Virus record (IMG/VR): IMGVR_UViG_2861452123_000001
Location: 13,139-77,138 of that record
Length of the DNA: 64,000 nucleotides
Source of the DNA: a virus
Reading direction: 5' to 3' (one strand)
This document shows positions 1 through 64,000 of this stretch, in pieces (positions within the stretch are counted from its first letter, which is position 1; every line of letters begins with the position of its first letter). Both the position numbers and the translations under genes were made by a program. The notes beneath the pieces were generated by a model. It was not told the origin of the DNA. It did no database searches and was given only the letters and a program-made list of their open reading frames with translations.

Positions 1-458
1 TACATCTGCTCGTCTTCGTCGTGCTCGATGTCCAGCCGCATCACCCCTTGCACGAACTCAGTGGCGCAGTCGTTTCCAACGTGCAGCGTGTGATACAGCG
101 GCCGGTAGCCGTCGAAGTGGCGGTCGATCTGCAGCGGCAGGGAGGGCTTGCCCCAGTTGGCAGGGGTCACCGACTTGTCGTTGACGCTGTAGCGTGGGAC
201 ACCATCGGTGTGCCAGCCGGGGATCGCGGGCCACCACCCCGGCATCAGCATCGACACCTTCGTGTCCACGAACACATGCTTGTGCTTGCCGACGATGGGC
301 GCGGACTCCAACGCCTGACGCACCACCGGCCCGCCGAACAGGACAGCGTTGTGCAGGCTGGCGCGGCGCAGGTTCGGAGTCGCCTCCAGTAACTCGTAGT
401 CCACGTTGGCCTCAGGGCCCTCAACGGCGGGGTTCGTGTTGAACCAGTAGTAGCTCAT
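1..458 (-). CDS. Putative 2OG-Fe(II) dioxygenase-like protein (runs off the window edge)
   Basis: ATG at 458 overlaps the HNH stop; open to position 1; own translation MSYYWFNTNP...PAIPGWHTDGVPR...YHTLHVG gives an HxD...H pattern. Confidence 0.5.
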   Translation of the reverse strand, partial: MSYYWFNTNPAVEGPEANVDYELLEATPNLRRASLHNAVLFGGPVVRQALESAPIVGKHKHVFVDTKVSMLMPGWWPAIPGWHTDGVPRYSVNDKSVTPANWGKPSLPLQIDRHFDGYRPLYHTLHVGNDCATEFVQGVMRLDIEHDEDEQM

Positions 459-754
459 GCCGATACCTTCTCGCGCCCCTGTAATCGCAGCTCAGCACGC
501 ATGAGAGCGCCCTGACGGCAGGAGTGGTACTGGCAGTGCGGCTGGATATTGTTGCGGGCGTACGTGCCACCCTTGTGCGCCGGGATGATCCGGTCACAGA
601 ACATCGTCGTCAACGTGAGAACGGCCCCACACCCCTCCTCGGAGCATGGTGCCGTCTCGCCGTCGCCGAACTTGTCGAGCAGGAACTGTTTCCGTGCCCG
701 ACGCTGCGCTGAGCTGCCGCGCTCATTGCTGTTGCGGTGCCCTCGGTCCCTCAT
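455..754 (-). CDS. HNH endonuclease
   Basis: CSEEGC...DRIIPAHKGGTYARNNIQPHC; ATGA overlaps on both sides. Confidence 0.8.
   Translation of the reverse strand: MRDRGHRNSNERGSSAQRRARKQFLLDKFGDGETAPCSEEGCGAVLTLTTMFCDRIIPAHKGGTYARNNIQPHCQYHSCRQGALMRAELRLQGREKVSA
477..486 (+). promoter_or_regulatory. CCCTGTAATC motif copy (antisense to local genes, followed by GCAGCTCAG)
   Basis: Exact 10-mer, one of nine copies. Confidence 0.5.
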
Positions 755-1176
755 CGATGCACCGCTCGGATGACGAGCTTGGCGCTCTTGTAAACCAGGT
801 CGTTCGGGCTGCAGTCCAGCAGGTGAACGTCGACCGCCTTGGGATCGAAGTCCGGCGCACGCCGACCGTGGGGCCGGAAGATGATGCGCCCCGGCCGGAA
901 TGAGTGGCGGTCCAACGTGATGTCCTGATAGCTGGCGCGGTACGACACATCGTCGCTGCCCCAACGCACATGCGTGTTGAGGCACTCGCTGTGCGTGTGC
1001 TGCGCCATTCGCAGCGTCTCGCAGTCGAATACGACAATCTCACCTTGGCGGGCGTGAGAGACGGCCCGCTCCAGCAGCGTGTACGTCTTGCCGGACTGGC
1101 GGTCGCCGATGATCGTCATGCGCCGCTGATCGCCGCGCTTCGGATAGACGAAGTCCGGCAGTGGGTCGACGGTCAC
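751..1176 (-). CDS. Small P-loop NTPase-like protein
   Basis: Walker A-like GDRQSGKT followed by IVVFD; GTGA-coupled start. Confidence 0.6.
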   Translation of the reverse strand: MTVDPLPDFVYPKRGDQRRMTIIGDRQSGKTYTLLERAVSHARQGEIVVFDCETLRMAQHTHSECLNTHVRWGSDDVSYRASYQDITLDRHSFRPGRIIFRPHGRRAPDFDPKAVDVHLLDCSPNDLVYKSAKLVIRAVHR

Positions 1177-1271
1177 AGCAGCTCGTCCAACACGTTGACG
1201 CCGAAGTACGCGCCAACGATGACGAGGGTGGTCAGGCCCACGCCCCACCAGAAGTTCGGGTCGTAGATCAT
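1173..1271 (-). CDS. Small membrane protein
   Basis: MIYDPNFWWGVGLTTLVIVGAYFGV, one hydrophobic helix; coupled overlaps. Confidence 0.6.
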   Translation of the reverse strand: MIYDPNFWWGVGLTTLVIVGAYFGVNVLDELL

Positions 1272-1447
1272 TCGTCCAACACCATTCCGGCCGCACCGAA
1301 ACCAACTGCGCCAGCCCAGGATCCGCCGAGAACGTAGAAGAACCAATCCGGTGGCCAGGTCTGACCCCACAGGCCGATGCTTACGGCCAGCTCGAACACG
1401 CCCGCCGTCAAGCACAGGACGGACAGCAGCATCAGTACCTTGGTCAT
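1268..1447 (-). CDS. Membrane protein with two hydrophobic segments
   Basis: MTKVLMLLSVLCLTAGVFELAV...; ATGA overlaps. Confidence 0.65.
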   Translation of the reverse strand: MTKVLMLLSVLCLTAGVFELAVSIGLWGQTWPPDWFFYVLGGSWAGAVGFGAAGMVLDE

Positions 1448-1908
1448 GACGCCATCAGCTCGCGGTAGTCGAACTTCTCGCCGAGCGCCTGGTCGATGTC
1501 GACAGTCTCGGATCCGTCGAGGCCGACGCACTGATTGTTGTAGACGAGGGCGTACTTTGCGATCCGCGCCTCGCCGCGAACGAACTGCTGCCCGAACTCA
1601 GTGAGTCGCCAGAGCCCGCCACGTGAGGAGCCGTCCGGCTTCACCTCGGACGGATGGGCCTCGATGAGCCCCCAGAAGCGTGCCTTGACTTCGTCGCCCC
1701 TGCCGCCCCCCAGGTTCAATTCGCGCCCAAGGTCGGGGAAGTACACCCAACCGGCTCCCGCCTTGCGGTACATCGCCACCAGGAACCGCGCCGCCTGACC
1801 GGTGAGCTTGCGCCGGTACTCCTTCGCGAACTGGTCGCACACGGGGCAGGCCATGCCATCCGAGATGTGCCCAGCCAGTTCAGCTCTCGCCTCGGCCACT
1901 GTCGGCAT
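1444..1908 (-). CDS. Hypothetical protein (CPVC motif, possible winged helix)
   Basis: 154-aa ORF with phage-like codon use, coupled to rtcB. Confidence 0.7.
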   Translation of the reverse strand: MPTVAEARAELAGHISDGMACPVCDQFAKEYRRKLTGQAARFLVAMYRKAGAGWVYFPDLGRELNLGGGRGDEVKARFWGLIEAHPSEVKPDGSSRGGLWRLTEFGQQFVRGEARIAKYALVYNNQCVGLDGSETVDIDQALGEKFDYRELMAS

Positions 1909-3132
1909 CTACGTTCCCTTCACATTCATGACCTGGCGCAGCGTCGTGACGACTTCCACTAGGGGGTCCGCATCGGCCATCACCTGGTCGATGTCCTTGT
2001 ACGCGCCGGGGATCTCATCGATCCACTCATCGCCATGCCGGTACTCGATGCCCTCCATGGCTGCCGCGAGATCGTCAGCGGTGAACAGTTCCTTCGCCTT
2101 GGTCCGGCTGAACTTCCGACCAGCACCGTGCGGGGCAGAGAACAGTCCGGCCTCGTTGCCCTTCCCCCGCACCACGTACGACTTCGTGCCCATGGAGCCG
2201 GGGATAACACCCAGCTTCCCATCGTGGGCATCGATCGCTCCCTTGCGAGTGAGCCATACCCGTTGTCCCCCAATGGTTTCCGGTACGGTGTAGTTGTGGT
2301 GGCAGTTGATCCGGTCGATCTCGACGCGCTGTGGCTGCACACCCATCCACCAGGCGAACACCTGGACGAACCGGTCCATCATCTCGGCCCGGTTCAGGAA
2401 CGCGAACCGCTGCGCCCACTCCAGATCCTTGATGTAGCGGTCGAACTCAGGCGTGCCCTCTTCGAGGAATGCCAGATCACGGTTGGGGAGCTTGTAGTTC
2501 GCGCACTTGCAGTTCTCGATCGCGTGAGGCGCGACCTGCTTCTGGAGGCAGTACTCCGTGGCCACCTTGATGTGGCGCTGTGCGATCTTGTTGCCGACGC
2601 CACGGCTACCGCTGTGCAGGAACAGCCACACGTTGTCGTCGGCGTCCACACACAGCTCGATGAAGTGGTTACCGCCGCCGAGCGAGCCGAGCTGCTCCAT
2701 CCACTTCGGCGAGTGCGACAGATCCACGTCCAGCTTCTGCTGCAACTGGATCAGCTCTTCGTGCTTCGCCTTCGTGAACGTGAACCGCTGCAGCGTCTTG
2801 TTGTAGTTGCCGGGGCTGAGCGGGATGGCCTCCTCGACCTGGCGGCGCAACGATGCGAGGTCGAGGTGTGAGATCAGATCCCACTTGAACCGCGTGGCGA
2901 CGGCGATCATGCCGCAGCCGATGTCGACGCCGACCGCAGCAGGGATCACCGCACCCCTCGTCGGGATGACGGTGCCGACCGCAGATCCCTTGCCCGAGTG
3001 AGCATCCGGCATCAGTGCGACGTGCGGGTAGACGAACGGCATGCTCGCTGTTTCCTTCGCCTGCTCCACCGTGTTGTGGTCGATCATGCTGGCGAAGTTG
3101 ACGAGCTTCGGCGCGAGAGTTGTGGCGCTCAC
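1909..3132 (-). CDS. rtcB: RtcB RNA ligase
   Basis: MPDAHSG, GVDIGCGM, QLGSLGGGNHFIE, LHSGSRG, HHNY, RKGA, PGSMG, HGAGR, DEIPGAYK motifs. Confidence 0.97.
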   Translation of the reverse strand: MSATTLAPKLVNFASMIDHNTVEQAKETASMPFVYPHVALMPDAHSGKGSAVGTVIPTRGAVIPAAVGVDIGCGMIAVATRFKWDLISHLDLASLRRQVEEAIPLSPGNYNKTLQRFTFTKAKHEELIQLQQKLDVDLSHSPKWMEQLGSLGGGNHFIELCVDADDNVWLFLHSGSRGVGNKIAQRHIKVATEYCLQKQVAPHAIENCKCANYKLPNRDLAFLEEGTPEFDRYIKDLEWAQRFAFLNRAEMMDRFVQVFAWWMGVQPQRVEIDRINCHHNYTVPETIGGQRVWLTRKGAIDAHDGKLGVIPGSMGTKSYVVRGKGNEAGLFSAPHGAGRKFSRTKAKELFTADDLAAAMEGIEYRHGDEWIDEIPGAYKDIDQVMADADPLVEVVTTLRQVMNVKGT

Positions 3133-3500
3133 CGGACATCCCATTCCTTGGAATGCGCCTTGATGGCGTCCACGCATGCCCGCTTGCCGTCGATCAGGTA
3201 CGAGCTGACCCCCGACTGCCACTCGTAGCCCGTGAGGCCACGGATGTAGGCGATGGCGTCAGCCGTCGACAGGGGCTGCCCCCAGTCGCCGTCGGAACGG
3301 AAGTCCTCAAACGGCGACGGGCATGAACAACCGCTGTCCTCGCCGATCCGGTACGCCTTGCGCTTGGTGTCGTACAGGACGACGAGGGTGTCGAAGCTGT
3401 AGCAGGGTTCGGACTTCTCGAACTCGAAGACGAACTCCAGGTGCTCCAGGCCGTCGTGATACGACAGCCAATACGGGCGCTCGTACGTCTCGGCGCTCAC
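3129..3500 (-). CDS. Hypothetical protein (DSGCSCPSPFED family of actinophages)
   Basis: GTGA-coupled ORF; Cys motif. Confidence 0.7.
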   Translation of the reverse strand: MSAETYERPYWLSYHDGLEHLEFVFEFEKSEPCYSFDTLVVLYDTKRKAYRIGEDSGCSCPSPFEDFRSDGDWGQPLSTADAIAYIRGLTGYEWQSGVSSYLIDGKRACVDAIKAHSKEWDVR

Positions 3501-3700
3501 AGGGCGGCGTCCACTTCGACCATCGCCTGGACGATGTTGTCGCGGTACTGCTCCAGCTGAGCGCGGGACAGCTCCACGTACGTGTACTGGTTGCGGTTCA
3601 GTCGGACGCCGACCTCGTACGCGCCGGACGAGAGTGCTTGAACCCAAACCTCTTCGCCGTAGGAGGGACGGATGATCTTTGCGTCGTGGTGGTAGCCCAT
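3497..3700 (-). CDS. Hypothetical protein
   Basis: 67-aa coupled ORF. Confidence 0.65.
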   Translation of the reverse strand: MGYHHDAKIIRPSYGEEVWVQALSSGAYEVGVRLNRNQYTYVELSRAQLEQYRDNIVQAMVEVDAAL

Positions 3701-3701
3701 A

Positions 3702-3989
3702 TCAGACCCGTTTCAGTTCGTAGTTGCTGAGTGCTTGCACGACGGCCTTTGCAGCCGACTCGCCGCTGACCGACCCGACGAGGCTCCAGACCGTGTCGGC
3801 CACTGCCTGTCGGAGGGATTGCTGTTGGAGGTGGACCTGTCGATCGCGTAGCCACTCATCGACGGCGACCGCCTCGGGATTGCCGATCCACTTCGGACCG
3901 GTGCTCACGCGGGCGATCACCTCGCGGGCCAACACGATCTGTTCGTATGTTGGCCCGCTGGCGGCGATCTCGGTGGGGACAGTGCTCAT
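3702..3989 (-). CDS. Hypothetical protein
   Basis: 95-aa coupled ORF. Confidence 0.65.
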   Translation of the reverse strand: MSTVPTEIAASGPTYEQIVLAREVIARVSTGPKWIGNPEAVAVDEWLRDRQVHLQQQSLRQAVADTVWSLVGSVSGESAAKAVVQALSNYELKRV

Positions 3990-4109
3990 ATGCCTGTCAT
4001 CAGCGGCAGGAGGATGAGGAAGAAGATGATGATCCAGACGGCGGTCACACGCAGCTCCAAGCTGCGGCCATGAGAGCCAGGAACACGAAGGCGACGATGA
4101 AGAACGTCA

Positions 4110-4541
4110 TCAGCAGCCGCCGCTGCCCAGCGACGAGCCGATGAACCCACCCAGGAACGGGCCGAGGAATCCTCCACCGCCACCGGCAGATCCGCCACCG
4201 TAGTGGTTGATCGTGGTGCTGTTACCGCCGCTGGACGGCTTGGAGCTGGAGCCGCCACCGGATGGCTTGGAGCCTCCACCGGAGCCGCCCTTGGAGCCTC
4301 CACCGGACGAGCCATGGCTCCCGCCACCGCCACCGTGTGAGCCACCGCCGCCGCTGGAGTGTCCACCGCCGCCACCGCCGCCACCACCCTTGAGGGGAGG
4401 CGGGAGGAGCAGCGGGGCCGAGTACGACTGCAGCGCCACGGATTCCATTGCGCCGCAGGAGCTGGTCGAGTCGCAGCCGGTCATCAGGAGCGAGCCGGTC
4501 AGGGCCAGCGCGGGGAGGATGAGAAGGGGTTTCTTGGTCAT
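4110..4541 (-). CDS. Gly/Ser-rich lipoprotein
   Basis: Signal peptide with LMTGC lipobox, poly-G/S tract, C-terminal GGFLGPFLGGFIGSSLG. Confidence 0.75.
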   Translation of the reverse strand: MTKKPLLILPALALTGSLLMTGCDSTSSCGAMESVALQSYSAPLLLPPPLKGGGGGGGGGHSSGGGGSHGGGGGSHGSSGGGSKGGSGGGSKPSGGGSSSKPSSGGNSTTINHYGGGSAGGGGGFLGPFLGGFIGSSLGSGGC

Positions 4542-4560
4542 GTGAAATATGGTCACCCCG

Positions 4561-4570
4561 CCCTGTAATC
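4561..4570 (+). promoter_or_regulatory. CCCTGTAATC motif copy (followed by ACTGGTCAG)
   Basis: Exact 10-mer between the tRNA-operon terminator and the lipoprotein gene. Confidence 0.5.
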
Positions 4571-4582
4571 ACTGGTCAGGGC

Positions 4583-4617
4583 ACGAAAAAGCCCCCAGCT
4601 CTTACGAACTGGGGGCT
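4583..4617 (-). terminator. Intrinsic terminator of the tRNA operon
   Basis: AGCCCCCAG...CTGGGGGCT hairpin followed by TTTT. Confidence 0.85.
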
Positions 4618-4620
4618 GAC

Positions 4621-4693
4621 GTACTCGATGCGAGTATCGATCTCGCGCCTACAGATTGAGAATCTGGGATGCTTCCATTACACCAATCGAGCA
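4621..4693 (-). tRNA. tRNA-Glu(CTC)
   Basis: Cloverleaf, loop TT-CTC-AA, T loop ATCGATA. Confidence 0.8.
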
Positions 4694-4703
4694 TTGAAAC
4701 GAG

Positions 4704-4779
4704 CGCGGACAGCGGGATTTGAACCCGCGATCTCCACCGTGACAGGGTGGCGGGGACGGCCTGACTCCCCTATGCCTGC
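4704..4779 (-). tRNA. tRNA-Asp(GTC)
   Basis: CCACC-CTGTCAC-GGTGG arm, T loop TTCAAAT, G73. Confidence 0.9.
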
Positions 4780-4800
4780 ATGACTATTCAGTTATTGGAG

Positions 4801-4874
4801 TGGAGACGGTGAGAATCGAACTCGACCGCAGCAATCTTGCAAGGATCGCTCGCCCCCTTGGTACATGCGCCCCC
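4801..4874 (-). tRNA. tRNA-Ala(TGC)
   Basis: Loop CT-TGC-AA; G3:U70 pair; A73. Confidence 0.9.
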
Positions 4875-4877
4875 ATT

Positions 4878-4952
4878 GGCTCCCATGGCCGGAATCTCAC
4901 CGACGATCTCCGCGTAGACAGCGTGGCGGGTACTACTACCCTGCACAGGAGC
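4878..4952 (-). tRNA. Divergent second tRNA-Asp(GTC)-like gene
   Basis: Resembles the Asp gene at 4704; loop CT-GTC-TA; T loop TGAGATT. Confidence 0.55.
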
Positions 4953-4982
4953 GGGCAGTCACGCGTCACCGTGACTACTACC

Positions 4983-5060
4983 GGGCTGGAAGTCAGAATC
5001 GAACTGACGTAGTCCTACTTACTAGGTAGGTGCAAAGGGCCAACATTTGCAATTCCAGCC
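4983..5060 (-). tRNA. tRNA-Thr(AGT)
   Basis: CCTAC-CTAGTAA-GTAGG arm; perfect acceptor GGCTGGA/TCCAGCC. Confidence 0.8.
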
Positions 5061-5129
5061 TGACGCGGATGTGCTTCATATACACCACATCTAAGATGCC
5101 AGGCTTACGAACCTGGACCTTCCGCTAAG
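5061..5129 (-). ncRNA. Circularly permuted tRNA-like RNA 1 (YrlA-like topology)
   Basis: GCGGA-AGGT-[CCAGG TTCGTAAG CCTGG]-[CATC TTA GATG]-TG-[GTGT ATATGAA GCAC]-A-TCCGC. Confidence 0.7.
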
Positions 5130-5200
5130 TACCCAATGACCGAATTGAACAGTCGTCAACCGGGTGTAAACCGGCCGCTCTCCCATTGAGCTAATCGGGC
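5130..5200 (-). tRNA. tRNA-Val(TAC)
   Basis: GCCGG-TTTACAC-CCGGT arm; canonical D arm. Confidence 0.88.
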
Positions 5201-5265
5201 TTGAAAACCTGGCCTTGAGGCGCGTGCCCTAGAAGCGTTGCGCCACAGCGGGACAGGTGTTTACG

Positions 5266-5339
5266 AACTGGTAGCGGGATTCGAACCCGCACAACCTGTT
5301 TGGAAGACAGGGATGCTAACCGTTAAACATCACACCAGC
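5266..5339 (-). tRNA. tRNA-Gly(TCC)
   Basis: CCTGT-CTTCCAA-ACAGG arm; U73. Confidence 0.92.
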
Positions 5340-5340
5340 T

Positions 5341-5415
5341 TGGTACGGTCACCGGGTACTGCCCCCAGGTTTCCGTCTTATCAGGACGGCGTCCTTACTA
5401 TTGGACGATGACCGA
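5341..5415 (-). tRNA. tRNA-Ile(GAT)
   Basis: CCGTC-CTGATAA-GACGG arm; encoded ACCA; T loop GGCAGTA. Confidence 0.85.
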
Positions 5416-5416
5416 G

Positions 5417-5489
5417 TGGGTTGCCTGGGATTTGAACCCAGAACTGACACGTTAAGAGCGTGCGGTGATATCCGTTTCACCAACAACCC
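5417..5489 (-). tRNA. tRNA-Lys(CTT)
   Basis: GCACG-CTCTTAA-CGTGT arm; canonical T loop. Confidence 0.92.
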
Positions 5490-5790
5490 ATTGTTGTTGC
5501 CGCAGCTGACGATTCGCTGCGGCGATCTTGCGTACTTCGTTGCGGACGTGCTCGTCGCCTGGGTAGTTCGCCAGGTGCTCGGCTTGCGCCTTCCGCTGCT
5601 CGGCGTCGATGTTGGGCAGATCCTTGCCCAACCAGCACGCCCAGTTGAGGTTCTCATCGGTCAGCTCGACGTTCTGGCCAGCCGCCACGGCGGCGTTGTA
5701 CAGCTCGTCGTACTGCCGATTCCACTCAAGCTCCGCGTCACACAGCGGGCGGGTCATGGCCCAGACTTCGCGGAGGTTTGTGAGGCCCAT
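5452..5790 (-). CDS. Hypothetical protein inside the tRNA operon (3' end overlaps tRNA-Lys)
   Basis: AAGGAC RBS; phage-like codons. Confidence 0.65.
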   Translation of the reverse strand: MGLTNLREVWAMTRPLCDAELEWNRQYDELYNAAVAAGQNVELTDENLNWACWLGKDLPNIDAEQRKAQAEHLANYPGDEHVRNEVRKIAAANRQLRQQQWVVGETDITARS

Positions 5791-5813
5791 CGGTCCCGTC
5801 CTTCGTTGTTGCG

Positions 5814-5887
5814 TAGGTCACCCGAGAGTCGAACTCGGAAACTCTGCAGTCTGAGTGCAGTGGCTTTGCCAGTTTGCCCAGTGACCC
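5814..5887 (-). tRNA. tRNA-Leu(CAG) with short variable loop
   Basis: CTGCA-CTCAGAC-TGCAG arm; variable region only AGTTT; A73. Confidence 0.85.
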
Positions 5888-5888
5888 A

Positions 5889-5948
5889 TGGTGGCTGCCC
5901 GGTAGCCTGAACCCCTGTGAGCGCCAATGCCACCGACCGGCGGCAGCC
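5889..5948 (-). ncRNA. 60-nt hairpin RNA with acceptor-like stem and ACCA end
   Basis: GGCTGCC/GGCAGCC + ACCA; inner CGGTGGC/GCTACCG stem. Confidence 0.5.
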
Positions 5949-6004
5949 GTACTTTCGTGTCAGGGCACCTGGGCCTGAGCACGACCGGGTCCAGGTGCCC
6001 CTTG

Positions 6005-6075
6005 AGTGCCCGCCGCGATTCGAACGCGGGTGACTGGGGTTGCAGCCCAGCGCCTTGCCTCTCGGCCACGGTCAC
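6005..6075 (-). tRNA. tRNA-Cys(GCA)
   Basis: CTGGG-CTGCAAC-CCCAG arm; U73. Confidence 0.92.
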
Positions 6076-6078
6076 AAG

Positions 6079-6153
6079 TGGGGTGGTCGGCCGGTACTGA
6101 CCCGGCGTCGTCGCCGTTCACAGCGCGTGGCTCTACCTTTGAGCTACGACCAC
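6079..6153 (-). tRNA. tRNA-His(GTG)
   Basis: Loop CT-GTG-AA; C73 + CCA; weak anticodon stem; T loop GTCAGTA; T at position -1. Confidence 0.72.
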
Positions 6154-6155
6154 AG

Positions 6156-6228
6156 CACCGCTGACACGATTCGAACGTGCATTTGTGCGCCTTCGTAGGG
6201 CGGTGGGCCTCCGTTGCCCAACAGCGGT
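6156..6228 (-). tRNA. tRNA-Arg(ACG)
   Basis: CGCC-CTACGAA-GGCG arm; canonical T loop. Confidence 0.88.
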
Positions 6229-6253
6229 AGTGAGGCTTACGCCTCGTTGCAGA

Positions 6254-6496
6254 TTAATCCGCGCTGGTTGCCTCGGTGGCGGGCGTTTCGGCCACCGCTG
6301 GCACCTTCTTCGCTGGAGCCTTCTTCGGGGCCGCAGCGGGCTGCTCAGCGTCTTCGATCACTGCGTCGGTCTCGATCACGCCCGTCAGTGGCACCAGGCC
6401 AACCGCAAGGATGAGCTGCTCGATGAGTTCCGCGTGTTCGTTGATCGTGTCCGCTACGGCCTTGTCGATTCGTCCTGTGCTGACTCGTAGTGCCAC
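6254..6496 (-). CDS. Small hypothetical protein with Ala/Pro/Lys-rich tail, inside the tRNA operon
   Basis: GGAGG RBS + GTG; APKKAPAKK segment. Confidence 0.7.
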   Translation of the reverse strand: MALRVSTGRIDKAVADTINEHAELIEQLILAVGLVPLTGVIETDAVIEDAEQPAAAPKKAPAKKVPAVAETPATEATSAD

Positions 6497-6542
6497 TTGT
6501 TCCTCCGATTTGTGTTGTCCGATGCGGCCGCAAAGGACATCG

Positions 6543-6613
6543 TGGCGCAGACGGGATTCGAACCCGTAAAACTGGCTTATGAAACCAGGGTGATTCCGTT
6601 TCACTACCGCGCT
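6543..6613 (-). tRNA. tRNA-Met(CAT) (A1xC72 mismatch)
   Basis: CTGGT-TTCATAA-GCCAG arm; canonical T loop. Confidence 0.85.
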
Positions 6614-6760
6614 GCAGCCGCAGGACGTTTAACGTCCGCTGCGGCACGGACGGGTGTGGAGTGATATGGGGACGGGCGTTGTCCACGGCAACCCTGTAGC
6701 CGTCAGCGTCTTTCACCGGGGACGCAGAGACCGGCACCTACCTAACAACTTTGAGTGGCT

Positions 6761-6934
6761 CTAGGCCGCTATGACAGTGCCGTCCGGTAGGTGCGCCTTC
6801 AGGTCACTCAGTGGAAAGATCCGGCCGGTGAAGTACGTGCCCTCTGGCCATCGTGCCGCTGTCGTGGTTGGTCGGTCCCAGAGCTTCTCGTTGGAGAACA
6901 TTGGGTCGTCCCACCACTGCTTCTCATCTATCAC
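6761..6934 (-). CDS. Possible 57-aa protein starting directly after tRNA-Phe
   Basis: Own translation VIDEKQWWDDPMFSNEKLWDRP...DGTVIAA*; no RBS. Confidence 0.4.
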   Translation of the reverse strand: MIDEKQWWDDPMFSNEKLWDRPTTTAARWPEGTYFTGRIFPLSDLKAHLPDGTVIAA

Positions 6935-6935
6935 G

Positions 6936-7007
6936 CCGTGATGCCTGGAGCCGAACCAGGGCCTTCGGGTTTTCAGGCCGACGCTCTTCCAACTGAGCTA
7001 CAACACG
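6936..7007 (-). tRNA. tRNA-Phe(GAA)
   Basis: Loop CT-GAA-AA; canonical D arm. Confidence 0.85.
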
Positions 7008-7022
7008 ATTGGTTCCTCTGTT

Positions 7023-7242
7023 GTTGACGCTGCGAGGCACTCGGGACCGCGAATCCCGATCAGCGGGCGCCCTAACCCCGACACCCAGGGAGTCCCCCTA
7101 TTCCGCTGACCCACGTCAGTTTGGGACCACTGATCTGCGTGGAGGTTGGGGGGCCGATATTCCTACGCGCCTCGGCTTAACGCGAACTGGGGTGCCTCCG
7201 CGACGGCGCGTACGGTTCCTTGCAATCGAAGTCACCGTCAAC
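7023..7242 (-). ncRNA. ~220-nt structured RNA of unknown class
   Basis: Terminal stem GTTGACG/CGTCAAC; internal TACGCGCC/GGCGCGTA, CTGAC/GTCAG and TCGGGA/TCCCGA stems. Confidence 0.5.
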
Positions 7243-7249
7243 CCAAGCG

Positions 7250-7333
7250 CGGAGAGGAGTGGGCACGATCCACACGGCTGGGCCGCAAGCTGATTAGCAA
7301 TCAGTTCCCGCCACCTGGCGGGCTCCACTCTCC
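7250..7333 (-). tRNA. tRNA-Ser(GCT)
   Basis: Loop TT-GCT-AA; long variable arm; G73; T loop ATCGTGC. Confidence 0.85.
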
Positions 7334-7338
7334 AAAGT

Positions 7339-7410
7339 TGGCCTACCCTTTCAGACCGGCGTTGTCCCGGTGCACCTGTATTCACTCTTAGCCATGGCCA
7401 GGCGGGTAGG
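7339..7410 (-). ncRNA. Three-way-junction RNA ending in CCA
   Basis: CCTACCC/GGGTAGG + CCA; arms GCCTG/CAGGT and ACCGG/CCGGT. Confidence 0.45.
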
Positions 7411-7415
7411 TAACG

Positions 7416-7504
7416 CGGAAGGCAGAGGGCACGCTCCCCGAGCAGCCGAACTGCTACCTGGCTTTCGACACCAGTCGCCCCACTACGGGACTGCTGTACC
7501 TTCC
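7416..7504 (-). tRNA. tRNA-Ser(CGA)
   Basis: Loop GT-CGA-AA; long variable arm AGCAG/CTGCT; G73; T loop AGCGTGC. Confidence 0.8.
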
Positions 7505-7595
7505 ATGGGACGTATAACACTGTTTGTTCGGGTTCCCCCTACCGGCGTTACGTCATTATCAACCCGGTCTGCCACGACCCCGTCGTGGACTTTCG

Positions 7596-7670
7596 TCGGG
7601 AAGGCTGGATTCGAACCAGCGACACCCCGCTTCCAAAGCGGTCAGGCTGACCAAGCTGCCCCACATCCCG
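7596..7670 (-). tRNA. tRNA-Pro(TGG)
   Basis: CCGC-TTTGGAA-GCGG arm; C1:G72; A73. Confidence 0.92.
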
Positions 7671-7714
7671 ATTGCGACGGTTCCCACGACTTAGCTTTAC
7701 CGACAACGCATCAC

Positions 7715-7788
7715 GCACCCCGTCGAGGATTCGAACCTCAACCACCTGGATCAGAGCCAGGCATCCTGCCAGTTAAACGAACAGGGTA
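7715..7788 (-). tRNA. tRNA-Gln(CTG)
   Basis: CCTGG-CTCTGAT-CCAGG arm; canonical T loop. Confidence 0.88.
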
Positions 7789-7985
7789 TGGAGACGCTTC
7801 GTTCAGTCGGCCCAGCGTCACTGCCGATCACGCGCCCAGGCTGGGGACGGCCCTACCTACCCTCACCGTGCCCACGGGCGGGAGTGGTACCTCGCGTGTA
7901 TGTCAGAGCGGGTTCTCCCATTCATGACTGAGAGGGTGGACCGCTGACCCAGTTGACGGTTTGCCCCGGCCAACCAACGGAGTTG

Positions 7986-8067
7986 TCTCGACTGATGGAT
8001 TCGAACCACCACACCCGAAAGCTCTGATTTACAGTCAGAGATCCTTCGCCAATAGGAGAGAGCCGAG
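7986..8067 (-). tRNA. tRNA-Tyr(GTA)
   Basis: TCTGA-CTGTAAA-TCAGA arm; variable arm; C1:G72; A73. Confidence 0.88.
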
Positions 8068-8072
8068 ATGTC

Positions 8073-8173
8073 ATGGAATGACCGGCTTTTCCCCGGCATC
8101 TGCGACCGTCGACTGTCGCCGTGCTACCAAGAGCCGTCGCCACATGGCTGGTTTACCCTTGCACCACATTCCA
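8073..8173 (-). ncRNA. tRNA-like RNA with the anticodon arm replaced by a multi-hairpin insert
   Basis: Acceptor TGGAATG/CATTCCA; D-like and T-like arms; ~50-nt central domain. Confidence 0.5.
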
Positions 8174-8232
8174 AGTTTGGAGCCGGTGCTCGGCTCTTCG
8201 CCGACTAGCTAGCACGCACCGACACGTTTAAC

Positions 8233-8371
8233 GGAGCCGCTCTACCGTTGAGCCGTATACAACTGCCCGCACAAAGCCCCAACTGCTGGTACCGCGTCGG
8301 TGTAACTCTGCTCTCCCCCTGCAGAGGGAGCGGGAGGTCGCAGGGGGATTCGAACCCCCAACCACTCCTCG
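8233..8371 (-). ncRNA. Circularly permuted tRNA-like RNA 2
   Basis: GGAGT-GGTT-[GGGGG TTCGAAT CCCCC]-TGCGAC...GTTGTA-TACG-[GCTC AACGGTA GAGC]-G-GCTCC. Confidence 0.7.
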
Positions 8372-8444
8372 CTGGCCCACCAGGATTCGAACCTAGAGTC
8401 ACGCCTTAACAGGGCGTTGGTTTACCGGATTAACCGACAGGCCA
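8372..8444 (-). tRNA. tRNA-Asn(GTT)
   Basis: ACGCC-CTGTTAA-GGCGT arm; G73. Confidence 0.92.
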
Positions 8445-8848
8445 ATGGTATTGCAGTAATCACATCCGCTGCAACGCTGCCGATGTGTCCTTCCCCGATG
8501 GCAATTAGCGCACACCAGGTCGCACTTCACTGCTTCCGCTCGCATGCGGGCGAGGGAAACGATTGTGTTGCCGTCCGCTACACCGAATAGCTTCTCGGCC
8601 GGATCTCGGTGATCAAAATCCATCGCGTACGGCGGATATTCATTGCCGCAGTCGAGACACTTGCCCCCGTGCTCGGCAACCAGGGTTGCCTTGTTCTTTC
8701 GCCTAGTTCGAGCCACTGCATCAGAAGCCGATTCCTTTCGGCATACGTTGCAATGTCGGTCTTTTCGGATCACATCAACAGGACGATCACTGCGGTACTG
8801 GAACTCACTAAGTGCTTTCAATTTCCCACACTTGGGGCACGCTTTCAT
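8399..8848 (-). CDS. Free-standing HNH (homing-type) endonuclease in the tRNA operon
   Basis: CPKC...CNVC Zn motif, CLDC, MDFDHRDP, CDLVCANCH; RBS GAGGGTAGG. Confidence 0.88.
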   Translation of the reverse strand: MKACPKCGKLKALSEFQYRSDRPVDVIRKDRHCNVCRKESASDAVARTRRKNKATLVAEHGGKCLDCGNEYPPYAMDFDHRDPAEKLFGVADGNTIVSLARMRAEAVKCDLVCANCHRGRTHRQRCSGCDYCNTIGLSVNPVNQRPVKA

Positions 8849-9065
8849 GAGTTCACCTACCCTCTTATCAAGTCTGCCCCCACGGATGTCCGCAGTGGGG
8901 GATGCGGGGCAAATCGGTCGCCACTCCAGCGCCATTGCAGGCCGCGTATGCAACGGTGTGCGCCACTGTCGTTCGCGTTAGACTGCCTGCAACTAGGGCC
9001 GAACGGCGAACCGTCCAACCTCCACCACTTGCTTTTGAGGCGGGAAAGCAAGAAACCAAGTAACA

Positions 9066-9189
9066 GGCCCTGTGCTGCCTTACACCACGTCGACTCGCTC
9101 GCTGATCTGGCGGCGGCAGGCATGCGGCTGTACAGACGGCACACGATGTAAACGACGGCGGGACTTCGAAACCCGCACCAGGGCCTTTG
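9066..9189 (-). ncRNA. Circularly permuted tRNA-like RNA 3
   Basis: GGCCC-TGGT-[GCGGG TTTCGAAGT CCCGC]-CGTCG...CGACG-TG-[GTGT AAGGCA GCAC]-A-GGGCC. Confidence 0.72.
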
Positions 9190-9557
9190 TGGAGCTGCCG
9201 AGAATCGAACTCGGGTCTCATGCAGTGTTTGTCAAGCCTTCTACGTGCGTAGCGTTTGGCGACTTCTATACCGCTGCCCTCCGCGAGGCGGTTGCCGGTC
9301 TCCATTCCGGCTCTGCTCATGACTTCCGCTATTTTGCCTCTTGCGACGTGGTGCTCAATTCCTGCGAGGGTTCCCCGTATTTCGGCAGTGGATTGGCACA
9401 CGGAACGGGTGAACCGTTGTGCCCCACTGGACTAAGCCGCTGCGGCGTAGTCGGACGCGGTGAAAGCTGCGTTTATTGGGTTTGCACTGTTACGGGACGT
9501 TGCTTCCCGGCACGCTTCTCAAGACATACAAGCTCATGATCGAAACCTGTCAGCCCC
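9190..9557 (-). ncRNA. ssrA: tmRNA, tag (A)AAFTASDYAAAA
   Basis: 5' GGGGCTGACAGGTTTCGA; 3' GTTCGATTCTCGGCAGCTCCA with G3:U70; AATAAAC-GCA resume site; tag ORF 9470-9432. Confidence 0.95.
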
Positions 9558-9675
9558 AAAGGTATTGCTATGTAGTTGTCAAAGTCCCAATTGAAAGTGC
9601 TCAACCGGATTTTTGTTTGGGGGGGATTTTGAAACCAAAAGCCTTTTACCCAAACCGAAATCGCGGTTTACTGCG

Positions 9676-9748
9676 CGTAACCGGCACGATTCGAACGTGC
9701 ATCCACCCGCTTTGGAGGCGGGGACTCTACCAATTAAGCTACGTTCAC
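9676..9748 (-). tRNA. tRNA-Trp(CCA)
   Basis: CCCGC-CTCCAAA-GCGGG arm; G73. Confidence 0.92.
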
Positions 9749-9749
9749 A

Positions 9750-9784
9750 TGGTGGCCCACCGAGGCTTCGACTCCCGGTGGGCC
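9750..9784 (-). ncRNA. 35-nt acceptor/T-arm minihelix with ACCA end
   Basis: GGCCCAC-CGGG-AGTCGAAG-CC-T-CG-GTGGGCC-A-CCA. Confidence 0.55.
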
Positions 9785-9857
9785 AAGAGCCTGCCTCGCC
9801 ATTGATGGAAGGCTCTTACCTGTACCGCTGTGAGGCATTCGGTGCCTGACATGTATG

Positions 9858-9889
9858 AGATTAGAGGGTCGTGAAGAGGGATTACAGGG
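9858..9889 (-). promoter_or_regulatory. Phage-type promoter of the tRNA operon (CCCTGTAATC-N16-TAATCT)
   Basis: Motif 9889-9880; -10-like hexamer 9863-9858; directly after a terminator. Confidence 0.7.
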
Positions 9890-9890
9890 A

Positions 9891-9936
9891 AACGAAAAGG
9901 CCCCCTGACCGGCGTTGTCGCCAGCCTGGGGGCCTT
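9891..9936 (-). terminator. Intrinsic terminator upstream of the tRNA operon
   Basis: AAGGCCCCC...GGGGGCCTTTTCGTTT. Confidence 0.8.
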
Positions 9937-9956
9937 GGCCCGAAGCTCTCAGAAGG

Positions 9957-10142
9957 TCAGTTCTGTGGCGTGGGGAAGGAGTGGGCTGGGGCGGTGCCGG
10001 TGCCGTCGATTCGCTGATTCAGCTGGGCCAGCGTGAAGTCAGCGTGCGGGCCTGCGCCGACGAGCGGCTTGACGATGGCGGCGAGGGCGTCCTCGGCTGC
10101 CTGAGATCCGGTGAGGTTGTAGCTAGCGGGATCGAGTGCCAT
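9957..10142 (-). CDS. Hypothetical protein
   Basis: AAAGGA RBS; 61 aa. Confidence 0.7.
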   Translation of the reverse strand: MALDPASYNLTGSQAAEDALAAIVKPLVGAGPHADFTLAQLNQRIDGTGTAPAHSFPTPQN

Positions 10143-10206
10143 GGGTGTCCTTTGGTCTGAATGGTGTGCTGCGCAGCACCATCAGGTGGCGCGGGCTTCT
10201 ACAACC

Positions 10207-10229
10207 AGTTTAGCACGTGTTTGCTGGCT
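10207..10229 (-). promoter_or_regulatory. Putative promoter AGCCAGCAAACA-N5-TAAACT (with TGn extension)
   Basis: Same 12-mer and spacing as at 44335-44357. Confidence 0.45.
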
Positions 10230-10238
10230 GGGATTTTC

Positions 10239-10556
10239 TCACGCCCGCCAGTCGCGTGACTGTGGGTGCGTGCGACGCTTCTTCACCTTGCTGCCACGGC
10301 GCTGGTTGCAGACCAGGTGGCATGGGACAAGGTTGCTGTCGGCGTACGTGAGTGGGTCATCCCAGGCGAGCTGCGACACGGGGATGATGTGGTCGACGGT
10401 GGCGCTCAACGGATCTGGGTACTTTAGGTCGAGATCGATCAGTGTGCGGCATTCGTCGCAGATCTGGTTGGCCCGCAGGACTCGCTGCTTGGCTCGTTCG
10501 AACTTGGCCCCAGTCCGGCCGAGCGAGCGTGGGCCGTTCTTCGAGCTGGTAGGCAA
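10239..10556 (-). CDS. HNH endonuclease (terminase-associated type)
   Basis: CDEC, TVDHIIPVS, SNLVPCHLVCN. Confidence 0.9.
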   Translation of the reverse strand: MPTSSKNGPRSLGRTGAKFERAKQRVLRANQICDECRTLIDLDLKYPDPLSATVDHIIPVSQLAWDDPLTYADSNLVPCHLVCNQRRGSKVKKRRTHPQSRDWRA

Positions 10557-10589
10557 TGGGTTCCTCTACCCATTATCCCATGGAGTTAG

Positions 10590-10877
10590 CTACTGCGGCA
10601 CTCCGCGCCCGTACGGCCACTGCCGCACCGGATACCACTCGGTCTCGATGGTGCTGCCCTCAGAGTGGTACGCGATGTTATGGAGGGCGATCAGACGGAA
10701 TTGCTGTTGTACGCCATCAACTTCCACGGTGGCTATTACCTCGGGCCAGGTGTCGTCCTGCTGCCACTTGCTATTACCGACGGTAAATGGACGTCCCCAG
10801 AGGTGCTGCATGACCACGTTGTACAGCTCGGTGCCGCTGTTGAGTTCGAGCTTCACGCCTTGAAGATTCGCTTCCAT
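10590..10877 (-). CDS. Hypothetical protein
   Basis: ORF in a coupled gene train. Confidence 0.65.
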   Translation of the reverse strand: MEANLQGVKLELNSGTELYNVVMQHLWGRPFTVGNSKWQQDDTWPEVIATVEVDGVQQQFRLIALHNIAYHSEGSTIETEWYPVRQWPYGRGVPQ

Positions 10878-11023
10878 CCGCGCTGGCGCTGGTCGAGCAG
10901 GGCGTTCACGGCATCCGCGTACTCGCACACCACCTCATAGTGGTGTTCGACAGAACGGGTCGGAGTGGCTGATCGCTCGCGGCGTAGCTTCGCGATGGCG
11001 TCCAGGATCTCAGCGTCGGTCAT
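10853..11023 (-). CDS. Hypothetical protein
   Basis: 56-aa coupled ORF. Confidence 0.6.
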   Translation of the reverse strand: MTDAEILDAIAKLRRERSATPTRSVEHHYEVVCEYADAVNALLDQRQRGWKRIFKA

Positions 11024-11202
11024 GCGCCCTCGTCTACTAGTTCCAGGGTCGGCTCCCAGCCGTCCTGCCATACAACGACCCGATAGATGTCACCCGCGCC
11101 TCGAAACAGCTTGGTGCGCACACCCTTCGCCGCAGCGAGCACGTTGTAGGTGCCCAGGACTCGGTCGCCCTTGATGAGTAGAAACTTGCCCTCTTGGTAC
11201 AT
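11020..11202 (-). CDS. Hypothetical protein
   Basis: 60-aa coupled ORF. Confidence 0.65.
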   Translation of the reverse strand: MYQEGKFLLIKGDRVLGTYNVLAAAKGVRTKLFRGAGDIYRVVVWQDGWEPTLELVDEGA

Positions 11203-11540
11203 CAGTCCCTTACGCGAACGTCGAAGCAGTTGGATGCGATGGGCTCGACGGAAACCGCGCGGCTAGCGCTGACACTCAGCACGCCGTCCTTCATGCGGAC
11301 GCCGACCTCGTCGTAGCTGTACTTCGAGGGTTCGCCGGTCGCGGAGAAGTACACGGTCTGGTACCCACGCTCGCTGGGAATGTACAGCTTGTTCTTCCAA
11401 TCGCCGTACCAGATGTGCGTCGGCTCCACGGTTTCCAAGTGTTCGGCGAGACGATGCTCCGCGGTCGCGGCGCGGTGACGCTCCCTGGCTAGCTCTTCGC
11501 GTGCCCACCGGGGCAGCTTCTCTTCACGGGGATCGCTCAC
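11202..11540 (-). CDS. Hypothetical protein (KLPRWA family of actinophages)
   Basis: GTGA-coupled ORF. Confidence 0.7.
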   Translation of the reverse strand: MSDPREEKLPRWAREELARERHRAATAEHRLAEHLETVEPTHIWYGDWKNKLYIPSERGYQTVYFSATGEPSKYSYDEVGVRMKDGVLSVSASRAVSVEPIASNCFDVRVRD

Positions 11541-12322
11541 GCTGCATCCTTTCGTATCACCAGCATGGTGTTGCGGTCGAGTGTCGTTGCGTCCATGTCC
11601 ATCCCGATGATCTGGGTTACATGCGCCGGTCCTGTGTACAGGCTGTTGTACCGGTTGTGATAGTGCCCGTGGAACAGGACGGCCGGACGGACAACGTCGA
11701 CCACCTTCTGCAGCTGCTTGCGGTTGACGGTGGACGCCTCGATCTCCGAGAGTGGCCACCCGCTACGGGCGGCGTCGAGCTTGTCGTCGGCATGGATGCC
11801 AGGAATGGCAACGCCGTATGGGCAGTCGTGGGTGACCATCACATCGACGTGACTGCCGTCTCCGATGGCACGTGCTACGTCGGCGTCGGAGATGTGTTCC
11901 CCGTCCCACCAAGACTTACCAGGGGTACGCTGCAGTCGGTCCACGGAGTGCGCACCACCGAGTGACATCCAGGTCTGGCCCCACCATTCCCAGCGGTGAC
12001 CGCGTGGCATGTGAATGATGTTGGGGTAGTTGGGGGCTGACCATGGCTGGTGATCGAAGGCGTCGACCCACTCTTCGAGGTCGTCGTGGTTCTCATGGTT
12101 GCCGTCGACCCAGTGCAGGGTGACGCCGCACTCCTGAAGGTTCTCCTGCAGGAACCGCAAGTACTTCCACGTGTCGCGGTCGAGGACACTCCACCAGCCG
12201 AAGTCGCCGACGTGAATGATGGTGTCGGCACCCGACTTGCGGGCGTGATGGATGACCTTCTGGCCCCATGCGCCGTTGCCATGCCAGTCGCCTGCGACGA
12301 GGATCTTGGTGGGTTCGTTCAT
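11537..12322 (-). CDS. Calcineurin-like metallophosphoesterase
   Basis: GDWHG, VGDFG, VDGNHENH, VTHD, FHGHYH. Confidence 0.93.
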   Translation of the reverse strand: MNEPTKILVAGDWHGNGAWGQKVIHHARKSGADTIIHVGDFGWWSVLDRDTWKYLRFLQENLQECGVTLHWVDGNHENHDDLEEWVDAFDHQPWSAPNYPNIIHMPRGHRWEWWGQTWMSLGGAHSVDRLQRTPGKSWWDGEHISDADVARAIGDGSHVDVMVTHDCPYGVAIPGIHADDKLDAARSGWPLSEIEASTVNRKQLQKVVDVVRPAVLFHGHYHNRYNSLYTGPAHVTQIIGMDMDATTLDRNTMLVIRKDAA

Positions 12323-12477
12323 CGGTTGACCACCATGACGTTGCGCCACTCCTCGGCCTTGCAGCCCATGCAGGTGCGCTTCTGGCACACCTGATCGCCG
12401 TTGTTGAACGCCTCGCCCCACGCGGTGTACATGTGGAAGCCGTGGAGGCTGCAGAGGTCTATTGCGCCAAGGCTCAC
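12319..12477 (-). CDS. Small Cys/His-rich protein
   Basis: Coupled ORF with C...H...CxxC pattern. Confidence 0.55.
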   Translation of the reverse strand: MSLGAIDLCSLHGFHMYTAWGEAFNNGDQVCQKRTCMGCKAEEWRNVMVVNR

Positions 12478-12977
12478 GCCGCCGCGTCCTCGTCGTCGTA
12501 CATCTCCGTCATCCACGCGGGCATGCCGCAGCTCTTGCGCTTCTCCCACGCGTCCTTGTTGCGGTTGTACTGCTCCTGCTGCTTGGCGGTCTCACCGATG
12601 GCGTGAACCCATTCGAGGTTCATCGCGTAGCAGTTGAGGTGGTTACCGTCGCGGAAACGGATGCGCCACCTCATGTGGTCGGCTGGGTTGTCCCATGGGA
12701 TGCCGTAGAACGCTGCAGCGACGAGGTAGGCGATACGGGTTTCGGCGTTCCTGAAGTCCCCGCGACCCGTGCCCTTGTAGATGTTGACCACCGGGTGCTT
12801 CACACCCTTGAAGGACGGCTTGCCCATGCGCCAGTTAAGGATTCGACCCTTGAAGTGGCGAGTTACCGTCGTACCGGCCTTGGTGATGTACGTGGTCTCG
12901 TAGTCGACGGTTTGAATGCGGCCGTCGTCGCTGGCTTCGTGCTTGGGATGGCCGGGGATCGGCTTCCATATGGTCAC
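12474..12977 (-). CDS. NUMOD4 / degenerate HNH-domain protein
   Basis: WKPIPGHPKHEASDDGRI; YLVAAAF...RFRDGNHLNCYAMNLEWV. Confidence 0.75.
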   Translation of the reverse strand: MTIWKPIPGHPKHEASDDGRIQTVDYETTYITKAGTTVTRHFKGRILNWRMGKPSFKGVKHPVVNIYKGTGRGDFRNAETRIAYLVAAAFYGIPWDNPADHMRWRIRFRDGNHLNCYAMNLEWVHAIGETAKQQEQYNRNKDAWEKRKSCGMPAWMTEMYDDEDAAA

Positions 12978-13041
12978 AGCACATCTCCCATGATGATCCA
13001 GAATGCGATGGCGGTTCCCGCGAGGAGGAACAGCATGATGG

Positions 13042-13638
13042 CTACGCCCATGAGCGAACCTCGGCTTCGAACGCGGGGTTGCATAGGGCCGCAGGCGACC
13101 GCTTATCGCGGAGTAGCGACACGATGAAGTCGCCGTCGATTGGGTCAGCGCCGGGGAGTTCCTGGCCCTGCCATTCGAGATAGAGCGCCTTGGCTGCGAC
13201 GAGGGACGACCGGTTGAGTCCAGCCTGGCAGTGCACCAGGACGGGGCCGGACTCGCGGCAGAGGTTGACCCAGCGAGCGAGCGCGTCGACTTGCTCGTAG
13301 CCCTGGTCCTCGGCGTCGTACATCTGCACGTACGTCTCGGACAGCACGTCATGGTTGATCGTGTACCGCTCCCACGGGTACAGCGACACCAGATGCTTGA
13401 TGTGCTTCGGGAGCACCAGGCCGGTTTCGCAGCCGCCCTGCCACAGGTTGTGTCCGATCTCGGAGATGTACGGCATGTCGAATGGCGTCCACCCATGGCG
13501 AGCCACGCCGCTGAGGCGCTGTGTCTGCGGGTCGGTGGTGATGTCGATGGCGGTGTGGTCGCCGTTGGACGCACGCCACTCGCGAGTAGTCGTTGGGTCG
13601 GTCACGACGAGGGTGATGTCCTCGGTGCGGAGCGCCAT
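13042..13638 (-). CDS. Dual-specificity (CX5R) phosphatase
   Basis: LVHCQAGLNRSSLV P-loop. Confidence 0.9.
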   Translation of the reverse strand: MALRTEDITLVVTDPTTTREWRASNGDHTAIDITTDPQTQRLSGVARHGWTPFDMPYISEIGHNLWQGGCETGLVLPKHIKHLVSLYPWERYTINHDVLSETYVQMYDAEDQGYEQVDALARWVNLCRESGPVLVHCQAGLNRSSLVAAKALYLEWQGQELPGADPIDGDFIVSLLRDKRSPAALCNPAFEAEVRSWA

Positions 13639-13877
13639 CAGATGCTGCTCAGGATGCCGTTGGCGTGGACCGTGGTGACGTAGCCGCGATTCACCAGCAC
13701 GTTGGCGGTAGCGACGAGTAGCTCGGCCCTACCCTCGTCGGTGGTGAGATGGTCGAAGAACTGCGGCACGTGGTCGGCCGGGATACCGGCAAACAGGTAG
13801 TTCACCGTGCGGTCGTATCGGTTCACGGTCACGTCGATGGCTACTCCATCGAATGCGCTGGGGTCCACGTCGCTCAC
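13638..13877 (-). CDS. Hypothetical protein
   Basis: 79-aa coupled ORF. Confidence 0.65.
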   Translation of the reverse strand: MSDVDPSAFDGVAIDVTVNRYDRTVNYLFAGIPADHVPQFFDHLTTDEGRAELLVATANVLVNRGYVTTVHANGILSSI

Positions 13878-14116
13878 TGGGTCTCCTCGGTCTTCTTGCT
13901 ACGGGCGATGGCGGCGTTGGCCCAGAACATGGCCTGTTCCAGGTTGGTTAGGGCGAGCGCCTTCTCGCGGCCAGGCGGAATGCGGTCGTCGTAGAGCACC
14001 GCAAGTTCCAGGGTGTCGCGGCGCACCTGTGTGTGAACTGCAGCCTTGACCGGCGACGGTGCATGGTGACTGAACCGGTGCTGGATGTCCTTGTAGGATT
14101 CGTTGGTGCTGTACAT
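13874..14116 (-). CDS. Acb2/Tad1-like nucleotide-signal sponge
   Basis: RFSHHAP...GREKALALTNLEQAMFWANAAIAR. Confidence 0.75.
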   Translation of the reverse strand: MYSTNESYKDIQHRFSHHAPSPVKAAVHTQVRRDTLELAVLYDDRIPPGREKALALTNLEQAMFWANAAIARSKKTEETQ

Positions 14117-14871
14117 CAGATCCCCACTGTGGCAGTTGATTTGAAGCTGTTGCGGTCGCGTCCCCACTTGCCGCACGCCTTGCACTGGAAGCGGCGGTAC
14201 CGGTAGGTGGTGTTTCCGGCGTGTCCTCGATACTGCACGTGATCGGAGCCGCAGTTCGAGCAGCGGATGGTGTCCGAGTCCTCTTCGAACAGGCCGAGAT
14301 TCATGCCTCGTAGCCACGGACGGAGCAGATAGAACAGCTCCTCGGTCAGCTCCACGTCGCGGCGGTTGTACCGCTCCATCGCGGCGTGGGCGCGGGCCAC
14401 GGTACCGGTGTCGGTGGAACGCAGGTCTGACCACAGCCCTGGCGGCGTCTTGTCCTTGCCTTCGAGGCCGAGAACGTCTGCGATGTAGGCCATTCGGTTG
14501 TACAGGAAGTCGAACTCGCGCTTGACGTTGACCATCAGGTCGATGTCGACGTGCGGCGACGGCGGGGTCAGCCCGTGCTCCAGGAGGACGGTGCGGAGAT
14601 GCTTCACGTCGAAGCGTCGGCTGTTCCACCCCACGACGTAGTCGGCTTCATCGAGGATGGCATGGATCTTGCGCGCCATCCCCTCCTGACCGTCGAGCCA
14701 CTCGGCGGAGAACTCGATGTCCGGCTTGTCGAGCCACTTCCACGCGAGGCAGACGGTGCGAGGTGCCTCGCGGAACGCTTCGGGCCGGATGAAGTCGGGC
14801 TTGAAGTCCCATACTTCCGCCAATCCTGCGATTCGCTCAATGTCGAGTGTGACGATCTTTGCGGCGGTCAT
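14116..14871 (-). CDS. RNase H-like (DnaQ/DEDD) 3'-5' exonuclease with C-terminal Zn finger
   Basis: LDIE, GWNSRRFD, YNRRDV, CSNC...CKAC. Confidence 0.85.
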   Translation of the reverse strand: MTAAKIVTLDIERIAGLAEVWDFKPDFIRPEAFREAPRTVCLAWKWLDKPDIEFSAEWLDGQEGMARKIHAILDEADYVVGWNSRRFDVKHLRTVLLEHGLTPPSPHVDIDLMVNVKREFDFLYNRMAYIADVLGLEGKDKTPPGLWSDLRSTDTGTVARAHAAMERYNRRDVELTEELFYLLRPWLRGMNLGLFEEDSDTIRCSNCGSDHVQYRGHAGNTTYRYRRFQCKACGKWGRDRNSFKSTATVGI

Positions 14872-15035
14872 GTTGTCTCACAGCCTATTTCGGGTGAAGT
14901 TGGGATTACAGGGAAGCTGCTCTCCAGTTGTTCCTTCACGTCGTTGACGATGAAGATGACGATCCCCATGGCTGCGACAGATGCGACTCCGACTCCGAGG
15001 ATCAGGGAGAGGAGTGCGATCACGGCAACGCTCAC
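14868..15035 (-). CDS. Small membrane protein
   Basis: Long N-terminal hydrophobic helix; coupled. Confidence 0.6.
   Translation of the reverse strand: MSVAVIALLSLILGVGVASVAAMGIVIFIVNDVKEQLESSFPVIPTSPEIGCETT
14882..14913 (-). promoter_or_regulatory. Phage-type promoter (CCCTGTAATC-N16-TAGGCT)
   Basis: Motif 14913-14904; -10-like hexamer 14887-14882; ATG at 14871. Confidence 0.65.
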
Positions 15036-15730
15036 GGAACGCGCTTCCACTTGCCGCGAGAGTTGTCGCCATTGATGTACGACCACTCCCAACCCTCGTC
15101 GGGGTCTTCGGGATCGGTGAAGTACCAGCCGGTTCCGTCGTGCCCGTTGCGGAACCAGCGGTAGTGCAACTCCCAATCGATCTCGACCCACTCGTAGGCG
15201 CGGGCCCACTGCTCGTCCAGGTTGTCAACCTCGGCGGGGTGGTCGATGATCGAGACGCTCGACTCGGGCGAGTAGCTGACGGTGAGATTGCCGTCATTGA
15301 GTGCCTGCATGAGATTGATCGAGCCATCGAAGCGCGAAGCGATCACGCCACCCGTTGCGAACTTGATCGCAGCATCGGCTTCACGCTTCGCCGCCAGAGT
15401 GGTTGGGCGGTTGTCGAACTCGGGATGCTGATCCATGAACTGCGCCAGTGCGAATGCGTGCCACGCCACCGCGATGATGTGCTTCGAGCCGGTCTCGGCG
15501 TCGATGTCCTCGCCGCCCCAGAACTGCGAGAGGTGACGCTTGAGAGCCGCGTACGACTTCGACCACTCGTAGCCCAGCTCCCAGTTGCGGTCCTCGTACT
15601 TATGGGAGCCGACGCCATAGTGAGTGGCCAGCTCGCGGAGAGGTCCGATGGGTACCAGGTCGTGGCGCTCGTCGTTACCGGCCTTCTGTGCGCCGGTAGA
15701 GCTGGTGGTGATGACCTCGTTGGTGCTCAC
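15032..15730 (-). CDS. dATP/dGTP diphosphohydrolase (DUF5664-like) with C-terminal extension
   Basis: RHDLVP, GSHKYEDRNWELG, ALKRHL, DAETGSKHIIAVAWHAFAL. Confidence 0.85.
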   Translation of the reverse strand: MSTNEVITTSSTGAQKAGNDERHDLVPIGPLRELATHYGVGSHKYEDRNWELGYEWSKSYAALKRHLSQFWGGEDIDAETGSKHIIAVAWHAFALAQFMDQHPEFDNRPTTLAAKREADAAIKFATGGVIASRFDGSINLMQALNDGNLTVSYSPESSVSIIDHPAEVDNLDEQWARAYEWVEIDWELHYRWFRNGHDGTGWYFTDPEDPDEGWEWSYINGDNSRGKWKRVP

Positions 15731-15897
15731 TGAGGGGGCTCTCCTATGGCTGTGAGGATCACGTCGATGGCTTCGATCTTCGGGATGTTGTTGCGGACGG
15801 TGGCCTCAGCGGTTCGGTTCTCGATCACCAGGGCGCGGCGGCGATTCTGGAGATCCTGGATCGCCGCGTTGTAGTGAGCGAGGGTTACCGGGTTCAC
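15727..15897 (-). CDS. Small coiled-coil protein
   Basis: Coupled ORF. Confidence 0.55.
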   Translation of the reverse strand: MNPVTLAHYNAAIQDLQNRRRALVIENRTAEATVRNNIPKIEAIDVILTAIGEPPQ

Positions 15898-16175
15898 TTG
15901 GCGTCGTGCTTCCGACGCTGCGCGTAGATGCGTCGGCGGATGCGTGGGCGCAGCGACTGCTCCTCGCCGCGCTGATTTAGCAAATGCCGGGTCTGTTGCC
16001 GGTTCGGCACGCGGTGCATTTTGTCCTTGCGAGCGGCCTCTTCCTCGGTTTCCTCTGGCTCTGCTGGGCACTCGGAAGCGGTCTCATCGACCTCTGCGGC
16101 GGGCTCTTCGGGCTTGAGTTCCTGCGCCTCGCGGATCGCCTTGGTGAGGTCAGGCACCAGCAGCGGGTTGGTCAC
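15894..16175 (-). CDS. Hypothetical protein
   Basis: Acidic then basic 93-aa coupled ORF. Confidence 0.65.
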   Translation of the reverse strand: MTNPLLVPDLTKAIREAQELKPEEPAAEVDETASECPAEPEETEEEAARKDKMHRVPNRQQTRHLLNQRGEEQSLRPRIRRRIYAQRRKHDAK

Positions 16176-16546
16176 GCGTCCTCCAGGTAGGTGATGGTCA
16201 TGTCCAGCTCGGTGGCGATGTGGTGCTCCAGGCGTGCGCCCTTGGAGCCACGCCAGCCGGGGAGCATGACGATGCCGGTGCAGTCAGCCAGCACCTTGAT
16301 GTCGCGGCGCAGGTAGAAGTCCCACGCCTCCAGGCCGGTGTCACCGGCTTCGGCGTCAAGCGCAGCGGGGTTGATGACCGCGTGGCCCTCGGCGGTCAGC
16401 TGCTCCGCGACTGCGTTGAACTGGGGGTGATTCCAGTCCCAGTCGGGAGGCGTCTCGTCCAGTCCGAATGAGCTGGGGCTCATGGGACCGGCGATGTAGA
16501 TCAGTCCGTCAAGTGCGACGACTGTCGTGCTCTCAGATGTACTCAT
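16172..16546 (-). CDS. DUF4406 / nucleoside 2-deoxyribosyltransferase-like protein
   Basis: IYIAGPMS...NHPQFNAVA...VINPA...MLPGWRGSKGARLE. Confidence 0.85.
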   Translation of the reverse strand: MSTSESTTVVALDGLIYIAGPMSPSSFGLDETPPDWDWNHPQFNAVAEQLTAEGHAVINPAALDAEAGDTGLEAWDFYLRRDIKVLADCTGIVMLPGWRGSKGARLEHHIATELDMTITYLEDA

Positions 16547-16739
16547 CAAAGCGGGGCAGGGCCCGCCGTATGGCCGTCTCGACGGCGTGTGTGGCGTCCA
16601 GGACGTGTTCCATCGCGGTGATGGCGACGGCGGCTGGGATCGCGAGTGCATTGCCGACGCTGTAGACGTTCCAAATGTCGAACTTCGCGAGCGGCTCAAG
16701 CTGATCGATGGTCAGCTTTTCCAGGAGTCGGGTGATCAC
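16533..16739 (-). CDS. Hypothetical protein
   Basis: GTGA-coupled ORF. Confidence 0.55.
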   Translation of the reverse strand: MITRLLEKLTIDQLEPLAKFDIWNVYSVGNALAIPAAVAITAMEHVLDATHAVETAIRRALPRFDEYI

Positions 16740-17011
16740 ACGGGCACCCGAATCTTGGTGCCAGTGCCCAAGATGTCGTGGACATCGTTGATGGCTTCCG
16801 CGAAAGCCTGCGCGATAAATTCGGCGGTCGGGGGGTACGGCGAGCTGGATTCCCACATGCCGCTGTCATGTAGACGCTTCGAGATCAGCGCCAGCTTGCC
16901 CTCTGCCTCATCGGCACGCGTCTTATGCAGTTCGACTGTCTCGCTGAGAGATTGGATCGAACCGTTCAGTGAGGCTTGCAGCCCATAATGGAAATCGCTC
17001 ATGTCGTACAC
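16736..17011 (-). CDS. Hypothetical protein
   Basis: First ORF after the promoter motif. Confidence 0.65.
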   Translation of the reverse strand: MYDMSDFHYGLQASLNGSIQSLSETVELHKTRADEAEGKLALISKRLHDSGMWESSSPYPPTAEFIAQAFAEAINDVHDILGTGTKIRVPV

Positions 17012-17012
17012 C

Positions 17013-17044
17013 AGATTACGGTGACGAAATGAGCGATTACAGGG
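17013..17044 (-). promoter_or_regulatory. Phage-type promoter (CCCTGTAATC-N16-TAATCT)
   Basis: Motif 17044-17035; -10-like hexamer 17018-17013. Confidence 0.7.
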
Positions 17045-17310
17045 AAGCTAAATGGGGGTTGACCAGGCCGAACGGCGATAGCGTCGGCGGGCGCGGAACT
17101 TCGAGAAGGAGTGTAGATAAGCAGAAGCCCCGTGGGCAGGCGCAGGGGACGGCGTCTCAGATTCGACCACGGGGCTGCCGGAAGAGCTGGGCTCGATTCC
17201 GGTCACCTCAATTGTATCAAGCGTTGTACCGCTAGGATCACAGGCGCCGAAAGTACATGGCGCAGAGGACCGTTCGATCACAGCCCTCCACGCTTGTCTG
17301 TACCCAGTGG

Positions 17311-17949
17311 TCACGGAATCTGCAGCGCGACCCGCATGGCGCGAACCATGTTGTTCAACCACTCGCCGGTCTTCCCTTGGCGGGCACCGATTTCCGCTGC
17401 CGTCGAAGAGGGGTTGGCCAGCACCAGCTCGCACATCTCCAGGTACTCGTCTCGCGAGCGAGCCTTGTCCTTACCCGTCTTGGACGTGCCCCAGTCCCGA
17501 GGGAGCTGCAGCAGCATGTCGCGGCCGACACGGCACCGCTCGTTGCGTGTGGCCAGCTTGGCGTTGGAGCCCGCGTTGATGTGCAGCGCGTCCCGATCCA
17601 TGACGACGATGGGCTCGACGGCCGCGCCGTCCAGCTCCTTCTGCGCCAGCCATGCAGCACGGTCTTCCCGGCGCTCCTGGGGGGTCATGCCGCCCCAGAC
17701 TCCCCAGTCCTCGTCGTTGGTGAGCGCCCAGTCTCGGCAGGTGTCCAGGACGGGGCAGGTGAGGCACATGGCCTTCGCCGTCTCCTCGGCCATCGCTACG
17801 AACGCCTCGGCGTCGGCGCGGTCCATACCGCCGTCTTCCAGCAGTTCCTCGACATCCGCGAAGTGCATGTCGTAGTTGCCCGTCTTGCAGACGGCGTTGC
17901 TGCGCCAGTCGAACGAGCTGTTGTTGATGTCGTCAAGAGTCGCTGTCAT
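17311..17949 (-). CDS. whiB: WhiB-family transcription factor with C-terminal extension
   Basis: WRSNAVC...AKAMCLTCPVLDTC...GVWGGMT. Confidence 0.93.
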   Translation of the reverse strand: MTATLDDINNSSFDWRSNAVCKTGNYDMHFADVEELLEDGGMDRADAEAFVAMAEETAKAMCLTCPVLDTCRDWALTNDEDWGVWGGMTPQERREDRAAWLAQKELDGAAVEPIVVMDRDALHINAGSNAKLATRNERCRVGRDMLLQLPRDWGTSKTGKDKARSRDEYLEMCELVLANPSSTAAEIGARQGKTGEWLNNMVRAMRVALQIP

Positions 17950-18349
17950 GAGCGGCCCCTCCTTCTGTCCCTTCCGGGGTGCCAGCGTGTACAGGCACCT
18001 TAGTGATCAGCGCAACAATCTCAGCGAGTGTGCAACTTACCCACTGCTTCATGGGGTCCGTTGTACCGACCCTCTTGTGGACGTAGATGCCAGCAAGGGC
18101 ATTCGCGTTCACGGCCTGAACTTTAGCGGCACCGACCCCCTTGGGAAGATCAATTCGAGCAACGTCTTTAGTCTGGATAACTATGTCGTGGCCGTCGATG
18201 CGGACGTTGACGATGTCGCCCTTGTCCTTGGCTCCCCAGGCGGGGGCCTTCGTAATGTTGGGGTCTCCCAGCGCCTTTGACAGCGCCCGCGCAATGTCCC
18301 AGTTGAACTTGGATCCAGCCGCCTTGGCTGACTTCATGTTCCTACTCAC
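17933..18349 (-). CDS. Holliday-junction resolvase-like PD-(D/E)xK protein
   Basis: GAKDKGDI...VIQTK...HKRVG; some acidic residues replaced. Confidence 0.7.
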   Translation of the reverse strand: MSRNMKSAKAAGSKFNWDIARALSKALGDPNITKAPAWGAKDKGDIVNVRIDGHDIVIQTKDVARIDLPKGVGAAKVQAVNANALAGIYVHKRVGTTDPMKQWVSCTLAEIVALITKVPVHAGTPEGTEGGAAHDSDS

Positions 18350-18381
18350 TACCCGCTACCTTCTCACTCGGAACTACTGGC

Positions 18382-18600
18382 TCAAATTCGTTCACGGATA
18401 ACCTCCCGGCTGGGACACCTCAGCAACCCGTATTTCCACCACGATAGGTGGGGGGTACGACACCTCCAGAGCTGACAATCGCAGCCGATTGACAGCCTGT
18501 TACGCGTCCACCTAACAGCCGCCTGGCAGCGTTCAACCATGAACCTGTCGGGGTACGCGCCCCAGTGGCACATATCCCATATCTGGGAAAGCACTGTCAT
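18382..18600 (-). CDS. Hypothetical Cys/Trp-rich protein
   Basis: 72-aa coupled ORF, lower GC. Confidence 0.5.
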   Translation of the reverse strand: MTVLSQIWDMCHWGAYPDRFMVERCQAAVRWTRNRLSIGCDCQLWRCRTPHLSWWKYGLLRCPSREVIRERI

Positions 18601-18965
18601 AGCAGGGACGCCGGTCGGTTGGCATACTCTTGCGCGAGTTGCGATTCCAGCTTCGCTTTGATGGTTGCCAGTTCGTCACGTGACGGGTCGTCCACCCAGT
18701 CCGGCAGCCACTCCCCTGCCACCCACACCGACGACGACGGCAGTGACACGCGCTGACCTGGAGCCCGCCCGATGCTGCGGAGGTCCGGCATCGGTTTGAT
18801 GTTCAACTCGATGCACTCGGGTCGCACTGGGCACATCCGGCAGATCGAGCGCACTCGGTCGCCGCCGTCGACCAGCTCCTCCGGTGCCGTGGTGAACTCT
18901 CGATCGCCGTCGCACGGGACGTAGCGTGTCCACTCGTCGGCCGTCAGCCAGACCTTGGCGCTCAC
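18597..18965 (-). CDS. Second, divergent WhiB-like protein
   Basis: PC...ICRMCPVRPEC (C-Xn-CxxC-x5-C) plus VWVAG. Confidence 0.7.
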   Translation of the reverse strand: MSAKVWLTADEWTRYVPCDGDREFTTAPEELVDGGDRVRSICRMCPVRPECIELNIKPMPDLRSIGRAPGQRVSLPSSSVWVAGEWLPDWVDDPSRDELATIKAKLESQLAQEYANRPASLL

Positions 18966-19168
18966 GCCCACGCCTTGATGTCGAACGGGTCGTCGGGCAT
19001 CGGCCACAGCGGGCCGTTCTTCATGCTGTGCCACAGCAGGGCTGCGAACACGGCGTACCGGCCTGGTCCTGGGACCAGCGACCGGGCCCACGCGTGCAGC
19101 GAGATCAGGAACTCCTCGCGGCGCTCATCGGGGATCTGCAGCGCGTCCATGATCATCGTGTCGGTCAC
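18962..19168 (-). CDS. Hypothetical protein
   Basis: 68-aa coupled ORF. Confidence 0.65.
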   Translation of the reverse strand: MTDTMIMDALQIPDERREEFLISLHAWARSLVPGPGRYAVFAALLWHSMKNGPLWPMPDDPFDIKAWA

Positions 19169-20448
19169 TGGAACCGGGCCTGATCGAAGCGTTCGCGGAG
19201 CTGGAAGGTTTCCTCCAAGCCGGTGCGGTTCTTCACTAGCGTCACATCCATCAGGGGCATCTGCGGAGCCTCCTCAGCGTTGTCGTCCACCGGCCGGGAA
19301 AGGACGATTGCGGCATCAGCGGTCTGCTCGATGCCACCGGATTCGCGGAAGTCGGACTTGACGGGCAGGCGGGGCCTACCGCCGTGGTCCTCGATCTTGC
19401 GGTTGAGCTGCGCGGCCACGACCACTGCACAGTCCAACTTTCGTGCGATATGCCTTGCGCGAGTTGCCATATGGTCCACAGCCTCGACGCGGTTCTGCCC
19501 CTTGCTCGCCTCAATGAGCTGCAGGTAGTCGATGAAGACGAAGTCGAGCCCGTCGCGCATCTTCTTGATACGGCACGCTTGCGTGATCGTCTCGATGGTG
19601 TGGCCGGGGTTGTCGTCCACTTCGAGCGTCAGCTCCGATGCGGCACCGGCCCACCGACTGACCTTGGCCACGGTGTCCGGCGACATGCGCTTGCGGGTGA
19701 TTTCGCCGTACGGCACGCGGGCACCGCAGGACAGGATGCGACCCATCAGATCCTGCTTCGACAGCTCCAGGGAGAAGATCAAAGACTTCCAGTGCATCTG
19801 CGCCGCGTAGAGGGCGCACTGCGCCCCCAGGATGGTCTTACCGCAGCCGGGACGGGCCCCAATGACGTAGAGGCGCTGCCGGTGGAATCCGCCCGCGATA
19901 CGGTCATTCAGGGCCACGAACGGGGACTCGATGGCGGGACGCTCGTCGGCCTGATCTTCCGTCCACAGCGTGTACAGGTCGCGGAACCGGATCGCGTCCA
20001 TCTCGCGGCCTTCATCGACCTCGTCCAAGAAGATGCGTGCAGCCTCAAGGGCATCCGGCACGTCATCGACCTGGTCGGCGATCTGCTGGAACCGCACACC
20101 AAGCGCGTTGACCTGGCGGATCTTCCACTTATCGATGACGATCTCGGCGTACGCGCTGACGTTCGCGACAGACTTGAACGCCTGCAACAGATCTGACAGG
20201 TACGGCGCTCCACCGATGCGCTTGAGATCCTTGTTCTCCGCTAGCTTCGCGAAGACGGTGATCGAGTCGATCTCTTCGCCGTCGTTGTACATCTGCTGCA
20301 GCGTGGCGTACAGCACCTCATGTGCGGGAAGGTAGAAGTGGTACGGCCGAAGGGCTTTCAGATCCCCAAAGACATCTGGGCTGGTGAGGACGGCTCCGAT
20401 GACGGACTGTTCTGCTCGCTCGTCGTGGACTGGTTGCCGTTCTGGCAC
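19165..20448 (-). CDS. dnaB: DnaB-like replicative helicase
   Basis: AEQSVIG, GARPGCGKT, FIDYLQL, AAQLNR, FRESGGIEQTAD, VKNRTG. Confidence 0.96.
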   Translation of the reverse strand: MPERQPVHDERAEQSVIGAVLTSPDVFGDLKALRPYHFYLPAHEVLYATLQQMYNDGEEIDSITVFAKLAENKDLKRIGGAPYLSDLLQAFKSVANVSAYAEIVIDKWKIRQVNALGVRFQQIADQVDDVPDALEAARIFLDEVDEGREMDAIRFRDLYTLWTEDQADERPAIESPFVALNDRIAGGFHRQRLYVIGARPGCGKTILGAQCALYAAQMHWKSLIFSLELSKQDLMGRILSCGARVPYGEITRKRMSPDTVAKVSRWAGAASELTLEVDDNPGHTIETITQACRIKKMRDGLDFVFIDYLQLIEASKGQNRVEAVDHMATRARHIARKLDCAVVVAAQLNRKIEDHGGRPRLPVKSDFRESGGIEQTADAAIVLSRPVDDNAEEAPQMPLMDVTLVKNRTGLEETFQLRERFDQARFQ

Positions 20449-20966
20449 GTCTCGTACTTCTCCTTGTACATCTGCATAATCCATGCCTGCGCTTGCGTCT
20501 TGAACCAGAAGCGGATCGCGTCAGGGTCGATCATGTCGTCGGGTGGGTAGACCTTCGGCATCGTGATGTGCAGCCGGTCCTGGACGGCCTTGACGTTGCC
20601 GGTCTTCCATTGCTGCTGGAACCATGTCTTGATGGCCTGCTGCTCATCTTGGAAGATGTCAGCGTCGTCGTACTGCCCTGCCTTGAGCCAGTTCTGCGGG
20701 CCTGGAACATATTTCATGTCCGTCCCGGCAACGCTCGCTGCGTATCGGCGGGCCGCTCCGATGATCTTCGTGGCGTCCGCGCCGTCTTCCATCAGCTTCG
20801 CCCACGCATCGGACGCTTCGTTGATGTGAGTGTGACGCGGATACGATCTCCAGAACAGGTCAAAGGTGCTCTGATGCTTCTTCCGTGCCTGCGCTGGTGT
20901 CAGCTTGGGGGGCAATGTATCTCTTTCTGATACAACAACGGGGTCGGTGGCACTCCGCAGTACCAC
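20358..20966 (-). CDS. Replication initiator / helicase-loader-like protein
   Basis: FDLFWRSYPR...AWAK...PQNWLK domain, directly upstream of dnaB. Confidence 0.65.
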   Translation of the reverse strand: MVLRSATDPVVVSERDTLPPKLTPAQARKKHQSTFDLFWRSYPRHTHINEASDAWAKLMEDGADATKIIGAARRYAASVAGTDMKYVPGPQNWLKAGQYDDADIFQDEQQAIKTWFQQQWKTGNVKAVQDRLHITMPKVYPPDDMIDPDAIRFWFKTQAQAWIMQMYKEKYETCQNGNQSTTSEQNSPSSEPSSPAQMSLGI

Positions 20967-21003
20967 CGACCCCGCATATCAACAAGGGAACTGGTGAGGT
21001 GGG

Positions 21004-21444
21004 TTACCAGCCGTCGTTGCCGCTGTCGTCCCAGTTGCCGCTGGCCTGCTGAGGCGCACGACCGCCGCCGCCGTTCTTCGACACCTTGGTCACCTTCGCG
21101 GTCGCGAAGCGCAGCGACGGGCCGATGGACTCGATGTCCAGCTCGTACGCGGTGCGCTTGTTGCCCTCCTTGTCGGTGAAGTCCTTCTGCTTGAGGACGC
21201 CGTGGGCAATCACCTTGTCGCCCTTGACGACTGACTCGGCCAGGTTCTCGGCGAGTTCGCCCCACACGGTCCCACGGGTGAACGTGGTGTCGCCGTCCTC
21301 CCACTGGTCGGTCTGCGGGTTCTTGCGCCGCGTGTTGCACGCGATGTTGATGTTCGAGACGCCCTTGCCGGACTGCGTGAAGTTCAGCGTCGGGTCAGCG
21401 GTCAGCGTGCCTTCGATGGTGACAACGGGAAGTGTGAGGGCCAT
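21004..21444 (-). CDS. ssb: Single-stranded DNA-binding protein
   Basis: GTLTADPTL, NIACNTRRK, actinobacterial SSB pattern, acidic tail. Confidence 0.95.
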   Translation of the reverse strand: MALTLPVVTIEGTLTADPTLNFTQSGKGVSNINIACNTRRKNPQTDQWEDGDTTFTRGTVWGELAENLAESVVKGDKVIAHGVLKQKDFTDKEGNKRTAYELDIESIGPSLRFATAKVTKVSKNGGGGRAPQQASGNWDDSGNDGW

Positions 21445-21465
21445 GCGTCCTTCGATCTGTAGGGG

Positions 21466-21879
21466 TCAGGTTTCCCAAGGGTCTTGGGTGTCGATGTGAT
21501 CAGTATGGATCAGCTCAAAGTTGGATAACAGGGAACATTCCTGCTGGTCAGGAGGTCTCGTAGAGCCATCCATCGCAAGTAGTCGTGGTGGTGCGAAGAG
21601 CGGTACGACTGCAATCTCACTCGGGTCGTCCCATGGGCGAACATGCCAGCCAGTAGCTGCCGCTGCCATGGGGTGAGCTTCGATCCAACCGTGGCATCCA
21701 CGAGTTCCATCACCGCAGACACCGACGATGTTGGTGGGATCCCACGGTCCACCTTGGCCGCGCTTCTTCCGGTGGTGCATCGTGACTTGGCCACCCTTGC
21801 CGCACCTTTCGCAGTTCCCGTCGCAGCGTTCGAAAACGATTGCGCGACAGAGCTTCTCTTGCTTGTTCAGGGCATCCAT
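21466..21879 (-). CDS. HNH endonuclease
   Basis: CERC, HHRKKRGQGG, CHGWIEAHP. Confidence 0.88.
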   Translation of the reverse strand: MDALNKQEKLCRAIVFERCDGNCERCGKGGQVTMHHRKKRGQGGPWDPTNIVGVCGDGTRGCHGWIEAHPMAAAATGWHVRPWDDPSEIAVVPLFAPPRLLAMDGSTRPPDQQECSLLSNFELIHTDHIDTQDPWET

Positions 21880-22088
21880 CCGAGTAGGTACGCCTGGTAC
21901 AGGCTGTCCGCGTAAGCGTCAGCCTCCCAGTCGTGTTCGAATCGCTTGGTGCCAATCGGGCCGAAGGCCGGTATGCCGTCGTCGCCAAGTTCAGCCGTCC
22001 ATAGGGTGAACATCGGCATCGCGTAGTACCGGCCGTCCCACGCGTTGCGATGGACGAACCATGGGCCGTTCAGTCCAACTGGCTCCAC
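21867..22088 (-). CDS. Hypothetical protein
   Basis: ORF in a coupled train. Confidence 0.6.
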   Translation of the reverse strand: MEPVGLNGPWFVHRNAWDGRYYAMPMFTLWTAELGDDGIPAFGPIGTKRFEHDWEADAYADSLYQAYLLGWMP

Positions 22089-22089
22089 C

Positions 22090-22449
22090 TCAGCCCATTT
22101 CCGTGGGCTCCAGGCCGTAGTCAGCCAGAGCCGAGTACGGCACCCACCGCTCAGGGAACTCCCAACCCAGATGCTCGCCGAACCACTCACGGTCCCACTC
22201 AGGGGTTTCCGTGGCCCACAGGAATGTGCCATCACGCAACTCCACCAGGCATGACGTGACCGTGTCCGTCTCATGGGCGATCATGAAGTCGCCGGTGTAG
22301 TACGCGAACCACGGGCCGGGGGCGACTTTCGCCTTAACGAGGTGATTCGTGTAGTCACGTGCTGCGGCGAATCGCTTGGCGACGTTCACGGCCACGAACA
22401 CGGCGATGGCACCGATGATGGTGTGGAAGATGTTGGCGATGCGGCTCAT
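22090..22449 (-). CDS. Membrane-anchored hypothetical protein
   Basis: N-terminal hydrophobic helix. Confidence 0.7.
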   Translation of the reverse strand: MSRIANIFHTIIGAIAVFVAVNVAKRFAAARDYTNHLVKAKVAPGPWFAYYTGDFMIAHETDTVTSCLVELRDGTFLWATETPEWDREWFGEHLGWEFPERWVPYSALADYGLEPTEMG

Positions 22450-22719
22450 ATCAATCCCTTCTCATGAGCTTCGTTTAGAAGGTTGACGCGGGCCAGCGTT
22501 GCGGCTTGCGTTGCCGCCTTGTCGACGTACTCATCGAATGGGAGTAGTCGGACGCGCAGATCGTTGTAGTGCAACGTCCACTGGTGGACGGTGCCGGACC
22601 AGTACACGTTTCCCTCTGCGTCACGCAGTACCAGGCACAGCGGGTCGACCTCGCGGAACGCCTTCTCTTGGATCGCATGCGCCAGGGTGTTGCCTGGCGT
22701 CTACTTCGATCTCGATCAC
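22446..22719 (-). pseudogene. Frameshifted (+1) hypothetical gene
   Basis: Coupled GTG start at 22719 is 1 nt out of frame with an 84-codon frame (22700-22446) that ends in an ATGA overlap. Confidence 0.5.
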
Positions 22720-23270
22720 AGCTGGATGCCCTGTGCGTCGGCCGGGATGGTGGATGGGTCGACCAGCTTGAGATCCTTGGTCGTGACCTCTTGGCGTTCG
22801 TCGGCCGGTGCTGCGCGGACGGGCTTCCAATCCCGATAGGTCAGCAGACCCAGCTGGAAGTTGGCGATGCGGTCGTTCTCCTCGTCCTGCTGCTCGTCGC
22901 CGAACGACCCGAACTTCCAGTAGAGTTCGTCCTCGACCAGTCTGTAACGGACCATGCCGTTACCGGCCTGCAGATCGAACACTTGGAACCCGAACGGATT
23001 CAGCTCGATCGACACGCCCGCAGTTGATGTCGTCCAGTCGTCGGGGAACCCGCGACGGATCAGGACCACGGGGTCGGCACGCAGGATGATCGGGTACTCG
23101 CCGACGACCCGGTCGTCGCGTCCGTACTTCTCAACGAAGTCGACCTGCAGCTTGCCCAGATCGCCGTAGCCGCCAACGCGGACACGGTCGTTGTAGTACG
23201 ACGTGCCGTGCTCATCTTCCCAGCCGCCCTCGGCGTACCGGCCAATGACCTCAAGCTGTGTCTTCGCCAC
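22716..23270 (-). CDS. Hypothetical protein
   Basis: 184-aa ORF with RBS. Confidence 0.75.
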   Translation of the reverse strand: MAKTQLEVIGRYAEGGWEDEHGTSYYNDRVRVGGYGDLGKLQVDFVEKYGRDDRVVGEYPIILRADPVVLIRRGFPDDWTTSTAGVSIELNPFGFQVFDLQAGNGMVRYRLVEDELYWKFGSFGDEQQDEENDRIANFQLGLLTYRDWKPVRAAPADERQEVTTKDLKLVDPSTIPADAQGIQL

Positions 23271-23583
23271 TGCCCAACTCCTCTGCCCATCGTTCGAAAT
23301 CGCCGTCGCTCAAGATGGTCTGGCGCTTACCCATCCACTCGGCGAGCTTGTCGGCTGCCGTCTCCGAGAACTTCTCAACGACGACTGGCGGGATCCCCCG
23401 GTAGACCAGGGACGCGGTGCGGTCGCGGTTGTACGCGAACGCCACCTTGCCCAGCTTCTCCACCATGTCCGGCGGCATATGGCCGTTGTGGTCGGTCAGG
23501 TACTTGTGCGCGTAGCTCAGCGCCGCGTACGCCGCCTCGGCGATCATCGCCGGGACGGGCACGCCGCTATTCGGGTAGGCCAT
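23251..23583 (-). CDS. Hypothetical protein
   Basis: 110-aa ORF. Confidence 0.7.
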   Translation of the reverse strand: MAYPNSGVPVPAMIAEAAYAALSYAHKYLTDHNGHMPPDMVEKLGKVAFAYNRDRTASLVYRGIPPVVVEKFSETAADKLAEWMGKRQTILSDGDFERWAEELGSGEDTA

Positions 23584-23953
23584 TGTCCCCGAAGATGTCT
23601 CGATCCAGACCGCTGAACATCTCCGCGTCGGCTGCCTCTCGCTCCTCGCGGATCACGCCGACGAACCCCTCGAACATCTTCTTCGCGATGAGGTCGCACT
23701 CCACGACGGCGTGCGGGCCGTAGTGGGATGCGAGGTACGTCATCAGCTCCTCGTTGTAACCGTGCAGCCACTGCGAGATCATGTTCCGGTACGCTTCGGG
23801 CAGGTTGCTCGACAGCGCCAGGAAGTTCAGCATCAGGCGCGGGCCCTCAGCGATCATGAACGGGATCTTGTACGCCTCTTCGATATTCGCCTCGGTGAGG
23901 CGTGGCGCGTTCAGTTGGATCGGTGGCGGGATCGGCTTGCGGTCCCGGCTCAC
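23567..23953 (-). CDS. Hypothetical protein
   Basis: GTGA-coupled ORF. Confidence 0.7.
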   Translation of the reverse strand: MSRDRKPIPPPIQLNAPRLTEANIEEAYKIPFMIAEGPRLMLNFLALSSNLPEAYRNMISQWLHGYNEELMTYLASHYGPHAVVECDLIAKKMFEGFVGVIREEREAADAEMFSGLDRDIFGDNGLPE

Positions 23954-24171
23954 TTGATACCGAGCCCATCGAACAGCCCGCTGATGAACTTCTCGCCAGC
24001 GTCGGCGGCGTCTGCGAGGAACTCTTGCAGCGCCTCGGGGAGGTTGTCCTCGCCGTACTTCACCCTGGCGTTCTCGATGGCTACACCCACGCCGACCGCA
24101 GCGGCCAGCAGCGCGGGGTTGGACACGCTCAGGACGTTCTCGATGACGTCGTCCACGATGTTGTCGGCCAT
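23950..24171 (-). CDS. Small hypothetical protein (paralogue A)
   Basis: KYGEDNLPEALQE. Confidence 0.7.
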   Translation of the reverse strand: MADNIVDDVIENVLSVSNPALLAAAVGVGVAIENARVKYGEDNLPEALQEFLADAADAGEKFISGLFDGLGIK

Positions 24172-24395
24172 CAGACGATGCCCCACGGGTCGAGGGTCTT
24201 GCCGATGTATTCATCGGACGCGGCCGACACCCACTCGGTGTACTCGACCAGCGCCTCGGGCAGATCGCCTCCCACGCCGTACTTCTCGATGAGCTTGGCC
24301 TTCGCCACGAACATCCCCACAGCGAGCGCAGACAGCACGATGCTGGGTGACTCTGTGGCCGCCGATACCGCGTTCTTGAGTGTTGTGTCGCTCAT
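24171..24395 (-). CDS. Small hypothetical protein (paralogue B)
   Basis: KYGVGGDLPEALVE. Confidence 0.7.
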   Translation of the reverse strand: MSDTTLKNAVSAATESPSIVLSALAVGMFVAKAKLIEKYGVGGDLPEALVEYTEWVSAASDEYIGKTLDPWGIV

Positions 24396-24781
24396 TAGTA
24401 GCTTCCGCCTCCGTTGTTGTAGAGAGCGCCGAGGATCTTGTTCCTCAACGCCAGGTTGATTGCTTCCTTTTCCAGTGCGTGGCAACGCCTTTCGCACGTA
24501 CCCAGCTGCATGTGGGCGATGTCCATGGCGAGCTTCGCCGCCTGCACATCAGGATCGAGGGTCGCAGCGGCCTTCGACTTCCAGCCTGGACCGGTCCACC
24601 GGAACTCGACCACCGCGACAGCCTTGCCATGGATGGTCTCGTAGTGGCGCAGCTGCGCCCGATGCCAGGCAAGCATCCGGTCCCACTTGTCCATCAGGAA
24701 CGAGTTCTTGTCGAGCAGCCGGTCCAGGAGTGCTGGACTCAGCTCCGTGTAGACGTAGTCCTCGGAGTCATCCCAGCTCAT
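24395..24781 (-). CDS. Helical hypothetical protein (possibly UvsY-like)
   Basis: 128-aa coupled ORF. Confidence 0.65.
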   Translation of the reverse strand: MSWDDSEDYVYTELSPALLDRLLDKNSFLMDKWDRMLAWHRAQLRHYETIHGKAVAVVEFRWTGPGWKSKAAATLDPDVQAAKLAMDIAHMQLGTCERRCHALEKEAINLALRNKILGALYNNGGGSY

Positions 24782-25314
24782 GCGATCGCATCAATCAGGT
24801 TGAGCGCCAACGCTTCCTTGGCGAACACCAGACGGTCAACAGGACCGTGCAGGGCCTTGCACTCCTCGTCGGTCAACCCGGCACGCTGCTGGACGAGTCC
24901 GCTCAGCATCGCGTCCTGGTACTCCCAGACCGCCACGTCACGCTTGATCGTGGAGACGAAGTCGGCGTCGAAGCTCATCTTCGCCTCATGCCAGATCGTC
25001 ACGTCGAACTCGCCGCTGACTCGCCAGTCCCCGGCCTGGAGGATGACGGTGGCCATCGATCCGGCCATGCCGCGAACCTTGGTGGTAATGAAGTGCTTGC
25101 CATTGCCGCGTTCGGACAGTTCGACCAGTGTCGAGTACACCGACAGGCCGTCGATGATGTTGCCGCCCTGCGAGTTGATCACCAGCTCGATGTCAGACTC
25201 GGGGTACCGCTCATCGATCTCGTACAGTTCCTTGACGAGTGCGGTGGCGGTCTCCTCGGAGATATGCCCGATGAGGTATGCGCGGTGTACGTGGCCGGTG
25301 CGACTCACGGCCAT
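24778..25314 (-). CDS. ClpP-like protease subunit
   Basis: INSQGGNI, MAGSMATVILQAG (catalytic Ser), IWHE (His). Confidence 0.9.
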   Translation of the reverse strand: MAVSRTGHVHRAYLIGHISEETATALVKELYEIDERYPESDIELVINSQGGNIIDGLSVYSTLVELSERGNGKHFITTKVRGMAGSMATVILQAGDWRVSGEFDVTIWHEAKMSFDADFVSTIKRDVAVWEYQDAMLSGLVQQRAGLTDEECKALHGPVDRLVFAKEALALNLIDAIA

Positions 25315-25550
25315 CCTCCGACACTCGCCATGGCTGCTTCCTTCGTCTCGTACGCACCACTGGTGTCGAAATCCCAGTTTCCAGGGCCACTTCCGAGTGG
25401 TCGGTTACCAGTGATCCAGTAGGCAATCTCTCCGCGATGGTCGAAGTGCGTGTAGTTCACCAGGTACTCGGTATCGCCATCGATGGCCCGGTAGAACCAG
25501 TCGGGCCGTCCGTATCGGTTTTCCTCCTCGGTGAAGATCTCGAACTTCAC
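25305..25550 (-). CDS. Hypothetical protein
   Basis: GTGA-coupled ORF. Confidence 0.65.
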   Translation of the reverse strand: MKFEIFTEEENRYGRPDWFYRAIDGDTEYLVNYTHFDHRGEIAYWITGNRPLGSGPGNWDFDTSGAYETKEAAMASVGGWP

Positions 25551-26455
25551 AGCTCGATCCTCTTGAACTCGGAGACGTAACGCAGCTTCCTCGCCCACTG
25601 ACCACAGCGGACGATCTGACGGCCGCGCTCCAGCGGCACGCGGTGAACGGTCCACTCCCACTTGCCCTGCATGTTCGGGGCCTGGGGGCAGTGGAACATC
25701 AGGGCCTCGTCGTAATCGCAGTCGTGCGAAGCAAACTCGGCCTTGCCGTCAGCGTTCGGGTAGAAGTCGGCCCACGGCACGTCCTGCCGCACGATGTCGT
25801 CCTGGTAGAGCTGGCCCTCGACATACAGGGCGAGCTGGCCAGAGACGCCCATGCGGTACTCGTCGTCCTTGCCGGTCTTGATGTCCACCATGTACCGCTT
25901 GCCGTCGATCTCAACGATGCGGTCAGCGGAACCAGCGGCACGGAGGACGAACGCGTTGCCGGTCGGTGTCTTCATCGGCACGTTCACTGACAGGAACACC
26001 TCGCGGGCGATGTACGACAGGTGGGGCGAGGATGAGATGTACTCGTAGTAGCCGTCCAGCGGCCCCTTCATGTCCTCTTCGACTGCGCCCCAGTCGAATC
26101 CGTCAGGGTTGACCTCGATGGCCTCGCAGTAGTCATGGATCGACGTGCCACGGTCAGCCTTGTTGGTGTTGCCGCCGATGGTCTCGGCCGTCGCGGCGAT
26201 CTCCTTGAGAGCGCCCTTCTCCTTGTCCCAGTTGCCGCCCTTGGCGACGATGGCCTTGACACGGTTCAGTAGGGACGGTGTCTGCGCCATGCCGATCATG
26301 GCGTTGGCCTGGTAGTACTTGAATAGGCCGTCGCTGGCTTTGTCGATGTCCTTCGCCAGGGTCGAGCATCGCGAGTACGACACGCGTGGCCCACCTTCCG
26401 GTGGGTATAGCTTCGGGCGACCGTAGTTGTCGCGGGGGATCTTCCAGTCGGTCAC
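25547..26455 (-). CDS. PD-(D/E)xK exonuclease (RecB/Cas4-like)
   Basis: RGTSIHDYCE, AGSADRI, VDIKTG, QLALY. Confidence 0.9.
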   Translation of the reverse strand: MTDWKIPRDNYGRPKLYPPEGGPRVSYSRCSTLAKDIDKASDGLFKYYQANAMIGMAQTPSLLNRVKAIVAKGGNWDKEKGALKEIAATAETIGGNTNKADRGTSIHDYCEAIEVNPDGFDWGAVEEDMKGPLDGYYEYISSSPHLSYIAREVFLSVNVPMKTPTGNAFVLRAAGSADRIVEIDGKRYMVDIKTGKDDEYRMGVSGQLALYVEGQLYQDDIVRQDVPWADFYPNADGKAEFASHDCDYDEALMFHCPQAPNMQGKWEWTVHRVPLERGRQIVRCGQWARKLRYVSEFKRIEL

Positions 26456-26622
26456 TTACCGTCCTTGACCCATTCGTATGCAGCCTGCGCGCCTGCTAGG
26501 AGTTCCTCCGCATTGGCGAATGCAGCCTGGTAACCGATGACCCGGTCGAGCACCTGGAGACGGAGTTGCGCCTTCTCGCCGTCCGACCAAAGCTTTCGGG
26601 CGACCGGTGCCCCGACGCTCAC
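26452..26622 (-). CDS. Small hypothetical protein
   Basis: Own translation VSVGAPVARKLWSDGEKAQLRLQVLDRV...; GTGA overlaps at both ends. Confidence 0.6.
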   Translation of the reverse strand: MSVGAPVARKLWSDGEKAQLRLQVLDRVIGYQAAFANAEELLAGAQAAYEWVKDGK

Positions 26623-27440
26623 TCGGCCACCTGCGTAGCACCCAGCTCCGAGCCCGCGTTGGCGATGGCCTCGAAGTGCTCAGCGACCTTGGTCAGAGCA
26701 GCCTGGTCGGTGGAATTGACGATTGCCCCACCATCGGGGTACTCCTCAGCGAAGAACGCCTGCACAGCCTTCGGGTTGTTGCCCGACGCCTTCGCTGCTG
26801 CCTTGACACGGTTGATCAGCTCCGCGACGGCCGGGTCGCCGAGAGACTCACCGGGAGCTGGTGACGACTTGGCGCGGGATGGGCGCTGCGCGGCGGGCTT
26901 TCCGCCACGGCCGGACGCTGCGTTGCCGTCATCGTCCTCGTCGGCGACCAGGCCCAGGATTGCCATGAATGCGTACCGCTTGGCGTACGTGATCGCGGAG
27001 CCCTGCGCCTGCGGATCGTTCTTCACCGGCCGCAGGATCATCTTGGACGTACGGGACTGGCCCGACTCATGCAGCACCGTGGTGGCCAGAGTGTCGTGCG
27101 GCTTGCCCTCGATCAGGACGTACCCCGGCTCCTGGATGACGGCCAGCCCATGCTTGGCGAGGACCGGCTGCGCCTCGGCCTTGACGGCGGGCAGGTCGGC
27201 GTACTTGCTCTTGAAGAACGGGTTCGCGGTGTCCTTGGCGACGGCACCGAACTCGGCCTGGGCGGCGACGAGAGCTGCGGCCAACGCAGTCCCGATCTCA
27301 CCGGTCGATGTCAGTACGCGAGTGTTGTAGGCGTAGTTGACCGACTCGGCGGGGACGCGCACGTTCACCGACTTGGCAGTGTCGACGCCAGACGGCTTCA
27401 CCTCGGTGGTCTCAGCCTTCTTGGCGGTATCGTCGCTCAC
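26619..27440 (-). CDS. erf: ERF-family single-strand annealing protein
   Basis: AQAEFGAVAKDTANPFFKSKYADL, PQAQGSAITYAKRY, DEDDDG. Confidence 0.95.
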   Translation of the reverse strand: MSDDTAKKAETTEVKPSGVDTAKSVNVRVPAESVNYAYNTRVLTSTGEIGTALAAALVAAQAEFGAVAKDTANPFFKSKYADLPAVKAEAQPVLAKHGLAVIQEPGYVLIEGKPHDTLATTVLHESGQSRTSKMILRPVKNDPQAQGSAITYAKRYAFMAILGLVADEDDDGNAASGRGGKPAAQRPSRAKSSPAPGESLGDPAVAELINRVKAAAKASGNNPKAVQAFFAEEYPDGGAIVNSTDQAALTKVAEHFEAIANAGSELGATQVAE

Positions 27441-27513
27441 AGGTCATGCGCTCCTATGTAGAGGAAGGCGAACACGAATAGCCATGTCCACCAGGGGAAT
27501 ATGCCGAGCACGG

Positions 27514-27840
27514 CTATGCAGCGATGAGCTGCTTGATCTTTCGGTTCGTCTTGCCCTGGCCCTCGATGGCGTCCGCGAGGATCGCGAGGGTGGACTTCTC
27601 AACCGTGGTGTTGCGCAAGATGACTCGCAGCGCCGACCACCAGGTGCGGTGAGGATCCTTGGGTGCAGACATTTCCAACGCGTACTCCAGCGCGGTGATG
27701 ATCGTCACCGGCTCGCCAGCGTTGATGGACTCCTGCAGAAGACGTTTCGTGATCTGCAGTGTCGAGATCAGACCGTCTGGGTCATCCGTCAGGACTGCGT
27801 GGTTCCGGCGCGCAATGCGCCGCAGCTTGTTTGTACCCAT
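27514..27840 (-). CDS. Hypothetical protein
   Basis: 108-aa ORF. Confidence 0.7.
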   Translation of the reverse strand: MGTNKLRRIARRNHAVLTDDPDGLISTLQITKRLLQESINAGEPVTIITALEYALEMSAPKDPHRTWWSALRVILRNTTVEKSTLAILADAIEGQGKTNRKIKQLIAA

Positions 27841-27861
27841 CGTTGTATCATCATGCCTCAG

Positions 27862-27871
27862 CCCTGTAATC
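27862..27871 (+). promoter_or_regulatory. CCCTGTAATC motif copy (followed by GCAGGTCAG)
   Basis: Exact 10-mer in an intergenic gap. Confidence 0.5.
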
Positions 27872-27876
27872 GCAGG

Positions 27877-28137
27877 TCAGGCCGCTATTTGCGGGCGTAC
27901 GAGCCAGCAGTTGTCACGGAATGGGTTGAAGTCCCATGGGGCACACCCAATCGCCTTCAACTCCTGAGCAAGCATGTGGCGCTGGGTCATCTTGTCCGAA
28001 TATGCAGCGGACTGGGCGGCGCTGCCCGAGTGTCTCCACACGCCACCGGCATGCCAATTCCTCAGCTCGTCGTCCAGCTCCCACAGCAACTCCAGTAGTT
28101 CGTTTCGCTCAGTAAGGAACTCAGCGCGACTGGGCAT
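27877..28137 (-). CDS. Hypothetical protein (probably leaderless)
   Basis: ATG 7 nt after the predicted -10 hexamer. Confidence 0.7.
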   Translation of the reverse strand: MPSRAEFLTERNELLELLWELDDELRNWHAGGVWRHSGSAAQSAAYSDKMTQRHMLAQELKAIGCAPWDFNPFRDNCWLVRPQIAA

Positions 28138-28144
28138 GCGGAGG

Positions 28145-28176
28145 ATCCTGTCAAACGACAGCGACGGATTACAGGG
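28145..28176 (-). promoter_or_regulatory. Leftward phage-type promoter (CCCTGTAATC-N16-CAGGAT)
   Basis: Motif 28176-28167; hexamer 28150-28145. Confidence 0.65.
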
Positions 28177-28352
28177 AGATGTGTCGGGGGGCCCGCCGGG
28201 ACACGACCCCCGGCGGGGCGACCGAACCTAATCGTCCGCACCAGATCAGACAGGAAGGGAATCCACTTACCGACCTGGCCCACCGGTAACGTACCCCATC
28301 CTTGCCATCGGCAACCGCGAACTTACGGTTCGGTAAGGTTAACCTCATCTTG

Positions 28353-28368
28353 TGTGATTCACATCACA
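28353..28368. promoter_or_regulatory. Perfect CRP/GlxR consensus site
   Basis: TGTGA-TTCACA-TCACA. Confidence 0.6.
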
Positions 28369-28423
28369 TTTCATTGCCAGCACGCCTTCAAGCTCCTCCA
28401 TCGCCCCTGCTCAGCGCCTTGCC

Positions 28424-28433
28424 CCCTGTAATC
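28424..28433 (+). promoter_or_regulatory. CCCTGTAATC motif copy (followed by ACTGGTCAG; TACCTT 17 nt later)
   Basis: Exact 10-mer in the divergent control region. Confidence 0.5.
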
Positions 28434-28675
28434 ACTGGTCAGCAAACCGTTACCTTCTAAAAGGACCGTGCGAGCGCAGCGAGCCCCTACCCCGAAGGGG
28501 CCTAGCAACACGGATGTGTTGCGTCTCCCCAGAGCGACCGGTTGGGTCTGGTACCCGACAAGGTCAACGGAGTGATCCTCTTAATAGATCCTCCTACTCG
28601 ATAGTAAAGCTCAAACCTGTACTGAGGCTTAGTAATACAGCTTTACCTGTAACCCTATTACAAGCGCGTACGCTT

Positions 28676-28707
28676 CCCTGTAATCCAACTCCCGCGCCTG
28701 CCAAGCT
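28676..28707 (+). promoter_or_regulatory. Rightward phage-type promoter (CCCTGTAATC-N16-CAAGCT)
   Basis: Motif 28676-28685; hexamer 28702-28707; ATG 7 nt later. Confidence 0.65.
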
Positions 28708-28714
28708 CATTCGC

Positions 28715-29527
28715 ATGAGCACAGACATCCGCGAGAACTACGAGGGGCTGGTTGACGGCGAGCGCGTCGTCACCGCGTACCGCGCCTTCGCAGAGCCCGA
28801 CAAGCCGTACTGCATCACCCTCGACCTCGGGGACCAGATCGTGTCCGGTGCATTCCGACCGCTGGTCGCCGACGAAGACTTCACCGCCGAAGAGGCAGAG
28901 TCGTTGAACCGCGCCAACATCATCGACTGGGTGAGCGTCCTGACGGACCTGATCGAGAAGGCGCAAGCTTGGGACGACTTCGTCGCGGAAGTCGAGGAGG
29001 CCGAACAGTACCCCGACGAGTACTACGGGGCCGAGTTCCTGTCCGGCGGCGGCGTCATCACGGACACGTTCGACCGTTCCGGCGCAGTCGATCTGGACGC
29101 ACCCGCCACCACGGCCTGGTCGGTCGACAACCTCGGGTACAACGAGATCGATTCGGTGTGGATGGATCGCCAGGGCGACCGCTACAAGCACGTGAACGGT
29201 GTCTGGTACATCCAGGACTGCGACGACATTCTTGGAGATTGGGATGAGATCGCCTCCAACTCCGACCTCCTGACCGACTACGGCCCGTACACCACGACGC
29301 TCGCCGACCGTGCGCCGCGTCAGGCGAAGAGCCTCGGCGAAGACGAGCGTGACGCCGAATGGTCCTTCACGGCCGACGACGGAACGGTCTTCATCTACCG
29401 CTGGAACGGCGAGACCTGGGAGGGCAAGTCCTCCGCGTTCGGCGACGGCGACGTCTGGGTGTCGATCAGCGCGGACGGACCCGTCATCCGCAACACCCCC
29501 AACTACCTCATCGAAATCATCAAGTAA
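28715..29527 (+). CDS. Acidic hypothetical protein (probably leaderless)
   Basis: MSTDIRENYEG...; codon use becomes phage-typical at 28715. Confidence 0.8.
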   Translation: MSTDIRENYEGLVDGERVVTAYRAFAEPDKPYCITLDLGDQIVSGAFRPLVADEDFTAEEAESLNRANIIDWVSVLTDLIEKAQAWDDFVAEVEEAEQYPDEYYGAEFLSGGGVITDTFDRSGAVDLDAPATTAWSVDNLGYNEIDSVWMDRQGDRYKHVNGVWYIQDCDDILGDWDEIASNSDLLTDYGPYTTTLADRAPRQAKSLGEDERDAEWSFTADDGTVFIYRWNGETWEGKSSAFGDGDVWVSISADGPVIRNTPNYLIEIIK

Positions 29528-29540
29528 CCCCGAAGGAATC

Positions 29541-29876
29541 ATGAGCAAGAACAACACCATCAACGGGACACCGGGACTCAAGCGGATCGTCCCCGCAGGC
29601 GAGCCGATCTTCGGCCTGGGCGCGAAGGTCACCGGCCGTAACCTCGCCGCCATCAGCTACATCGTGTCGCTGGAGGCTGAGCGCCGTGGCGTCCCGCTGG
29701 GGATCGAAACCGTCTTCGCGGCTACCGGCGAGCTGGTCTCGATCACCGTCAAGGACGACACCAAGGCAGAGGACTTCGTCCTGGAGGTCGGCGATGCAAT
29801 CGTCCTGACCCCTCAGGCCCTGGAGGCTCAGGTGCTGCCGGTGAGCCTGTACAACCAGGTGTTCCGCGAGCTGTGA
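29541..29876 (+). CDS. Hypothetical protein
   Basis: GAAGGA RBS. Confidence 0.8.
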   Translation: MSKNNTINGTPGLKRIVPAGEPIFGLGAKVTGRNLAAISYIVSLEAERRGVPLGIETVFAATGELVSITVKDDTKAEDFVLEVGDAIVLTPQALEAQVLPVSLYNQVFREL

Positions 29877-30166
29877 CCCTGCAGACGTTCACCCACAACC
29901 CGACCAAGGTCGGAGCCATTCAGGTGGCCCGACCCTGGTCAGGTGTGGAGCGTTCCGTTCCAACCGCCCGCCAGGTGAAGACCGGCGCAGGTGGACTGGC
30001 GTGGTTCGTGGTGTCCACCCACGGCAGCCTGGAGACGCAGCGTGCGTACGCGGGTGACTGGATTGTCCGGCACCCCAACGGTTCCCATGAAGTTCTGACC
30101 GACGACCAGTTCCAGCTGTATTACGGAGATAGCAAAGATGTCGACACCGACCCTGCCGAGGACTGA
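29873..30166 (+). CDS. Hypothetical protein (GDWIV-type)
   Basis: AYAGDWIVRHPNG...F...Y. Confidence 0.75.
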   Translation: MTLQTFTHNPTKVGAIQVARPWSGVERSVPTARQVKTGAGGLAWFVVSTHGSLETQRAYAGDWIVRHPNGSHEVLTDDQFQLYYGDSKDVDTDPAED

Positions 30167-30446
30167 CTTCGACACCGACATCATGTCGGCGGTCGACGGC
30201 GCGTTCAAGGAACTCGACTGTTGCAGTCAGCGCAAGGAACAGCTGGCCTGTGGCGGCGACATCGCCGGATACCAGGAGTACCACGACTGCATCCAAGGCT
30301 GGCTGTGCAAGACCCACTGGGACCAGGCACTCCAGTTCCTTCCAGTGTGGAAGGAACGCATCCGCACCAACGGCAGCATGGGATGCACTCACTGCCTCAA
30401 CCGGTTCGATGACATCCGCAAGCTAGTGAGGCTGACCTCGGTATGA
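30138..30446 (+). CDS. Cys-rich putative Zn-binding protein
   Basis: CxxH and CxxC motifs. Confidence 0.7.
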   Translation: MSTPTLPRTDFDTDIMSAVDGAFKELDCCSQRKEQLACGGDIAGYQEYHDCIQGWLCKTHWDQALQFLPVWKERIRTNGSMGCTHCLNRFDDIRKLVRLTSV

Positions 30447-30658
30447 CCAAGATCCTGATCGCCGCAGCAGCGGCTGCCGCCACCCTCGGACTGTCGGCGT
30501 GCAACCCCGGTGAGCCCGTGCCCACACCCGCCAACCCCGGCGCACCGGCCAGCTGCGCATTCGTGAACGCCCCGAAGAGTGGCTTCGTCCCTGGCGGCGA
30601 TCTACGCCTGGACCCCGGCACTCACTTGGGTCCACGTATCGGGCTGCCGTTCCAGTGA
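30443..30658 (+). CDS. Small lipoprotein
   Basis: Signal peptide with LSAC lipobox. Confidence 0.75.
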   Translation: MTKILIAAAAAAATLGLSACNPGEPVPTPANPGAPASCAFVNAPKSGFVPGGDLRLDPGTHLGPRIGLPFQ

Positions 30659-31305
30659 GCGCCATTCTCCGCGATGTGATCTGGGATGACCTCGACATCG
30701 ACTACCTGCTGACACAGTCCTACAAGGACTTCCACGCCAAGGGCCTCGACTACGTGTGCCTGCACCGTGACGCGGGCCTGACCCTCAAGGCGTACTTCTT
30801 CGCCGAAGGTATGGACTCGCAGAAAGCGGGCGAGGTCGTCAACCCGCACGACCACCGGTACAACTTCGTGACGCAATGCATGTCCGGCGTCATCGAGAAC
30901 CAGTGGTACCGCACCCCGCCATGCTGGGATCCGATGTCGGACGACCCGATTGCTGATGAGTGCGGCGAGGTTTACGAGACGCACCTGTGGTACACACCGC
31001 TCAACGGTGGTGTCGGGTTCACCAAGGACGGTGGCTGGATCCTGCAGCGATACAAGACGTATCAGTTCGCCCCCGGCCAGCAGTACTGGATGTCGGCACC
31101 CGAGATCCACACCATCCGCGTGGTCAAGCCCGAGACGTGCATCGTGATCGCACAGTTCGAGGACGTGGTCCCGCTCGACCAGCCGACAGTCACGTTCACC
31201 AAGAGCAAGTTGCCGCCGTCCCTCGAAGGGCTGTACGGCACGTTCACCGCCGACCAGCTCGTCAAGCGAATCGGCCTACTTCGAGAACTGCAGGAGCAGC
31301 TCTAA
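30655..31305 (+). CDS. Cupin / cysteine-dioxygenase-like metalloprotein
   Basis: NPHDHRYNFVT...PEIHTIRV. Confidence 0.7.
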   Translation: MSAILRDVIWDDLDIDYLLTQSYKDFHAKGLDYVCLHRDAGLTLKAYFFAEGMDSQKAGEVVNPHDHRYNFVTQCMSGVIENQWYRTPPCWDPMSDDPIADECGEVYETHLWYTPLNGGVGFTKDGGWILQRYKTYQFAPGQQYWMSAPEIHTIRVVKPETCIVIAQFEDVVPLDQPTVTFTKSKLPPSLEGLYGTFTADQLVKRIGLLRELQEQL

Positions 31306-31496
31306 TGGGCACCAGCGTCAAGCGTGAGGTCTCGCTCAGCAGCCCGATGACTCTCGGTGAGCTGCGCGAGTTCTACGACCTGTGCCGCGACATGGACATA
31401 CCGCTGTCAGCGCAGTTGTCCGTGACAGTTATCAAGGGCTACAGCGACTTCCGCGAGTCCTGGCCGGACGGTGTCACGATCACGGCTCGACCATGA
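31305..31496 (+). CDS. Hypothetical protein
   Basis: TAATG-coupled 63-aa ORF. Confidence 0.6.
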
Positions 31497-31894
31497 ACCG
31501 GCTACAGAGCGCCACGGACACCTTCCGTGAACTGTGGACGTACGCGACCATCGCTCTGATCCTCGGTGCCACCGGCTACGCCGTGTTCGAGAACAAGAGC
31601 TGGTGGGACGGACTGTGGTGGGCCATCGTGACCGCCGGGACAGTCGGCTACGGCGACCAGTACCCCGCCACGGTCGGCGGTCGCATCGTCGGTATCGCGC
31701 TGATCGTGTTCTCCGTGTTCTTCGTCGTCCCCCTCATCACAGCCCGCATGGCCAGCCGCCTCATCGTGAACGACGACGCGTGGACCCATGAGGAGCAAGA
31801 AGAGATCAAGAGCGACATCGGGTTCGTCCGTGAGTACGTCGACCGGCTCCCGCCCCGATGCGGGCATGGCGGTGATCCGGCGAAGTGCCGATGA
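31493..31894 (+). CDS. KcsA-like two-TM potassium channel
   Basis: TM1, [22 protein letters not shown] filter, TM2 ([11 protein letters not shown]). Confidence 0.92.
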
Positions 31895-32486
31895 TGAGCG
31901 GCGTGATGGTCGCCTACGACGGTGATGCAGACCTCTTCGTCTACCGGGTCTTCGTCCCTGACTATCAGGAGCGGTTCGGATACTTGCACGACGGCACCCT
32001 GCAGACCGGAAGGGATTGACCAGTGGCCGAGACCAAAGAAGAGATGGACGCGCAGACAGGCGGATTACACCCTGCCGAGATCTGCGGCGAGGACTGTTCG
32101 GGGTGCTGCGAGGAGTGGGAGTGGAAGTGACAACGCCTACACCTGCCGTCGCCTGATGTGGAGCCAGCTTGGGGACGGCACCTACGTGTGCGACGTGTGC
32201 GGCCTACCCGTGCGTCTTTGGGTGGACATCGGAGCATCGTGCCCGTTCGGGTGCGACGTGACGTAGGGAGATGACATGACCTGTACCGAACCGGACGAGG
32301 ACGGCGACTGCACGCATGAGATCAGCAGTTACGAACCCGGCCTGTGCCTGCATTGCTTGCACACCTACGGAATCGCCCGTCAGATGGGCAAGTCCACCGT
32401 CCCCGGCCTGTGGATGTGCATGATGTGCGCCCACGGCGTCGGCTAACGGGACGCGTACTTATCGGCACAACACAACAGGAGGAATC

Positions 32487-32852
32487 GTGAACGTTCGCAA
32501 TTGGTTTCGGCGCAGGCCACCAAGCAATCTGGTCGCTCACGCACGTCGTGAGTTGGATCTGATCGGAGAAGAGCCTGACGTGATCAAGGGCTACCTCAAG
32601 GTGATCCAAGCGTTCGCCGATATGGGGCACTCTGGTGGGTCAGCAATGGTCGCTATCCCGACTATCAGCAGGCTGTTGCGTTTCGAGAACTTGGCTCCGC
32701 TAACCGACGACCCGGACGACTGGATCGAGGTTGGGTACGGCATGTGGCAGAACCGCCGCTGTTCCCGCATGTTCTCGGAGGACGGTGGCAAGTCGTATAC
32801 CGACGTGGACGACCGCGAGAAGGTCGTGCATTTTGCCGAGTCAAGCGCCTAG
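32487..32852 (+). CDS. Hypothetical protein (GHSGGSA family)
   Basis: GGAGG RBS; HARREL...GHSGGSA...PLTDDPDDW...WQNRR. Confidence 0.8.
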   Translation: MNVRNWFRRRPPSNLVAHARRELDLIGEEPDVIKGYLKVIQAFADMGHSGGSAMVAIPTISRLLRFENLAPLTDDPDDWIEVGYGMWQNRRCSRMFSEDGGKSYTDVDDREKVVHFAESSA

Positions 32853-32869
32853 CTGACATAGGGACTGGC

Positions 32870-33061
32870 ATGCACGAAGTACCTGACTGCTACGTCTGCG
32901 GCGACGGCATCGAACAGATCGGCGGGGGCTGGCGGCACATTGACGACAGCATCAGTGCGGAGGGCGAGCGAGTCGTCTCGACGTGCTACTGGGGCAAGCC
33001 CTACGCGCCGTCCGACAACCGCAATCCGCGGTTCGCAGACTTCGAAAAACACCTGACGTAA
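32870..33061 (+). CDS. Small Cys-containing protein
   Basis: CYVCG; 63 aa. Confidence 0.55.
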   Translation: MHEVPDCYVCGDGIEQIGGGWRHIDDSISAEGERVVSTCYWGKPYAPSDNRNPRFADFEKHLT

Positions 33062-33267
33062 GGAGATTGACGTGGAAGGCATCGCAATTGGCCTTGCGTG
33101 CTGGGTGCTCGCCGCCGTGGCCTTCATGGTCGGGCGAATGACGGCGCCGCGTGCCCCGCAGGATGTGTTCTGCTGCGCGTACAAAGTGGGCCACCCTGGG
33201 CCACACGTCCCGCCGCTGGGCTGACAGAAGGCGGCGTTACTAAACGGGGCTCACAAGGCCCATAGAG

Positions 33268-33302
33268 AAACCCCGACCCCCTCACAAGGGGGGCCGGGGT
33301 TT
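33268..33302. terminator. Bidirectional terminator between convergent arms
   Basis: AAACCCCGACCCCC-TCACAA-GGGGGGCCGGGGTTT. Confidence 0.85.
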
Positions 33303-33330
33303 CGTCGTTCCTGGAGCCAATAAGAGGGCG

Positions 33331-33576
33331 CTACGCAGCCTTTCGCTGCTTCGGCCACCACTCCTCAATAGAATCCGATGAGTAGCCCGACCACACATCC
33401 TCGTCCTCGACCAAGACGACGGGCATCGCCATGTAGCCCATCTCGATCAGACGGTCACGCCACTCGGTCTGTTCATCGACGTTGATTGTCTCGAACTCAA
33501 CGCCACGATCCTTCAGATGTCGCTTCGTGACCAGGCACTGCGGGCAGGAGTTCTTCGTGAACACGGTGACGCTCAT
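33331..33576 (-). CDS. nrdH: NrdH-like glutaredoxin
   Basis: TVFTKNSCPQC...MPVV...WSGY. Confidence 0.93.
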   Translation of the reverse strand: MSVTVFTKNSCPQCLVTKRHLKDRGVEFETINVDEQTEWRDRLIEMGYMAMPVVLVEDEDVWSGYSSDSIEEWWPKQRKAA

Positions 33577-34703
33577 CGGCGCACCGGGGCTGCCGCCACG
33601 ATGTCGCGGGCGTGCTGGAGCGCAATGTCCCAGCAGGAGCGCGGATCTCCGTCGATGGGGTTCACGAACTGGTACGTCGTGTGAGGGCTGGTCACCTTGA
33701 TCAGGAAGAAGTCGAGCGCATTCGTAGCGGCCTTGAACGCACCAACGCCCTCATTGAACGTTGGGCTCGACACCAGGTTCCACACTTGTCCGGCCAGGTT
33801 CAGCGGATTGCCAGTGTTGACGATGTCCCACACCGCACGCATGTCAGCGATCTGATCCGCAGTAGACCCGGCCTTGTTGATCTTCGAGTACAGGTCGTCA
33901 CCCTTGGTGTTGGTCATCGCCTTGTCGGAAGCGAAGTCCCAATGCTCCACCGGGGTGTCGTGTGCGGTCGGCGTAACGATGCCCTCGCCGTCCGAGTAGG
34001 AGCAGCCGGGGAACGTATGCCCGTGCTCACGCATCGGGTTGCCGAATGCGCTCGACCCACGGTATGTGGCCTTGAACCGTCCGAGGTCGCCGTACAGGAC
34101 GCGCATCAACACCGTCATGAACACGATGGCACCCATCGAGTACACCGTTGCGCACCAAGGGATCTGGGTGCAGTTCTCACCCTTCGGGCCGCGCGGCATG
34201 TCGAGCTGACGAATGAACTCAGCGACACCGTCCTTCACGCCTCGGGACATCGGCACTGGGGCCGTGTTGTACCCGATGGGCTGGTGGTAGCACTTCGTCT
34301 TGTCGAGCAGCTCCCCGATGTCGTACGGGTAGCCCATGTCGTACGTGCTGCCCGCGCCGTTGATCGAGAAGTGAACGATGTCGTAGCCCTGCACGAACGC
34401 GGGCTTGTCGATCACGATGACGCCGAGAGCGACCTGGGTGTCGAAGTCCAGGACGCCGAACCCATGGGAGCCCAGCTTTGGGCCGGTGTAGTTCTTGTCA
34501 GCATTCTTGTTCTGCTGGTACGTCACCAGCGCGGCCTGCAGATCGAGCCCGAACACCTCAGTGTCATCGAGCCTCTTGGCATAGGAGAACCTCGCCTTGA
34601 GCTTCGCCTTAGCCGTCTTCACGGTGGGGCCGGACATGCCGACCTGCCACCCGATCCACGTAGTGGTCATGTAATCCTTTCTGGCATCACGAAATAGGGC
34701 CAT
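33573..34703 (-). CDS. lysB: Lysin B (PG-binding domain + cutinase-like esterase)
   Basis: Position after holin; YSMGA nucleophile elbow; AFGNPMR. Confidence 0.88.
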   Translation of the reverse strand: MALFRDARKDYMTTTWIGWQVGMSGPTVKTAKAKLKARFSYAKRLDDTEVFGLDLQAALVTYQQNKNADKNYTGPKLGSHGFGVLDFDTQVALGVIVIDKPAFVQGYDIVHFSINGAGSTYDMGYPYDIGELLDKTKCYHQPIGYNTAPVPMSRGVKDGVAEFIRQLDMPRGPKGENCTQIPWCATVYSMGAIVFMTVLMRVLYGDLGRFKATYRGSSAFGNPMREHGHTFPGCSYSDGEGIVTPTAHDTPVEHWDFASDKAMTNTKGDDLYSKINKAGSTADQIADMRAVWDIVNTGNPLNLAGQVWNLVSSPTFNEGVGAFKAATNALDFFLIKVTSPHTTYQFVNPIDGDPRSCWDIALQHARDIVAAAPVRR

Positions 34704-34740
34704 TCCGCTGCCAGCGGAACAGCCCGATTACGCGAACGGT

Positions 34741-35055
34741 TTAGTGAGTCTTCTTGTACTGCTCGATGACCTCATCGACCACGCTGGTCGCCTCGGTCGC
34801 GATGGCCGGGACGGAAGGCGCAGGGGCTGCCTGCGTGGGCTCGTCGTCGCCGTCGAGTTCGTCCACCACCTTCTCGATGGCAGCCTGGTTCTTCACGAAC
34901 CATGTAGCGCCACCCACGACGGCCGAGAAGCCGACCGCTACCAGATGCACCCACGGGTGTGTGGTGTCGGCATTCAGGAACGCCACGACGCCCTCCATAC
35001 CTGCCAGCGCAGTGGCGGCGGCGGTGATGGCCTTGTAGATCTCTGCGATCTTCAC
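34741..35055 (-). CDS. Holin
   Basis: Two N-terminal TM helices, between the lysins. Confidence 0.75.
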   Translation of the reverse strand: MKIAEIYKAITAAATALAGMEGVVAFLNADTTHPWVHLVAVGFSAVVGGATWFVKNQAAIEKVVDELDGDDEPTQAAPAPSVPAIATEATSVVDEVIEQYKKTH

Positions 35056-35288
35056 TTGAAGATCCCTCCCAGCGGGTTGAACTGCTTGATGATTGCCTGG
35101 AGCTGGTCGGGGATCAGCGACTCCAACGTCTGAATGACGTTGGGCAGGAACACCTTGTCGATCTGATCGGGGATCAGTTCGTCCAGCTTCTTGGTGACCG
35201 CGTCCTCCACAGCCTTCTCGATGACCGGCGTCAACGCCGTCACGACGATTGGGATCACGACCTTCGCGGCCGACTCGATGAAGCTCAC
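35052..35288 (-). CDS. Lysis-cassette membrane protein
   Basis: N-terminal hydrophobic helix. Confidence 0.65.
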   Translation of the reverse strand: MSFIESAAKVVIPIVVTALTPVIEKAVEDAVTKKLDELIPDQIDKVFLPNVIQTLESLIPDQLQAIIKQFNPLGGIFK

Positions 35289-36718
35289 TTCGCAGCCGCC
35301 TCGTATGCCGTCAGGATGTCGGCCGGAACCTCTGCGAGGATCTTCGCTGCGCGGGCCACCGTCGCGGCGTCAGTCACCACTCCCTCGCCTGCGGCAACGC
35401 GAATCACGCGGCGCAGCGAGTCAGGGTCACCCAGCACGGCCAGGCGCTCCACTAGTTCGGAGTGCTCCATGCCGTCGTCGTTGAGCACCATGCCAGCGAG
35501 GGTGTCCACTGGTCCCTCACCGGGCTCTGCGTAGATGGAACGCGAGTTCCACTTGTTGGTCAGCTCGAAGTGGACACGCGTCAGCAGTGCCCGGTCGGCG
35601 TCAGTGAACATGTCGTCTTCCTCCGTGGTTCCATTTGCGAATTGTGCTACGTAGCTTGCGAATACGTCCCAAGGGAAGTTGGGGCCAACGTCGGTGTGAG
35701 TACCGATGCCCAGACCCTTGGTGATGCCGTAGTGGTCGGTGATGCCGTTGCTGGTCTTTAGCGACGAGTAGCCCCCGGCCGCGAAGCCGACGCGGACGGT
35801 CGTCTCGATCCCGTACTTGCGGCAGTCCTGTACGGCCAGGTAGGCAGCAACCTTGATTGCCTTGCCGTACTTGCTGAGCCAGTCCGTACGCGACATCGCC
35901 GCGTACGATCCAGCGAAGACGAGGTTGATCGAATCTGGATTCGCCGATAGGACGGACCAGCTGCTGAGGTCGGTGTCAACGAGATCCCACGCGACAGCCC
36001 CGGAAGCATCAGGGTCCACCGCGTAGTGGTAGGACACCTCGTTGTTGTCCATCCAGTTATCCAGCGCCTGACCCAGCAGGTTGCCTTCCTCCGTGTGGAG
36101 GACGAACAGACGCGGATTGTGCCCCTGACGGTTCGACGCGTTCTCGCCGTCGATGATGTTCTTCTCGGTGAACGAGAACGATGGCTGAGTGGGAGTTGTT
36201 GGGGCGGTGATTGTTCCGGCCACCGCGTCGTACAGCGCGTTGATGTCATCCCACTGCTCGCGGTAGCGGTCAGGGAACGCCGAGCCCTGGATGGCCTGCG
36301 CAGCCTCGCCAGCGGACTGAGCGTTCGACGCGTCGTATCCGCGCTTCTTTAGCCGCGTCTGGAACGAGATGAACGCCTGGTGCGGATCCATCTGCTGAGC
36401 AGTCGTCCCCCACCACAGCTCGCCGTTCGGACCCTTCTGCTGCTGCAGGTAGCCGATTGACCGATTATCGTTCGAAACCGAGTCGTGGGAGTAGTTGAAC
36501 GAATCTCCGTCGTTATGGTTTGCCGGACACCAGAAGCGCCGTGCGTGCGGCGGGTCGTTGTCCTCAACGCCAACCTCGACGGAGACGGCCATCACGTTGA
36601 GGATCGCCGCGCCCTTTACGTCGGGCATGCCCAATGTCTTCGCCACGTCGATGGCAATCGCCATGATCTGCTCACGGGCGAGGAGCGGATCATCCTGCAG
36701 AAACTGTGTGAAACTCAT
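35285..36718 (-). CDS. lysA: Lysin A (N-terminal domain + Amidase_2 + C-terminal domain)
   Basis: VLHTEEG, SYHY, HYGIT...HTDVGPNFPW. Confidence 0.93.
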   Translation of the reverse strand: MSFTQFLQDDPLLAREQIMAIAIDVAKTLGMPDVKGAAILNVMAVSVEVGVEDNDPPHARRFWCPANHNDGDSFNYSHDSVSNDNRSIGYLQQQKGPNGELWWGTTAQQMDPHQAFISFQTRLKKRGYDASNAQSAGEAAQAIQGSAFPDRYREQWDDINALYDAVAGTITAPTTPTQPSFSFTEKNIIDGENASNRQGHNPRLFVLHTEEGNLLGQALDNWMDNNEVSYHYAVDPDASGAVAWDLVDTDLSSWSVLSANPDSINLVFAGSYAAMSRTDWLSKYGKAIKVAAYLAVQDCRKYGIETTVRVGFAAGGYSSLKTSNGITDHYGITKGLGIGTHTDVGPNFPWDVFASYVAQFANGTTEEDDMFTDADRALLTRVHFELTNKWNSRSIYAEPGEGPVDTLAGMVLNDDGMEHSELVERLAVLGDPDSLRRVIRVAAGEGVVTDAATVARAAKILAEVPADILTAYEAAAK

Positions 36719-37674
36719 GCGGCGTCCTGTGCTGAGATGGCTGTGAACTGAGTGCCAGGCGCTAGAAGCGACGCACGCCAGTTCAATCCGTAGTAGGTGT
36801 GGCCGTCACCGTGGTCGACCAGGTTCGCCTCGTCGGTCCAGTCGATGACCGGCGTGGCCAGGTTCGTCCCCTGGTACACCGCCACTGTGTTCGTGATCGA
36901 GTTGTAGCGAATCGTGTAGTTGTCCAGGTTCGCGGTGACGTGCGGAACCGACTTCCACGTCGTCAAATGCACTGGGCTGGAGCCAACCTCGATGAGCAGG
37001 TTGTTGTTGATCAGGCCGGTCTCATGCGTGACGCAGAGGTACTCCGACATGTCCGAGTTCGAGCAGAACGCCACACCCGACTTGCCAGCGCCACGGTTGA
37101 CCACCGAGTAGTTGATCTCGATGGAGTCGCCACGGAACGGCGCGTACCAAAGCATCGCCGCGTCATCGAAGAGGATCCCGCAGGCCACGCCATTGGGCTG
37201 GCCGGACGAGGAGTTGTCCCAGACGGACGGCGCACCGTTCTTGACATCCCACGACGGGTCGACAACCGTTCCCACGGTGCCGAAGTCGTAGTCGTACTGA
37301 ATCGCGTTGAAATCGGTGTTGTTCTGCGGGTAGTCTGGGTAGCGCGGCTCATTGCGAGTTACGGTGCCCCAGACCGGGATACGGACGTTGGCGTTTACAT
37401 CCTCGATACTCAGAGCGAACGTGGTGCCGCGCACCAGAAGAGTTGTGTCATCGGACGTTACGTCAGGAAAGGTCACCGCACCGTTGACGACGTACCCCTC
37501 CCAAATCGCGAGGGTCTGCTTGAACGAGTTCTTGAACTCGATGAACGCATACGCGCCGTCGCGGAACACCTTCTTCTCGCGAGCGGTCAAAGTGTATGTG
37601 TACGTGGGGGTGTCGCCAGTAGCCAGATCCATCACGGCCATGCGGCGACCCAATTCAGGACGCCAAACGCCCAT
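36715..37674 (-). CDS. Minor tail / structural protein (lectin-like C-terminus)
   Basis: Position; beta-rich C-terminal domain. Confidence 0.7.
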   Translation of the reverse strand: MGVWRPELGRRMAVMDLATGDTPTYTYTLTAREKKVFRDGAYAFIEFKNSFKQTLAIWEGYVVNGAVTFPDVTSDDTTLLVRGTTFALSIEDVNANVRIPVWGTVTRNEPRYPDYPQNNTDFNAIQYDYDFGTVGTVVDPSWDVKNGAPSVWDNSSSGQPNGVACGILFDDAAMLWYAPFRGDSIEINYSVVNRGAGKSGVAFCSNSDMSEYLCVTHETGLINNNLLIEVGSSPVHLTTWKSVPHVTANLDNYTIRYNSITNTVAVYQGTNLATPVIDWTDEANLVDHGDGHTYYGLNWRASLLAPGTQFTAISAQDAA

Positions 37675-37687
37675 GGTGTACTCCTAT

Positions 37688-38017
37688 TTAGATGATGAGC
37701 TTCGCGTGCTGATTCGCCTCACGCAGTGCCATGCGATCCGATTCGCTGATACCTGTTGCGCGGTACAGAAAGTCATCGACAACGTCGGTCAGCTTGTTCA
37801 GGCCACGGATCACCTTCTCAAGGCGCTCACGTAGCTCGCTGTTCTCCCGGCGTACCTCTTCACGGAACGCTGCCGACATCCGCTGCAGCAGCTCCGTCTC
37901 ATCAAGCTTGCGCTTGCGCTTACCAAACACGGTGTCCCACACGTGATTGAAGATTCCACCCGTGGCCGCAGCCGTTGCCAGCCCGAGAAGGGCCTCCCCC
38001 AAAGTGATGTGATCCAT
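37688..38017 (-). CDS. Membrane protein with coiled coil
   Basis: N-terminal TM plus coiled coil. Confidence 0.75.
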   Translation of the reverse strand: MDHITLGEALLGLATAAATGGIFNHVWDTVFGKRKRKLDETELLQRMSAAFREEVRRENSELRERLEKVIRGLNKLTDVVDDFLYRATGISESDRMALREANQHAKLII

Positions 38018-38086
38018 GTTCTTTTATCTGAGTAGTAGGTGCGGGCGGATTCCCTCCCCGTCGAAACGAGGAGGGAATCCGTAGTG

Positions 38087-38245
38087 CTACTTGGCCTTCT
38101 GAGCCCGCTCGGCGTCCAGCCAGGCGACAGTGTCGGCCTGGATCTTCGCTACAGCTGCCACGTGGTTCTCCGACTGCTCAGCGATGCTCGCCGCGTAGGC
38201 GTCCCAGAACGCCTTCTCGTTACCAACAGTGAGGACGTTTGCCAT
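38087..38245 (-). CDS. Small hypothetical protein
   Basis: AAGGAG RBS; 52 aa. Confidence 0.7.
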   Translation of the reverse strand: MANVLTVGNEKAFWDAYAASIAEQSENHVAAVAKIQADTVAWLDAERAQKAK

Positions 38246-38256
38246 GTGAGTTCTCC

Positions 38257-39591
38257 TTAACCGACGCGGTAGGCGCGGACAGCAGGGACGGGGATGTGTC
38301 GGATCGCGTCTGCAATGCGACGGCCGTGGTTGAAGTAACCCCGGTAGTTGCCGTGTAGGTTGTCCGCACCCGTGATCAGCGCCTGCTGATCGGTCAGGCT
38401 GTTGTTGTTGCCACCGTTTCCGGTCCACCAAGGGTTCGTGGGATTCGCCGGGTCGACGTAGAAGGCGCGTGCAACCTCAGCGATGGCCGCGATATGCCCC
38501 TGACGGTTCAGGTCGTTCGCCCCACCGGACACGTAGCTCGCAGGGCTGGTGCCGAAGATGGTGTACGGCTCGTTGCCAACATGAATGAACGTCATCAGGC
38601 CGTTGGAGTCCAGGGCCAGTGCTTCGTTGTAAACAACCTTCGCGCGGGCCTTCATGGCTGCAGTGCCGCCAGGGTTCACGGCCGCGTCGTTGACGGTTCC
38701 GTGCAGGATGTACGCCACAGGGAAGCTGATGCCGGTCATCGGATCGGCCGCACCGATGGCGAACCCGTTCGCGATGGTGGTCTTGCGTGAGGCAGACCCG
38801 ATACGCGTCGAGTTGATCGAGGATGGAGTGTCGTCCGTTCGGGCGACGGTGTCGCCGTTCTGGAAGAACCCCGTACCGCCCTGCGCGGCATTCCAATGGA
38901 CGATGCCGGTCGCCTCGAAGAACGCGTCCTGAGGACCGTACGAGAAGTAGGTCTCATCCGAGCCGACGTTCTGGTTGTGCAGCGGCTCGAAGTACGAGTC
39001 GCCGTCGAAGATCACCATCGGGCGGGCCGGTGCCGCGTACATCAATGCCGCCGCCTCGATGTTCACCTGCAGGAAGTTGACATTGCCTGCGACATGCACA
39101 CGGATGCGGCGCTTCTTGTAGCCGCTGCGAGCCACGCCAGGTGTTGCGAACTTGATCGAACGGAAGACGTACCCGGTCAGGCTGGTGCCCAGAGGCTTGT
39201 CCTGGAGCTTCACCATGCGGCCGTTGTGCTCGACGTAGACCTGACAGTCGAACGCTCCGGTCGACAGGAACATCAGGTCGAGCTTGTCGCCCGTGTACAC
39301 GAACTCGAAGCGGGTGGACATGTTGAACGTGCTTCCACCCGAGGCGCGTGCCGAGGTGTCGTTCTTCGCGCCGCCAGCCCAGTTGCCTGGAGTCTGGAAC
39401 TGCCAGTTCTGGCCCTGCGTGTTGAACTTACCGGCGGTATTCCACGGCACGCCGACGAGACTGTCCATGGTCTGGGCTGATGTGCTGTACGCATCGGTCA
39501 CGATCTCCGAGGACGGCATCGTGTCGATAATTGGTTCGTAGAGATCAGCCAGACGGACGGTGTCCGTGTAAATAGGAGCTGGCAAAGTCAT
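38257..39591 (-). CDS. Tail-associated SGNH/GDSL esterase-domain protein
   Basis: FDGDSYF, GGTG, HGTVND, DNLH. Confidence 0.8.
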   Translation of the reverse strand: MTLPAPIYTDTVRLADLYEPIIDTMPSSEIVTDAYSTSAQTMDSLVGVPWNTAGKFNTQGQNWQFQTPGNWAGGAKNDTSARASGGSTFNMSTRFEFVYTGDKLDLMFLSTGAFDCQVYVEHNGRMVKLQDKPLGTSLTGYVFRSIKFATPGVARSGYKKRRIRVHVAGNVNFLQVNIEAAALMYAAPARPMVIFDGDSYFEPLHNQNVGSDETYFSYGPQDAFFEATGIVHWNAAQGGTGFFQNGDTVARTDDTPSSINSTRIGSASRKTTIANGFAIGAADPMTGISFPVAYILHGTVNDAAVNPGGTAAMKARAKVVYNEALALDSNGLMTFIHVGNEPYTIFGTSPASYVSGGANDLNRQGHIAAIAEVARAFYVDPANPTNPWWTGNGGNNNSLTDQQALITGADNLHGNYRGYFNHGRRIADAIRHIPVPAVRAYRVG

Positions 39592-40613
39592 CCAATCTCA
39601 ATCAGGTCGAACGTGTAAGTCGTGTTCGACAGAGGTGTTCCTGCAATTTGGAGCACGACCGTTGTGGTCGTCTTGGTGACGAACGGATGCAGGTTCGCTG
39701 CAGGCCCGTTCGTCGGTGCCAAGCTCACGTGCGGCACGGTGGGGAACGCAGTTCCGAATGTCAGGGTCGCGAGAGTCCCTGAGGCAGCGGACGTTCCGGT
39801 CGTCACGGACACGGACTGCGCGTAGCGACCACCGGCCACACTGGCGGTCGCACCGGTACCGGCATTGGCGTGCGCGGCGATGGTGGGAATCGTTCCGCCA
39901 GCGGTGACGGCAGTTGCGATGGCCGCGTCGATGTCAGACTTACGGGCGAGCACGTCGTCGCCCCACTTGAGGTCGCCGTCACCCTTTGGCACAAAGGAGA
40001 TGTCGACATCCGGCTCTGGTCCGTCCGCAACGATGGTCGCCACAGAGATCGCCACATAGAGGACGATGGGAGCAGCGCCTTGTGGAACTAGGCCGAGGGC
40101 GACGTTGGGGTCCGCACCGGACGCCAGCACGGCCGGGAAGTTACCGGCCGAGTGGTTCTGTACGGCAATGAAGTTCACCGCGTTCGGTACCGGCGAGGTG
40201 TTGAGGATCGGGTTGCCGTTGGAGTCGAAGATCGCGTTGATCTTCGGGCTCACCAGCGTCTTGTTCGGGACCGTCTGAACGCCGGTCAGTGTGACGAAGC
40301 CACTGGAGTCAGTGCCGCCGACGTTGACGTAAATCGAGCCGCCCCAACGCCATAGCAAGTTGGTTGCCTTGTCGACGTAGATGATGTCGGTGACGCCAGT
40401 CGCTGGGAATGCAGCCTTGTTGACGTACTCCTCGACCTGGTCAACGAAGAAGACCTGGCCGATGTAGTACAGCGCGTTCCAATGCGACGAGCCGTCGCCG
40501 ACCTTCAGCTTGCCAGTGTCGGTCTCAGCGCCAAGTTCGCCAGCCGCCAGGAGCGTGTTAGCGGATGTCCACTGCGCAGCGGTGCCGCGACGTAGTTGAA
40601 TCTGCGCCATCAT
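39588..40613 (-). CDS. Tail fibre with Mtd-N/hyaluronidase-like N-terminus
   Basis: IQLRRGTAAQWTSANTLLAAGELGAETDTGKLKVGDG. Confidence 0.85.
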   Translation of the reverse strand: MMAQIQLRRGTAAQWTSANTLLAAGELGAETDTGKLKVGDGSSHWNALYYIGQVFFVDQVEEYVNKAAFPATGVTDIIYVDKATNLLWRWGGSIYVNVGGTDSSGFVTLTGVQTVPNKTLVSPKINAIFDSNGNPILNTSPVPNAVNFIAVQNHSAGNFPAVLASGADPNVALGLVPQGAAPIVLYVAISVATIVADGPEPDVDISFVPKGDGDLKWGDDVLARKSDIDAAIATAVTAGGTIPTIAAHANAGTGATASVAGGRYAQSVSVTTGTSAASGTLATLTFGTAFPTVPHVSLAPTNGPAANLHPFVTKTTTTVVLQIAGTPLSNTTYTFDLIEIG

Positions 40614-41890
40614 GCACGCCGAACGGGGATGAGTTCCGAAACAGCCTGATGTCCACGGGGATTGAAGTGCGTGTCGTCCGCGTTGAACACTGACCGGATC
40701 CGGCCGGGAGTTGCCCAGTCAGTCACGATGGAGTCAACGTCCATGCAGGACTCGGTGCCCACCGGCAGCATGTGCAGCCAGGTGTTCATCGCTACGCGCT
40801 TAGCTTCGGAGGCACCGGCCGAGAACTCCATGCGCGGTGGGATGTTGGTGATCAGGTGGCGGGCGTTCGGATACTTCGCCTTGCCGTTCTTGATTGCGCC
40901 ACGCATGTTCGCCTGCGCATCAGCGACAGTCGAGTCCACGGTGTCCGAGGACGCCAGGGCGAAGTACAGCACCACGTCTGGATCGAAAGCCGTGTCGCAT
41001 GAGTCGAACACAGTCCAGCGAGTGAAGTCGGTGGCAAAGTGTCCGGCCCAGCTGCCCGACATCGATAGGTTCGCAGCCACACCACCCTGCGCCTTGGCCC
41101 ATAGCTGCGGCCAAGAGCTGAGCGTGCCGTAGTTGTCGCCAGTGCCGTTGCTGGACGAGTTCGACAGCGAGTTGCCGACGACCAGAATGCGTGGGGCACC
41201 AGCGTCGGCGTACTCGTACTCGATCCACATCTGGAACCACGCCGCGTTGTTCTGCCGCGCAATACCCACAGGGTTCTGGACGCCAGCGTCCGTGGCCAAT
41301 AGGGACTGCCAACTGAGCCCGCCCGAGAACGCCATACCGCCGGACGCCGAAGTGGTCCAGCCGGTCGACAGCATCAGCGTGCGGTGGTCGACGGCCACCT
41401 GCGTCAGGTCGACCCATGGGGTGATTAGCTCGCCGCCCGAGGCAAGCGTCGTCGGAGCCTGAATAAGAGTCGGCGCAGCCGTGAAGTTGCCGTTCGGTTC
41501 ACCATTCGCGTCAACAGCCGGAATGCCGTAGTACAGCGACAGGCCGGTGATGTCGCCGGTCAGCACCACGTCAGCGAGGTGGTCGCGGTTACGCACGTGT
41601 ACACGCATGCGGGTAGCGGCCACCGGGAGCTGGAACAGCTGGCGGTTCGTGAACGGCTGATTCGGCCAACTCGACGCATGGCTCTTCGTCAACTCAAACG
41701 AGTAAATGCCAGTACGCACACCGGGGGTGGCCAGCGAGTACGGAAGGTCAATCCACGCCAAAACGCCGTCTCCAGTCTTAGTGCGCTTCGTGTCGGTCTC
41801 GTAGCCCACTTCGCCTGGGCCGAGGGTGGGATTCGCGGTCGTCCACTGCGCGGCTGTACCGCGACGTGGCTCGATCCGAATGATCGTCAT
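40610..41890 (-). CDS. Tail fibre with Mtd-N domain and SGNH esterase domain
   Basis: PRRGTAAQWTTANPTLGPGEVGYETDT; VVGNSLS; DDTHFN. Confidence 0.85.
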   Translation of the reverse strand: MTIIRIEPRRGTAAQWTTANPTLGPGEVGYETDTKRTKTGDGVLAWIDLPYSLATPGVRTGIYSFELTKSHASSWPNQPFTNRQLFQLPVAATRMRVHVRNRDHLADVVLTGDITGLSLYYGIPAVDANGEPNGNFTAAPTLIQAPTTLASGGELITPWVDLTQVAVDHRTLMLSTGWTTSASGGMAFSGGLSWQSLLATDAGVQNPVGIARQNNAAWFQMWIEYEYADAGAPRILVVGNSLSNSSSNGTGDNYGTLSSWPQLWAKAQGGVAANLSMSGSWAGHFATDFTRWTVFDSCDTAFDPDVVLYFALASSDTVDSTVADAQANMRGAIKNGKAKYPNARHLITNIPPRMEFSAGASEAKRVAMNTWLHMLPVGTESCMDVDSIVTDWATPGRIRSVFNADDTHFNPRGHQAVSELIPVRRA

Positions 41891-42543
41891 TAGGGGGATC
41901 CGCCTTCGAGGAGTCCGATGCCGGGATCCGATGGAGTGCCACCGTCGATCCCGCCCATCGATAGGTAGTTCAGCGCCAGCGGAACGGTCTCAGTGCCGTT
42001 GTTCAGTTCGAACTGCACAGTGCCGTCGAGGTTTACGTGCCCCTCGCCGGTGAAGCTGATGCCAGTGAGGCCCTGCGTCACGCCTGTTACCGGCGCTGCG
42101 GGTACGGGGATCAGTTCCGCGAAACGCTTGAGCCCGCCGACTGTTGGCGAGTTGAAGTAGAACGGGTTCAACGCAACCGGTCGAGTCGTGCCAGGAATGT
42201 GAATATTCTTGTAGCGCACGTAGATTGACAAATCGCCGGCAATGCCGAGAGCGGGAGTGTTGGCGAGCAGATACACAGGGCCACCAACGGTCCCGTCATC
42301 CTTCTGCCGCAGGAACGACCCATCCGGCTGAATGACCGCGACAACTTCCTTCGAACTGATCACCGCAGCGGGCGGCACAGTCTCGCCAAAACGGAACAGC
42401 TCACCAGGAGCGAGGTTGTACTTGAAGATCACCAGTCCCGACGTGGGAGCCACCAGGTCTGGGTACGGGCCAGCGTCAGCGCCGTCATCGCCGGGGACGA
42501 GGATCGGGCCATCGATCTGGAAGAAGGTTGGGTCAGCCATCAC
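41890..42543 (-). CDS. Minor tail protein
   Basis: Position in the tail module. Confidence 0.7.
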   Translation of the reverse strand: MMADPTFFQIDGPILVPGDDGADAGPYPDLVAPTSGLVIFKYNLAPGELFRFGETVPPAAVISSKEVVAVIQPDGSFLRQKDDGTVGGPVYLLANTPALGIAGDLSIYVRYKNIHIPGTTRPVALNPFYFNSPTVGGLKRFAELIPVPAAPVTGVTQGLTGISFTGEGHVNLDGTVQFELNNGTETVPLALNYLSMGGIDGGTPSDPGIGLLEGGSP

Positions 42544-42830
42544 GAAACCCCGTACATCGCGGTGTAGTCGGCCTGTGTCAACACGGAGATGACCCCGTTG
42601 AACACGACCTTCTTGTCACCGATGTGAGCCTCCATCAGAGATGGCAGCCCGCCCTGCGAGGTGGCGTCCTTGGAAACCTGTAGACGCCAACCCATCTCCC
42701 CATCGGGATCAGTCGACAGAGAGGCGACAGACACCGCCCCACGCCAGCCCTGCGCGTTGAGATCCACGAGGATCCCGAACAGCTCAGCTGGGGTGGTGAT
42801 GTCGTCGGCATCGAAGTCAATGCTTGGCAT
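42540..42830 (-). CDS. Hypothetical tail-module protein
   Basis: 96-aa coupled ORF. Confidence 0.65.
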   Translation of the reverse strand: MPSIDFDADDITTPAELFGILVDLNAQGWRGAVSVASLSTDPDGEMGWRLQVSKDATSQGGLPSLMEAHIGDKKVVFNGVISVLTQADYTAMYGVS

Positions 42831-42839
42831 GAAGTTCCT

Positions 42840-43853
42840 TTAAGCGGCAGCGAGCCGGTCGTTGGCCGTGAAGCTCTGTAGTCCTGGGGGGCCGACCTGA
42901 ACGAAGGTGAATGGCGGGAGATACTGCGTGCCCGCGAACATCGTCAGACCGACAAATCGGTTACTGGACCCAATGAGTGATGTGCCCGAAGTGTCGGTGG
43001 CGCGGAGAACCTCCGTGCCGTTCTGGTAGAGGACGAACTCGCGAACATCGTTGGTAGTGCCCAACTTCAAGGTCCAGCGGTCACCACTGGCGGTGGACAC
43101 GGAGCCCGACCCGATAGTGGTCGCCACTCCCCCGACAACGATGGCGATGTAGCAGGCGTTGTTCGTGATCGTCGCCTCGACGCGGTTGGTCATCGCCGCG
43201 TCACAGCGTCCGAAGAGACTCAGGTACGTCGGGTTGGTAATAACCGGGAAGGCAGCTGCCGTGACGAACGCAACCGACTGTGTGTTCGTGGCCAGAGGCG
43301 TGTTGTGACGGACCAGCGCACCACCGTCAGCACCGCCGATGGAAGTCCAGAAGAGGTTGTTGCCGTCAGTCTGCGGAGTCCAGGGCCCGACGCCAAACAG
43401 TGAGACGGTGTAGTTGGGGCCGGGGTTGGTAGCCGTGCGGGCGAACGTGTCATCGATCAGGACGCCGCCAGGGACATTGCCCTGCGCCAGCTTGCCCTCA
43501 AGCTGCGCCACACCGACATTCGCGTTATCGGCAGAAGCCTGGGCGGTGTCGATCGCGACCCACTTGCCGGTAATGAACGGTCCCAGAATTGGGATACCGC
43601 CCACCAGTCCGGTGATCGCCTGCGTGATGCCACCGATAACCGCCTGCGCAAGGCCAAGAGCGGACTCCAGGCCCTCATAGACAGCGCCGAACACCGTTGT
43701 GATGATGTTGTTGCCTGCGACCTGCGTCTTCTTGTCGGCGGTCACAGCAGCCTGCGTGCGACCGACCAATGCCGAGAAGCCCCCGCCAACGAGCGAGCCA
43801 TCGAGAGCGCCTGGAGTCATCTGACTCGGATCGCTACCCGAAGGCATCGTCAT
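42840..43853 (-). CDS. Minor tail protein
   Basis: Position; beta-sandwich C-terminus. Confidence 0.8.
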   Translation of the reverse strand: MTMPSGSDPSQMTPGALDGSLVGGGFSALVGRTQAAVTADKKTQVAGNNIITTVFGAVYEGLESALGLAQAVIGGITQAITGLVGGIPILGPFITGKWVAIDTAQASADNANVGVAQLEGKLAQGNVPGGVLIDDTFARTATNPGPNYTVSLFGVGPWTPQTDGNNLFWTSIGGADGGALVRHNTPLATNTQSVAFVTAAAFPVITNPTYLSLFGRCDAAMTNRVEATITNNACYIAIVVGGVATTIGSGSVSTASGDRWTLKLGTTNDVREFVLYQNGTEVLRATDTSGTSLIGSSNRFVGLTMFAGTQYLPPFTFVQVGPPGLQSFTANDRLAAA

Positions 43854-44305
43854 CCCTGGCCACCTCCCTGCTGCTGCACGAACTGGGCTAGGCGCATCAT
43901 GTCGGCGACGTTCTTCTGTAGCTCACTCACGGCGACGGTGCGCTCGGCTTCCGTGCCGCTGTCTCGGATGCGCCGGATCTCATCCACGAACCCAGGATTC
44001 GACTCCGCGATCATCTCCAGGACTTCGTCGCATTCCTGCTCGAAAGTCGCTGCCTCGGGCGGCTTCTCATCAACAAGTGTTCCGACAGCGAACTGACTCC
44101 CGCCCTTAACCCACTTCGTCTGCAGCTCTGGGTGCCAACGAAATCCCAAGTCCCACAACTGCTCTGACCAGGAATCCCAGCCTTGAATCAGGACCAGCTG
44201 CTGATTGGAGAAAGTTCCGCCACGCGGATCAGGGAAGCCTGCGGCCATAGCCCAGGCCATGCCCTTGGGGTGGTTTGGATCGGCGGGATGATGGCTTAGT
44301 GGCAT
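43850..44305 (-). CDS. Minor tail protein (DUF2744-like)
   Basis: WSEQLWDLGFRWHPELQT. Confidence 0.85.
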   Translation of the reverse strand: MPLSHHPADPNHPKGMAWAMAAGFPDPRGGTFSNQQLVLIQGWDSWSEQLWDLGFRWHPELQTKWVKGGSQFAVGTLVDEKPPEAATFEQECDEVLEMIAESNPGFVDEIRRIRDSGTEAERTVAVSELQKNVADMMRLAQFVQQQGGGQG

Positions 44306-44326
44306 TACGCCTGCTCCTCATCTACC

Positions 44327-44357
44327 TATAATTGATTATACCGGCTGTTTGCTGGCT
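44327..44357 (-). promoter_or_regulatory. Putative internal promoter AGCCAGCAAACA-N5-TATAAT; TATAAT present on both strands
   Basis: TATAATTGATTATA at 44327-44340. Confidence 0.45.
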
Positions 44358-44359
44358 AC

Positions 44360-46084
44360 TTACGCCGTGAGATGAACGCCGATGTTGTTCAGGATGTCTC
44401 GCGTCTTCTTCGCCAGACGGGCCATTCGCTCACCGGCAGACAGTGCGGCCTTGTTCTGACCGAACTTGCACTGGAACGACAGTGGCGTGTCGCCGCTGTT
44501 GTCCCACGACGGGATGATTTCCTCGCACTGGTTGACGAAGATCAGGTTGTCGTAGCCACGGCACGTCGACCCAACGCGGGATCCGATCTGGAAGTGAACG
44601 CCGGGGATGATCCAGGAGTTGCCGCGCAGCGACAGCGTGTGCGAGGTCTCCGACTTGGATGCAAGGAAGCCACCACGCAGCGCCGCCAGAGCGGACAGCG
44701 ACCACGAATTGTTCTCTGCGCCCTGCTGGTACAGCTCCCACAGGTGGACCCAGCCGAGGTTCTGCGCACGGCCGACGTTCTTCCACTCCAGCCACGCCGC
44801 GATGGTCCCGACGATGAATGGCATGATTACACTGCTGGCAATGTCACCCAGGGAAGAGAAACCGCCGAGAAGGAAGTAACCGATCAAAGACCCTGTGGTT
44901 TCGATGATTAGCTTCGCAATGGCGTCGGCAGCCGGGTTGTCGCCACCCACAATCACGGAGACCGCGGTGGCTGGAGACCACGTCAGCTGAGACGTTTCGA
45001 TCGGCGTGTACGCGGAGTCTCGGATGACGAGCCATGGAGCTGCGGCCAGAGTTCCAAGGAACCCTGGCCCCCAGTATTCATCTGGGTAGAGGCTCTCGTC
45101 GTCGGTGATCTCCAGTGCCGAATCCTCAACGAAACCACCGATGTACTGCGCCACCGAACGGAACATGCCGTCCGCGATGGTGCCGCCCAGGAACGTGCCA
45201 GTCAGGGGGCTGTAGTAGCCGCTGTCGTCAACGAACTCGAAGACGAGCGCACCATTGGCCGGTGTATCCACGAAGAGCAGGCCGGTCTCGACCTCACCCT
45301 CGTCCGTGAAGATCCGACGCCAGCGGAGGGTGATCTGTGCATCATCGAGCGCATCGGCGATGACGCTGTCGAGTGGATTCATTCGAGTGCCGAGGACAGT
45401 CCACAGCGACGAATCATCAAGTGGCAGAGGGTTGCACTTGATGTGAACCTGCCAGTTATGCCACTCTGTCGGCGAGAGGGCAAGCCACTGTTCGAAGTCG
45501 AACGGGTCGTCTGGGATTTCCCACAGGTTGCCCTCCTTTCGAATCAGGTTGAGCAGGATCATGATCGAGCACGCCCACTTCGCGGGACCAAAAATCGGCA
45601 ACACGCGAGGCCACTGGAAGACCGGGATTGGAAGCACGGGATTCGGTGGGCCAAGCAGGAACTGGAGGAACTGAAGGTCGTCCATGAAGTTCAGTTCCAT
45701 GTAGTGCATGCCGTCGCGCATCTTCACCGAGTGGTTCGACAGCAGGCCCGTCCAGCGCAGCTTCCCGCCGAAGAAGTCGACGCGGATGATGATGTTCTTG
45801 AGCTGGTTCGGGTCGTTCGGCACTGAGCGCAGCCACTCACTGATGTAGTGGTCAAAGCGCAATTCCATTGTGCCCGCCGCGCTTACGTTCTTCTTGAATG
45901 GGAACGAAGCGCGAATGGTGTCCTGGTAGGCGACACGGCCGTAGTACTCCAGGCCCACCGCAGACGGATCCGATGGGTTCCGGTAGAAGGTGATCATCGG
46001 CTTCGCGCGGCGGAGTACGTACAGCTGCTCACGCCATGCTTCTACTGACTGGTCGATGTCGACCAGTTCGTCAAGGCGACTCAC
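44360..46084 (-). CDS. Minor tail protein (hub/Tal-like)
   Basis: Large ORF after Dit; typical mycobacteriophage minor tail sequence. Confidence 0.88.
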   Translation of the reverse strand: MSRLDELVDIDQSVEAWREQLYVLRRAKPMITFYRNPSDPSAVGLEYYGRVAYQDTIRASFPFKKNVSAAGTMELRFDHYISEWLRSVPNDPNQLKNIIIRVDFFGGKLRWTGLLSNHSVKMRDGMHYMELNFMDDLQFLQFLLGPPNPVLPIPVFQWPRVLPIFGPAKWACSIMILLNLIRKEGNLWEIPDDPFDFEQWLALSPTEWHNWQVHIKCNPLPLDDSSLWTVLGTRMNPLDSVIADALDDAQITLRWRRIFTDEGEVETGLLFVDTPANGALVFEFVDDSGYYSPLTGTFLGGTIADGMFRSVAQYIGGFVEDSALEITDDESLYPDEYWGPGFLGTLAAAPWLVIRDSAYTPIETSQLTWSPATAVSVIVGGDNPAADAIAKLIIETTGSLIGYFLLGGFSSLGDIASSVIMPFIVGTIAAWLEWKNVGRAQNLGWVHLWELYQQGAENNSWSLSALAALRGGFLASKSETSHTLSLRGNSWIIPGVHFQIGSRVGSTCRGYDNLIFVNQCEEIIPSWDNSGDTPLSFQCKFGQNKAALSAGERMARLAKKTRDILNNIGVHLTA

Positions 46085-47004
46085 ATATATCCCAATCCGA
46101 CAGGGCGGGACCATGGACGCGAGTACCACTTCGGCACTTCGAGCTTGAGAGCGAAGCCGCCAGCGGCATCAGATACCTGAACCGGGATCGTCTTGTACGT
46201 CCCACCAGCGATGGGGTACAGGAGATCCTGGCCCTTCCACAGTCCCTGCAGGTTCATTCGGTTCTTGGCTAGAAGGGTCTGCACGCGTGGGTCAGAGTTG
46301 GCCACGCAGCCTGCGCCCTTCGGGATGAAAGGTGTTGGAACGGTACGACCGGCGTCCTGGACGCCACGCCCGAACTCGTTATTGCCCCAAGAGAAGTCGG
46401 GCAGCCGATACCGGGCCTGGTCGGTCAGAGTCCACTTCGGCCACACCGGCACGTCGCAGTCGACGGACAGCTTGAACTTCTTGGTGGCCTTCACCGCGTC
46501 CATGTCCCACGTGTAGAAGTCGGACGGCCCGACGAAGAACGGCAGCTCAGCGGCGCACGTCATCACGACCGTGGAGCAGGCGTAAAGGGCGGGATCCTTG
46601 CCCTCCCAGTCAGCGGACGTGTACGCCTCGGGCTCGTTCAAGAGACGAACCTTCAACTCGCGCCAGCCATCTGACGTGGTGAATCGGATCGTGGTTTCCT
46701 TCACGTAGTCGAACGCGAAGCGCCACGCCGAGTCAATGGAACGCCACAGCTCTGGGTCGCCGTTGTCGGCGAAGATGTTGACGGTGAACACGATGTCTCG
46801 CCGCTCCCAGCGGAAGTCCACGAACGTCTGGCCGAAAGCGCCTGGGAGCCAAAGGGACTTGACTGGCGCGTCGATGAAGCCCTTGAGCTTCGGCATCAAT
46901 TCGACGCCCTGGTTACCCTTGCCGGGACCAGAGATCTCGAAATGCTCACCGTGGATACCGAAGATCTCGATCTTCGCGGTGCGATCAATTGTGTCCATCG
47001 TCAC
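46081..47004 (-). CDS. Distal tail (Dit-like) protein
   Basis: Follows the tape measure; W+L+GPGKGNQGVEL pattern. Confidence 0.85.
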   Translation of the reverse strand: MTMDTIDRTAKIEIFGIHGEHFEISGPGKGNQGVELMPKLKGFIDAPVKSLWLPGAFGQTFVDFRWERRDIVFTVNIFADNGDPELWRSIDSAWRFAFDYVKETTIRFTTSDGWRELKVRLLNEPEAYTSADWEGKDPALYACSTVVMTCAAELPFFVGPSDFYTWDMDAVKATKKFKLSVDCDVPVWPKWTLTDQARYRLPDFSWGNNEFGRGVQDAGRTVPTPFIPKGAGCVANSDPRVQTLLAKNRMNLQGLWKGQDLLYPIAGGTYKTIPVQVSDAAGGFALKLEVPKWYSRPWSRPVGLGYM

Positions 47005-50000
47005 CCGAACTTGTTGATGTAGGGCATCTGCTGCTGGGAGTCCAAGCGGTCCTGCGTGCGCTTGAGGTCGTCAAACGACGTGACGTTTACGTCACCGTTG
47101 TGGACCTTCTGGTAGACCGGCGCGACAGGGGTCTGCGCCTGACGGGCAGGCAGCAGCGGGACACCCGATGCGGATGAGGTGGAGCCGCCAGTGGCAGTGC
47201 CGACCAGCAGCGAGGAGATGACATTCGCGACACCCGTAGCAACCTGGCCACCGATCTGGAAGCCCGCCTGGATGCCAGCACCGGCAGCGGAGCCAGCACC
47301 TGGAGCGAATGCATTACCGGCCAAAGAAGCGGCCGTCGAGGCAATCGAGCCGAGAGTGCTTGCCGCACCCTGAATCCCCGAAGAGATCGCCGGTAGGGTG
47401 TGATCCGACGACGTGGGCGCAGCGCCCAGCGTTGCGCGAGGATCGACCTGGCTCGACGGATCGGCACCAGGCTGTCCCTGGCCGACCGCGCCTCCACCGC
47501 CGCCAATCGCCTGCCCAAGCCCACCGATGGCGGTCAGCGCATCGGAGACCTGAGGAGTCGCACCGGGGTCGGGCGCGGGAGCAGTCGCCCCCGGCCCCAG
47601 TGCGCCTCCAGTCGAAGGGCTTCCCTGATCTCCGACACCGGGAGGTGCGAGACCGGGAGCCGCAGGGCCAGGCAGTGCTCCGTTCGGGCCAGGCTGACCT
47701 GGCGCGCCCAGAGCTGGCTCAGGGGGAGCTGGTGGTGCAATCGGCATTGGGCCGTTTGGCGCACCGCCACCCGGTGCGGGGACCGGAGGTGGTGGCATCA
47801 GCGGCCAACCACCGCCAGCGAAGTGGCCGATACTCATGCGGCGCGGGTTGACGTTGCCGCCGTTCCCGCCACCCGGCCAGCCGCCAGTCGCGAAGCGGGG
47901 CATTGACATACTGTTCAGCGCGTTGAACAGGCCAGGGCCGTAGTACTTCGTGGCCGCAGCGTTCGTGCGGTACTCACCCTTAGACAGCCACGCAGGACCG
48001 GCTGCACCCATACCGCCCGTCGCGTACGAGTGCGGAGACTGCGCCAGCCAATGCTGATAGGCCGCAGTAGGAGTGCCATAGCGCGACTTGATGTATGCCA
48101 TGCCAGCGACGGCCTGCGAGTACGGATCCTGCGAGTACGCGCCCATCGCGCCGAACTCGTCGTTCTCATGACCCTTGAACTGGAACAGTCCAAAGGCGTT
48201 GCCGTTGCGGGCGGTTGGATCCCAAGAACTTTCACCCTGGACCAGCTTCTCCAGCGCAGGCCACTCCGACTCCTGGAAGCCAGCAGCCAACATCGCCTTG
48301 TGGACGACGGTCTTCGGATCGCTACCGTTAGCCTCAGGTCCATTGCCTGCGTTCGGGTCACTCCCGAAACCGGCCGCACCCAGCAGGCCATTCAGCTCAG
48401 GGCTAACCCCGGCGACACCATTGAGGTTGTCCGAGATCGCCTGGTCTGCAATGCCAGTCGAGTCGGAGCTGTTCGCGCCACCGAACTGGCCGTTGCCGAT
48501 GATGTCGTTGGCGACACCCTGGCCGAATCCGGCGATGCCCGAGAAGTTGATGCCGGTGATGCCGTCGAGGAACTGCAGACCGATTGACGACAGTGACCCG
48601 CCGACGTTGTTCGCCAGGCCAGCCAGGTACTCCTGCGGAGACTGCTTCTTACCGCCGCCAGCGCCACCAGGCAGGCTGAGGCCGAGTCCCCCACTGGCCG
48701 ACAGCGCAGAGAGGGTGCCGTTGTCCGGCAGCGGCAGGTGCATGACGTTCGGGAATCCGGTTGCGCCCTGCGAACCCTGCCCCAGAACGATTCCCGTAGC
48801 AGTGCCCTGCGCGTCGATGTGCTCGCCGCTCGGCAGCGTGATCCCGGTGTGCTCGCCGTTCCAGCCGATAGTTAGCGTGCCCGGTCCACCATCGCCAGCG
48901 ATGAAGCCGCGCTGAGCCAGCGCCTCACCCTCATTGCCGGTCGCGAAACGCCCACCAGCGAACGGATCCTGTCCGGTCGCGATGTTCGCCAAAGCCGCCG
49001 CCAGGCCCGAGCAGTCCATGCCCTCAGCCGAGAAGCCACCCCACTGGTACGGCACCTTGCCCGCAACGGCCTGCGCGAACTGCTGAATGCGCGTGGCAGT
49101 CGGGCCGGACATCGCGAGCTGCGACTGCCCAGTGAATGGATTCGTGGCCACCGAGTAGATCGGCGAGTTCGGAACCTGGACCTCAGGAGTCGGAGTCGTC
49201 GGAATGTCCGGCGTGACAGGAGGAGTGGTGCCAGGCGTATAGGTGGGCACATTCTCAGTAGGTGTGCCCGTCAAGGTCACCCCAGGAGCGGTCAAACCAG
49301 GGTCTGTGATGCTCTGAGTCGGCCCAGCAGGAGCTGCCGGTGCAACCGGAGGGGTTGGCGTAGCTGGGGCCGTAGGAGGCGCTACAGGCGGCGCAGGAGG
49401 CGCGGGCGGAGCTGCAGGCATAGGAGGGCCGAGTACCGGCGCAGAAGGCAGCGGAGCGCCACCGGCAACCCCCGACAGCAGCCCAGTCAAGCCAGGCCCA
49501 GGGGCAGGCGAAGTGGAAGTACCCAGCCCTGGCAGCAGCCCCCCAGGAGCGGGAGCAGGGGCGGGCGTCGGCGGAATCACCGGAGGCGGCGACAGAGGCC
49601 ACCAACCACCACCTGCAAGTCCAGGGATCGCCTCGCGCGGGATCTGCTGGTTGTTCAGGGCATCAAAGAGCCCAACACCGTAGTGCTGCACCGCAGCTGC
49701 GCGTGCAATGTGCTCGCCACGCGACACCATCGCCAGGTTCGAGTCACTGGTAGGTCCACCAATACCGCCGACCAGACCACCGTTCGCGTAGAAGCCCGAG
49801 ATACGCGGCAGCCACTGGTCCGTGATGTCCGGCGGGATCGTAACCGTTACCACGCCAGTGGGATCCGGCTGCGAGAACGTGATGCCGTACTGATCGCCCA
49901 GCGCCTTCTCCGCAGCGATACCAGGGTTCTGGTTCAGCTGGATCTGACCCTCGCCACCAACGGTGAGGGTCTGTGAGCCGGGAGCAATCCCGTACTGGCC

Positions 50001-53000
50001 CAACGCCTGCTGCGCAAGAGGGCTCAGTTGACGAGGTCCGGCCGCAGTCTGTGAGACGCTGAGGTTTAGAGCACCCTGAGCGGCGTTCTGCTCATGGGTG
50101 TTCTGCAGCACCTGAGTGACGCCGAACAGATCCTTGCCCGCAGGCGACAGTGAGTTGGCGACCTTCGCGAGATCAGGGATGACAATGGGAACCGCGCCGC
50201 CACGGCCATTGGAGACCGTCTTCGGGTGGCTGATCGCGTCGTTGACCTTCTTCGACTCAGCGTCATACCCGGCACCGGCTCGCGCCAGATCCAGTGGCGT
50301 GATGCCGTACGCGTCGAACTTCGCCTTGTTGTTCTTGTACTCGTCAGTCGCCTCGATCTGGTTCGCCAGATCCTGCGTGCGAGCGTCCTGGTCCTTCTGG
50401 AACTGTGCCGCCTGATTCGGGGCCGCAGCAGTGATCGTGGTCGTGCGCTGGTTCAGGCCCAGGCGGGACATCGCGTCGGCCGGAATGAAATTGGAGTCGA
50501 CGCCAGGGATCGGAGTCGCCGACTTGAACTGCTTGAGAGTGTCGTTCAGCGACTGCGACGTGAACCCGCCAGTGGTCGAGTCCAGCGTCGTCGCGAGGTT
50601 CTTGAGGGCGTCATCCTGCGCCTTCGCGTCACGCGCAGCGTTGCGGTGAGCCTCGCCCAGCTTCTCCACCAAAGTGGTGACGGCGAGGAGTCCGACAGAC
50701 AGCAGTGCGGGGCCAGCCAGCGCACCAGCCAGGCCCTTGAGGCGCGTACCCAGGGAGCCGACGCTCGACCCGTTGACCTTCTCGCCGGTCTCCTCGGCGG
50801 TCTGAGCAACCGTGTTCAGCTTGCCGGTGACGATGTCCGACGACGAACCGACCTCATTGAACGCAGAGACGAACGTGCGAGCCCGAGTCGTGGTGCCAGC
50901 AGTCTTCGTGCCGACGTTGCCGACCGCAGTCGCAGTCTTGCCCGCCTGCTTCTCGCTCGAAGCCATCGCGGTCTCGGCGTCACCAAGCGCCTTGGTCGAT
51001 TCCCCGGTGGAGGACGTTGCCTTCTTTTCGGCTTCATCGAACTTGGTGACCGTATCCGCTGCAGCCGTTGTCTTCTCGGCCAGAGCATCGGTCTCCTCGG
51101 CCAGTTTCTTCGCGGCCTCTGCAGCAGCCGCTAGGTCAGTGCCGCGCCATGCCTGGGCAACCCGGCGCTCTCCCTCAGCCTTGTCCTGCGGCTGAACCAA
51201 TGAGGTCTCGCCGAGACCCTGTGGCTTGTACACCACGCGAGGAGGGGCCTGGTTGTAGTTGGCCGGATTCAGGCCAGCCGACGCCATGAGGGCGCGAACC
51301 TGCTGCGCGGCATCAGCACTAGGCAGTACCTGGCCAGCGACACCTCGCGCAGTCAGCAGCGACCGGTTCTGCGCACGCTGGATCGGAGCCGGAACAGGAG
51401 AGACCACCTGGACCTGACGCTCAATGGCCGCCCGCTGGGCTGCAATGGCAACCTGGCGAGCCTTCTCGTCAGCGACCTGACGGTTTGCCATTCCCTTGTA
51501 GATAGACTCAGCCCGAGCGAGATTCGCATCTTCCGACACCTGGCGCAGGGCTGCCGCCTGAGCGTCATTGCGCTTCGAGACACCAACGACCGAGCCAGCA
51601 ACAGTGCCGCCGCCGATGTCTGCCATCGCAGCACGCGTCTCGACAGCCTCGCCCTTGAGGCGCTTCAGGCTGTCGGCCGTCGCCTGGATTCCGGCCACGT
51701 TGCGGAACGGGCTGTTCTGCGAGGCAGCAGCAGCGACGATCTTGTTATAGTTCGACCACGCGCCTGTGACGCCCTCGATGATCGGCTTGACGGTCTTGAA
51801 CGTCAGGTACGTCTCCAACAGCGTGCCGAGCAGGCCCGTGTTGCGCTGGATGAAATCAGCTGCCTTGAGCAGAGATCCGGCGACCTCAAAGAACGCCCCC
51901 GACCAGTCGCGAGCAATGTCGCGGACCTCGCCGAGGAAAGGAGCCATCTGCTTGACGGCGTTAGTGATCTGACCGATGAAAACCTTGGCCTGCTGGAAGT
52001 AATCGGCCAGGCCGGTCTTGCCCTTCTGGGTGTTTAGCAGCGCAGCAAGCTGTCCGGTCGCATCCTCCAGCGTCTTGACGAAGCCGCCCTGGTGACCCGA
52101 CACCTTGTCGAATGCCTCGCCAATCGAGGTCATGATCGAGCCGATATTCACCGCAGCGTTGCCGATGGAGTCAACAGCCTTGAGGCCGTTGTCAATCCAC
52201 TTGTCCAGAGCGCCGTTGCCCGAGATCTTCTCGGTCCATGCATCGAAGCGCGTGAAGACCTTCTCGGCAGCCGCACCGATACGCGGCAGGAAGTCAGCCG
52301 ACTCCTTAGTCAGACGGGCAACACCCTCGACCAGGGGGTTCATCGCCCGTGAGAAGTTCTGCAGCCCACCGCTGGTGTCGCCGAAGATGCGCTGCACCAG
52401 AGTCTGATTGGTGTCGCTACCCAGCGACTCCGCGATGGACTTGAAGTTCGCGTTCAGCCCCGACGCGACACGCGACAGGCCGATCTCCAGGCCAGGCAGG
52501 GAACGCTGACCGAGGTTGATGACAGCCTTGTCGATTCCGTCGAACAGGTTGTTCTGGACCGACGTAGTCAGCTGCTTCCAGGCACCCTTGAACGACAGGA
52601 CGGCATTGATCGCCGACTGAGCATGCGGAGCCAGCTTCGCCAGCTGCGTAGCGAACGTGTCTGCGCCAAGGTTCTTCTGGTTGACCTTGTCCTGCGCATC
52701 GGCGATGCGATCCAGGGCCTGGACAACCGAATCTGAGCCCGCGACACCCTTCGCGTTCGCATCAGCTGCGTCCTGCGACGTGCGCTGAGCCTTCACCCGC
52801 ACGTCCTGCAGGTGATCAATCGCCTCCAGGTAATCGATCTGGTCGCGCTTCAGTTCAGTGATCGAACGCTGCCCGCCCTGACGGAGCTTGTCGGCAGCCT
52901 CCTGCACGCTCAGCACCGCGTCCGCAACGTTCAGGCTCGACCGGCGGTTCTCCGAGTTCAGATCCTGGATCGAGCGGATCGTGTCGCGGACAGCCGACTT

Positions 53001-53555
53001 GTAGTCGCTGTACGAGCGGGACAGATCGCGGTTAGCCTTCTGCTGATCCTGAGCCGCCTTCGTGGCATCCTTCTGGTCAGTCGAGAACGCCTTGAACGTG
53101 GCCGAAATACCAGTCATGCCAATGGCAAGAGCGCCCACCGACGCCAGAGCGCCACCCAAGATGCCGGGGAGCGCCAGACCGGCCTCAGCCAACGCATCTA
53201 GGCCCGACGCAGCACTGCCAGCCGCATACGCGAGAGCTGGCAGGGCGTCGAGCCCAACAACCTTGATTTGCAGGCGAAGTGCCTGAGAAAGCGAGTTACG
53301 CTTGAAGATGTGCTCGACCTGTGTCAGGTCGCGCTTGAACGCCTGAAAGTCGGCACGGACAGGGACATTGACTGCGTTGAGACGCTGGCGTGCCCGCCAC
53401 GCGTCCATCTCCGCGTCAGCCTTGGCGAAGTTCGGATCGAGCCCAATCTCGATGGGCTTGAACCGCATCTCCCTGAGCTGACGATCCGCACTCGTCTTGA
53501 ACCCCGTTAGAGTGGGGATGATGCGGATTGCAGCCTCGCCCGCGAGGGTGGCCAT
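47001..53555 (-). CDS. Tape measure protein with NlpC/P60 and lytic-transglycosylase-like domains
   Basis: 2184 aa, Ala-rich helices; PYQWGG...DCSG...EHTG; LVQGESSWDPTARNGNAFGLFQF. Confidence 0.96.
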   Translation of the reverse strand: MATLAGEAAIRIIPTLTGFKTSADRQLREMRFKPIEIGLDPNFAKADAEMDAWRARQRLNAVNVPVRADFQAFKRDLTQVEHIFKRNSLSQALRLQIKVVGLDALPALAYAAGSAASGLDALAEAGLALPGILGGALASVGALAIGMTGISATFKAFSTDQKDATKAAQDQQKANRDLSRSYSDYKSAVRDTIRSIQDLNSENRRSSLNVADAVLSVQEAADKLRQGGQRSITELKRDQIDYLEAIDHLQDVRVKAQRTSQDAADANAKGVAGSDSVVQALDRIADAQDKVNQKNLGADTFATQLAKLAPHAQSAINAVLSFKGAWKQLTTSVQNNLFDGIDKAVINLGQRSLPGLEIGLSRVASGLNANFKSIAESLGSDTNQTLVQRIFGDTSGGLQNFSRAMNPLVEGVARLTKESADFLPRIGAAAEKVFTRFDAWTEKISGNGALDKWIDNGLKAVDSIGNAAVNIGSIMTSIGEAFDKVSGHQGGFVKTLEDATGQLAALLNTQKGKTGLADYFQQAKVFIGQITNAVKQMAPFLGEVRDIARDWSGAFFEVAGSLLKAADFIQRNTGLLGTLLETYLTFKTVKPIIEGVTGAWSNYNKIVAAAASQNSPFRNVAGIQATADSLKRLKGEAVETRAAMADIGGGTVAGSVVGVSKRNDAQAAALRQVSEDANLARAESIYKGMANRQVADEKARQVAIAAQRAAIERQVQVVSPVPAPIQRAQNRSLLTARGVAGQVLPSADAAQQVRALMASAGLNPANYNQAPPRVVYKPQGLGETSLVQPQDKAEGERRVAQAWRGTDLAAAAEAAKKLAEETDALAEKTTAAADTVTKFDEAEKKATSSTGESTKALGDAETAMASSEKQAGKTATAVGNVGTKTAGTTTRARTFVSAFNEVGSSSDIVTGKLNTVAQTAEETGEKVNGSSVGSLGTRLKGLAGALAGPALLSVGLLAVTTLVEKLGEAHRNAARDAKAQDDALKNLATTLDSTTGGFTSQSLNDTLKQFKSATPIPGVDSNFIPADAMSRLGLNQRTTTITAAAPNQAAQFQKDQDARTQDLANQIEATDEYKNNKAKFDAYGITPLDLARAGAGYDAESKKVNDAISHPKTVSNGRGGAVPIVIPDLAKVANSLSPAGKDLFGVTQVLQNTHEQNAAQGALNLSVSQTAAGPRQLSPLAQQALGQYGIAPGSQTLTVGGEGQIQLNQNPGIAAEKALGDQYGITFSQPDPTGVVTVTIPPDITDQWLPRISGFYANGGLVGGIGGPTSDSNLAMVSRGEHIARAAAVQHYGVGLFDALNNQQIPREAIPGLAGGGWWPLSPPPVIPPTPAPAPAPGGLLPGLGTSTSPAPGPGLTGLLSGVAGGAPLPSAPVLGPPMPAAPPAPPAPPVAPPTAPATPTPPVAPAAPAGPTQSITDPGLTAPGVTLTGTPTENVPTYTPGTTPPVTPDIPTTPTPEVQVPNSPIYSVATNPFTGQSQLAMSGPTATRIQQFAQAVAGKVPYQWGGFSAEGMDCSGLAAALANIATGQDPFAGGRFATGNEGEALAQRGFIAGDGGPGTLTIGWNGEHTGITLPSGEHIDAQGTATGIVLGQGSQGATGFPNVMHLPLPDNGTLSALSASGGLGLSLPGGAGGGKKQSPQEYLAGLANNVGGSLSSIGLQFLDGITGINFSGIAGFGQGVANDIIGNGQFGGANSSDSTGIADQAISDNLNGVAGVSPELNGLLGAAGFGSDPNAGNGPEANGSDPKTVVHKAMLAAGFQESEWPALEKLVQGESSWDPTARNGNAFGLFQFKGHENDEFGAMGAYSQDPYSQAVAGMAYIKSRYGTPTAAYQHWLAQSPHSYATGGMGAAGPAWLSKGEYRTNAAATKYYGPGLFNALNSMSMPRFATGGWPGGGNGGNVNPRRMSIGHFAGGGWPLMPPPPVPAPGGGAPNGPMPIAPPAPPEPALGAPGQPGPNGALPGPAAPGLAPPGVGDQGSPSTGGALGPGATAPAPDPGATPQVSDALTAIGGLGQAIGGGGGAVGQGQPGADPSSQVDPRATLGAAPTSSDHTLPAISSGIQGAASTLGSIASTAASLAGNAFAPGAGSAAGAGIQAGFQIGGQVATGVANVISSLLVGTATGGSTSSASGVPLLPARQAQTPVAPVYQKVHNGDVNVTSFDDLKRTQDRLDSQQQMPYINKFG

Positions 53556-53557
53556 GG

Positions 53558-54393
53558 TTAAGACCCCTTAGCTGCCTTAGCCCGCCGCTGTTCGGCCCGC
53601 TCACGGTTGCGCTGACTGCGCTTCTGGGCGGCCTCAACAGCAGAGACGGTCTTGATGATTTTCCGCTGAGTGCGCAGCTCCAAGCCCGGAATAATGGGGC
53701 GTGGCAACTGCTTTCCGATCTGCAGCTCAATCAGAGTCTTGAGCAGTGAGATCGTTTCTGTATGTCCGAAAATCCTCGGACGACGCGGACCATCGTCAGA
53801 GTCCTTGCGAGACCCCATCCACTCGATAGTCTCTGGGTCGGTAAGGACAGCTTCGTTGGTCAAGCTCCCTGGAATGTTCATCAGGGTGTCGAAATAGCCG
53901 AGCAGCTCCTCGATGGGGCGCTTGCGCTGCCACCAAGGAGTGCCATCGGCCTTGGAACCTACTAGCTCCCAGTGGAAGTACTCGTAGGCCGAGAAGTTCA
54001 GAATGTGCTGGCAGTCCCAGCAGATCGCTGACCAATAGCGGTCAACGATCTTGATCAGTTTCCCAGTTGCTCTTCGCCGGTAGTCCCGAACATGTGCTTG
54101 AGGTAGAGAACGTTGAAGTTCTCCCAGACGTGCTGCGGCAGAGCGTCGAACAGCTCATGCACGGCGTCGTACTGGTCTCCGAAGAGGGCCCGCTCCCCTG
54201 CCTCGACAGTGGTGGCTGCACGCCACGCGTCGATCTGGGTCTTCGTCGGCTCCAGGAGAGTGATCCCCTTGACCACCAGCGGCGGTACGTGGTTCTCGGT
54301 CTGGAGCTTCGCCCAGATCTCGTCTACCTCGTCAACCGCGTTGGTCTCTGCATCGCGCACCGCTGCTGCGGCTGCGCCCTTTACTGCTGCCAT
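53558..54393 (-). CDS. Tail assembly chaperone, -1 frameshift product (gpGT)
   Basis: G GGA AAC slippery site at 54064-54058; -1 frame open (LIKIVDRYW...) into ORF 53558-53881. Confidence 0.9.
54055..54393 (-). CDS. Tail assembly chaperone (gpG)
   Basis: Between the major tail and tape measure genes. Confidence 0.92.
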   Translation of the reverse strand: MAAVKGAAAAAVRDAETNAVDEVDEIWAKLQTENHVPPLVVKGITLLEPTKTQIDAWRAATTVEAGERALFGDQYDAVHELFDALPQHVWENFNVLYLKHMFGTTGEEQLGN

Positions 54394-54436
54394 TCGATCT
54401 GCTCCGTTCGAATTTGATTGTGTTTACTGCGCTTGG

Positions 54437-54476
54437 AAACCCCGGTCCCCCAACCGAAGTCGGGGAACCGGGGCTC
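54437..54476 (-). terminator. Hairpin / weak terminator after the major tail gene
   Basis: GAGCCCCGGTTCCCC...GGGGACCGGGGTTTC. Confidence 0.6.
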
Positions 54477-54486
54477 AAGAGTTGGG

Positions 54487-55389
54487 TCAGCTGACGGTGA
54501 AGCTGATGGTCGCGGTCTTGCCTGCGTACGACGCGGTCACCGTTGCGGTACCGGCCAGCAGAGGCGTCACCAGTCCGGTCTTGTCGACCTTCACAATGGT
54601 CGGGCCAGTGGTGACCGTGTACTTCGCCAGAGGCGTGTAGTTGATGCCGTTGTTGGCGGTCACGGTGACCTGGCCGGTCTCAACAGTCGACAGGGTCAGG
54701 GCGGTGTCGACGGCGTGCGCAGTCAGCGAGGCGACTGGGGCCACGAAGCCGGTCTTGTCGACCAGCTTCAGCCAGCCTGGGCCACACCAACCCTGCAGAA
54801 CGGCGAACCCGAGGTCCGAGTCCTTGAACGCCTGGAAGGTCATCCCGTACGTGTAGGCGTCGTCGTCCTTGCTGTCCTGCGAGTCGACATCGACCAGCTT
54901 GACGCGAGGCATGATGTAGTACGTGAACAGGTCAGCACCGTTCACGTCGTCGGCCGCAACCAGGTAGGCGCGGTAGTAGACGTTGTCCGGCAGGGTCGGA
55001 GCGATGATGGTCACGCCACCGTTCGCCGACACGGTCAGGTTCGTCTCATCGAAGACAGTGCCCCAGAACTTCTCCAGGACAACCTTGTTGGTCTCCAGGA
55101 AGTTCGCCTTGAACTTAACCGAACGCTTGGAGATGATGGTGCGGACGGGCTCCGCGTCTCCGTAGCCCTCGATGTCCTTCGAGGTGATGTCGTGGGTCAG
55201 CGACACACCCGCGCTCTTCTCGATGACGCCCGCCGACTCGGCGGTCTCGGGCAGGATCAGCTCACCAGTGGTGAGATCCTCCAGGGTCTGTACGGCATCG
55301 TTATCGATGTCATCGAACAGAATCGCGAAGTGCAGGTTGGCACGGACCAGCTCGTTGTGGGCGTCCCGAATGGTCTCGAAATCAGCCAT
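54487..55389 (-). CDS. Major tail protein with C-terminal Ig-like domain
   Basis: DIEGYGDAEPVRTII...; C-terminal VDKTGLVTPLLAGTATVTASY. Confidence 0.92.
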   Translation of the reverse strand: MADFETIRDAHNELVRANLHFAILFDDIDNDAVQTLEDLTTGELILPETAESAGVIEKSAGVSLTHDITSKDIEGYGDAEPVRTIISKRSVKFKANFLETNKVVLEKFWGTVFDETNLTVSANGGVTIIAPTLPDNVYYRAYLVAADDVNGADLFTYYIMPRVKLVDVDSQDSKDDDAYTYGMTFQAFKDSDLGFAVLQGWCGPGWLKLVDKTGFVAPVASLTAHAVDTALTLSTVETGQVTVTANNGINYTPLAKYTVTTGPTIVKVDKTGLVTPLLAGTATVTASYAGKTATISFTVS

Positions 55390-55404
55390 TGTGTTTGAAT
55401 CCTC

Positions 55405-55929
55405 TTATCGGGGAAGGGTGTTCAAGACCTTGCGGTAGTTCGGCAGAGACTCCGATTCGCGGAGGCCGATCTTGAACGTGACGGGGATGAACTTTTCGTC
55501 CACTAGGCGCTCAGGGATGAGCTGCGGACCAAGCCACTCAGCGGAAGACTTGATGGAAGATGAAGTGCCGTCCGAGAGAACGACTTCCACTCCCTTGCAG
55601 ACCGGCTCCTCCAACATGCGTCGGATGAACTCGATCAACTCCCACGACTCCTTGCGAGTCGGTGTGATGGCCGCGATCTGGACGAGAGCGAAGTCGATGC
55701 GAGTGTCTTCGTCGCTCTTTCCTGGCTGACGCCAAACCCGCAGAGTCGGCTGCGTACCTCCGACCGGCTGGCCGGGACTCAGCACGTAATGGCCCTCAGG
55801 GAGCCACGTGCAAACGAAGACCTTGTCTCCGAGGAGCCACCGAAAGTACTGGCAAACCAGATCTTCGGCGTCTGTGTATCCGCCCTCGTACCAATCAGGC
55901 AGTTCCAACATCGGAATGGGATCGGTCAT
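55405..55929 (-). CDS. Tail terminator protein
   Basis: Synteny; LPDWYEGGYTDAE. Confidence 0.8.
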   Translation of the reverse strand: MTDPIPMLELPDWYEGGYTDAEDLVCQYFRWLLGDKVFVCTWLPEGHYVLSPGQPVGGTQPTLRVWRQPGKSDEDTRIDFALVQIAAITPTRKESWELIEFIRRMLEEPVCKGVEVVLSDGTSSSIKSSAEWLGPQLIPERLVDEKFIPVTFKIGLRESESLPNYRKVLNTLPR

Positions 55930-56336
55930 ATGCGAGGCAGGTGTTCGTATAGGGCACCGCGCAGGTCGCCGGAACCCTCGTAGATCGAGTTGTTCTGGCC
56001 CGGTGCGGGCGAGTGACGGCCGAACTCATCGGCCACGGCGTAGGGGACGGCGACGGTGATCTGACCGATCCAACGGTCGCCCTCGTAGCCGCCGATGAAT
56101 ACTTCGGCGCGAGTCGAACTCTCCATCAGGCCGGGATGCTCATCGTCGGCGTGCTTACGGGAGATCAGGCGAGTCATGTAGGACTCGTAGACCTTGCCCG
56201 TCCACTCAGCCGTGATGTTGAAAAGCCGAGGGCCGACGAGGATCTCAGTGAAAGCTGGGTTGTGCTTCTTGTAGAAGTAAGCGACGTTGCCGTACAGGGC
56301 GGGCTGCAGAGGTTCCTCTTCAGCTACCTGGAGCAC
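55926..56336 (-). CDS. Neck / tail-completion protein
   Basis: Synteny. Confidence 0.75.
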   Translation of the reverse strand: MLQVAEEEPLQPALYGNVAYFYKKHNPAFTEILVGPRLFNITAEWTGKVYESYMTRLISRKHADDEHPGLMESSTRAEVFIGGYEGDRWIGQITVAVPYAVADEFGRHSPAPGQNNSIYEGSGDLRGALYEHLPRI

Positions 56337-56721
56337 CGGCCGTTCCTTCCACCTCCACCCATGTGAACTCGGGCTTCGTGCCAGTACGCTGATTCGCGTA
56401 GATCCACAAGGGCTTGGAGATCACCCGAAAGACGGTGCCGTCGATCAGGATTCGATCTCCGAAACGAACTCGGATGGGCTGCTTGTTCGGGATCCCGATC
56501 TGACCGCTTGTGTCAGAGGACTCCTGGCGCTGCAGCGAAGGGCTGGCGCTCAAGCCGCCGGTGATGATGCCGTGGATCGTGCCGACCTCAGTGCCCTCGG
56601 CACCGACGCGGATAACGTTCCCGTCGTCATCGACAGGGTCACCATGCGCATTGCGCTTCGCAGCCCGGTAGACAACTCCGGTTGCGCCGCGCTGCGTCAT
56701 AGGTGATCTGCCTCGAACCAC
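56320..56721 (-). CDS. Head-tail stopper / adaptor
   Basis: Synteny; GDRILIDG..F.V. Confidence 0.8.
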   Translation of the reverse strand: MVRGRSPMTQRGATGVVYRAAKRNAHGDPVDDDGNVIRVGAEGTEVGTIHGIITGGLSASPSLQRQESSDTSGQIGIPNKQPIRVRFGDRILIDGTVFRVISKPLWIYANQRTGTKPEFTWVEVEGTAGAPGS

Positions 56722-57179
56722 CCTGGCTCACCAGGGTTGAAGTAAGGGAGTGGCTTGTTGCCTGGACCCATACCGATGTAGCCCAGAGCAAAACAGGGGT
56801 CATCGCGGTAGGTGCTCACGGTGAACAAGCCGCCGCCGGGGCGGTAGTACTTGAGGGCCTTCTCCTCAGGGGCCGTGAAGAACCCTGGCGGATAGGCGAG
56901 TTGGTTGTACGAGGTCGACTCGGGCCCGCGCACCTCGTAGGTGACACGGCGTGGGTTCTCGAACTCACGCCGTGCCGCCCCGAGAATGATGCCTCGTACG
57001 GTGATCGGGAAGGAGTCGTCGTCGCGGTCAGGCCATAGCTTGCCCGAGATCTGACGTGCCCACCCGCTGGCTACGCGGATGATGAACGCTGCACGGGCAG
57101 AGTCGTCCGAATCGAACGTCTCGCCCATCCAGGTTGCGAGTTCCGCCGTTGTAGCGAGCGAGTCTGGGAAGTCAGACAC
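56697..57179 (-). CDS. Head-tail connector
   Basis: Synteny; ENP...GP.S..Y. Confidence 0.82.
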   Translation of the reverse strand: MSDFPDSLATTAELATWMGETFDSDDSARAAFIIRVASGWARQISGKLWPDRDDDSFPITVRGIILGAARREFENPRRVTYEVRGPESTSYNQLAYPPGFFTAPEEKALKYYRPGGGLFTVSTYRDDPCFALGYIGMGPGNKPLPYFNPGEPGWFEADHL

Positions 57180-57191
57180 GACCTACTCCGA

Positions 57192-58364
57192 TCAGGAAAC
57201 GGTGATTGCCTTGGTCTTGGTCAGGCCATCGAAGTTCGCGGTGATGGTGGCCGAACCTGCAGCCACACCAGTCACGACACCCTTGGCGTCGACAGTGGCC
57301 TTCGTCGGATCCGACGTGGTCCAGGTGACCAGAGAGTCCCCGGCACGCTCATCACCGTTGTTGTCCTCCAGGGACAGAGCGATGGTGTTCGCGCCAGCGG
57401 TGTGGCCAACAGTGCCCGCACCAGTCAGAGTGGCGTCGGTGGCCTTGAGGTGGATACGAGTTCCACGCACGAAGTGCGGATCCTCGTCACCGTTGGCGTT
57501 CACCGGGTCCACGACGCACTTCACACCCATCCAGGTGTCCACGATGGAACGCTCGGTGGTGGAACCGCTGTCGTAGTCACCCAGCCAGCGCAGGGTCACG
57601 CCGTTCTCGGTGGCAACCGTCGAGGTGGCGACCGTGTTGGTGTACGGCTTGCTTGGCGTGCGGGTCAGCATCGCGTACGCGGTGGGGTGCGACAGGTAGC
57701 CGTCACCCTGAGCGATCTGCTCGCTGACGATCACGGGGTAGCTGCCCAGGCGACCGATGCTCGCGGTCTGCAGGCGGCTCGCGCCAGCCTCACCGGCCGA
57801 GTCGTAGCGCACGAAGCGGTCATCGAGCAGCAGCGCCTCTTCGATGGCCGAACCGACCAGCAGGAAGCGGCCGTCGACCGGCACCTCATGGGTGTTCAGG
57901 TAGCGGCGGTTCGAGATGACGCCATTCCAGATGGAGTCGGCGGCGACCGAAGTCACCTTCTCGTACGGAGCCTGCGTGATGAGGTAGGCGATGCCCGCCT
58001 CGATCTGCTTGGCCACCGAACGCACCTGGCGAGGCAGAACGTCGGTGCCGAACGAGATCACGTCCAGGTCACGCTCTTCGTCGGTCAGGTCGATGCGGTT
58101 GTAGATGACATCGGTCAGCTTCACGTCGACAGTGACCTCAGTCAGGTCACTGGTGACCATGTTTCGGTCAGCGCCGGTAGCGCGGAGCTTGCGAGTGTGG
58201 GCAATCGTGTCGACCGGGATGCGGATCGTGATCGTGTCGTTGAACTTGCCAGCGAAGTCGCCGTAGCCGTTCTTCCACACGAAGTTCGACAGCACCAGCT
58301 GATGCTGGAGCTGGTCGAGCACACTGGCGATGACCACGGCGGGCTTGATGAAGGCATTTGCCAT
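57192..58364 (-). CDS. Major capsid protein with C-terminal Ig-like (Big_2) domain
   Basis: Follows the scaffold; DTITIRIP; WTTSDPTKATVDAKGVVTGVAAG. Confidence 0.93.
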   Translation of the reverse strand: MANAFIKPAVVIASVLDQLQHQLVLSNFVWKNGYGDFAGKFNDTITIRIPVDTIAHTRKLRATGADRNMVTSDLTEVTVDVKLTDVIYNRIDLTDEERDLDVISFGTDVLPRQVRSVAKQIEAGIAYLITQAPYEKVTSVAADSIWNGVISNRRYLNTHEVPVDGRFLLVGSAIEEALLLDDRFVRYDSAGEAGASRLQTASIGRLGSYPVIVSEQIAQGDGYLSHPTAYAMLTRTPSKPYTNTVATSTVATENGVTLRWLGDYDSGSTTERSIVDTWMGVKCVVDPVNANGDEDPHFVRGTRIHLKATDATLTGAGTVGHTAGANTIALSLEDNNGDERAGDSLVTWTTSDPTKATVDAKGVVTGVAAGSATITANFDGLTKTKAITVS

Positions 58365-58403
58365 CGTGTATCTCAGTCCTTAGAGGATGGAAAGGGATTG
58401 GGG

Positions 58404-59087
58404 TCAGCGATGAACGCTGAAACCACCGTTCTTGCGGATCTCTGCGGTGGCATCGCGAATCTGTGCGATCAGTTCCTCATCGGAAGGCTCGCTGCCATTA
58501 CCGCCACCACCGCTGGATGCCGTTGTCCCGCCGCCGTTCTCGTCCCCAGCGGTTGGAGCTGGAGCCTTGGAAGGGGGAACACGCTTGCCGGTGTTCGAAC
58601 CGCCCTCACTCAGGGCGTTGAGTAGATTCGTGGCCTGCTCGCGAATCGAGTCCGCGTCACCATCGGTGAGGAAGGCCGTGAGATGAGCTGGGAGCCCTAC
58701 CTCTTCGGCGATTCCGTTGACCAGCTCCTTGCGGGCGGCCTGGGCCTTGAAGTTGCGAAGCTCTTCCAGCTCCTGCTGCGCGGCAGCCAGATTGGCGTCC
58801 CGCTTCTCGTCCTCGCTCATGGCACGTTCTGCCAGAGGCTTGAGGCGAGCAACTTCTGCCTCAAGTGTAGCATTGGTTTGCTGCAGAGGTTCGAGGTTGG
58901 CCTTGCGATCACGCGAAAGGCGCTTTGTCACCAGGTTATTCGCCCATGACTCGGCGTCTTCCTTCGTACCGAACTGCCACCAGTTGTTTGCTGCTGGGGG
59001 CGTCAGTTCACTGCCGTCTCCACCGTCCGTGACCTCGGGGGTCGTGGTCTCAGTGGTGGCTGCTCCGCCGTCGACAGGTGCGGTCAT
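58404..59087 (-). CDS. Scaffolding protein
   Basis: Acidic coiled coil before the capsid gene. Confidence 0.88.
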   Translation of the reverse strand: MTAPVDGGAATTETTTPEVTDGGDGSELTPPAANNWWQFGTKEDAESWANNLVTKRLSRDRKANLEPLQQTNATLEAEVARLKPLAERAMSEDEKRDANLAAAQQELEELRNFKAQAARKELVNGIAEEVGLPAHLTAFLTDGDADSIREQATNLLNALSEGGSNTGKRVPPSKAPAPTAGDENGGGTTASSGGGGNGSEPSDEELIAQIRDATAEIRKNGGFSVHR

Positions 59088-59142
59088 TTGTATTCTCTTC
59101 TTTCCGAACTGTTTTCGGTCGTCCGTGGAACCGTTGCCTGGC

Positions 59143-60285
59143 TTATGCCAGTTGGTTGATGCGGGTGTTGGCCCACTGCGCCTGAGGCGTGCGTAGGTCC
59201 AACCCGTTGGCAGCCAACGCATCACGTCGGTCTGCAAGCTCTTGGCGAATGTCGGTCACGTCGGCCGACTTCTTCTGGTACGGCTTGTACTGGTCGCGGA
59301 ACTTCTGGGCCTGCTGCTTGTTCGACAGCCAGTACCACTCCTGCGAGACCTTGTCCCACTGGTCGAAGTAGAACTGCGCCTCGGGATCACGCACCGGGTC
59401 GTACTTGCCGCCCGACGACTTCTCGGACTTGTACACCGGCCGCAGCTGGCACCGGCAGTGGTTGTGTACCTTCGCCACGTTCGTGTACTCGGCGGGCACG
59501 TCAGGGGCTTCGTTGGGCTGCGCGAAGAACTTGTCGGCGTTCGTCAGAGCGCCAGACCAAGGGTTCGTGCGGCCACCCTGGTTGAACGAGTCCTTCTTGA
59601 AAACCGCGCCGCGACTTGCCAATAGGGCACAGAACCAGCACGGATTCGAGTCCGTCACGCGGGCGTAGCCGATGATGCGCTTGTCGAAGTACACGATCTG
59701 GCCCATGGCACCTCGGCCACCGTTCATGGCCTGCCGGGTTGCCGCGCCCGAGCTGTTCGCCAGCCCGCTGTACATCAGGTCGTCCTCGGGACCAGGCATC
59801 GCGGCCTTGATCTCGTAGTTGCCGTTGATCGTCAGCGACGTAGCAACATCAACCGTCGGGAAGTCTTCGAACGTGACCAGGTGGTCCTGGCCGGGGAAGT
59901 CAACGACATTGTTCGGAATGAGGGAAGTGTCGAAGCGGGCAGCGGGAACGTTGTTCGGGCGCTCCACGTCGGGTACCTTCATGGCCAGTGGATCCGCGAG
60001 CGCATCGGCAGCGAACCGCACGTCCTCCGCAAATACAGCTGCCAGGCGCTGCGACTGCAGGTACGCCGTCTTCACAGAGGGCAGAGCCGCGCTGACCCAC
60101 AATGGGGTCGTACGATCCAACTCCGTGAACCGCTGGATCGCCCACAGGGGGTACATCTGCAGCGCAAGCCATGCGGCAACCGCCTCCTGATCGTCCTGGT
60201 GAGTCGCAGTGCGCCACGCGATGTAAGCCTCAAGTGCTCGTAGCCCCGGATGCGGCTGCTCCTGCTGCTCCTGGGGCGCGGTCAC
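59143..60285 (-). CDS. MuF-like / capsid maturation protein
   Basis: YARVTDSNPCWFCALLASRG...HNHCRC. Confidence 0.88.
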   Translation of the reverse strand: MTAPQEQQEQPHPGLRALEAYIAWRTATHQDDQEAVAAWLALQMYPLWAIQRFTELDRTTPLWVSAALPSVKTAYLQSQRLAAVFAEDVRFAADALADPLAMKVPDVERPNNVPAARFDTSLIPNNVVDFPGQDHLVTFEDFPTVDVATSLTINGNYEIKAAMPGPEDDLMYSGLANSSGAATRQAMNGGRGAMGQIVYFDKRIIGYARVTDSNPCWFCALLASRGAVFKKDSFNQGGRTNPWSGALTNADKFFAQPNEAPDVPAEYTNVAKVHNHCRCQLRPVYKSEKSSGGKYDPVRDPEAQFYFDQWDKVSQEWYWLSNKQQAQKFRDQYKPYQKKSADVTDIRQELADRRDALAANGLDLRTPQAQWANTRINQLA

Positions 60286-62000
60286 GACTTAGTCGGATTC
60301 GGCTGGCCGGTCTTGTTGTTCGTGCCCCGCTGGTTGGCTGGGTTGTTAGGCCCGCCCTTACCGTTCGAGTTGCCAGGCTGAGCACCGCGACCAGCAGCGG
60401 CCGACACCTTCGCGGCGGCAGCGGTCGCGTCAGCGCCCATCTTGGCGGTCTTGAGCGCCGTATCCTGCTGCAGCTCGGCGATTTCCGTGTTGACCGGAGG
60501 AGCCACGGGCGCACCAGTCGCCGTATCCACGCCCAGGTCGGTGATGGTCTTGCCGACCACCTCGCGCAGGTACTTCGACGTGGGATCGTCGTCCAGGACA
60601 TGCTCACGCCAAGCGTCCACCTCGGACTGCTCGACACCGGGAATCTTGTTCCAAGCAGCCCACTTCGGCACACCGAGCTGGGTGACGATCTTGCCCCAGG
60701 CGTCCGCGAACTGCGCCAGGGAGCGCACCTCAACGTCCTGCCAAGTAACGCGGGCAGTGAAGTCATCAGCGTCGTCATCACGGCCCTCAATGAGGGCAGC
60801 GAGTCGCATCACCTGTGCGTGCGCCTCGCCCATGACCGTCTGCTTCTCGAAGAGACGCTGGTACGTCTGCCGACGAGCGCCGTCCAGGGCGTCGGCTGCG
60901 ACGTTGACGACCTGGCCCATGAGGTTGGGCGGCAGCTGCATGACAGCCGCGAACGTCTCCAGGTCGGCCTTGTAGGCGCTGATGAACCCCTCCATGGAGG
61001 TTTCATCGAGAGTGCCGAACTTTGCCTGGACATCGGAGGCAATGAGGATGTCCTCGTTGCCGATCCGAATCTTGTCCTGCTCAACGCCTTCCGGCGTGTC
61101 GGCCTGCTCCAGGCCGGTGGCCCAGCGCACCTTGAAGCTGTTGAAGTGCTGCACCATCAGGCGGTCGAACGCCGTCTTATCGATACGAGCAGCGATGTCG
61201 ATGACCGGCTCCACGTCGCCCCAGCAGCGACCATGAAGGTCGATCTGGTTCACGTAACGCACGAACGGCGGCATGCCGTAGGTGGTTCCGACCTCCGCGC
61301 CAACGGTGAGCTTGTTCTTCTCACGCTTGACCGGGATGTAGTTGCCGTCCGGCAGCCACCAGCGGAACGTGCGATCCGGCAGACGCTCCAGCACGTACTG
61401 CGGGTACTCATCGAAGTACGGGTCGCTGTACAGCGCGAAGCAGTCCTTCGGCGACGTGGCACGCATCAGCGCCATCGACTTCGTGACCTTGCGGCCGGTC
61501 GCCTGATCCTTGGTCTCGATCTTCGCGTCAGTGACGCGGACGTACGAGTAGCCGTAGTTCATCGTGGCGCGGTTGATGGCAAGCTGCTGCATGCCCATCT
61601 TGTTGCGGTTCCACGACTCCCACGCCGCCGCATAGTTCTCGGGCTCGCCAGCCTTGCGGTAGCCGTCCACGATCATCTGCTGCGCGAACGTGGTGACGGC
61701 CAGAGGCAGCCAGGACGTGCGGGCCATGCGCTGCAGGACGGCACGCTCCGTGTTGCGCTTGAGAGGACGCACCTCGGGCTGACGGCCAGTCCCCCACAAC
61801 TCAAGCCAGTGGAGACGTTCCTTCTCCTGCTCGAACGCGGCCCACAGCGTCTTGTTCAGGTACTTCTCCAGCTCTGGGCCCTGCAGCCCATCAGCGGGGA
61901 GGTCGACACACGGAGGCTCAGCCAGAGGCCCGAAGTGCGCGAAGGGATTTACGTTGCCGTAGGCGTAGGTGGGCGAGTTGTTCGCGATTACGGCGGTCAC
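60282..62000 (-). CDS. Portal protein
   Basis: SPP1 gp6-like motifs, after the terminase. Confidence 0.93.
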   Translation of the reverse strand: MTAVIANNSPTYAYGNVNPFAHFGPLAEPPCVDLPADGLQGPELEKYLNKTLWAAFEQEKERLHWLELWGTGRQPEVRPLKRNTERAVLQRMARTSWLPLAVTTFAQQMIVDGYRKAGEPENYAAAWESWNRNKMGMQQLAINRATMNYGYSYVRVTDAKIETKDQATGRKVTKSMALMRATSPKDCFALYSDPYFDEYPQYVLERLPDRTFRWWLPDGNYIPVKREKNKLTVGAEVGTTYGMPPFVRYVNQIDLHGRCWGDVEPVIDIAARIDKTAFDRLMVQHFNSFKVRWATGLEQADTPEGVEQDKIRIGNEDILIASDVQAKFGTLDETSMEGFISAYKADLETFAAVMQLPPNLMGQVVNVAADALDGARRQTYQRLFEKQTVMGEAHAQVMRLAALIEGRDDDADDFTARVTWQDVEVRSLAQFADAWGKIVTQLGVPKWAAWNKIPGVEQSEVDAWREHVLDDDPTSKYLREVVGKTITDLGVDTATGAPVAPPVNTEIAELQQDTALKTAKMGADATAAAAKVSAAAGRGAQPGNSNGKGGPNNPANQRGTNNKTGQPNPTKS

Positions 62001-63553
62001 CAGACACGTCCTCCGCGAGGCTTACCCTCGTAGGGCTTCTTCTCCACGACGGACTCAGCTCGCTTCATGTTGAGGCCCCAGAGGGCGTAGGTGATGGCGC
62101 AGACGCCAGTGATGTCGATGGACGTATCAGCGCGGGTCCAGCCCCAGCCGTTGTATTCGTCCTCGCCGACCTTGCCGCCGATGTTGTACTTGCGACCGCC
62201 ATGCAGGCCGTCCTCGACAGTTGTATCGCCAAGGTGGACAAGGGATTCGTCGTCAACGGAGTCGTACAGGAAGCCGGTAGAGAGCGCGATCTCCTTCGCG
62301 CCAAACGGAATAACCTCGATACCAAGGGCTTCCAACTCGGGGATCAGCGCACCAGCGCGGGCACCTGACTGGATGCAGACCGCAAGCGGTGGCTCAGACT
62401 GGAGCCCCTTGTAGATCGCGTCAATCGCGTCTACGCACCAGGAGACACCTCGGCCGCTGGACTCAATCTCGACCTGCTTACGACCGTCAGCGGTGTATCC
62501 AGCGAGGGCGATGGATGCCCTGGATCGATCTGGAGCGGCGTCAACCGCAAGAACAATGCGACTAGTGATCTGCGAATCAGCAACACAGCGGAGCTTCCAT
62601 TTCTCAACATCGATTGGGGCCTTGATCGAGTTGTCGTGCCACAAGCCGAGGCGCTCACGCGCAAATTCCTTGTCCCCCATGGAGCCACGCTCGACGTTGA
62701 TGATGTACTCAAGGTCGAGGCGAATGCCCAAGGCGGGGTTGGCCTTGTAGTACTGGTCGACCTCATCGAGTTCGCACTTCTCGTCCGCACACCACTCGAA
62801 GAGAGCGATGCGGGCACCGTGCGCCATGCCGCGATCACGGGCCTTGAGGAGGACGGCAGAGTCTTCATTACCCGTCGAGGACGTGTAGATGACTTGAGGG
62901 TTCTTCCGCGCCGACAGCGCAGGGATCAGGGCCGCGATCATCTCCGGTTCGAGGTCGTATGCCTCGTCCAGAATGACCAAATCGCCCGAGAATCCACGGA
63001 TCTGGCCCTTACCGCGGGCCTTGTACAGCAGACGGGCACCGTTCTTGAGGACGATGCCGACCTTGCCGTTACCCGACAGCTTCTGCTTGACGTACTTGTC
63101 AAGCGCAGGGCAGTCTTCGATGATCTGGCACATGCGGAGGTACGACTCGTAGGCCGTATCGAACAGATGCGCCGTGTGGATGATCAGGCGTGTGCCGAAC
63201 AGGAACAGATGGACGATCTCCAGTGCTTCGGTGATCGCCGTCTTGCCATTTTGACGCGGAATGAGCAAAACCGCTTCCAGCGCAGCCCATTTGCGATCCT
63301 CACGCTCTCCGAGGAGGTCGCGCAGGATCAACTGCTGCCATGGATCCAGGTGGTATCCGATGGCATTGAGGAATGCGATGGCCTTATCGCCCTTGCTGGC
63401 CGCATAGTCAGGCATCCAGTAGTTCGGAGGTACCTGTGCGCCAAGCCGGACGCCCTCAGCGTCGAACCAGTTTCCGGTTTCTTCGCAGAGAGTTGCACCA
63501 GTTGCGACCGCCAAGGGTCCAACCGTCCGTTTCTTGGGTAGTCGGCAACGCAC
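61997..63553 (-). CDS. terL: Terminase large subunit
   Basis: IPRQNGKT, LVILDEA, YTSST, AVDAAPDR. Confidence 0.95.
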   Translation of the reverse strand: MRCRLPKKRTVGPLAVATGATLCEETGNWFDAEGVRLGAQVPPNYWMPDYAASKGDKAIAFLNAIGYHLDPWQQLILRDLLGEREDRKWAALEAVLLIPRQNGKTAITEALEIVHLFLFGTRLIIHTAHLFDTAYESYLRMCQIIEDCPALDKYVKQKLSGNGKVGIVLKNGARLLYKARGKGQIRGFSGDLVILDEAYDLEPEMIAALIPALSARKNPQVIYTSSTGNEDSAVLLKARDRGMAHGARIALFEWCADEKCELDEVDQYYKANPALGIRLDLEYIINVERGSMGDKEFARERLGLWHDNSIKAPIDVEKWKLRCVADSQITSRIVLAVDAAPDRSRASIALAGYTADGRKQVEIESSGRGVSWCVDAIDAIYKGLQSEPPLAVCIQSGARAGALIPELEALGIEVIPFGAKEIALSTGFLYDSVDDESLVHLGDTTVEDGLHGGRKYNIGGKVGEDEYNGWGWTRADTSIDITGVCAITYALWGLNMKRAESVVEKKPYEGKPRGGRVW

Positions 63554-63647
63554 GCGTGCCGTAGCTATCGACGTGCGCCCGCCCGACTGTCGTGTGCGGA
63601 GCAGTATCAGTTAGATACGCTTGCGCACAGGAGGTTCGGGACGTTGC

Positions 63648-64000
63648 CTAGTCCGGTAGAGCGAAATCCGCCATCAACTTCGCGATGGGGTCGTCGTCTC
63701 CCGTGTCGTCCTCGGTCTTACCGAGTTTGAGTTGCGCCAAGAGCTGGCGCAGGGCCAGGCGCTGTTGACGCGCCTCAGCCAGTACCGGGTTCACCGAGAG
63801 GTTGATCTCCACGGCTTGCCCACCAGTTTCAGTCATGGCGACTTGAACGGCCTCGTCGGCGAGCGCAACCCAAACCGTCGAGTTCGAGTTGTACATCCCA
63901 GAGAGGCGCTCGATTACGTCTGCCGTGCGGCAGGCTTCGGCCAGGATGAAATACCCGGCCGGGTCAAACGTCGAAGACTCAGTTACCTGTGTCCACAGTT
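63648..64000 (-). CDS. terS: Terminase small subunit (5' end outside the window)
   Basis: NPVLAEARQQRLALRQLLAQL; open to the window edge. Confidence 0.85.
   Translation of the reverse strand, partial: LWTQVTESSTFDPAGYFILAEACRTADVIERLSGMYNSNSTVWVALADEAVQVAMTETGGQAVEINLSVNPVLAEARQQRLALRQLLAQLKLGKTEDDTGDDDPIAKLMADFALPD

Follow-up and report, generated by a model that had tools for sequence, protein, structure and literature searches.

Three spacers of the tRNA/tmRNA operon in a mycobacterial, cluster-M-like prophage (Vilmaviridae) encode circularly permuted, anticodon-less tRNA-like RNAs, which we call E1, E2 and E3. The operon lies on the minus strand at 9784-4590 of the 64,000-nucleotide stretch analysed here (the window; Table 1) and is polycistronic, with 20 tRNAs and a tmRNA in addition to the permuted RNAs; 17 of the tRNAs and the tmRNA were called by ARAGORN, all on that strand. 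The genes run Trp, tmRNA, Asn, Tyr, Gln, Pro, Ser, Phe, Met, Arg, His, Cys, Leu, Lys, Ile, Gly, Val, Thr, Ala, Asp, Glu. All three RNAs without an anticodon loop that a sequence-only reading had proposed could be parsed, with comparative support for E1 and E2. As that reading had also stated, each starts 3-4 nt past the discriminator of an upstream gene that encodes no CCA, namely the tmRNA for E1, tRNA-Asn for E2 and tRNA-Val for E3. From there the order is a closing-stem strand, a 4-nt variable loop, the T arm, a closed acceptor helix, a 2-4-nt connector, the D arm, one nucleotide and the other closing-stem strand. Of a tRNA the elements retain the stacked acceptor and T arms, the D arm and, except in E3, the tertiary elbow contacts; they end at the would-be anticodon loop and their acceptor end is sealed. 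No coding signal was seen in the spacers that hold them. The array itself is not a new system: cluster M phages have been described as carrying tRNA arrays together with tmRNA and RtcB (Pope 2014, cited in PMC5966550).

Table 1. Features of the operon and of neighbouring genes, in window coordinates; z, folding z-score.
Feature	Position	Strand	Basis
Dual-specificity (CX5R) phosphatase (DSP)	13042..13638	(-)	Pfam DSPc and related families
Calcineurin-type metallophosphoesterase	11537..12421	(-)	Pfam PF00149, E 1.1e-7
Leader hairpin, 11-bp stem then ACCA, ends 1 nt before tRNA-Trp	9750..9784	(-)	z -4.8
tRNA/tmRNA operon	4621..9748	(-)	ARAGORN and Rfam; same gene order as cluster M phages
tmRNA, tag AAFTASDYAAAA, 3' end CUCCA-C, CCA not encoded	9189..9557	(-)	Rfam RF00023, 90.5 bits; ARAGORN
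E1, permuted tRNA-like RNA; closing stem GGCCC/GGGCC; variable loop UGGU; acceptor helix CGUCG/CGACG capped by a 60-nt two-hairpin insert; connector UG; A after the D arm	9066..9185	(-)	Parse; orthologues in 10 phages; de novo consensus fold; covariation; model R2, 89.8 bits
E1 T arm	9176-9158		
E1 insert hairpin 1, loop C-UGUACA	9135-9129		
E1 D arm	9085-9072		
E1b, two-hairpin conserved element downstream of E1 (GGUUUC, hairpin, UGGUGG, hairpin)	8996..9059	(-)	Alignment with 5 phages
HNH endonuclease ORF, 3' end overlapping tRNA-Asn	8399..8848	(-)	PHROG 2255, E 6e-31
E2, permuted tRNA-like RNA; closing stem GGAGU/GCUCC; variable loop GGUU; canonical T arm GGGGG-UUCGAAU-CCCCC; acceptor UGCGAC/GUUGUA capped by a 73-nt insert with loops UGCA and GGUACCA; D arm GCUC-AACGGUA-GAGC	8233..8368	(-)	Parse; compact counterparts; weak Rfam YrlA match, 17.4 bits
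Hairpin ending U-CCA, 8-bp stem, inner 5-bp hairpin stacked on 3' strand	8178..8223	(-)	z -2.0
tRNA-like body, acceptor UGGAAUG/CAUUCCA, anticodon arm replaced by a ~50-nt multi-hairpin domain	8073..8173	(-)	
tRNA-Ser(gct), missed at default thresholds	7249..7333	(-)	ARAGORN -ps85; aligns with PegLeg and Reindeer tRNA-Ser(gct)
Spacer ORF	about 6496-6254		
tRNA-His(gug)-like, encoded C-CCA, 1-nt anticodon-stem bulge, non-canonical T loop	6079..6153	(-)	Rfam tRNA, 39.4 bits
Irregular 60-nt hairpin, 7-bp terminal stem, ends A-CCA 1 nt before tRNA-Leu	5889..5948	(-)	z -1.65
Spacer ORF	5790-5452		
tRNA-Ile(gat), non-canonical T loop	5344..5415	(-)	Rfam tRNA, 41.8 bits; relatives annotate tRNA-Ile there
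E3, minimal permuted tRNA-like RNA: GCGGA, AGGU, T arm (8-nt loop), CAUC-UUA-GAUG, UG, D arm GUGU-AUAUGAA-GCAC, A, UCCGC	5065..5125	(-)	Parse; z -3.3
Degenerate tRNA-Asp-like, ends G-CCA, weak candidate	4877..4950	(-)	ARAGORN at -ps85 only; z +0.16
Intrinsic terminator, operon end	4590..4617	(-)	12-bp stem then U tract
RtcB RNA ligase	1909..3222	(-)	Pfam PF01139, 373.5 bits

The elements are very probably real, selected tRNA-shaped RNAs, because relatives keep the same RNAs. Counterparts of E1 and E2 stand at matching positions in 12 related phages, a small sample of about eight independent lineages that are mutually related. Those after tRNA-Asn in Rey, MrMagoo, Aziz and Reindeer are compact (70-74 nt), and the post-tmRNA position is kept across two phage genera and beyond. 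A strict scan of relatives gave 8 true matches as against none on the reverse strands and none in 20 shuffles, and a relaxed scan gave 28 parses forward against 2 reverse, each shuffle set yielding 0.5 on average. RNAalifold recovered the permuted tRNA fold of E1 unconstrained, as a de novo consensus, and 93% of the cells in the E1 alignment are paired versus 31-48% in slid controls. The sequence-only reading had counted a lack of compensatory changes in related phages among the grounds for giving up its idea; such changes proved abundant. Twenty pairs of the E1 alignment are doubly changed, a count matched in 0 of 500 shuffles. All four helices of the permuted fold show compensatory changes. 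The tertiary 15-48 pair covaries too (A-U in 6 and G-C in 5 of 13 elements); the parser did not require it, nor did it require G53-C61, found in 13/13, or the GG of the D loop, found in 12/13. The frequent G-U pairs place selection on this RNA strand. It is comparison that supports E1 and E2: folded as single sequences they are unexceptional (z-scores of -0.7 and -1.2), and their tRNA-like folds are 1-3.6 kcal/mol less stable than the MFE, with E2 at 1 kcal/mol. No clear member was seen in an M. palauense prophage with a similar array, so the elements are dispensable.

That such RNAs are inert debris, in which the 3' half of one decayed tRNA gene meets the 5' half of the next after HNH-driven shuffling of the array, is improbable. 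HNH genes are indeed scattered through these arrays, E3 and the tRNA-Asp-like sequence at 4950-4877 appear degenerate, and covariance models of the permuted fold also match ordinary tRNA-tRNA junctions, the host tRNA-Glu/tRNA-Asp junction scoring 37-45 bits in 84 of 151 genomes. In a plain junction, however, the two strands of the acceptor, like those of the anticodon stem, derive from separate tRNAs, and nothing requires them to pair. Here both helices are formed in all members, compensatory changes and a covarying tertiary pair accompany them, and the positions of the elements are maintained across genera.

E3 is degenerate, with a T loop of 8 nt, a D loop without GG and no 15-48 pair. It is confined to this window, relatives having a different, pseudoknotted element at that position, and its framework matches that of the post-tmRNA element of EniyanLRS. 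The T loop of E1 is also non-canonical (9 nt). Since E3 is without elbow contacts and the T loops of E1 and E3 are non-canonical, not all three elements need be active. The apical loops of the E1 insert contain covarying 6-nt palindromes, a sequence pattern that suggests kissing-loop self-association, which is new here. Compensatory changes are likewise present in 9 of the 19 pairs of E1b, in the alignment with five phages.

Among known RNAs, the tRNA-like module of the YrlA Y RNAs comes closest. The permuted D/T/acceptor topology they share had been recognised from the sequence and is borne out by the Rfam YrlA model, which scores 43.6 bits on the Rey counterpart, the match being limited to model positions 23-85, the tRNA-like core. 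Membership of the YrlA family was considered and rejected, Rfam scores being 17-44 bits against a gathering threshold of 69, and both a stem for binding Ro60 and a Ro60 gene being absent. Mycobacteriophages that encode Ro60 do have YrlA, and most of the relatives infect M. smegmatis, which possesses both Rsr and YrlA (PMC4201824). These facts, the topology and the model match speak for YrlA-type Y RNAs that work with the host Ro60/Rsr ring protein, a reading that we nevertheless judge very improbable. No Ro60 (TROVE) match was found in the 100%-complete host genome, the prophage or five related phages, and the non-structural arm has no large unexplained ORF (two function-unassigned ORFs of 444 and 376 aa sit in the tail/lysis module). 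The 3-4 nt between the closing stem and the upstream gene leave no room for a Ro60-binding module, and the scores stay far under the threshold.

We favour instead a role as mimics of the tRNA body, a reading that, taken whole, we hold to be evenly balanced between right and wrong. The permuted RNAs would be co-transcribed with the tRNAs, and an RNase Z cut at the discriminator of the upstream CCA-less tRNA or tmRNA would free their 5' ends. Release by normal tRNA 3' processing, as previously supposed, is plausible, the discriminator-to-element spacing being constant (3-4 nt) across 13 elements. The RNAs would then fold as stable L-shaped bodies that could be neither charged nor used in decoding nor cut at an anticodon loop, and would occupy, without Ro60, a factor that recognises tRNAs by their body or elbow. 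Such a factor may be a host tRNA-directed nuclease or modifier, for which they would be decoys, or a processing or translation factor; that they act as tRNA mimics through protein binding has in our view an even chance. The long acceptor arm of E1-type elements would present self-complementary loops and may pair at least two copies. [quoted passage not shown]

The constant distance would also suit a role in cis, as would the C that is always the first base of the spacer, the post-tmRNA placement conserved over two genera and beyond, and a G-U-U-A motif that often follows the 3' strand of the element. A compact nuclease-resistant fold would here organise RNase Z cleavage, block 3' exonucleases or prevent neighbours from misfolding, the tRNA shape serving only to recruit processing enzymes. 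We consider this unlikely: most tRNAs of the array are without such an element, and the conservation of elbow contacts and insert loops goes beyond the needs of a mere roadblock. Encoded CCA inhibits RNase Z, yet E1 is present in Nanosmite, Rey and PegLeg, whose tmRNA encodes CCA.

That the tRNA-body mimics are specifically anti-defence decoys is a tentative proposition that we would not expect to hold. Its fuller version, which is rather doubtful, makes them the third layer of a counter-defence kit, next to replacement tRNAs and repair by RtcB: as decoys that cannot be cleaved, they would titrate anticodon nucleases or other toxins directed at tRNA. Their tRNA shape without an anticodon loop, their sealed acceptor ends and their place in one operon with tmRNA, RtcB and an almost full set of tRNAs agree with it. 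The array of the relative Aziz holds an abiF-motif RNA (42.9 bits, above the gathering score of 37), a motif otherwise associated with abortive-infection genes, which would fit RNA-level anti-defence cargo. However, the anticodon stem-loop is what most known tRNA nucleases (PrrC, RloC, VapC, colicins) recognise, and the elements lack it. RtcB, the CX5R phosphatase and the metallophosphoesterase, all named in the sequence-only reading, are present by Pfam, but the link between element and RtcB is not obligatory, because the Wildcat-type phages Wildcat and EniyanLRS keep the post-tmRNA element without RtcB; both also have a DSP gene upstream of the array.

The nearby ligase gene would suit another idea, as would the 3' half standing ahead of the 5' half, an arrangement known from Cyanidioschyzon permuted tRNA genes. 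In it, RtcB or another ligase circularises the transcripts and opening at the acceptor loop yields working tRNAs. This circular-INTERMEDIATE alternative is scarcely credible. The flanks have no conserved anticodon-loop halves, and joining the ends of E3, the only element between two tRNAs, gives a 9-nt loop, GUCAGCUUA. The acceptor arms of E1 and E2 carry structured inserts of 60-73 nt, RtcB by its established chemistry does not accept RNase Z and RNase P ends, and the element is kept in relatives that have no RtcB.

The view that almost every spacer holds a folded tRNA sub-structure stands for E1, E2 and E3 but is overstated, since the spacers also contain three missed tRNAs and ORFs. The Ser(gct), His and Ile(gat) genes are bona fide non-canonical tRNAs, the His-like one (6153-6079) aligning with tRNA-His of prophiGD54-2. 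The leader hairpin is conserved, lying at the same place in relatives with covarying stems; its CCA end is not, relatives having ACCT or ACAT in place of ACCA. Stems of 7 bp with NCCA directly after them, sought generically, were not enriched (158 forward, 135 reverse, about 110 shuffled), and no homologue was found for the hairpin at 5948-5889. The hairpin ending U-CCA (8223-8178) has a prophiGD54-2 homologue with a covarying stem (L029:2415-2460). The tRNA-like body at 8173-8073 has a homologue in Skinny and Reindeer, the GGAAUGUG... element that precedes tRNA-Tyr; this element has an aberrant anticodon arm and is labelled tRNA-OTHER in Skinny. In other relatives, look-alikes at that place have been annotated inconsistently (Gln, Ala, Arg).

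The window forms part of a prophage in an 8.6-Mb actinobacterial genome. ARAGORN together with Rfam placed a tmRNA and 17 canonical tRNAs on the minus strand at 9748-4621, and looser thresholds combined with synteny recovered three more tRNAs: Ile(gat), a His-like gene and Ser(gct). The resulting order (Trp, tmRNA, Asn, Tyr, Gln, Pro, Ser, Phe, Met, Arg, His, Cys, Leu, Lys, Ile, Gly, Val, Thr, Ala, Asp, Glu, small ORFs, RtcB) recurs in mycobacteriophages of cluster M and in Vilmaviridae prophages of M. abscessus. The features of Vilmaviridae (cluster M/V) arrays are all found in the window, namely synteny, a Trp-tmRNA start, HNH genes within the array and, as in cluster M, RtcB downstream; the cluster M locus also shares its non-canonical tRNAs. 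A previous sequence-only reading had noticed RtcB and two phosphatase-type enzymes here, which we confirmed as RtcB, a metallophosphoesterase and a dual-specificity phosphatase. The same reading had proposed a new system. However, a tRNA array with tmRNA and RtcB is already a published trait of cluster M, according to the passage of PMC5966550 that cites Pope et al. 2014 (J Virol 88:2461), and the whole “system” is therefore not new. The operon does contain a conserved family of tRNA-shaped RNAs with fixed placement, and the palindromic loops in the insert of one of them, E1, are a new feature.

Coordinates of the permuted elements, recovered tRNAs, associated genes and terminator in the window, and of the large RNA GOLLD in sequence records of relatives (L-numbers)
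Feature	Position	Strand	Remarks
E1	9185-9066	minus	after tmRNA
E2	8368-8233	minus	after tRNA-Asn
E3	5125-5065	minus	after tRNA-Val
tRNA-Ser(gct)	7333-7249	minus	looser thresholds and synteny
tRNA-His-like gene	6153-6079	minus	encoded CCA; 39.4 bits
tRNA-Ile(gat)	5415-5344	minus	Rfam, 41.8 bits
Terminator	4617-4590		ends the operon
RtcB	1909-3222		
Metallophosphoesterase	11537-12421		
Dual-specificity phosphatase	13042-13638		
GOLLD	L024:2337-2750		
GOLLD	L026:2336-2749		PegLeg
GOLLD	L025:2333-2756		
GOLLD	L028:2303-2716		Aziz
GOLLD	L027:2107-2524		
GOLLD	L002:2774-3151		
GOLLD	L003:3444-3887		
GOLLD	L029:3685-4128		prophiGD54-2

Three spacers hold the elements E1, E2 and E3, each of which parses as a tRNA opened at the anticodon loop and closed at the acceptor end. 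They begin 3-4 nt past the discriminator of tmRNA, tRNA-Asn and tRNA-Val, with C as the first spacer base. Both the permuted, anticodon-loop-less shapes and their spacing from the upstream gene, as described from the sequence, were borne out by the parses, and the shapes of E1 and E2 by comparative evidence as well. The elements were not called by ARAGORN. A functional tRNA has a 7-nt anticodon loop and a free acceptor end with a discriminator, whereas the ends of these elements lie at the anticodon-stem position and their acceptor helix is sealed. Counterparts follow the tmRNA in PegLeg/Skinny/Bongo, Bricole, Reindeer, Nanosmite, Rey, prophi86-1, prophiT49-2, EniyanLRS and Wildcat, and follow tRNA-Asn in Rey, MrMagoo, Aziz and Reindeer. 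In relatives the copies after tRNA-Asn measure 70-74 nt and keep exact tRNA geometry. On the D side, U8-A9 precedes a D stem of 4 bp, which a single base separates from the closing stem of 5 bp; the T side consists of a 5-nt variable loop and, with UUCGAAU, a 5-bp T stem; the acceptor helix has 5-8 bp (mostly 7 bp) and is closed by a loop of 5-10 nt. In the window the acceptor helices of E1 and E2 run on into inserts of 60-73 nt. The association with RtcB is loose, since the element also occurs in Wildcat and EniyanLRS, in which RtcB is absent. Directly 3' of the closing stem, G-U-U-A or G-U-A/U-A is present in 11 of 15 elements (window 9065-9060 and 8232-8229; relatives).

We are highly confident that the permuted RNAs are real and under selection. 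A strict scan returned nothing on reverse strands and nothing in 20 shuffles, while a relaxed scan gave 28 parses on the forward strands, 2 on the reverse strands and, for each set of shuffles, about 0.5. Unconstrained RNAalifold of six post-tmRNA elements recovered the closing stem, the T and D arms and the acceptor helix, which bears a three-way insert, with compensatory change in 19 of 37 pairs. Across the E1 alignment 93.2% of cells were paired, compared with 31-48% when partners were slid; doubly changed pairs numbered 20 compared with 1-6, and none of 500 shuffles reached as high. Compensatory changes in related phages, on which the sequence-only reading had let its proposal depend in part, are therefore many, by pair counts and by RNAalifold. 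Next to this covariation, the view that the elements are inert debris is improbable. Features outside the requirements of the parser were compared in 13 distinct elements: G53-C61 is kept in all of them, the D-loop GG in 12, and the 15-48 tertiary pair switches, together with the type of D arm, between A-U (six elements) and G-C (five elements). Because this tertiary pair covaries, the comparison argues for a predicted L-shaped fold, and the frequent G-U pairs point to selection on this RNA strand. Single-sequence folding is weak evidence (z of -0.7 for E1, -1.2 for E2 and -3.3 for E3), with the tRNA-like folds lying 1-3.6 kcal/mol above the MFE.

No counterpart of E3 was found in the relatives, which have a different, pseudoknot-like element after tRNA-Val; since E3 lacks the elbow contacts, it is regarded as a degenerate copy. 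The element that it replaces is, by eye, an H-type pseudoknot with covarying stems, for which a known-family search found no Rfam family. This conserved 60-nt element (GUCGACCUGACGAGGUC...) lies between tRNA-Val and tRNA-Thr at L025:5560-5619 and occupies the corresponding spacer of Nanosmite, Skinny, PegLeg, MrMagoo and Aziz.

The elements are permuted in the way of YrlA (Rfam RF02553), a Y RNA family whose partner is Ro60: a T arm is followed by a closed acceptor-like helix and a D arm, and both ends lie on the anticodon side. The elbow nucleotides and a 15-48 pair switching between G-C and A-U are also common to both. Among relatives the Rfam YrlA model scored best on the Rey element, with 43.6 bits over positions 23-85 only; in the window E2 scored 17.4 bits and E1 and E3 had no match, and no phage element reached the gathering threshold of 69 bits. 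YrlA carries a Ro60-binding stem with the motif GNCGAAN0-1G 5' of the module, whereas the phage elements do not. The upstream discriminator is only 3-4 nt from the 5-bp closing stem and CGAA strings occur only in T loops; a binding stem is ruled out because the gap to the upstream gene is too short. TROVE (PF05731) was found neither in the host genome (100% complete) nor in five related phages, and no ORF of the prophage is a candidate for Ro60, those of the window belonging to other Pfam families or to none. With no TROVE gene, no binding stem and scores under threshold we rejected Ro60 as a partner, and it is very improbable that the phage elements are Y RNAs of that kind. Two further differences are that only the phage elements sit 3-4 nt past a tRNA end inside a tRNA/tmRNA operon, and that the E1 type bears a bifurcated insert of 60 nt whose loops are palindromic. 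[quoted passage not shown] 2014, PMC4201824). By analogy, such processing is a plausible fate of the compact relatives; the precedent is inapplicable to E1 and E2 of the window because their acceptor helices continue into the long inserts.

Maturation through a circular intermediate had been offered as an alternative in the sequence-only reading. Permuted tRNA genes of Cyanidioschyzon merolae give complete tRNAs with an anticodon loop, by way of a circular intermediate and a splicing endonuclease. In these permuted or split tRNAs the 3' half lies upstream of the 5' half as in the E elements, from which, by contrast, the anticodon loop is absent altogether. Joining the ends of E3 creates a 9-nt loop, GUCAGCUUA, and the flanks of the elements are not conserved as loop halves. 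We rejected this route since the joined ends restore no tRNA anticodon loop, and give maturation through a circle next to no credence.

The elements would be co-transcribed with the tRNAs of the operon and their 5' ends produced by RNase Z, leaving a stable body that could be neither charged nor cleaved at an anticodon loop and that would act by binding a factor which recognises the tRNA body. Whether the permuted RNAs act as protein-binding mimics we consider an even question, and their use as anti-defence decoys is a distinctly more tentative proposal. A role in cis, in processing or stability, appears unlikely.

The E1 insert contains two hairpins with self-complementary loops. The 7-nt loop of hairpin 1 consists of one base and a 6-nt palindrome, reading U-CUGCAG in Rey, Nanosmite and Reindeer and C-UGUACA in the window, with the palindrome GUGCAC in PegLeg, Bricole, SlimJimmy and prophi86-1; loops of hairpin 2 are UAGCUA, UGAUCA or contain the core GAUC or AGCU. 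The E2 insert of the window has a GGUACCA loop (8293), and the same loop occurs in EniyanLRS and Wildcat. Over the window and 12 related arrays, 6-nt palindromes are present in 30 of 341 predicted spacer hairpin loops of 6-9 nt, compared with 8.5 +/- 2.8 in shuffled loops; T loops with UUCGAA account for ten of the 30. What is apparently the same Thr-Asp spacer hairpin has UUGCAA in Nanosmite and Rey and AGAUCU in Skinny and PegLeg. That the E1 loops stay self-complementary through change suggests pairing between copies, which we keep as a hypothesis because independent events are few. Kissing-loop contacts build the cages of GOLLD and ROOL, through which these RNAs oligomerise (PMC12286853), and E1 loops could associate by the same mechanism. 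In its most specific form our proposal is that Vilmaviridae carry Ro60-independent, anticodon-less mimics that are excised from the tRNA/tmRNA transcript, self-associate by palindromic kissing loops on a long acceptor arm and serve in lytic growth as sponges or scaffolds, multivalent in binding, for a host factor reading the tRNA body; we hold it to be speculative and rather improbable as a whole. Defence toxins directed at tRNA and processing enzymes are possible examples of such a factor.

GOLLD and ROOL are, like the E elements, structured non-coding RNAs encoded among phage tRNAs (PMC12286853); the E elements differ in being much smaller (60-136 nt), in their tRNA-derived fold and in having no Rfam match. 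With a match criterion of at least 150 bits, GOLLD was detected inside the array of all eight cluster M relatives examined (182-216 bits); in relatives the E2 counterpart adjoins its 5' side. That tRNA arrays of Mycobacterium contain GOLLD has been published before (Morgado 2020, as cited in PMC12286853). In contrast, GOLLD (RF02032) had no match in the window even at E 10, and we rejected a GOLLD remnant. The GOLLD of relatives often comes with a nested tRNA and a small annotated ORF just 5' of it, which may lie within the unmodelled 5' part of GOLLD. PegLeg gp93 (L026:2004-2075), labelled a second tRNA-Asn, covers a conserved UUGGGGCAUGG...CCCCAUGCAA element, apparently the beginning of the GOLLD region and not a tRNA.

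Should the RNAs prove active, the Y RNA module with the tRNA-like fold would have an existence independent of Ro60 biology, and the cargo of phage tRNA islands would include a third class, next to tRNAs and to giant RNAs of which GOLLD is an example. They would also make the question of why phages carry tRNA mimics genetically tractable, M. smegmatis being the host on which PegLeg, Rey and Reindeer grow, and provide a handle on whether RNA decoys or self-assembling small RNAs have a part in the contest for the tRNA pools of the host.

Searches for further members returned only tRNA matches by DNA comparison in 400 genomes of the family, only tRNA-junction matches by covariance model in 150 genomes of the genus, and only two known isolates and chance coding matches in an IMG/VR pattern scan for the D-arm side of E1. 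An RtcB-based scan of genome contigs gave ten loci, nine without a tRNA array and one, in M. palauense, with an array and no clear permuted element. Covariance models of the permuted fold also score plain tRNA-tRNA junctions, and strand complementarity therefore needs checking. Our model R1, built from three compact elements, was dropped as too narrow and for scoring such junctions, and weak Rfam YrlA matches elsewhere in the host (contigs C6 and C4) were dismissed as junctions of tandem host tRNAs. Contig C6 carries a second, unlike array of at least 15 tRNAs (G000:C6:7747-10701, host record L043), in which the weak YrlA matches are likewise tRNA junctions.

The wider claim that almost every spacer holds a tRNA sub-structure stands for the three permuted RNAs, whereas others proved to be missed tRNAs (Ser, His, Ile) or ORFs, one of them an HNH endonuclease. 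A leader hairpin at 9784-9750 is conserved before tRNA-Trp in relatives; its CCA end is not a family trait because ACCT or ACAT follows there. The hairpin at 8223-8178, ending U-CCA, has a covarying homologue in prophiGD54-2, and none was found for that at 5948-5889, ending A-CCA. Comparative support thus extends to two of the “CCA-ended hairpins”, which do not form a class since stems followed by NCCA are not enriched over reverse strands or shuffles. The tRNA body with an altered anticodon arm at 8173-8073 was upheld by homologues before tRNA-Tyr in Skinny and Reindeer, in which the arm is aberrant (GGG-GGCA-CCC in Reindeer). GenBank labels elements before tRNA-Tyr in the relatives inconsistently, as Gln(ttg), Ala(cgc), Arg or OTHER, and the permuted elements carry no annotation in the records examined; in practice both kinds of anticodon-less RNA go unannotated or are inconsistently labelled tRNA in phage records.

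A two-hairpin element at 8996-9059 (minus strand), 3' of E1, reads GGUUUC, hairpin, UGGUGG, hairpin; it also occurs in PegLeg, Rey, Reindeer, Nanosmite and Aziz, with 9 of 19 pairs compensatory, and had no match in Rfam. Aziz has an abiF-motif RNA between tRNA-Gly and tRNA-Val (L028:5549-5585; 42.9 bits against a gathering score of 37), which may be an antitoxin-like decoy; the window gave no match to this motif. ORFs or hairpins just 5' of tRNAs often end ACCA-U at the tRNA 5' end (window 8446-8475 and 5889-5948, minus strand; relatives), and annotated ORFs in relatives overlap the following tRNA by about 10 nt.

What the first reader, a model, noticed from the sequence alone, without database searches (positions are those of the whole stretch)
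4621..9800. Candidate new system: a tRNA operon interleaved with anticodon-less tRNA mimics, in a genome carrying RNA end-repair enzymes
Seen: almost every spacer between canonical tRNAs holds a folded tRNA sub-structure. There are three permuted tRNA-shaped RNAs lacking an anticodon loop, a CCA minihelix, two more CCA-ended hairpins, and a tRNA body with a replaced anticodon arm. Each permuted RNA starts 3-4 nt after the discriminator of an upstream tRNA or tmRNA that lacks encoded CCA, so normal tRNA 3' processing could release it. The same arm encodes RtcB, a CX5R phosphatase and a metallophosphoesterase. Known: host defences (PrrC, RloC, PARIS, retron effectors, VapC toxins) cut tRNA anticodon loops; RtcB reseals 2',3'-cyclic-P/5'-OH breaks; YrlA Y RNAs have this permuted D/T/acceptor topology. 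Inference: a three-layer counter-defence made of replacement tRNAs, repair, and uncleavable decoys that sequester tRNA-recognising enzymes. Alternatively, the permuted genes could mature through a circular intermediate. Caveat: RNase P/Z ends (3'-OH/5'-P) are not direct RtcB substrates.
Basis: partly seen in the sequence, partly recalled or inferred. Interest (0 to 1): 0.9.

Follow-up and report, generated by a model that had tools for sequence, protein, structure and literature searches.

The report
Permuted tRNA mimics in prophage array
A mycobacterial prophage's tRNA operon carries three RNA modules shaped like a tRNA whose ends sit where the anticodon loop should be; relatives keep the fold through compensatory base changes, the design recalls bacterial YrlA Y RNAs, and its function is still unknown.

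Summary
The window holds a minus-strand array (9748-4621) of a Vilmaviridae (cluster M-like) mycobacterial prophage: 17 standard tRNAs, a tmRNA, three non-canonical tRNAs that ARAGORN missed (His, Ile, Ser), an HNH gene and two possible small ORFs. Three spacers hold circularly permuted tRNA-like modules ("ptl"): 9189-9058 after the tmRNA, 8370-8226 after tRNA-Asn and 5128-5060 after tRNA-Val.

Each ptl runs in the same order. A closing-stem strand is followed by a V region, a T-arm, a closed acceptor-like stem, a D-arm and the second closing-stem strand. Thirteen copies from this window and eight related phage or prophage loci keep all four helices through many compensatory changes. A model built only from other phages finds the window's tmRNA-linked copy at 50.5 bits.

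The topology is that of the YrlA tRNA-like domain. There is no Ro60-binding stem and no Ro60 gene, and scores stay below Rfam's threshold. The modules are unannotated in all but one GenBank record (one labels the spot tRNA-Leu).

"Almost every spacer" is overstated. The "replaced anticodon arm" body is a tRNA-His orthologue. The CCA hairpins are partly tRNA 3' ends. The decoy/counter-defence function is untested. I call this a new variant of a known kind.

The parts
4621..9748 (-). tRNA/tmRNA array of a cluster M-like (Vilmaviridae) prophage. Gene order: Trp, tmRNA, Asn, Tyr, Gln, Pro, Ser, Phe, Met, Arg, His, Cys, Leu, Lys, Ile, Gly, Val, Thr, Ala, Asp, Glu.
   Evidence: ARAGORN and Rfam. The same gene order occurs in Nanosmite, prophiT49-2, Bongo, Rey and others.
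9187..9557 (-). tmRNA with tag AAFTASDYAAAA. The 3' end reads ...CTCC-A-CAAA, so CCA is not encoded.
   Evidence: Rfam RF00023 at 90.5 bits; ARAGORN; sequence.
9058..9189 (-). ptl-tm, a permuted tRNA-like module. Parts: leader CAAA 9189-9186; closing strand 9185-9181; V region 9180-9177; T-arm 9176-9158 with a 9-nt loop; extended acceptor-like arm 9157-9088 (5-bp stem plus a 60-nt two-hairpin insert); D-arm 9085-9072; closing strand 9070-9066; tail TGTTACTT 9065-9058.
   Evidence: Segmentation with all stems paired. R2, built from four other phages, gives 50.5 bits, E 2.9e-10, over the full model length. Insert structure with 11 of 23 compensated pairs.
8399..8848 (-). HNH endonuclease ORF inside the array. 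Its 3' end overlaps tRNA-Asn by 46 nt.
   Evidence: PHROG 2255, E 6e-31; reading frame.
8226..8370 (-). ptl-Asn, a permuted tRNA-like module. Parts: leader GA 8370-8369; closing strand GGAGT 8368-8364; V region 8363-8360; canonical T-arm 8359-8343; acceptor-like arm 8342-8258 (6-bp stem plus a 73-nt insert); D-arm 8253-8239; closing strand GCTCC 8237-8233; tail GTTAAAC 8232-8226.
   Evidence: It holds the only orphan canonical T-arm in the window's array region. R1 gives 37.7 bits and R2 31.8 bits. The Rfam YrlA model aligns in the permuted order at 17.4 bits. Segmentation.
5060..5128 (-). ptl-Val, a short and degenerate permuted tRNA-like module. It has closing stem GCGGA/TCCGC, an 8-nt T-loop, a 4-bp acceptor-like hairpin and a D-loop without GG. 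It sits between tRNA-Val and tRNA-Thr.
   Evidence: R1 gives 32.3 bits over the full model. Folding z-score -2.8. The same closing stem and D-arm type occur in the tmRNA-linked copy of EniyanLRS.
6082..6153 (-). Non-canonical tRNA-His(GTG). It has T-loop GTCAGTA, an irregular anticodon stem and an encoded CCA.
   Evidence: Rfam tRNA at 39.4 bits. Orthologue of His(gtg) in L023/L025 with the same T-loop.
5344..5415 (-). Non-canonical tRNA-Ile(GAT) abutting tRNA-Lys. It has T-loop GGCAGTA and the 3' end ...TACCA.
   Evidence: Rfam tRNA at 41.8 bits. Orthologues with the same T-loop occur in L012 and L018.
7249..7333 (-). tRNA-Ser(GCT) orthologue with a non-canonical T-arm. ARAGORN and Rfam both miss it. 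Ends are approximate, read by eye from the alignment.
   Evidence: Alignment with Ser(gct) of L018, L020 and L012 shows compensatory changes in the D, anticodon and variable arms.
5889..5947 (-). Long hairpin closed by a 7-bp stem (GGCTGCC/GGCAGCC) and followed by ACCA, 1 nt before tRNA-Leu. Its status is uncertain.
   Evidence: Fold (whole-spacer z-score -1.4). Relatives carry an ORF or a different hairpin plus ACCA at this place.
4590..4617 (-). Intrinsic terminator-like hairpin plus a T-run, closing the array.
   Evidence: folding z-score -6.6.
1909..3222 (-). RtcB RNA ligase gene, downstream of the array.
   Evidence: Pfam PF01139, E 2e-111; PHROG 1075.
11537..12421 (-). Calcineurin-like metallophosphoesterase gene.
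   Evidence: Pfam PF00149 at 32.9 bits.
13042..13638 (-). Dual-specificity/PTP-like phosphatase with the motif HCQAGLNR.
   Evidence: Pfam DSPc at 27.2 bits, below its cut-off; the CX5R motif lies at residues 137-143.

Best explanation
SHOWN. The three elements belong to a conserved family of circularly permuted tRNA-like RNA modules (ptl) carried in the tRNA/tmRNA operons of Vilmaviridae mycobacteriophages and prophages. Each folds as a tRNA body: a T-arm, a D-arm, a 4-5 nt variable region, and a 5-bp stem equivalent to the anticodon stem. The acceptor end is closed by a loop or a structured insert. The 5' and 3' ends lie in what would be the anticodon loop: the leader ends in A, like A38, and the tail begins G-U, like U33.

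INFERRED. The module is transcribed with the array. Its 5' end is freed when the upstream CCA-less tRNA or tmRNA is cut after its discriminator. In the best-preserved copies the 7-bp acceptor-like stem stacked on the 5-bp T-stem gives the 12-bp helix that RNase P, RNase Z and the CCA-adding enzyme measure. The module is therefore probably handled as M. smegmatis YrlA is, that is cut in the acceptor loop and given CCA.

MOST LIKELY ROLE (weakly supported). It acts in trans as a tRNA mimic that occupies a tRNA-recognising protein which reads the elbow and acceptor end rather than the anticodon. It does so without entering translation.
For: Conserved position and architecture. All four helices are paired in 13 copies, with 9 distinct closing-stem pairs and 10 distinct T-stems. 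Covariation test: 93% of cells paired, 10 of 21 pairs with changes on both sides, score 0.435 against 0.179 for shuffles (0 of 500) and at most 0.095 for slid partners. RNAalifold predicts the permuted cloverleaf de novo. R2, built without the window, detects 9188-9058 independently. The module is present in both Mclasvirinae and Wildcatvirus. The tRNA core nucleotides are kept: T8/A9, the GG of the D-loop and the TTCGANY T-loop. Rfam YrlA aligns to its tRNA-like core only. The acceptor-like stem has 7 bp in three of the four short Asn-linked copies and 8-10 bp in two tmRNA-linked ones. [quoted passage not shown] No R1 or R2 hit lies in the 58 kb of the window outside the array.
Against: There is no expression, end-mapping or binding data of any kind. 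No partner protein is identified. The host genome has no Ro60/TROVE gene. The window's own copies are the most degenerate of the family: T-loops of 9 and 8 nt, acceptor-like stems of 4-6 bp, and no GG in the ptl-Val D-loop. Only a handful of independent lineages exist, and related sequences inflate covariation statistics. The Aziz copy runs on into a decayed normal-order tRNA, which shows an origin by tandem tRNA duplication, so some of the pairing is inherited rather than selected.
Confidence: 0.42

Rival explanations
1. Cis-acting processing or insulating element. The module serves only within the polycistronic transcript. It would mark the boundary between a tRNA-type RNA and a long non-tRNA segment, recruit RNase P or RNase Z, or shield the neighbour's 3' end from exonucleases. 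It would have no role as a free RNA.
For: It always abuts the 3' end of a tRNA or tmRNA, with a leader of 2-4 nt that is replaced by the encoded CCA in Bongo, Rey and Nanosmite. It is usually followed by long non-tRNA RNA: GOLLD in Rey, MrMagoo, Aziz and Reindeer, and a conserved hairpin element after the tmRNA. Where tRNAs are packed 1-5 nt apart no ptl is present.
Against: RNase P or RNase Z would cut in the acceptor loop, about 35 nt from the junction, which does not produce the neighbour's mature end. Bongo and Nanosmite lack the Asn-linked copy, MrMagoo lacks the tmRNA-linked copy, and Aziz lacks a recognisable one. Keeping a D-arm, closing stem and variable region exceeds what a minihelix processing signal needs. 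ptl-Val is followed directly by tRNA-Thr.
Confidence: 0.25
2. Accessory tRNA-shaped domain of larger RNA assemblies. The module would be a handle attached through its anticodon-type stem to neighbouring structured RNAs such as GOLLD in relatives, or it would self-associate through the palindromic apical loop of its extended arm.
For: In four relatives the Asn-linked copy lies directly 5' of the GOLLD region. GOLLD is reported to carry linked tRNAs and to form RNA-only cages. The extended arms end in palindromic loops: CUGCAG, GUGCAC, CUGUACAG and CAUAUG.
Against: The window and its whole genome have no GOLLD, yet they keep the ptl modules. The palindromes are equally well explained as an extra intramolecular pair closing a tetraloop. 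Palindromes of 6 nt or more occur about 10 times per kb in this DNA.
Confidence: 0.1
3. Evolutionary debris. The modules would be leftover 3' and 5' halves of tandemly duplicated tRNA genes with no present function.
For: Aziz keeps a decayed normal-order tRNA continuing from the ptl 3' half. The window copies carry degenerate loops. tRNA arrays in these phages gain and lose genes freely.
Against: Helices stay fully paired through many double substitutions, while most flanking spacers are no longer alignable. The same position is kept across two genera of the family. The tmRNA-linked insert keeps its size (60-62 nt) and fold.
Confidence: 0.08
4. True permuted tRNA gene. The transcript ends would be joined, for example by RtcB, to form an anticodon loop. 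The acceptor loop would then be opened by RNase P and RNase Z, giving a working tRNA.
For: The 3' half precedes the 5' half, and an intervening loop or insert joins the acceptor strands, as in algal permuted tRNA genes. The tail (G-U-...) and the leader (...R-A) look like the two parts of an anticodon loop. RtcB is encoded 1.4 kb away.
Against: Leader plus tail would give loops of variable length, from 7 to more than 12 nt. The would-be anticodon differs between orthologues (TAA, TAC, TAG, TAT, CAA, CAG). RNase P and RNase Z ends (5'-P, 3'-OH) are not RtcB substrates. No bulge-helix-bulge motif was noted by eye, and bacteria are not known to have the splicing endonuclease that cuts it. The 3' end is not defined by any known site.
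Confidence: 0.04

Closest known systems
YrlA Y RNA (Rfam RF02553), especially M. smegmatis and mycobacteriophage YrlA (Chen et al. 2014, PMC4201824)
   Same: The permuted order is the same: stem strand, V region, T-arm, closed acceptor-like stem, D-arm, stem strand. The tRNA core nucleotides are kept. Several copies have a 7-bp acceptor-like stem. The Rfam model aligns to exactly this core (model positions 23-85).
   Different: There is no long Ro60-binding stem, because the module starts 3-4 nt after another RNA's 3' end. There is no Ro60/TROVE gene in the prophage or the host. Scores of 17-31 bits lie below the 69-bit threshold. The module is embedded in a tRNA/tmRNA operon, not next to rsr. 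Some copies carry a 60-85 nt arm (60-73 nt insert) in place of the acceptor loop.
Permuted tRNA genes of Cyanidioschyzon merolae and two-piece (permuted) tmRNA genes of alpha-proteobacteria and cyanobacteria (from my own knowledge)
   Same: The 3' half (T-arm, acceptor 3' strand) is encoded upstream of the 5' half (acceptor 5' strand, D-arm), with an intervening segment between the acceptor strands that RNase P and 3' processing could remove.
   Different: No reconstitutable anticodon loop or constant anticodon, no tag reading frame, and no evidence of circularisation. The Rfam permuted-tmRNA model gives only 20.9 bits against a 47-bit threshold.
tRNA arrays with tmRNA, RtcB and GOLLD RNA in cluster M mycobacteriophages and mycobacterial tRNA islands (Pope et al. 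2014, from memory; PMC6582537; Morgado et al. 2020, cited within)
   Same: Same gene order, a tmRNA, interspersed HNH genes, non-canonical tRNAs and RtcB at the end of the array.
   Different: In the papers I could read or search, only the tRNAs, tmRNA and GOLLD are described, not the permuted modules. The window lacks GOLLD, whereas all six related loci scanned have it.
Phage tRNAs that evade or neutralise tRNA-targeting defences, such as T5 tRNAs against PARIS or anticodon-loop variants (from my own knowledge)
   Same: RNA of tRNA shape, encoded in a phage tRNA cluster and proposed to counter host attack on tRNA.
   Different: Those are complete, decoding tRNAs. The ptl modules have no anticodon loop and no free acceptor end as transcribed.

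Membership tests
YrlA (RF02553) | tRNA-like domain in permuted order (T-arm, closed acceptor-like stem, D-arm) enclosed by a stem | tested here: met
YrlA (RF02553) | Score at or above Rfam's gathering threshold of 69 bits | tested here: not met
   17.4 bits for window 8375-8213. 30.9 bits for the best-preserved relative, L021. Sub-threshold YrlA hits also occur at ordinary tRNA-tRNA junctions, so they are not diagnostic.
YrlA (RF02553) | Long terminal helix that binds Ro60, formed by the RNA's 5' and 3' ends | tested here: not met
   The leader is only 2-4 nt after the upstream discriminator. The Rfam alignment of the best-preserved copy covers model positions 23-85 only; in the window copy the terminal positions align weakly and the inner part of the stem is deleted.
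YrlA (RF02553) | Linked Ro60/Rsr (TROVE) gene | tested here: not met
   No PF05731 match anywhere in the 8.6-Mb genome, which is 100% complete.
YrlA (RF02553) | RNase P cleavage in the acceptor loop and CCA addition (the M. smegmatis member) | not testable with these tools
   Known only from PMC4201824. It needs in vitro assays or end mapping.
Canonical tRNA (RF00005) | Cloverleaf in gene order with an anticodon arm | tested here: not met
   Applies to the three ptl modules: there is no anticodon arm and the order of halves is inverted. The feature is met for 6153-6082 (39.4 bits) and 5415-5344 (41.8 bits).
Permuted tRNA gene (algal/archaeal type) | 3' half upstream of 5' half, with the acceptor strands joined by an intervening sequence | tested here: met
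Permuted tRNA gene (algal/archaeal type) | Ends that rebuild a 7-nt anticodon loop with a constant anticodon, and a bulge-helix-bulge junction | tested here: not met
   Leader and tail lengths and the would-be anticodon vary between orthologues. No BHB motif was noted on reading the sequences; I ran no dedicated search for it.
Two-piece (permuted) tmRNA (RF04321) | Match at the gathering score, and a tag-encoding piece | tested here: not met
   20.9 bits against a 47-bit threshold at 9217-9166. There is no tag reading frame.
GOLLD RNA (RF02032) | Match to the conserved 3' domain | tested here: not met
   None in the window or the genome. Six related loci give 162-216 bits.
Vilmaviridae (cluster M-type) tRNA array | Conserved order Trp-tmRNA-...-Asp-Glu followed by RtcB | tested here: met

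The most novel reading that the evidence does not exclude
After RNase P and RNase Z cleavage and CCA addition, each ptl becomes a two-piece, anticodon-less tRNA body with a genuine CCA end. It would be made in bulk from the tRNA operon. It would soak up host or prophage toxins that attack the tRNA acceptor end, such as MenT/AbiEii-type nucleotidyltransferases or toxSAS/CapRel-type pyrophosphokinases, both known in mycobacteria (from my own knowledge). That would be an RNA anti-defence decoy of a kind not yet described. A rarer variant of this reading is that RtcB seals the open anticodon end to give a nuclease-proof circle.
Probability: 0.12. Interest if true: 0.85.

Novelty: new variant of a known kind. 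Interest (0 to 1): 0.62.

Why it matters
tRNA arrays of large phages are now read as replacement parts against tRNA-targeting immunity, and phage tRNA islands also house the unexplained cage-forming RNAs GOLLD and ROOL. A third, conserved class of structured RNA in the same operons would add a new player. It is a tRNA body with a sealed acceptor end and an open anticodon end, independent of Ro60. It can be tested in a tractable system, cluster M phages on M. smegmatis. It would also show that the YrlA design can work without Ro60, which bears on what the tRNA-like half of bacterial Y RNAs is for. On the practical side, these modules and three non-canonical tRNAs are missed or mislabelled by standard annotation.

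Tried and rejected
1. Close relatives for fine-scale comparison. Megablast and blastn against phages aligned only the tRNAs and left the spacers unaligned. A DNA search of 300 genomes of the genus found nothing useful.
2. Rfam at permissive thresholds. No known family explains the spacers; there is only a weak YrlA hit and a weak permuted-tmRNA hit.
3. Folding z-scores. They are uninformative for the long spacers. The first script timed out.
4. Genome-wide scans with R1 (150 genomes of the genus) and R2 (150 of the family). Apart from the window itself, the hits I inspected were ordinary tRNA-tRNA junctions, plus one YrlA-like RNA in G018 and a second tRNA array in this genome. These models cannot be used blindly.
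5. R1 with filters off. It split ptl-Asn in two and missed ptl-tm. ptl-tm needed the dedicated model R2.
6. Isotype of origin. Comparing the ptl halves with all 86 tRNAs of the host genome gave no clear parent.
7. Direct-repeat search in the array. It found only T-arm similarity.
8. Promoter scan. It found none.
9. The cluster M paper (Pope et al. 2014) could not be read. What I say of it is from memory.
10. The palindromic-loop dimer idea. It is kept only as a passing note, because an intramolecular pair explains the same data.
11. The CCA minihelix as a conserved tRNA mimic. Rejected for lack of conservation.

Full report
WHAT THE REGION IS

The window is part of contig C19 of an 8.6-Mb, 66% GC mycobacterial genome. 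It has 62% GC and carries phage genes such as a 2184-aa ORF of tape-measure size (not checked against any family), DnaB, SSB and WhiB. BLAST of the array places it with Vilmaviridae mycobacteriophages: cluster M phages Bongo, PegLeg, Rey, Nanosmite and MrMagoo, M. abscessus prophages such as prophiT49-2, and more distantly Wildcat-like phages. Only the tRNA genes align.

ARAGORN finds 17 tRNAs and a tmRNA on the minus strand between 9748 and 4621. Rfam adds two tRNAs that ARAGORN misses, 6153-6082 and 5415-5344. The array ends in the only minus-strand terminator-like hairpin, 4617-4590.

RtcB lies 1.4 kb further on, at 3222-1909. Upstream of the array are a metallophosphoesterase (12421-11537) and a phosphatase with the motif HCQAGLNR (13638-13042).

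THE SPACERS, ONE BY ONE

Three spacers hold coding sequence or possible coding sequence: an HNH endonuclease (8848-8399) and two small ORFs of no known family (6496-6254 and 5790-5452).

Three spacers hold whole but non-canonical tRNAs.
It has the same unusual T-loop GTCAGTA and an encoded CCA. Its anticodon stem is irregular but its loop reads CTGTGAA.
- 5415-5344 is tRNA-Ile(GAT). It abuts tRNA-Lys as in all relatives, and its T-loop GGCAGTA is shared with L012 and Bongo.
- About 7333-7249 is an orthologue of tRNA-Ser(GCT), with compensatory changes in three arms.

The long spacers after the tmRNA, Tyr and Pro are not unusually structured as wholes (z-scores -0.5, +0.6 and +0.3). 'Almost every spacer' is therefore an overstatement.

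THE PERMUTED MODULES

A simple search for 5-bp stems with a TTCRANN-type loop finds one canonical T-arm outside any tRNA in the window's array region, 11 nt after tRNA-Asn. The same search in the related arrays finds orphan T-arms again and again, 9-13 nt after the tmRNA and 11-13 nt after tRNA-Asn.

Reading on from those T-arms shows a constant design:
- a leader of 2-4 nt directly after the discriminator of the upstream RNA (in Bongo, Rey and Nanosmite the leader is the encoded CCA itself);
- a 5-nt stem strand;
- a 4-5 nt variable region, often AGGTC;
- a 5-bp T-arm with a TTCGANY loop;
- an acceptor-like stem closed by a 3-10 nt loop or by a long insert;
- TA or TG;
- a 4-bp D-arm whose loop usually holds GG;
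- one nucleotide;
- the 5-nt partner of the first strand;
- a short tail that usually begins GTTA.

This is a tRNA circularly permuted in its anticodon loop. The leader ends in A (like A38) and the tail starts G-T (like U33).

The window has three copies.
- ptl-tm, 9189-9058. It has a 9-nt T-loop and a 60-nt two-hairpin insert.
- ptl-Asn, 8370-8226. It has a canonical T-arm and a 73-nt insert.
- ptl-Val, 5128-5060. It is short, with an 8-nt T-loop, a 4-bp acceptor-like hairpin and no GG in the D-loop.

The three upstream genes end ...A-CAAA...G-CGA and ...A-CTTA (discriminator, then the next bases), so none encodes CCA.

IS IT MORE THAN CHANCE?

In 13 curated copies from the window and eight related loci, the closing stem is 5/5 paired in every copy and the T-stem 5/5. 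The acceptor-like stem is fully paired in twelve copies (9 of 10 in one), and the D-stem is 4/4 in twelve (3 of 4 in one). There are nine different closing-stem sequences and ten different T-stems.

On the six short copies the pair-count tool gives 93% paired cells and 10 of 21 pairs with changes on both sides. The covariation score is 0.435, against 0.179 for shuffles (0 of 500 reach it) and at most 0.095 when partners are slid by 1-3 columns.

RNAalifold, given four tmRNA-linked copies from other phages, predicts the permuted cloverleaf and a three-way junction in the insert without guidance. In the insert alone, 11 of 23 pairs are compensated. A covariance model built from those four copies scores the window's 9188-9058 at 50.5 bits, E 3e-10, over its full length. 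The model built from short copies scores 8371-8227 at 37.7 bits and 5128-5059 at 32.3 bits.

The tmRNA-linked module also occurs in EniyanLRS, a Wildcatvirus, at 44.4 bits, and in prophiGD54-2. Its position has therefore been kept across two genera of the family.

One caution applies. Both models also hit ordinary junctions of neighbouring tRNAs, where a T-arm and acceptor strand are followed by an acceptor strand and D-arm. Such hits reach about 37-44 bits in host genomes. Bit score alone is therefore not proof. What sets the ptl copies apart is that there is no room for the missing halves, and that the closing and acceptor-like stems pair with each other.

WHAT IT IS NOT

- It is not a member of Rfam's YrlA family. 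The model aligns only over its tRNA-like core (positions 23-85 of 114) at 17-31 bits against a 69-bit threshold. The Ro60-binding helix is absent, and the complete host genome has no TROVE gene and no true YrlA.
- It is not GOLLD. All six related loci scanned carry GOLLD RNA in the array at 162-216 bits, and in Rey, MrMagoo, Aziz and Reindeer it lies directly after the Asn-linked ptl. The window and its genome have none.
- It is not a described feature of these genomes. Most GenBank records leave the spot unannotated, and one calls it tRNA-Leu. Full-text searches found YrlA in mycobacteriophages only for the Ro60-encoding ones, and found no permuted tRNA-like element in phage arrays.

ORIGIN

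In Aziz the 3' half of the module runs on into a decayed normal-order tRNA with its own T-arm. The family therefore probably began as a tandem tRNA duplication that lost the first copy's 5' half and, in most lineages, the second copy's 3' half. No present host tRNA is a clear parent. Inherited complementarity explains why the halves paired at first. It does not explain why nine different closing stems all still pair.

HOW IT LIKELY WORKS

Shown: a conserved, tRNA-shaped fold with a sealed acceptor end and open anticodon end, transcribed in the sense of the array.

Inferred: its 5' end is released when the upstream CCA-less RNA is cut after its discriminator.

Inferred from a precedent: in three of the four short Asn-linked copies the acceptor-like stem has 7 bp, and 8-10 bp in two tmRNA-linked ones. 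[quoted passage not shown] The ptl is therefore probably recognised by the same enzymes.

Speculative: the role. I rank a trans-acting mimic first. It would engage a protein that reads the tRNA elbow and acceptor end. The whole L-shape is kept, which is more than a processing signal needs, and some relatives dispense with one copy or the other. A purely cis-acting boundary or insulator element is a close second, given the strict placement behind a tRNA or tmRNA and before long non-tRNA RNA.

Toxins that act on the acceptor end would fit better; this is my own knowledge and is not tested here. The circular-intermediate or permuted-pre-tRNA idea is unlikely. The joined loop would vary in length, the would-be anticodon is not constant (TAA, TAC, TAG, TAT, CAA, CAG), and RNase P and RNase Z ends are not RtcB substrates.

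VERDICT

The system-level story of three defence layers is conjecture. The claim about nearly all spacers fails. The window's own copies are the most eroded members of the family.

I rate it a new variant of a known kind: a YrlA-type tRNA mimic without Ro60, resident in phage tRNA operons. Interest is moderate to high. It is testable in M. smegmatis phages.

Noticed in passing
L018:5670-6083, L020:5471-5885, L022:5361-5784, L019:5283-5700, L006:3444-3887, L012:4187-4615; absent from the window: All six related arrays scanned carry GOLLD RNA (162-216 bits), mostly between Asn and Tyr, and between Gln and Phe in prophiT49-2. This window and its whole genome have no GOLLD match, so the prophage seems to have lost it.
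   Followed up: yes
window 9057-9021 (minus strand); also L018, L019, L020, L021, L022 and L005 after the tmRNA or ptl-tm: A conserved element GGTTTC, hairpin, GTGGTGGA follows the tmRNA or ptl-tm in all relatives checked. The hairpin stem covaries (CTTGCTT/AAGCAAG, CCATC/GATGG, CCTACCT/GGGTAGG). It matches no Rfam family.
   Followed up: partly
window: 3' ends of all 17 ARAGORN tRNAs and of the tmRNA: Every one has C directly after the discriminator but none has CCA. Only the non-canonical His and Ile tRNAs encode CCA.
   Followed up: no
window 6153-6082 and 5415-5344; L023, L025, L012, L018: The His and Ile tRNAs share an unusual T-loop (G-T/G-CAGTA in place of TTCGAAT). Orthologues in other phages keep it, so it is a maintained variant and not decay.
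   Followed up: partly
window 9135-9128 and 8324-8319; L018:4951-4956; L020, L005 and L022 inserts; L058:1904-1909: The apical loop of the first hairpin in the extended acceptor arm is palindromic in four different forms: CUGCAG, GUGCAC, CUGUACAG and CAUAUG. This could allow kissing-loop dimers, or it could simply be one more base pair around a tetraloop.
   Followed up: partly
L018 about 6949-7020 and L020 about 6710-6781 (after tRNA-Ser(gct)): Bongo and Reindeer carry a normal-order tRNA-like element with acceptor stem, D-arm and T-arm but no anticodon arm, plus an extra hairpin before the 3' acceptor strand. This is a second kind of anticodon-less tRNA-like element in the family.
   Followed up: no
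L019:8557-8592 (MrMagoo, Gly-Val spacer): A match to the abiF RNA motif sits just above its gathering score (38.4 against 37 bits) inside a related tRNA array.
   Followed up: no
window 8399-8444: The HNH endonuclease reading frame runs 46 nt into the tRNA-Asn gene. A similar HNH/tRNA overlap is annotated in prophiT49-2 (HNH with tRNA-Met).
   Followed up: no
window 7984-7788 (Tyr-Gln spacer) compared with L019:5943-6230 and L021:5945-6233: Parts of this spacer are conserved with the Rey-type phages (...ACGGTGAG...TAGGGCCGTCCCCAGYCTGGGC..., and CCGACTGAA...TCCA just before tRNA-Gln). There is no known function and no unusual folding energy.
   Followed up: no
G000:C6 about 6.5-12 kb (L035, L051, L053, L054): The same genome holds a second dense tRNA array on another contig: Gln, Glu, Ile, Ser, four Arg and a Thr tRNA.
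   Followed up: no
window 5892-5889; L006:5200-5203, L023, L025, L026 just before tRNA-Leu: A hairpin followed by ACCA lies 1-2 nt upstream of the first tRNA-Leu, both here and in M. abscessus prophages. Cluster M phages have an ORF end at that place instead.
   Followed up: partly
L031 (G018:C3:38599-38681): A YrlA-like RNA with a 7-bp acceptor-like stem, found in another species of the genus. It was the only hit that was neither a tRNA junction nor a phage copy among the five top genus hits I inspected.
   Followed up: partly

What the first reader, a model, noticed from the sequence alone, without database searches (positions are those of the whole stretch)
8233..8371. Permuted tRNA mimic downstream of tRNA-Asn, with an extended acceptor domain
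CGA, GGAGT, GGTT, perfect T arm GGGGG-TTCGAAT-CCCCC, acceptor TGCGAC/GTTGTA continued by CCCGC/GCGGG and further hairpins, then the textbook D arm GCTC-AACGGTA-GAGC, G, GCTCC (pairs with GGAGT). A tRNA scanner would see only orphan halves in reversed order. The connector is 4 nt rather than 2.
Basis: partly seen in the sequence, partly recalled or inferred. Interest (0 to 1): 0.8.

Follow-up and report, generated by a model that had tools for sequence, protein, structure and literature searches.

The report
Back-to-front tRNA look-alike in phage
Right after a phage tRNA-Asn gene lies a 136-base RNA gene built like a tRNA with its halves swapped, no anticodon loop and a branched cap on its acceptor end; related mycobacteriophages carry the same design, which resembles the tRNA-like part of bacterial Y RNAs but lacks their Ro60 partner.

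Summary
On the minus strand, 8368-8233 reads: anticodon-stem 3' strand, 4-nt variable loop, perfect T arm, acceptor 3' strand, 71-nt insert, acceptor 5' strand, UACG, canonical D arm, G, anticodon-stem 5' strand. tRNA scanners call nothing there.

It is more than chance. A strict descriptor hits twice in the whole 8.6-Mb assembly, but at least 8 times in about 270 kb of related phage tRNA arrays.

The window is a cluster-M-like mycobacteriophage carrying a tRNA array, tmRNA and RtcB. Twelve modules from relatives keep all four helices: 241 of 252 own pairs against 163 with shuffled partners, and 17 of 21 pairs show two-sided changes. The 15:48 tertiary pair covaries. The closest homologue (L019, a Mycolicibacterium palauense prophage) shares the UACG connector and a Y-shaped cap with a UGCA-loop hairpin.

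The closest known thing is the tRNA-like domain of YrlA Y RNAs. This element has no closing Ro60-binding helix, and neither the phage, its relatives nor the host assembly has a Ro60 (TROVE) gene. I read it as a Ro60-independent, anticodon-less tRNA mimic co-transcribed with the array. Its function is inferred, not shown.

This scan had already noted the family on this same window (5061-5129 and 9066-9189).

The parts
8372..8444 (-). tRNA-Asn(GUU), the gene directly upstream. Its discriminator G8372 lies 3 nt before the module.
   Evidence: ARAGORN; Rfam tRNA 52.4 bits.
8369..8371 (-). 3-nt spacer CGA, sitting where a CCA would be. It leaves no room for a 5' closing strand.
   Evidence: Sequence. 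Relatives have CGA, CGUA or CAUU in the same place.
8364..8368 (-). Anticodon-stem 3' strand GGAGU (tRNA positions 39-43).
   Evidence: Pairs 5/5 with 8233-8237. It pairs only 2-3/5 with the partner strands of other modules.
8360..8363 (-). Variable loop GGUU. Its last U is position 48 of the 15:48 Levitt pair.
   Evidence: A15:U48 here. Across 12 modules the pair is A:U x5, G:C x5, G:U x1, G:G x1.
8343..8359 (-). T arm GGGGG-UUCGAAU-CCCCC.
   Evidence: It belongs to no predicted tRNA.
8336..8342 (-). Acceptor 3' strand UGCGACC.
   Evidence: 6/7 pairs with 8258-8264.
8265..8335 (-). 71-nt insert capping the acceptor helix. After a 2x2 internal loop comes an extension helix (CCCGC 8330-8334 with GCGGG 8266-8270), then a three-way junction.
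   Evidence: MFE fold of 8258-8342 (z -1.8). L019 folds to the same shape.
8314..8329 (-). Cap hairpin 1: UCCCUC-UGCA-GGGGGA, a 6-bp stem with a UGCA loop.
   Evidence: L019 has CUGCCG-UGCA-CGGUGG. The post-tmRNA modules carry CUGCAG, GUGCAC or CUGUACAG in the same hairpin loop.
8271..8311 (-). Cap hairpin 2, a long imperfect hairpin.
   Evidence: MFE prediction only. L019 has a counterpart of similar size.
8258..8264 (-). Acceptor 5' strand AGUUGUA.
8254..8257 (-). Connector UACG: U8 and A9 plus two extra bases.
   Evidence: The identical UACG occurs in L019. The other modules have UA or UG.
8239..8253 (-). D arm GCUC-AACGGUA-GAGC, with A14, A15 and G18G19.
8238..8238 (-). G at tRNA position 26.
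8233..8237 (-). Anticodon-stem 5' strand GCUCC. The module ends here, with no anticodon loop.
8226..8232 (-). 3' flank GUUAAAC, an A/U-rich single-stranded motif shared by the family.
   Evidence: GUUAA(A/C/G) or UGU(U)AAAC follows most modules. The Ro60-linked Bxz1 RNA has G-CUUAAAC after its D arm.

Best explanation
Positions 8368-8233 (minus strand) encode a small structured RNA with the complete body of a tRNA in circularly permuted order. It begins with the 3' strand of the anticodon stem and runs through the variable loop, T arm and acceptor 3' strand. A 71-nt Y-shaped cap takes the place of free acceptor ends. It then continues through the acceptor 5' strand and D arm and ends with the 5' strand of the anticodon stem. 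There is no anticodon loop, so it cannot decode.

It is one member of a conserved set of 1-3 such modules in the tRNA arrays of cluster-M-type mycobacteriophages. The design matches the tRNA-like domain of YrlA Y RNAs, but without the Ro60-binding helix and without any Ro60 gene.

Inferred mechanism:
- It is transcribed as part of the polycistronic array.
- Its 5' end is made by 3' processing of tRNA-Asn, 3 nt upstream.
- It folds into a tRNA-like L-shape through the D-loop/T-loop, U8:A14 and 15:48 contacts.
- It is then handled or bound by proteins that recognise the tRNA body: RNase P, RNase Z, modification enzymes, the CCA-adding enzyme, or host tRNA-targeting factors.
- It would act as a non-decoding tRNA mimic (decoy or scaffold) within the phage's tRNA-supply and repair programme, which includes the tRNA set, tmRNA and RtcB.

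Shown here: the architecture, its conservation and covariation, its synteny, and the absence of Ro60. Inferred: transcription, processing, 3D fold and role.
For: - Architecture read directly from the sequence.
- The strict descriptor gives 2 hits in 8.6 Mb, against at least 8 in related arrays and about 0.25 per 660 kb of random sequence.
- Twelve modules: 241/252 own pairs against 163 +/- 8 with shuffled partners (0 of 5000 shuffles reach the observed value); 17 of 21 pairs have two-sided changes.
- Tool count on the five short modules: 94% of cells paired against 81% shuffled and 33-44% with slid partners; 9 pairs with compensatory changes, 0 of 500 shuffles reaching that.
- The Levitt pair, which the descriptor did not use, covaries A:U / G:C.
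- All 12 modules become ARAGORN tRNAs when un-permuted.
- Synteny: short-capped modules sit 3-4 nt after tRNA-Asn in L014-L017; others abut the tmRNA 3' end.
- L019/L030 shares the UACG connector, the GGUU variable loop and the Y-shaped UGCA cap, with different acceptor and anticodon-stem sequences.
- The Rfam YrlA model matches the tRNA-like domain of the L017 post-Asn module (43.6 bits, E 5e-8, model positions 23-85), and weakly matches this element (17.4 bits).
- My cluster-M model finds the Ro60-adjacent Bxz1 RNA (40.5 bits).
- No TROVE domain in the host assembly or in 5 cluster-M phages. The Bxz1 control is positive, with its RNA about 250 nt upstream of the Ro60 gene.
- RtcB lies downstream of the array.
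- No promoter- or terminator-like site on the minus strand around the element.
Against: - There is no expression or processing data.
- The MFE fold of the whole region prefers other pairings, and the cap fold is only marginally better than shuffles (z -1.8).
- The family members were found with a descriptor that demands pairing, so the pairing percentages are partly ascertained.
- Only one close homologue of this particular long-capped, UACG subtype was found. It sits at another place in its array.
- PegLeg and Bongo lack a post-Asn module, so it is dispensable at that site.
- Covariance-model scores cannot separate such modules from junctions of tandem tRNAs.
- Similarity to YrlA may be convergence, since any permuted tRNA matches that model.
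Confidence: 0.7

Rival explanations
1. It is mainly a cis-acting processing or stability element. A tRNA-shaped trailer placed directly after tRNA-Asn (and after tmRNA in sister modules) would recruit RNase P or RNase Z, or block exonucleases. This would fix the 3' end of the upstream RNA or separate it from downstream RNAs. It would have no role of its own in trans.
For: Modules start 1-4 nt after the discriminator or CCA of the upstream tRNA or tmRNA in every case. An A/U-rich GUUAAAC tract follows them. The surrounding DNA has no promoters or terminators.
Against: Most tRNAs in the same arrays mature without such a trailer. RNase P would cut inside the module, not at the upstream tRNA's end. 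Conservation of the D arm, the 15:48 pair and an elaborate cap goes beyond what a processing signal needs.
Confidence: 0.15
2. It is debris: the 3' half and the 5' half of decayed tRNA genes, for example a tandem duplication trimmed by deletions, with no function in this phage. The 71-nt insert would then be leftover spacer.
For: The D arm, variable loop and T arm resemble ordinary tRNA-Lys(CUU)-type genes found in metagenomes. Arrays of this phage group gain and lose tRNAs and modules. The whole-region fold energy is unremarkable.
Against: The two halves cross-pair in both helices (6/7 and 5/5) at fixed registers. The same order recurs in relatives with compensatory changes and at syntenic sites. 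L019 keeps the cap shape and the UGCA hairpin despite sequence divergence. Neither half resembles any of the window's own tRNAs beyond the generic T loop.
Confidence: 0.08
3. It is a permuted tRNA gene in the strict sense. The transcript would be circularised or its ends joined, for example by the phage RtcB ligase, to create an anticodon loop. The cap would then be removed by RNase P and 3' trimming to give a decoding tRNA.
For: The order of the halves matches permuted tRNA genes. RtcB, the archaeal and metazoan tRNA-splicing ligase, is encoded about 5 kb downstream. In three modules the flanks (GUUA and CGA) could give a 7-nt loop GUUACGA with U33 and a purine at position 37.
Against: Other family members have flanks that would give C33, a pyrimidine at 37, or the wrong loop length. 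No bulge-helix-bulge motif or flanking ribozyme is seen, and RNase Z and RNase P leave ends that RtcB cannot join (established enzymology). The array already carries 17 isotypes by ARAGORN plus two further Rfam tRNA matches, at the places where relatives hold Ile and His.
Confidence: 0.05
4. It is a genuine Ro60-binding Y RNA (YrlA) that uses a host Ro60.
For: Weak full-length alignment to Rfam YrlA (17.4 bits, E 1). AGCGAG at the 5' edge loosely resembles the GNCGAA motif; Bxz1 has GCCGAG. M. smegmatis, the host of the cluster-M isolates, has Ro60 and YrlA (PMC4201824).
Against: The would-be 5' strand is the acceptor end of tRNA-Asn. There is no long closing helix like that of Bxz1. No TROVE gene is found in this 100%-complete host assembly or in 5 cluster-M phages.
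Confidence: 0.03

Closest known systems
YrlA (Y RNA-like A; Rfam RF02553) of Salmonella, M. smegmatis and cluster C mycobacteriophages such as ET08 and Bxz1 (Chen et al. 2014, PMC4201824)
   Same: A tRNA-like domain in the same permuted order: variable loop, T arm, capped acceptor helix, U8-N9, D arm. It shows the same 15:48 A:U / G:C covariation that paper reports. The cap can hold an insert: Bxz1 has a 17-nt hairpin. A UUAAAC tract follows the D arm or closing strand. The models cross-recognise each other.
   Different: There is no closing helix made by the 5' and 3' ends and no proper GNCGAA Ro60 site. The 5' end abuts a tRNA. No Ro60 gene is present in the phage or host assembly. There are 2-3 copies per phage, inside a tRNA array. 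This copy has a 71-nt three-way-junction cap and a 4-nt connector. It scores far below the Rfam threshold, though Bxz1's RNA does too.
Circularly permuted tRNA genes of Cyanidioschyzon merolae and some archaea (from my own knowledge of the literature)
   Same: The 3' half is encoded upstream of the 5' half, and the acceptor strands are joined by an intervening sequence.
   Different: Those genes keep a full anticodon loop after circularisation at a bulge-helix-bulge site and yield decoding tRNAs. Here the break removes the anticodon loop and the flanks do not restore it consistently. No splicing endonuclease is known in phages.
Two-piece (permuted) tmRNA genes (Rfam RF04321)
   Same: A permuted tRNA-like domain whose acceptor strands are separated by an intervening segment that is removed or tolerated.
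   Different: There is no tag reading frame or pseudoknots, and no RF04321 match at this site. The D arm and anticodon stem are canonical. The phage already has a one-piece tmRNA at 9187-9557.
tRNA-like processing modules such as mascRNA at the MALAT1 3' end (from my own knowledge)
   Same: A tRNA-shaped element inside a longer transcript that is likely recognised by RNase P and RNase Z.
   Different: mascRNA has normal strand order and a free acceptor end after processing. It is eukaryotic and unrelated in sequence.

Membership tests
YrlA / bacterial Y RNA (RF02553) | tRNA-like domain: T arm, capped acceptor helix and D arm in permuted order, with tRNA tertiary-pair nucleotides | tested here: met
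   Rfam aligns the T arm, acceptor and D arm to model positions 23-85.
YrlA / bacterial Y RNA (RF02553) | Score at or above the Rfam gathering threshold (69 bits) | tested here: not met
   17.4 bits, E 1. Caveat: the Ro60-adjacent Bxz1 RNA also reaches only 32.5 bits.
YrlA / bacterial Y RNA (RF02553) | Closing helix formed by the RNA's 5' and 3' ends, carrying the Ro60-binding motif GNCGAAN0-1G | tested here: not met
   Only CGA separates the module from tRNA-Asn. AGCGAG is a 2-mismatch look-alike lying in the tRNA's acceptor end. There is no counterpart of Bxz1's 10-bp closing helix.
YrlA / bacterial Y RNA (RF02553) | Encoded within about 4 kb of a Ro60 (TROVE) gene on the same strand | tested here: not met
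   No TROVE match in the whole host assembly or in 5 cluster-M phage genomes. The positive control Bxz1 has one.
YrlA / bacterial Y RNA (RF02553) | Binds Ro60 in vivo | not testable with these tools
   Needs immunoprecipitation.
Canonical tRNA | Contiguous cloverleaf with a 7-nt anticodon loop and free acceptor ends | tested here: not met
   No call by ARAGORN or the Rfam tRNA model. It becomes a tRNA only after in-silico un-permutation with an added loop.
Circularly permuted tRNA gene | 3' half upstream of the 5' half, with acceptor strands linked by an intervening sequence | tested here: met
Circularly permuted tRNA gene | The termini rebuild a complete anticodon loop (or other loop) on joining, at a recognisable processing motif | tested here: not met
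   The flanks give GUUACGA in 3 modules, but non-canonical or wrong-length loops in the others. No bulge-helix-bulge motif is seen.
Permuted tmRNA (RF04321) | Tag reading frame and pseudoknots; match to the family model | tested here: not met
   No RF04321 or RF00023 match overlapping 8233-8371 at E up to 10.
Anticodon-less tRNA-mimic modules of cluster-M-type phage tRNA arrays (provisional family of this scan) | Four cross-pairing helices in permuted order, starting 1-4 nt after an upstream tRNA or tmRNA, with covariation among members | tested here: met

The most novel reading that the evidence does not exclude
Cluster-M-type mycobacteriophages deploy a dedicated class of anticodon-less tRNA mimics, 2-3 per genome, some with Y-shaped caps bearing palindromic UGCA loops. 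These would work independently of Ro60. They could act as decoys or sponges for host tRNA-targeting immunity or toxins, or as partners of the phage RtcB, tmRNA and tRNA-replacement programme. If so, the tRNA-like domain of Y RNAs would be an autonomous functional module that phages have co-opted.
Probability: 0.25. Interest if true: 0.85.

Novelty: new variant of a known kind. Interest (0 to 1): 0.6.

Why it matters
The role of the tRNA-like domain of bacterial Y RNAs has been an open question since 2014. The original survey searched only genomes that encode Ro60 (PMC4201824). Finding the same domain conserved with covariation, stripped of its Ro60 handle, in phages and a host assembly without Ro60, argues that the domain has a function of its own. 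Cluster-M phages of M. smegmatis offer a tractable system to test this.

It also bears on why phages carry near-complete tRNA sets together with tmRNA and RtcB. Non-decoding tRNA look-alikes interleaved with the real tRNAs would fit a contest over tRNA-targeting defences.

In practice, these modules are unannotated or mis-annotated. One example is a dubious second tRNA-Asn in PegLeg. They also confuse covariance-model searches.

Tried and rejected
- Whole-region MFE folding does not give the cloverleaf (z -1.0). This is not informative for tRNA-like folds.
- blastn of 8150-8450 against 50,697 phage records found only the tRNA-Asn.
- A DNA search of 60 relatives of the host found nothing.
- Gapped pattern scans of viral contigs returned nothing, although L019 does hold the second pattern. 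Those blanks are therefore uninformative.
- The ungapped 26-nt pattern mostly retrieved ordinary or degenerate tRNA-Lys-like genes in low-GC phage contigs. These are not further permuted modules.
- My covariance model R1 and Rfam YrlA both score junctions of tandem tRNAs as high as 36-45 bits. I therefore did not use model scores as evidence for this element (27.4 bits).
- MAFFT alignments that mix long and short caps (A2, A3) were out of register. I counted pairs from descriptor registers instead.
- I tested the idea that the 5' spacer and 3' flank rebuild an anticodon loop and dropped it.
- I examined the idea that the 5' flank provides a Ro60 site and dropped it.
- Sequencing runs: none was listed, and no RNA holder was listed.
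- Neighbouring ORFs gave no further RNA-repair functions beyond RtcB and a metallophosphoesterase.
- The cluster M paper of Pope et al. 2014 is not held, and the supplements of Chen et al. 2014 are not held. I could not check whether either lists these elements.
- Full-text searches for YrlA, Y RNA, tRNA-like or permuted tRNA combined with phage terms found no description of them.

Full report
**What is there.** On the minus strand, tRNA-Asn(GUU) ends at G8372. After three bases (CGA) the sequence reads as follows:
- GGAGU (8368-8364)
- GGUU (8363-8360)
- a perfect T arm GGGGG-UUCGAAU-CCCCC (8359-8343)
- UGCGACC (8342-8336)
- a 71-nt insert (8335-8265)
- AGUUGUA (8264-8258)
- UACG (8257-8254)
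- a canonical D arm GCUC-AACGGUA-GAGC (8253-8239)
- G (8238)
- GCUCC (8237-8233), followed by GUUAAAC

UGCGAC pairs with GUUGUA, and GGAGU pairs with GCUCC. ARAGORN and the Rfam tRNA model call nothing here.

**Is it more than chance?** I wrote a descriptor that requires a 5-bp T arm with a T-loop consensus, a 4-bp D arm with a GG loop, at least 6/7 acceptor pairs and 5/5 anticodon-stem pairs, all in permuted order.
- It hits this site and one dubious site in the whole 8.6-Mb assembly, both strands.
- It hits about 0.25 times per 660 kb of resampled sequence.
- It hits at least 8 sites in about 270 kb of related phage DNA.

Thermodynamics alone is not persuasive. The whole-region MFE fold prefers other pairings (z -1.0).

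**Context.** The window is a phage of the cluster M type.
- Its portal protein is 77% identical to that of PegLeg and Bongo.
- It carries an array of 17 ARAGORN tRNAs (two more by Rfam) and a tmRNA on the minus strand.
- An RtcB ligase gene lies downstream at 1909-3222.
- It sits in contig C19 of an 8.6-Mb assembly rated 100% complete; its RtcB-anchored relatives lie in Mycobacterium and Mycolicibacterium genomes.
- The element is absent from 60 related genomes.

**Relatives.** I used RtcB as an anchor to fetch 13 viral loci and 10 genome loci. I also fetched PegLeg and Nanosmite. Arrays of this phage group carry the same permuted design at fixed places:
- Short-capped modules of 70-74 nt, with a 6-9 nt loop, lie 3-4 nt after tRNA-Asn in L014, L015, L016 and L017.
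- Modules abut the tmRNA 3' end in L011, L012, L013, L015 and L017 (56-58 nt cap) and in L018, L020 and L021 (short cap).
- A long-capped module lies in L019/L030, a Mycolicibacterium palauense prophage.

PegLeg goes straight from tRNA-Asn into a conserved downstream block, without a module. The post-Asn module therefore behaves as a discrete cassette.

**Covariation.** I took twelve distinct modules in descriptor register.
- They form 241 of 252 possible pairs with their own partner strands. With partners shuffled among modules the figure is 163 +/- 8, and 0 of 5000 shuffles reach the observed value.
- 17 of 21 pairs show changes on both sides.
- The window's GGAGU pairs 5/5 with its own GCUCC, but only 2-3/5 with the others' strands.
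- The tool count on the MAFFT alignment of the five short modules gives 94% paired cells, against 81% shuffled and 33-44% slid. Nine pairs have compensatory changes, and 0 of 500 shuffles reach that.

The descriptor selected for pairing, so these percentages are partly ascertained. The Levitt tertiary pair was not part of the descriptor, and it covaries: A15:U48 five times (including this element), G15:C48 five times, with one G:U and one G:G. U8, A14, G18G19 and the UUCRA T loop are invariant. Joined in normal order with a generic loop, all twelve modules are accepted as tRNAs by ARAGORN.

**This copy in particular.** It sits at the post-Asn position, but it is most like the L019 module.
- Both have a GGUU variable loop, the same UACG connector and a long cap.
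- The acceptor (UGCGAC/GUUGUA here, UGCCCU/GGGGUA in L019) and the anticodon stem (GGAGU/GCUCC here, CUGGU/ACCGG in L019) differ on both strands.
- Both acceptor domains fold into the same Y shape: an extension helix, a 6-bp hairpin closed by a UGCA loop, and a longer second hairpin.
- The post-tmRNA modules carry CUGCAG, GUGCAC or, in this window's own copy, CUGUACAG in the equivalent hairpin loop. This is a recurring palindrome that I cannot explain.

Its D arm, variable loop and T arm resemble tRNA-Lys(CUU)-type genes in metagenomes. They do not resemble any tRNA of this phage. It is therefore not a recent local duplicate.

**Comparison with what is known.** The Rfam YrlA model aligns this element weakly (17.4 bits, E 1). 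It aligns the L017 post-Asn module well over its tRNA-like domain only (43.6 bits, E 5e-8, model positions 23-85).

Chen et al. 2014 (PMC4201824) described YrlA as a Ro60-bound Y RNA with a tRNA-like domain. The domain has exactly this order and shows 15:48 covariation. It was found in 254 bacteria and 22 phages, but they searched only genomes that encode a TROVE protein.

As a control I looked at Bxz1, a cluster C phage.
- It has a TROVE gene at 130.3-131.3 kb.
- About 250 nt upstream lies a permuted tRNA-like domain with a 17-nt cap hairpin and a 10-bp closing helix.
- Rfam gives that domain only 32.5 bits, so the 69-bit threshold is a poor discriminator for phage members.
- My cluster-M model gives it 40.5 bits.

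The window's element differs from YrlA in the defining Y RNA features.
- It has no 5' strand for a closing helix, because the 5' side is tRNA-Asn.
- It has no proper GNCGAA motif.
- There is no TROVE gene in the host assembly or in five cluster-M phages.

So it works like, and may descend from, the YrlA tRNA-like domain, but it fails the membership tests for a Y RNA.

**Other readings.**
- A strictly permuted tRNA gene, closed by RtcB, is attractive. However, the flanks rebuild a plausible 7-nt loop in only three modules, and the array's isotype set is already near complete.
- Permuted tmRNA is excluded.
- Decayed halves are hard to reconcile with the conserved cross-pairing.
- A purely cis-acting processing role remains possible.

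**Verdict.** This is a conserved, unannotated, anticodon-less tRNA mimic: a Ro60-independent variant of the YrlA tRNA-like domain, and an unusually elaborate long-capped member of a family in cluster-M-type phage tRNA arrays. Earlier notes of this scan had already flagged sister modules in this same window at 5061-5129 and 9066-9189. I read both sequences, and they fit the family. Expression, processing and function remain untested.

Noticed in passing
window 9066-9185 (-): A sister module directly after the tmRNA. It reads GGCCC, UGGU, a T arm with a 9-nt loop, CGUCG ... CGACG around a cap of about 60 nt that contains the palindrome CUGUACAG, then UG, a D arm GUGU-AAGGCA-GCAC, A and GGGCC. 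It corresponds to the post-tmRNA modules of PegLeg, Nanosmite, L015 and L017. My strict descriptor missed it because of the 9-nt T loop.
   Followed up: partly
window 5061-5129 (-): A 69-nt minimal module between tRNA-Val and tRNA-Thr, flagged by earlier notes. The sequence fits the family: GCGGA ... UCCGC closing strands and a GUGU ... GCAC D arm.
   Followed up: partly
L019 4187-4615; L017 5361-5423: A full GOLLD RNA (162 bits, above the gathering score of 150) lies in the tRNA array of the M. palauense prophage, with a tRNA-Ser embedded in it. L017 has a GOLLD 5' hairpin match just before a tRNA-Ser. In L014-L017 the post-Asn module is followed by a conserved structured stretch of about 400 nt leading to that hairpin. 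The window has no GOLLD match.
   Followed up: partly
L012 1429-1500 (PegLeg record 55514-55585): PegLeg's record annotates a second tRNA-Asn (gp93) here. ARAGORN finds no tRNA. The sequence is the start of the conserved block UUUGGGGCAUGGCCCAUAAG..., shared by cluster-M phages. The annotation looks wrong.
   Followed up: partly
window 8179-8184 (-): A second GGCUCC followed by AAAC lies 55 nt downstream of the module's closing strand GGCUCC-GUUAAAC. A strong hairpin region (8185-8225) lies between them. This could be an alternative closing strand or the footprint of an insertion.
   Followed up: no
cap hairpin loops: window 8320-8325, window about 9127-9134, L012, L015, L017, L019: The first cap hairpin of every long-capped module presents a self-complementary hexamer or octamer: CUGCAG, GUGCAC or CUGUACAG. 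The change from C...G to G...C keeps the palindrome. It may simply be a closing pair around a UGCA tetraloop, or it may be a kissing-loop dimerisation site.
   Followed up: no
window 9186-9190 (-): The tmRNA's 3' end reads CUCCA-CAA, where relatives encode CUCCA-CCA. L021 has CGA. The tRNA-Asn is likewise followed by CGA. The 3' ends must be trimmed and rebuilt by the CCA-adding enzyme.
   Followed up: no
L045 about 208-354 (-); L047 about 11480-11600: A low-GC phage contig carries, in normal tRNA order, a degenerate tRNA-like gene. Its anticodon-stem 3' strand, variable loop and T arm are almost identical to those of the L019 module, and its D arm is nearly the same. It has G at position 33 and is not called by ARAGORN. 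This hints that permuted and unpermuted versions share recent ancestry.
   Followed up: no
window 13874-14629 (-): An ORF with an Acb2/Tad1 hairpin domain (Pfam PF24729, E 1e-18), the fold of phage sponges for cyclic-nucleotide immune signals.
   Followed up: no
window 5344-5415 and 6082-6153 (-): Two tRNAs found by Rfam (41.8 and 39.4 bits) but not by ARAGORN. By synteny with relatives they are probably Ile and His.
   Followed up: no
G000 contigs C6 7.7-10.7 kb and C4 70.4-70.7 kb: The host assembly holds further dense tRNA arrays elsewhere. Junctions of their tandem tRNAs score 36-45 bits with the YrlA-type models. This is a systematic false-positive class for such searches.
   Followed up: yes
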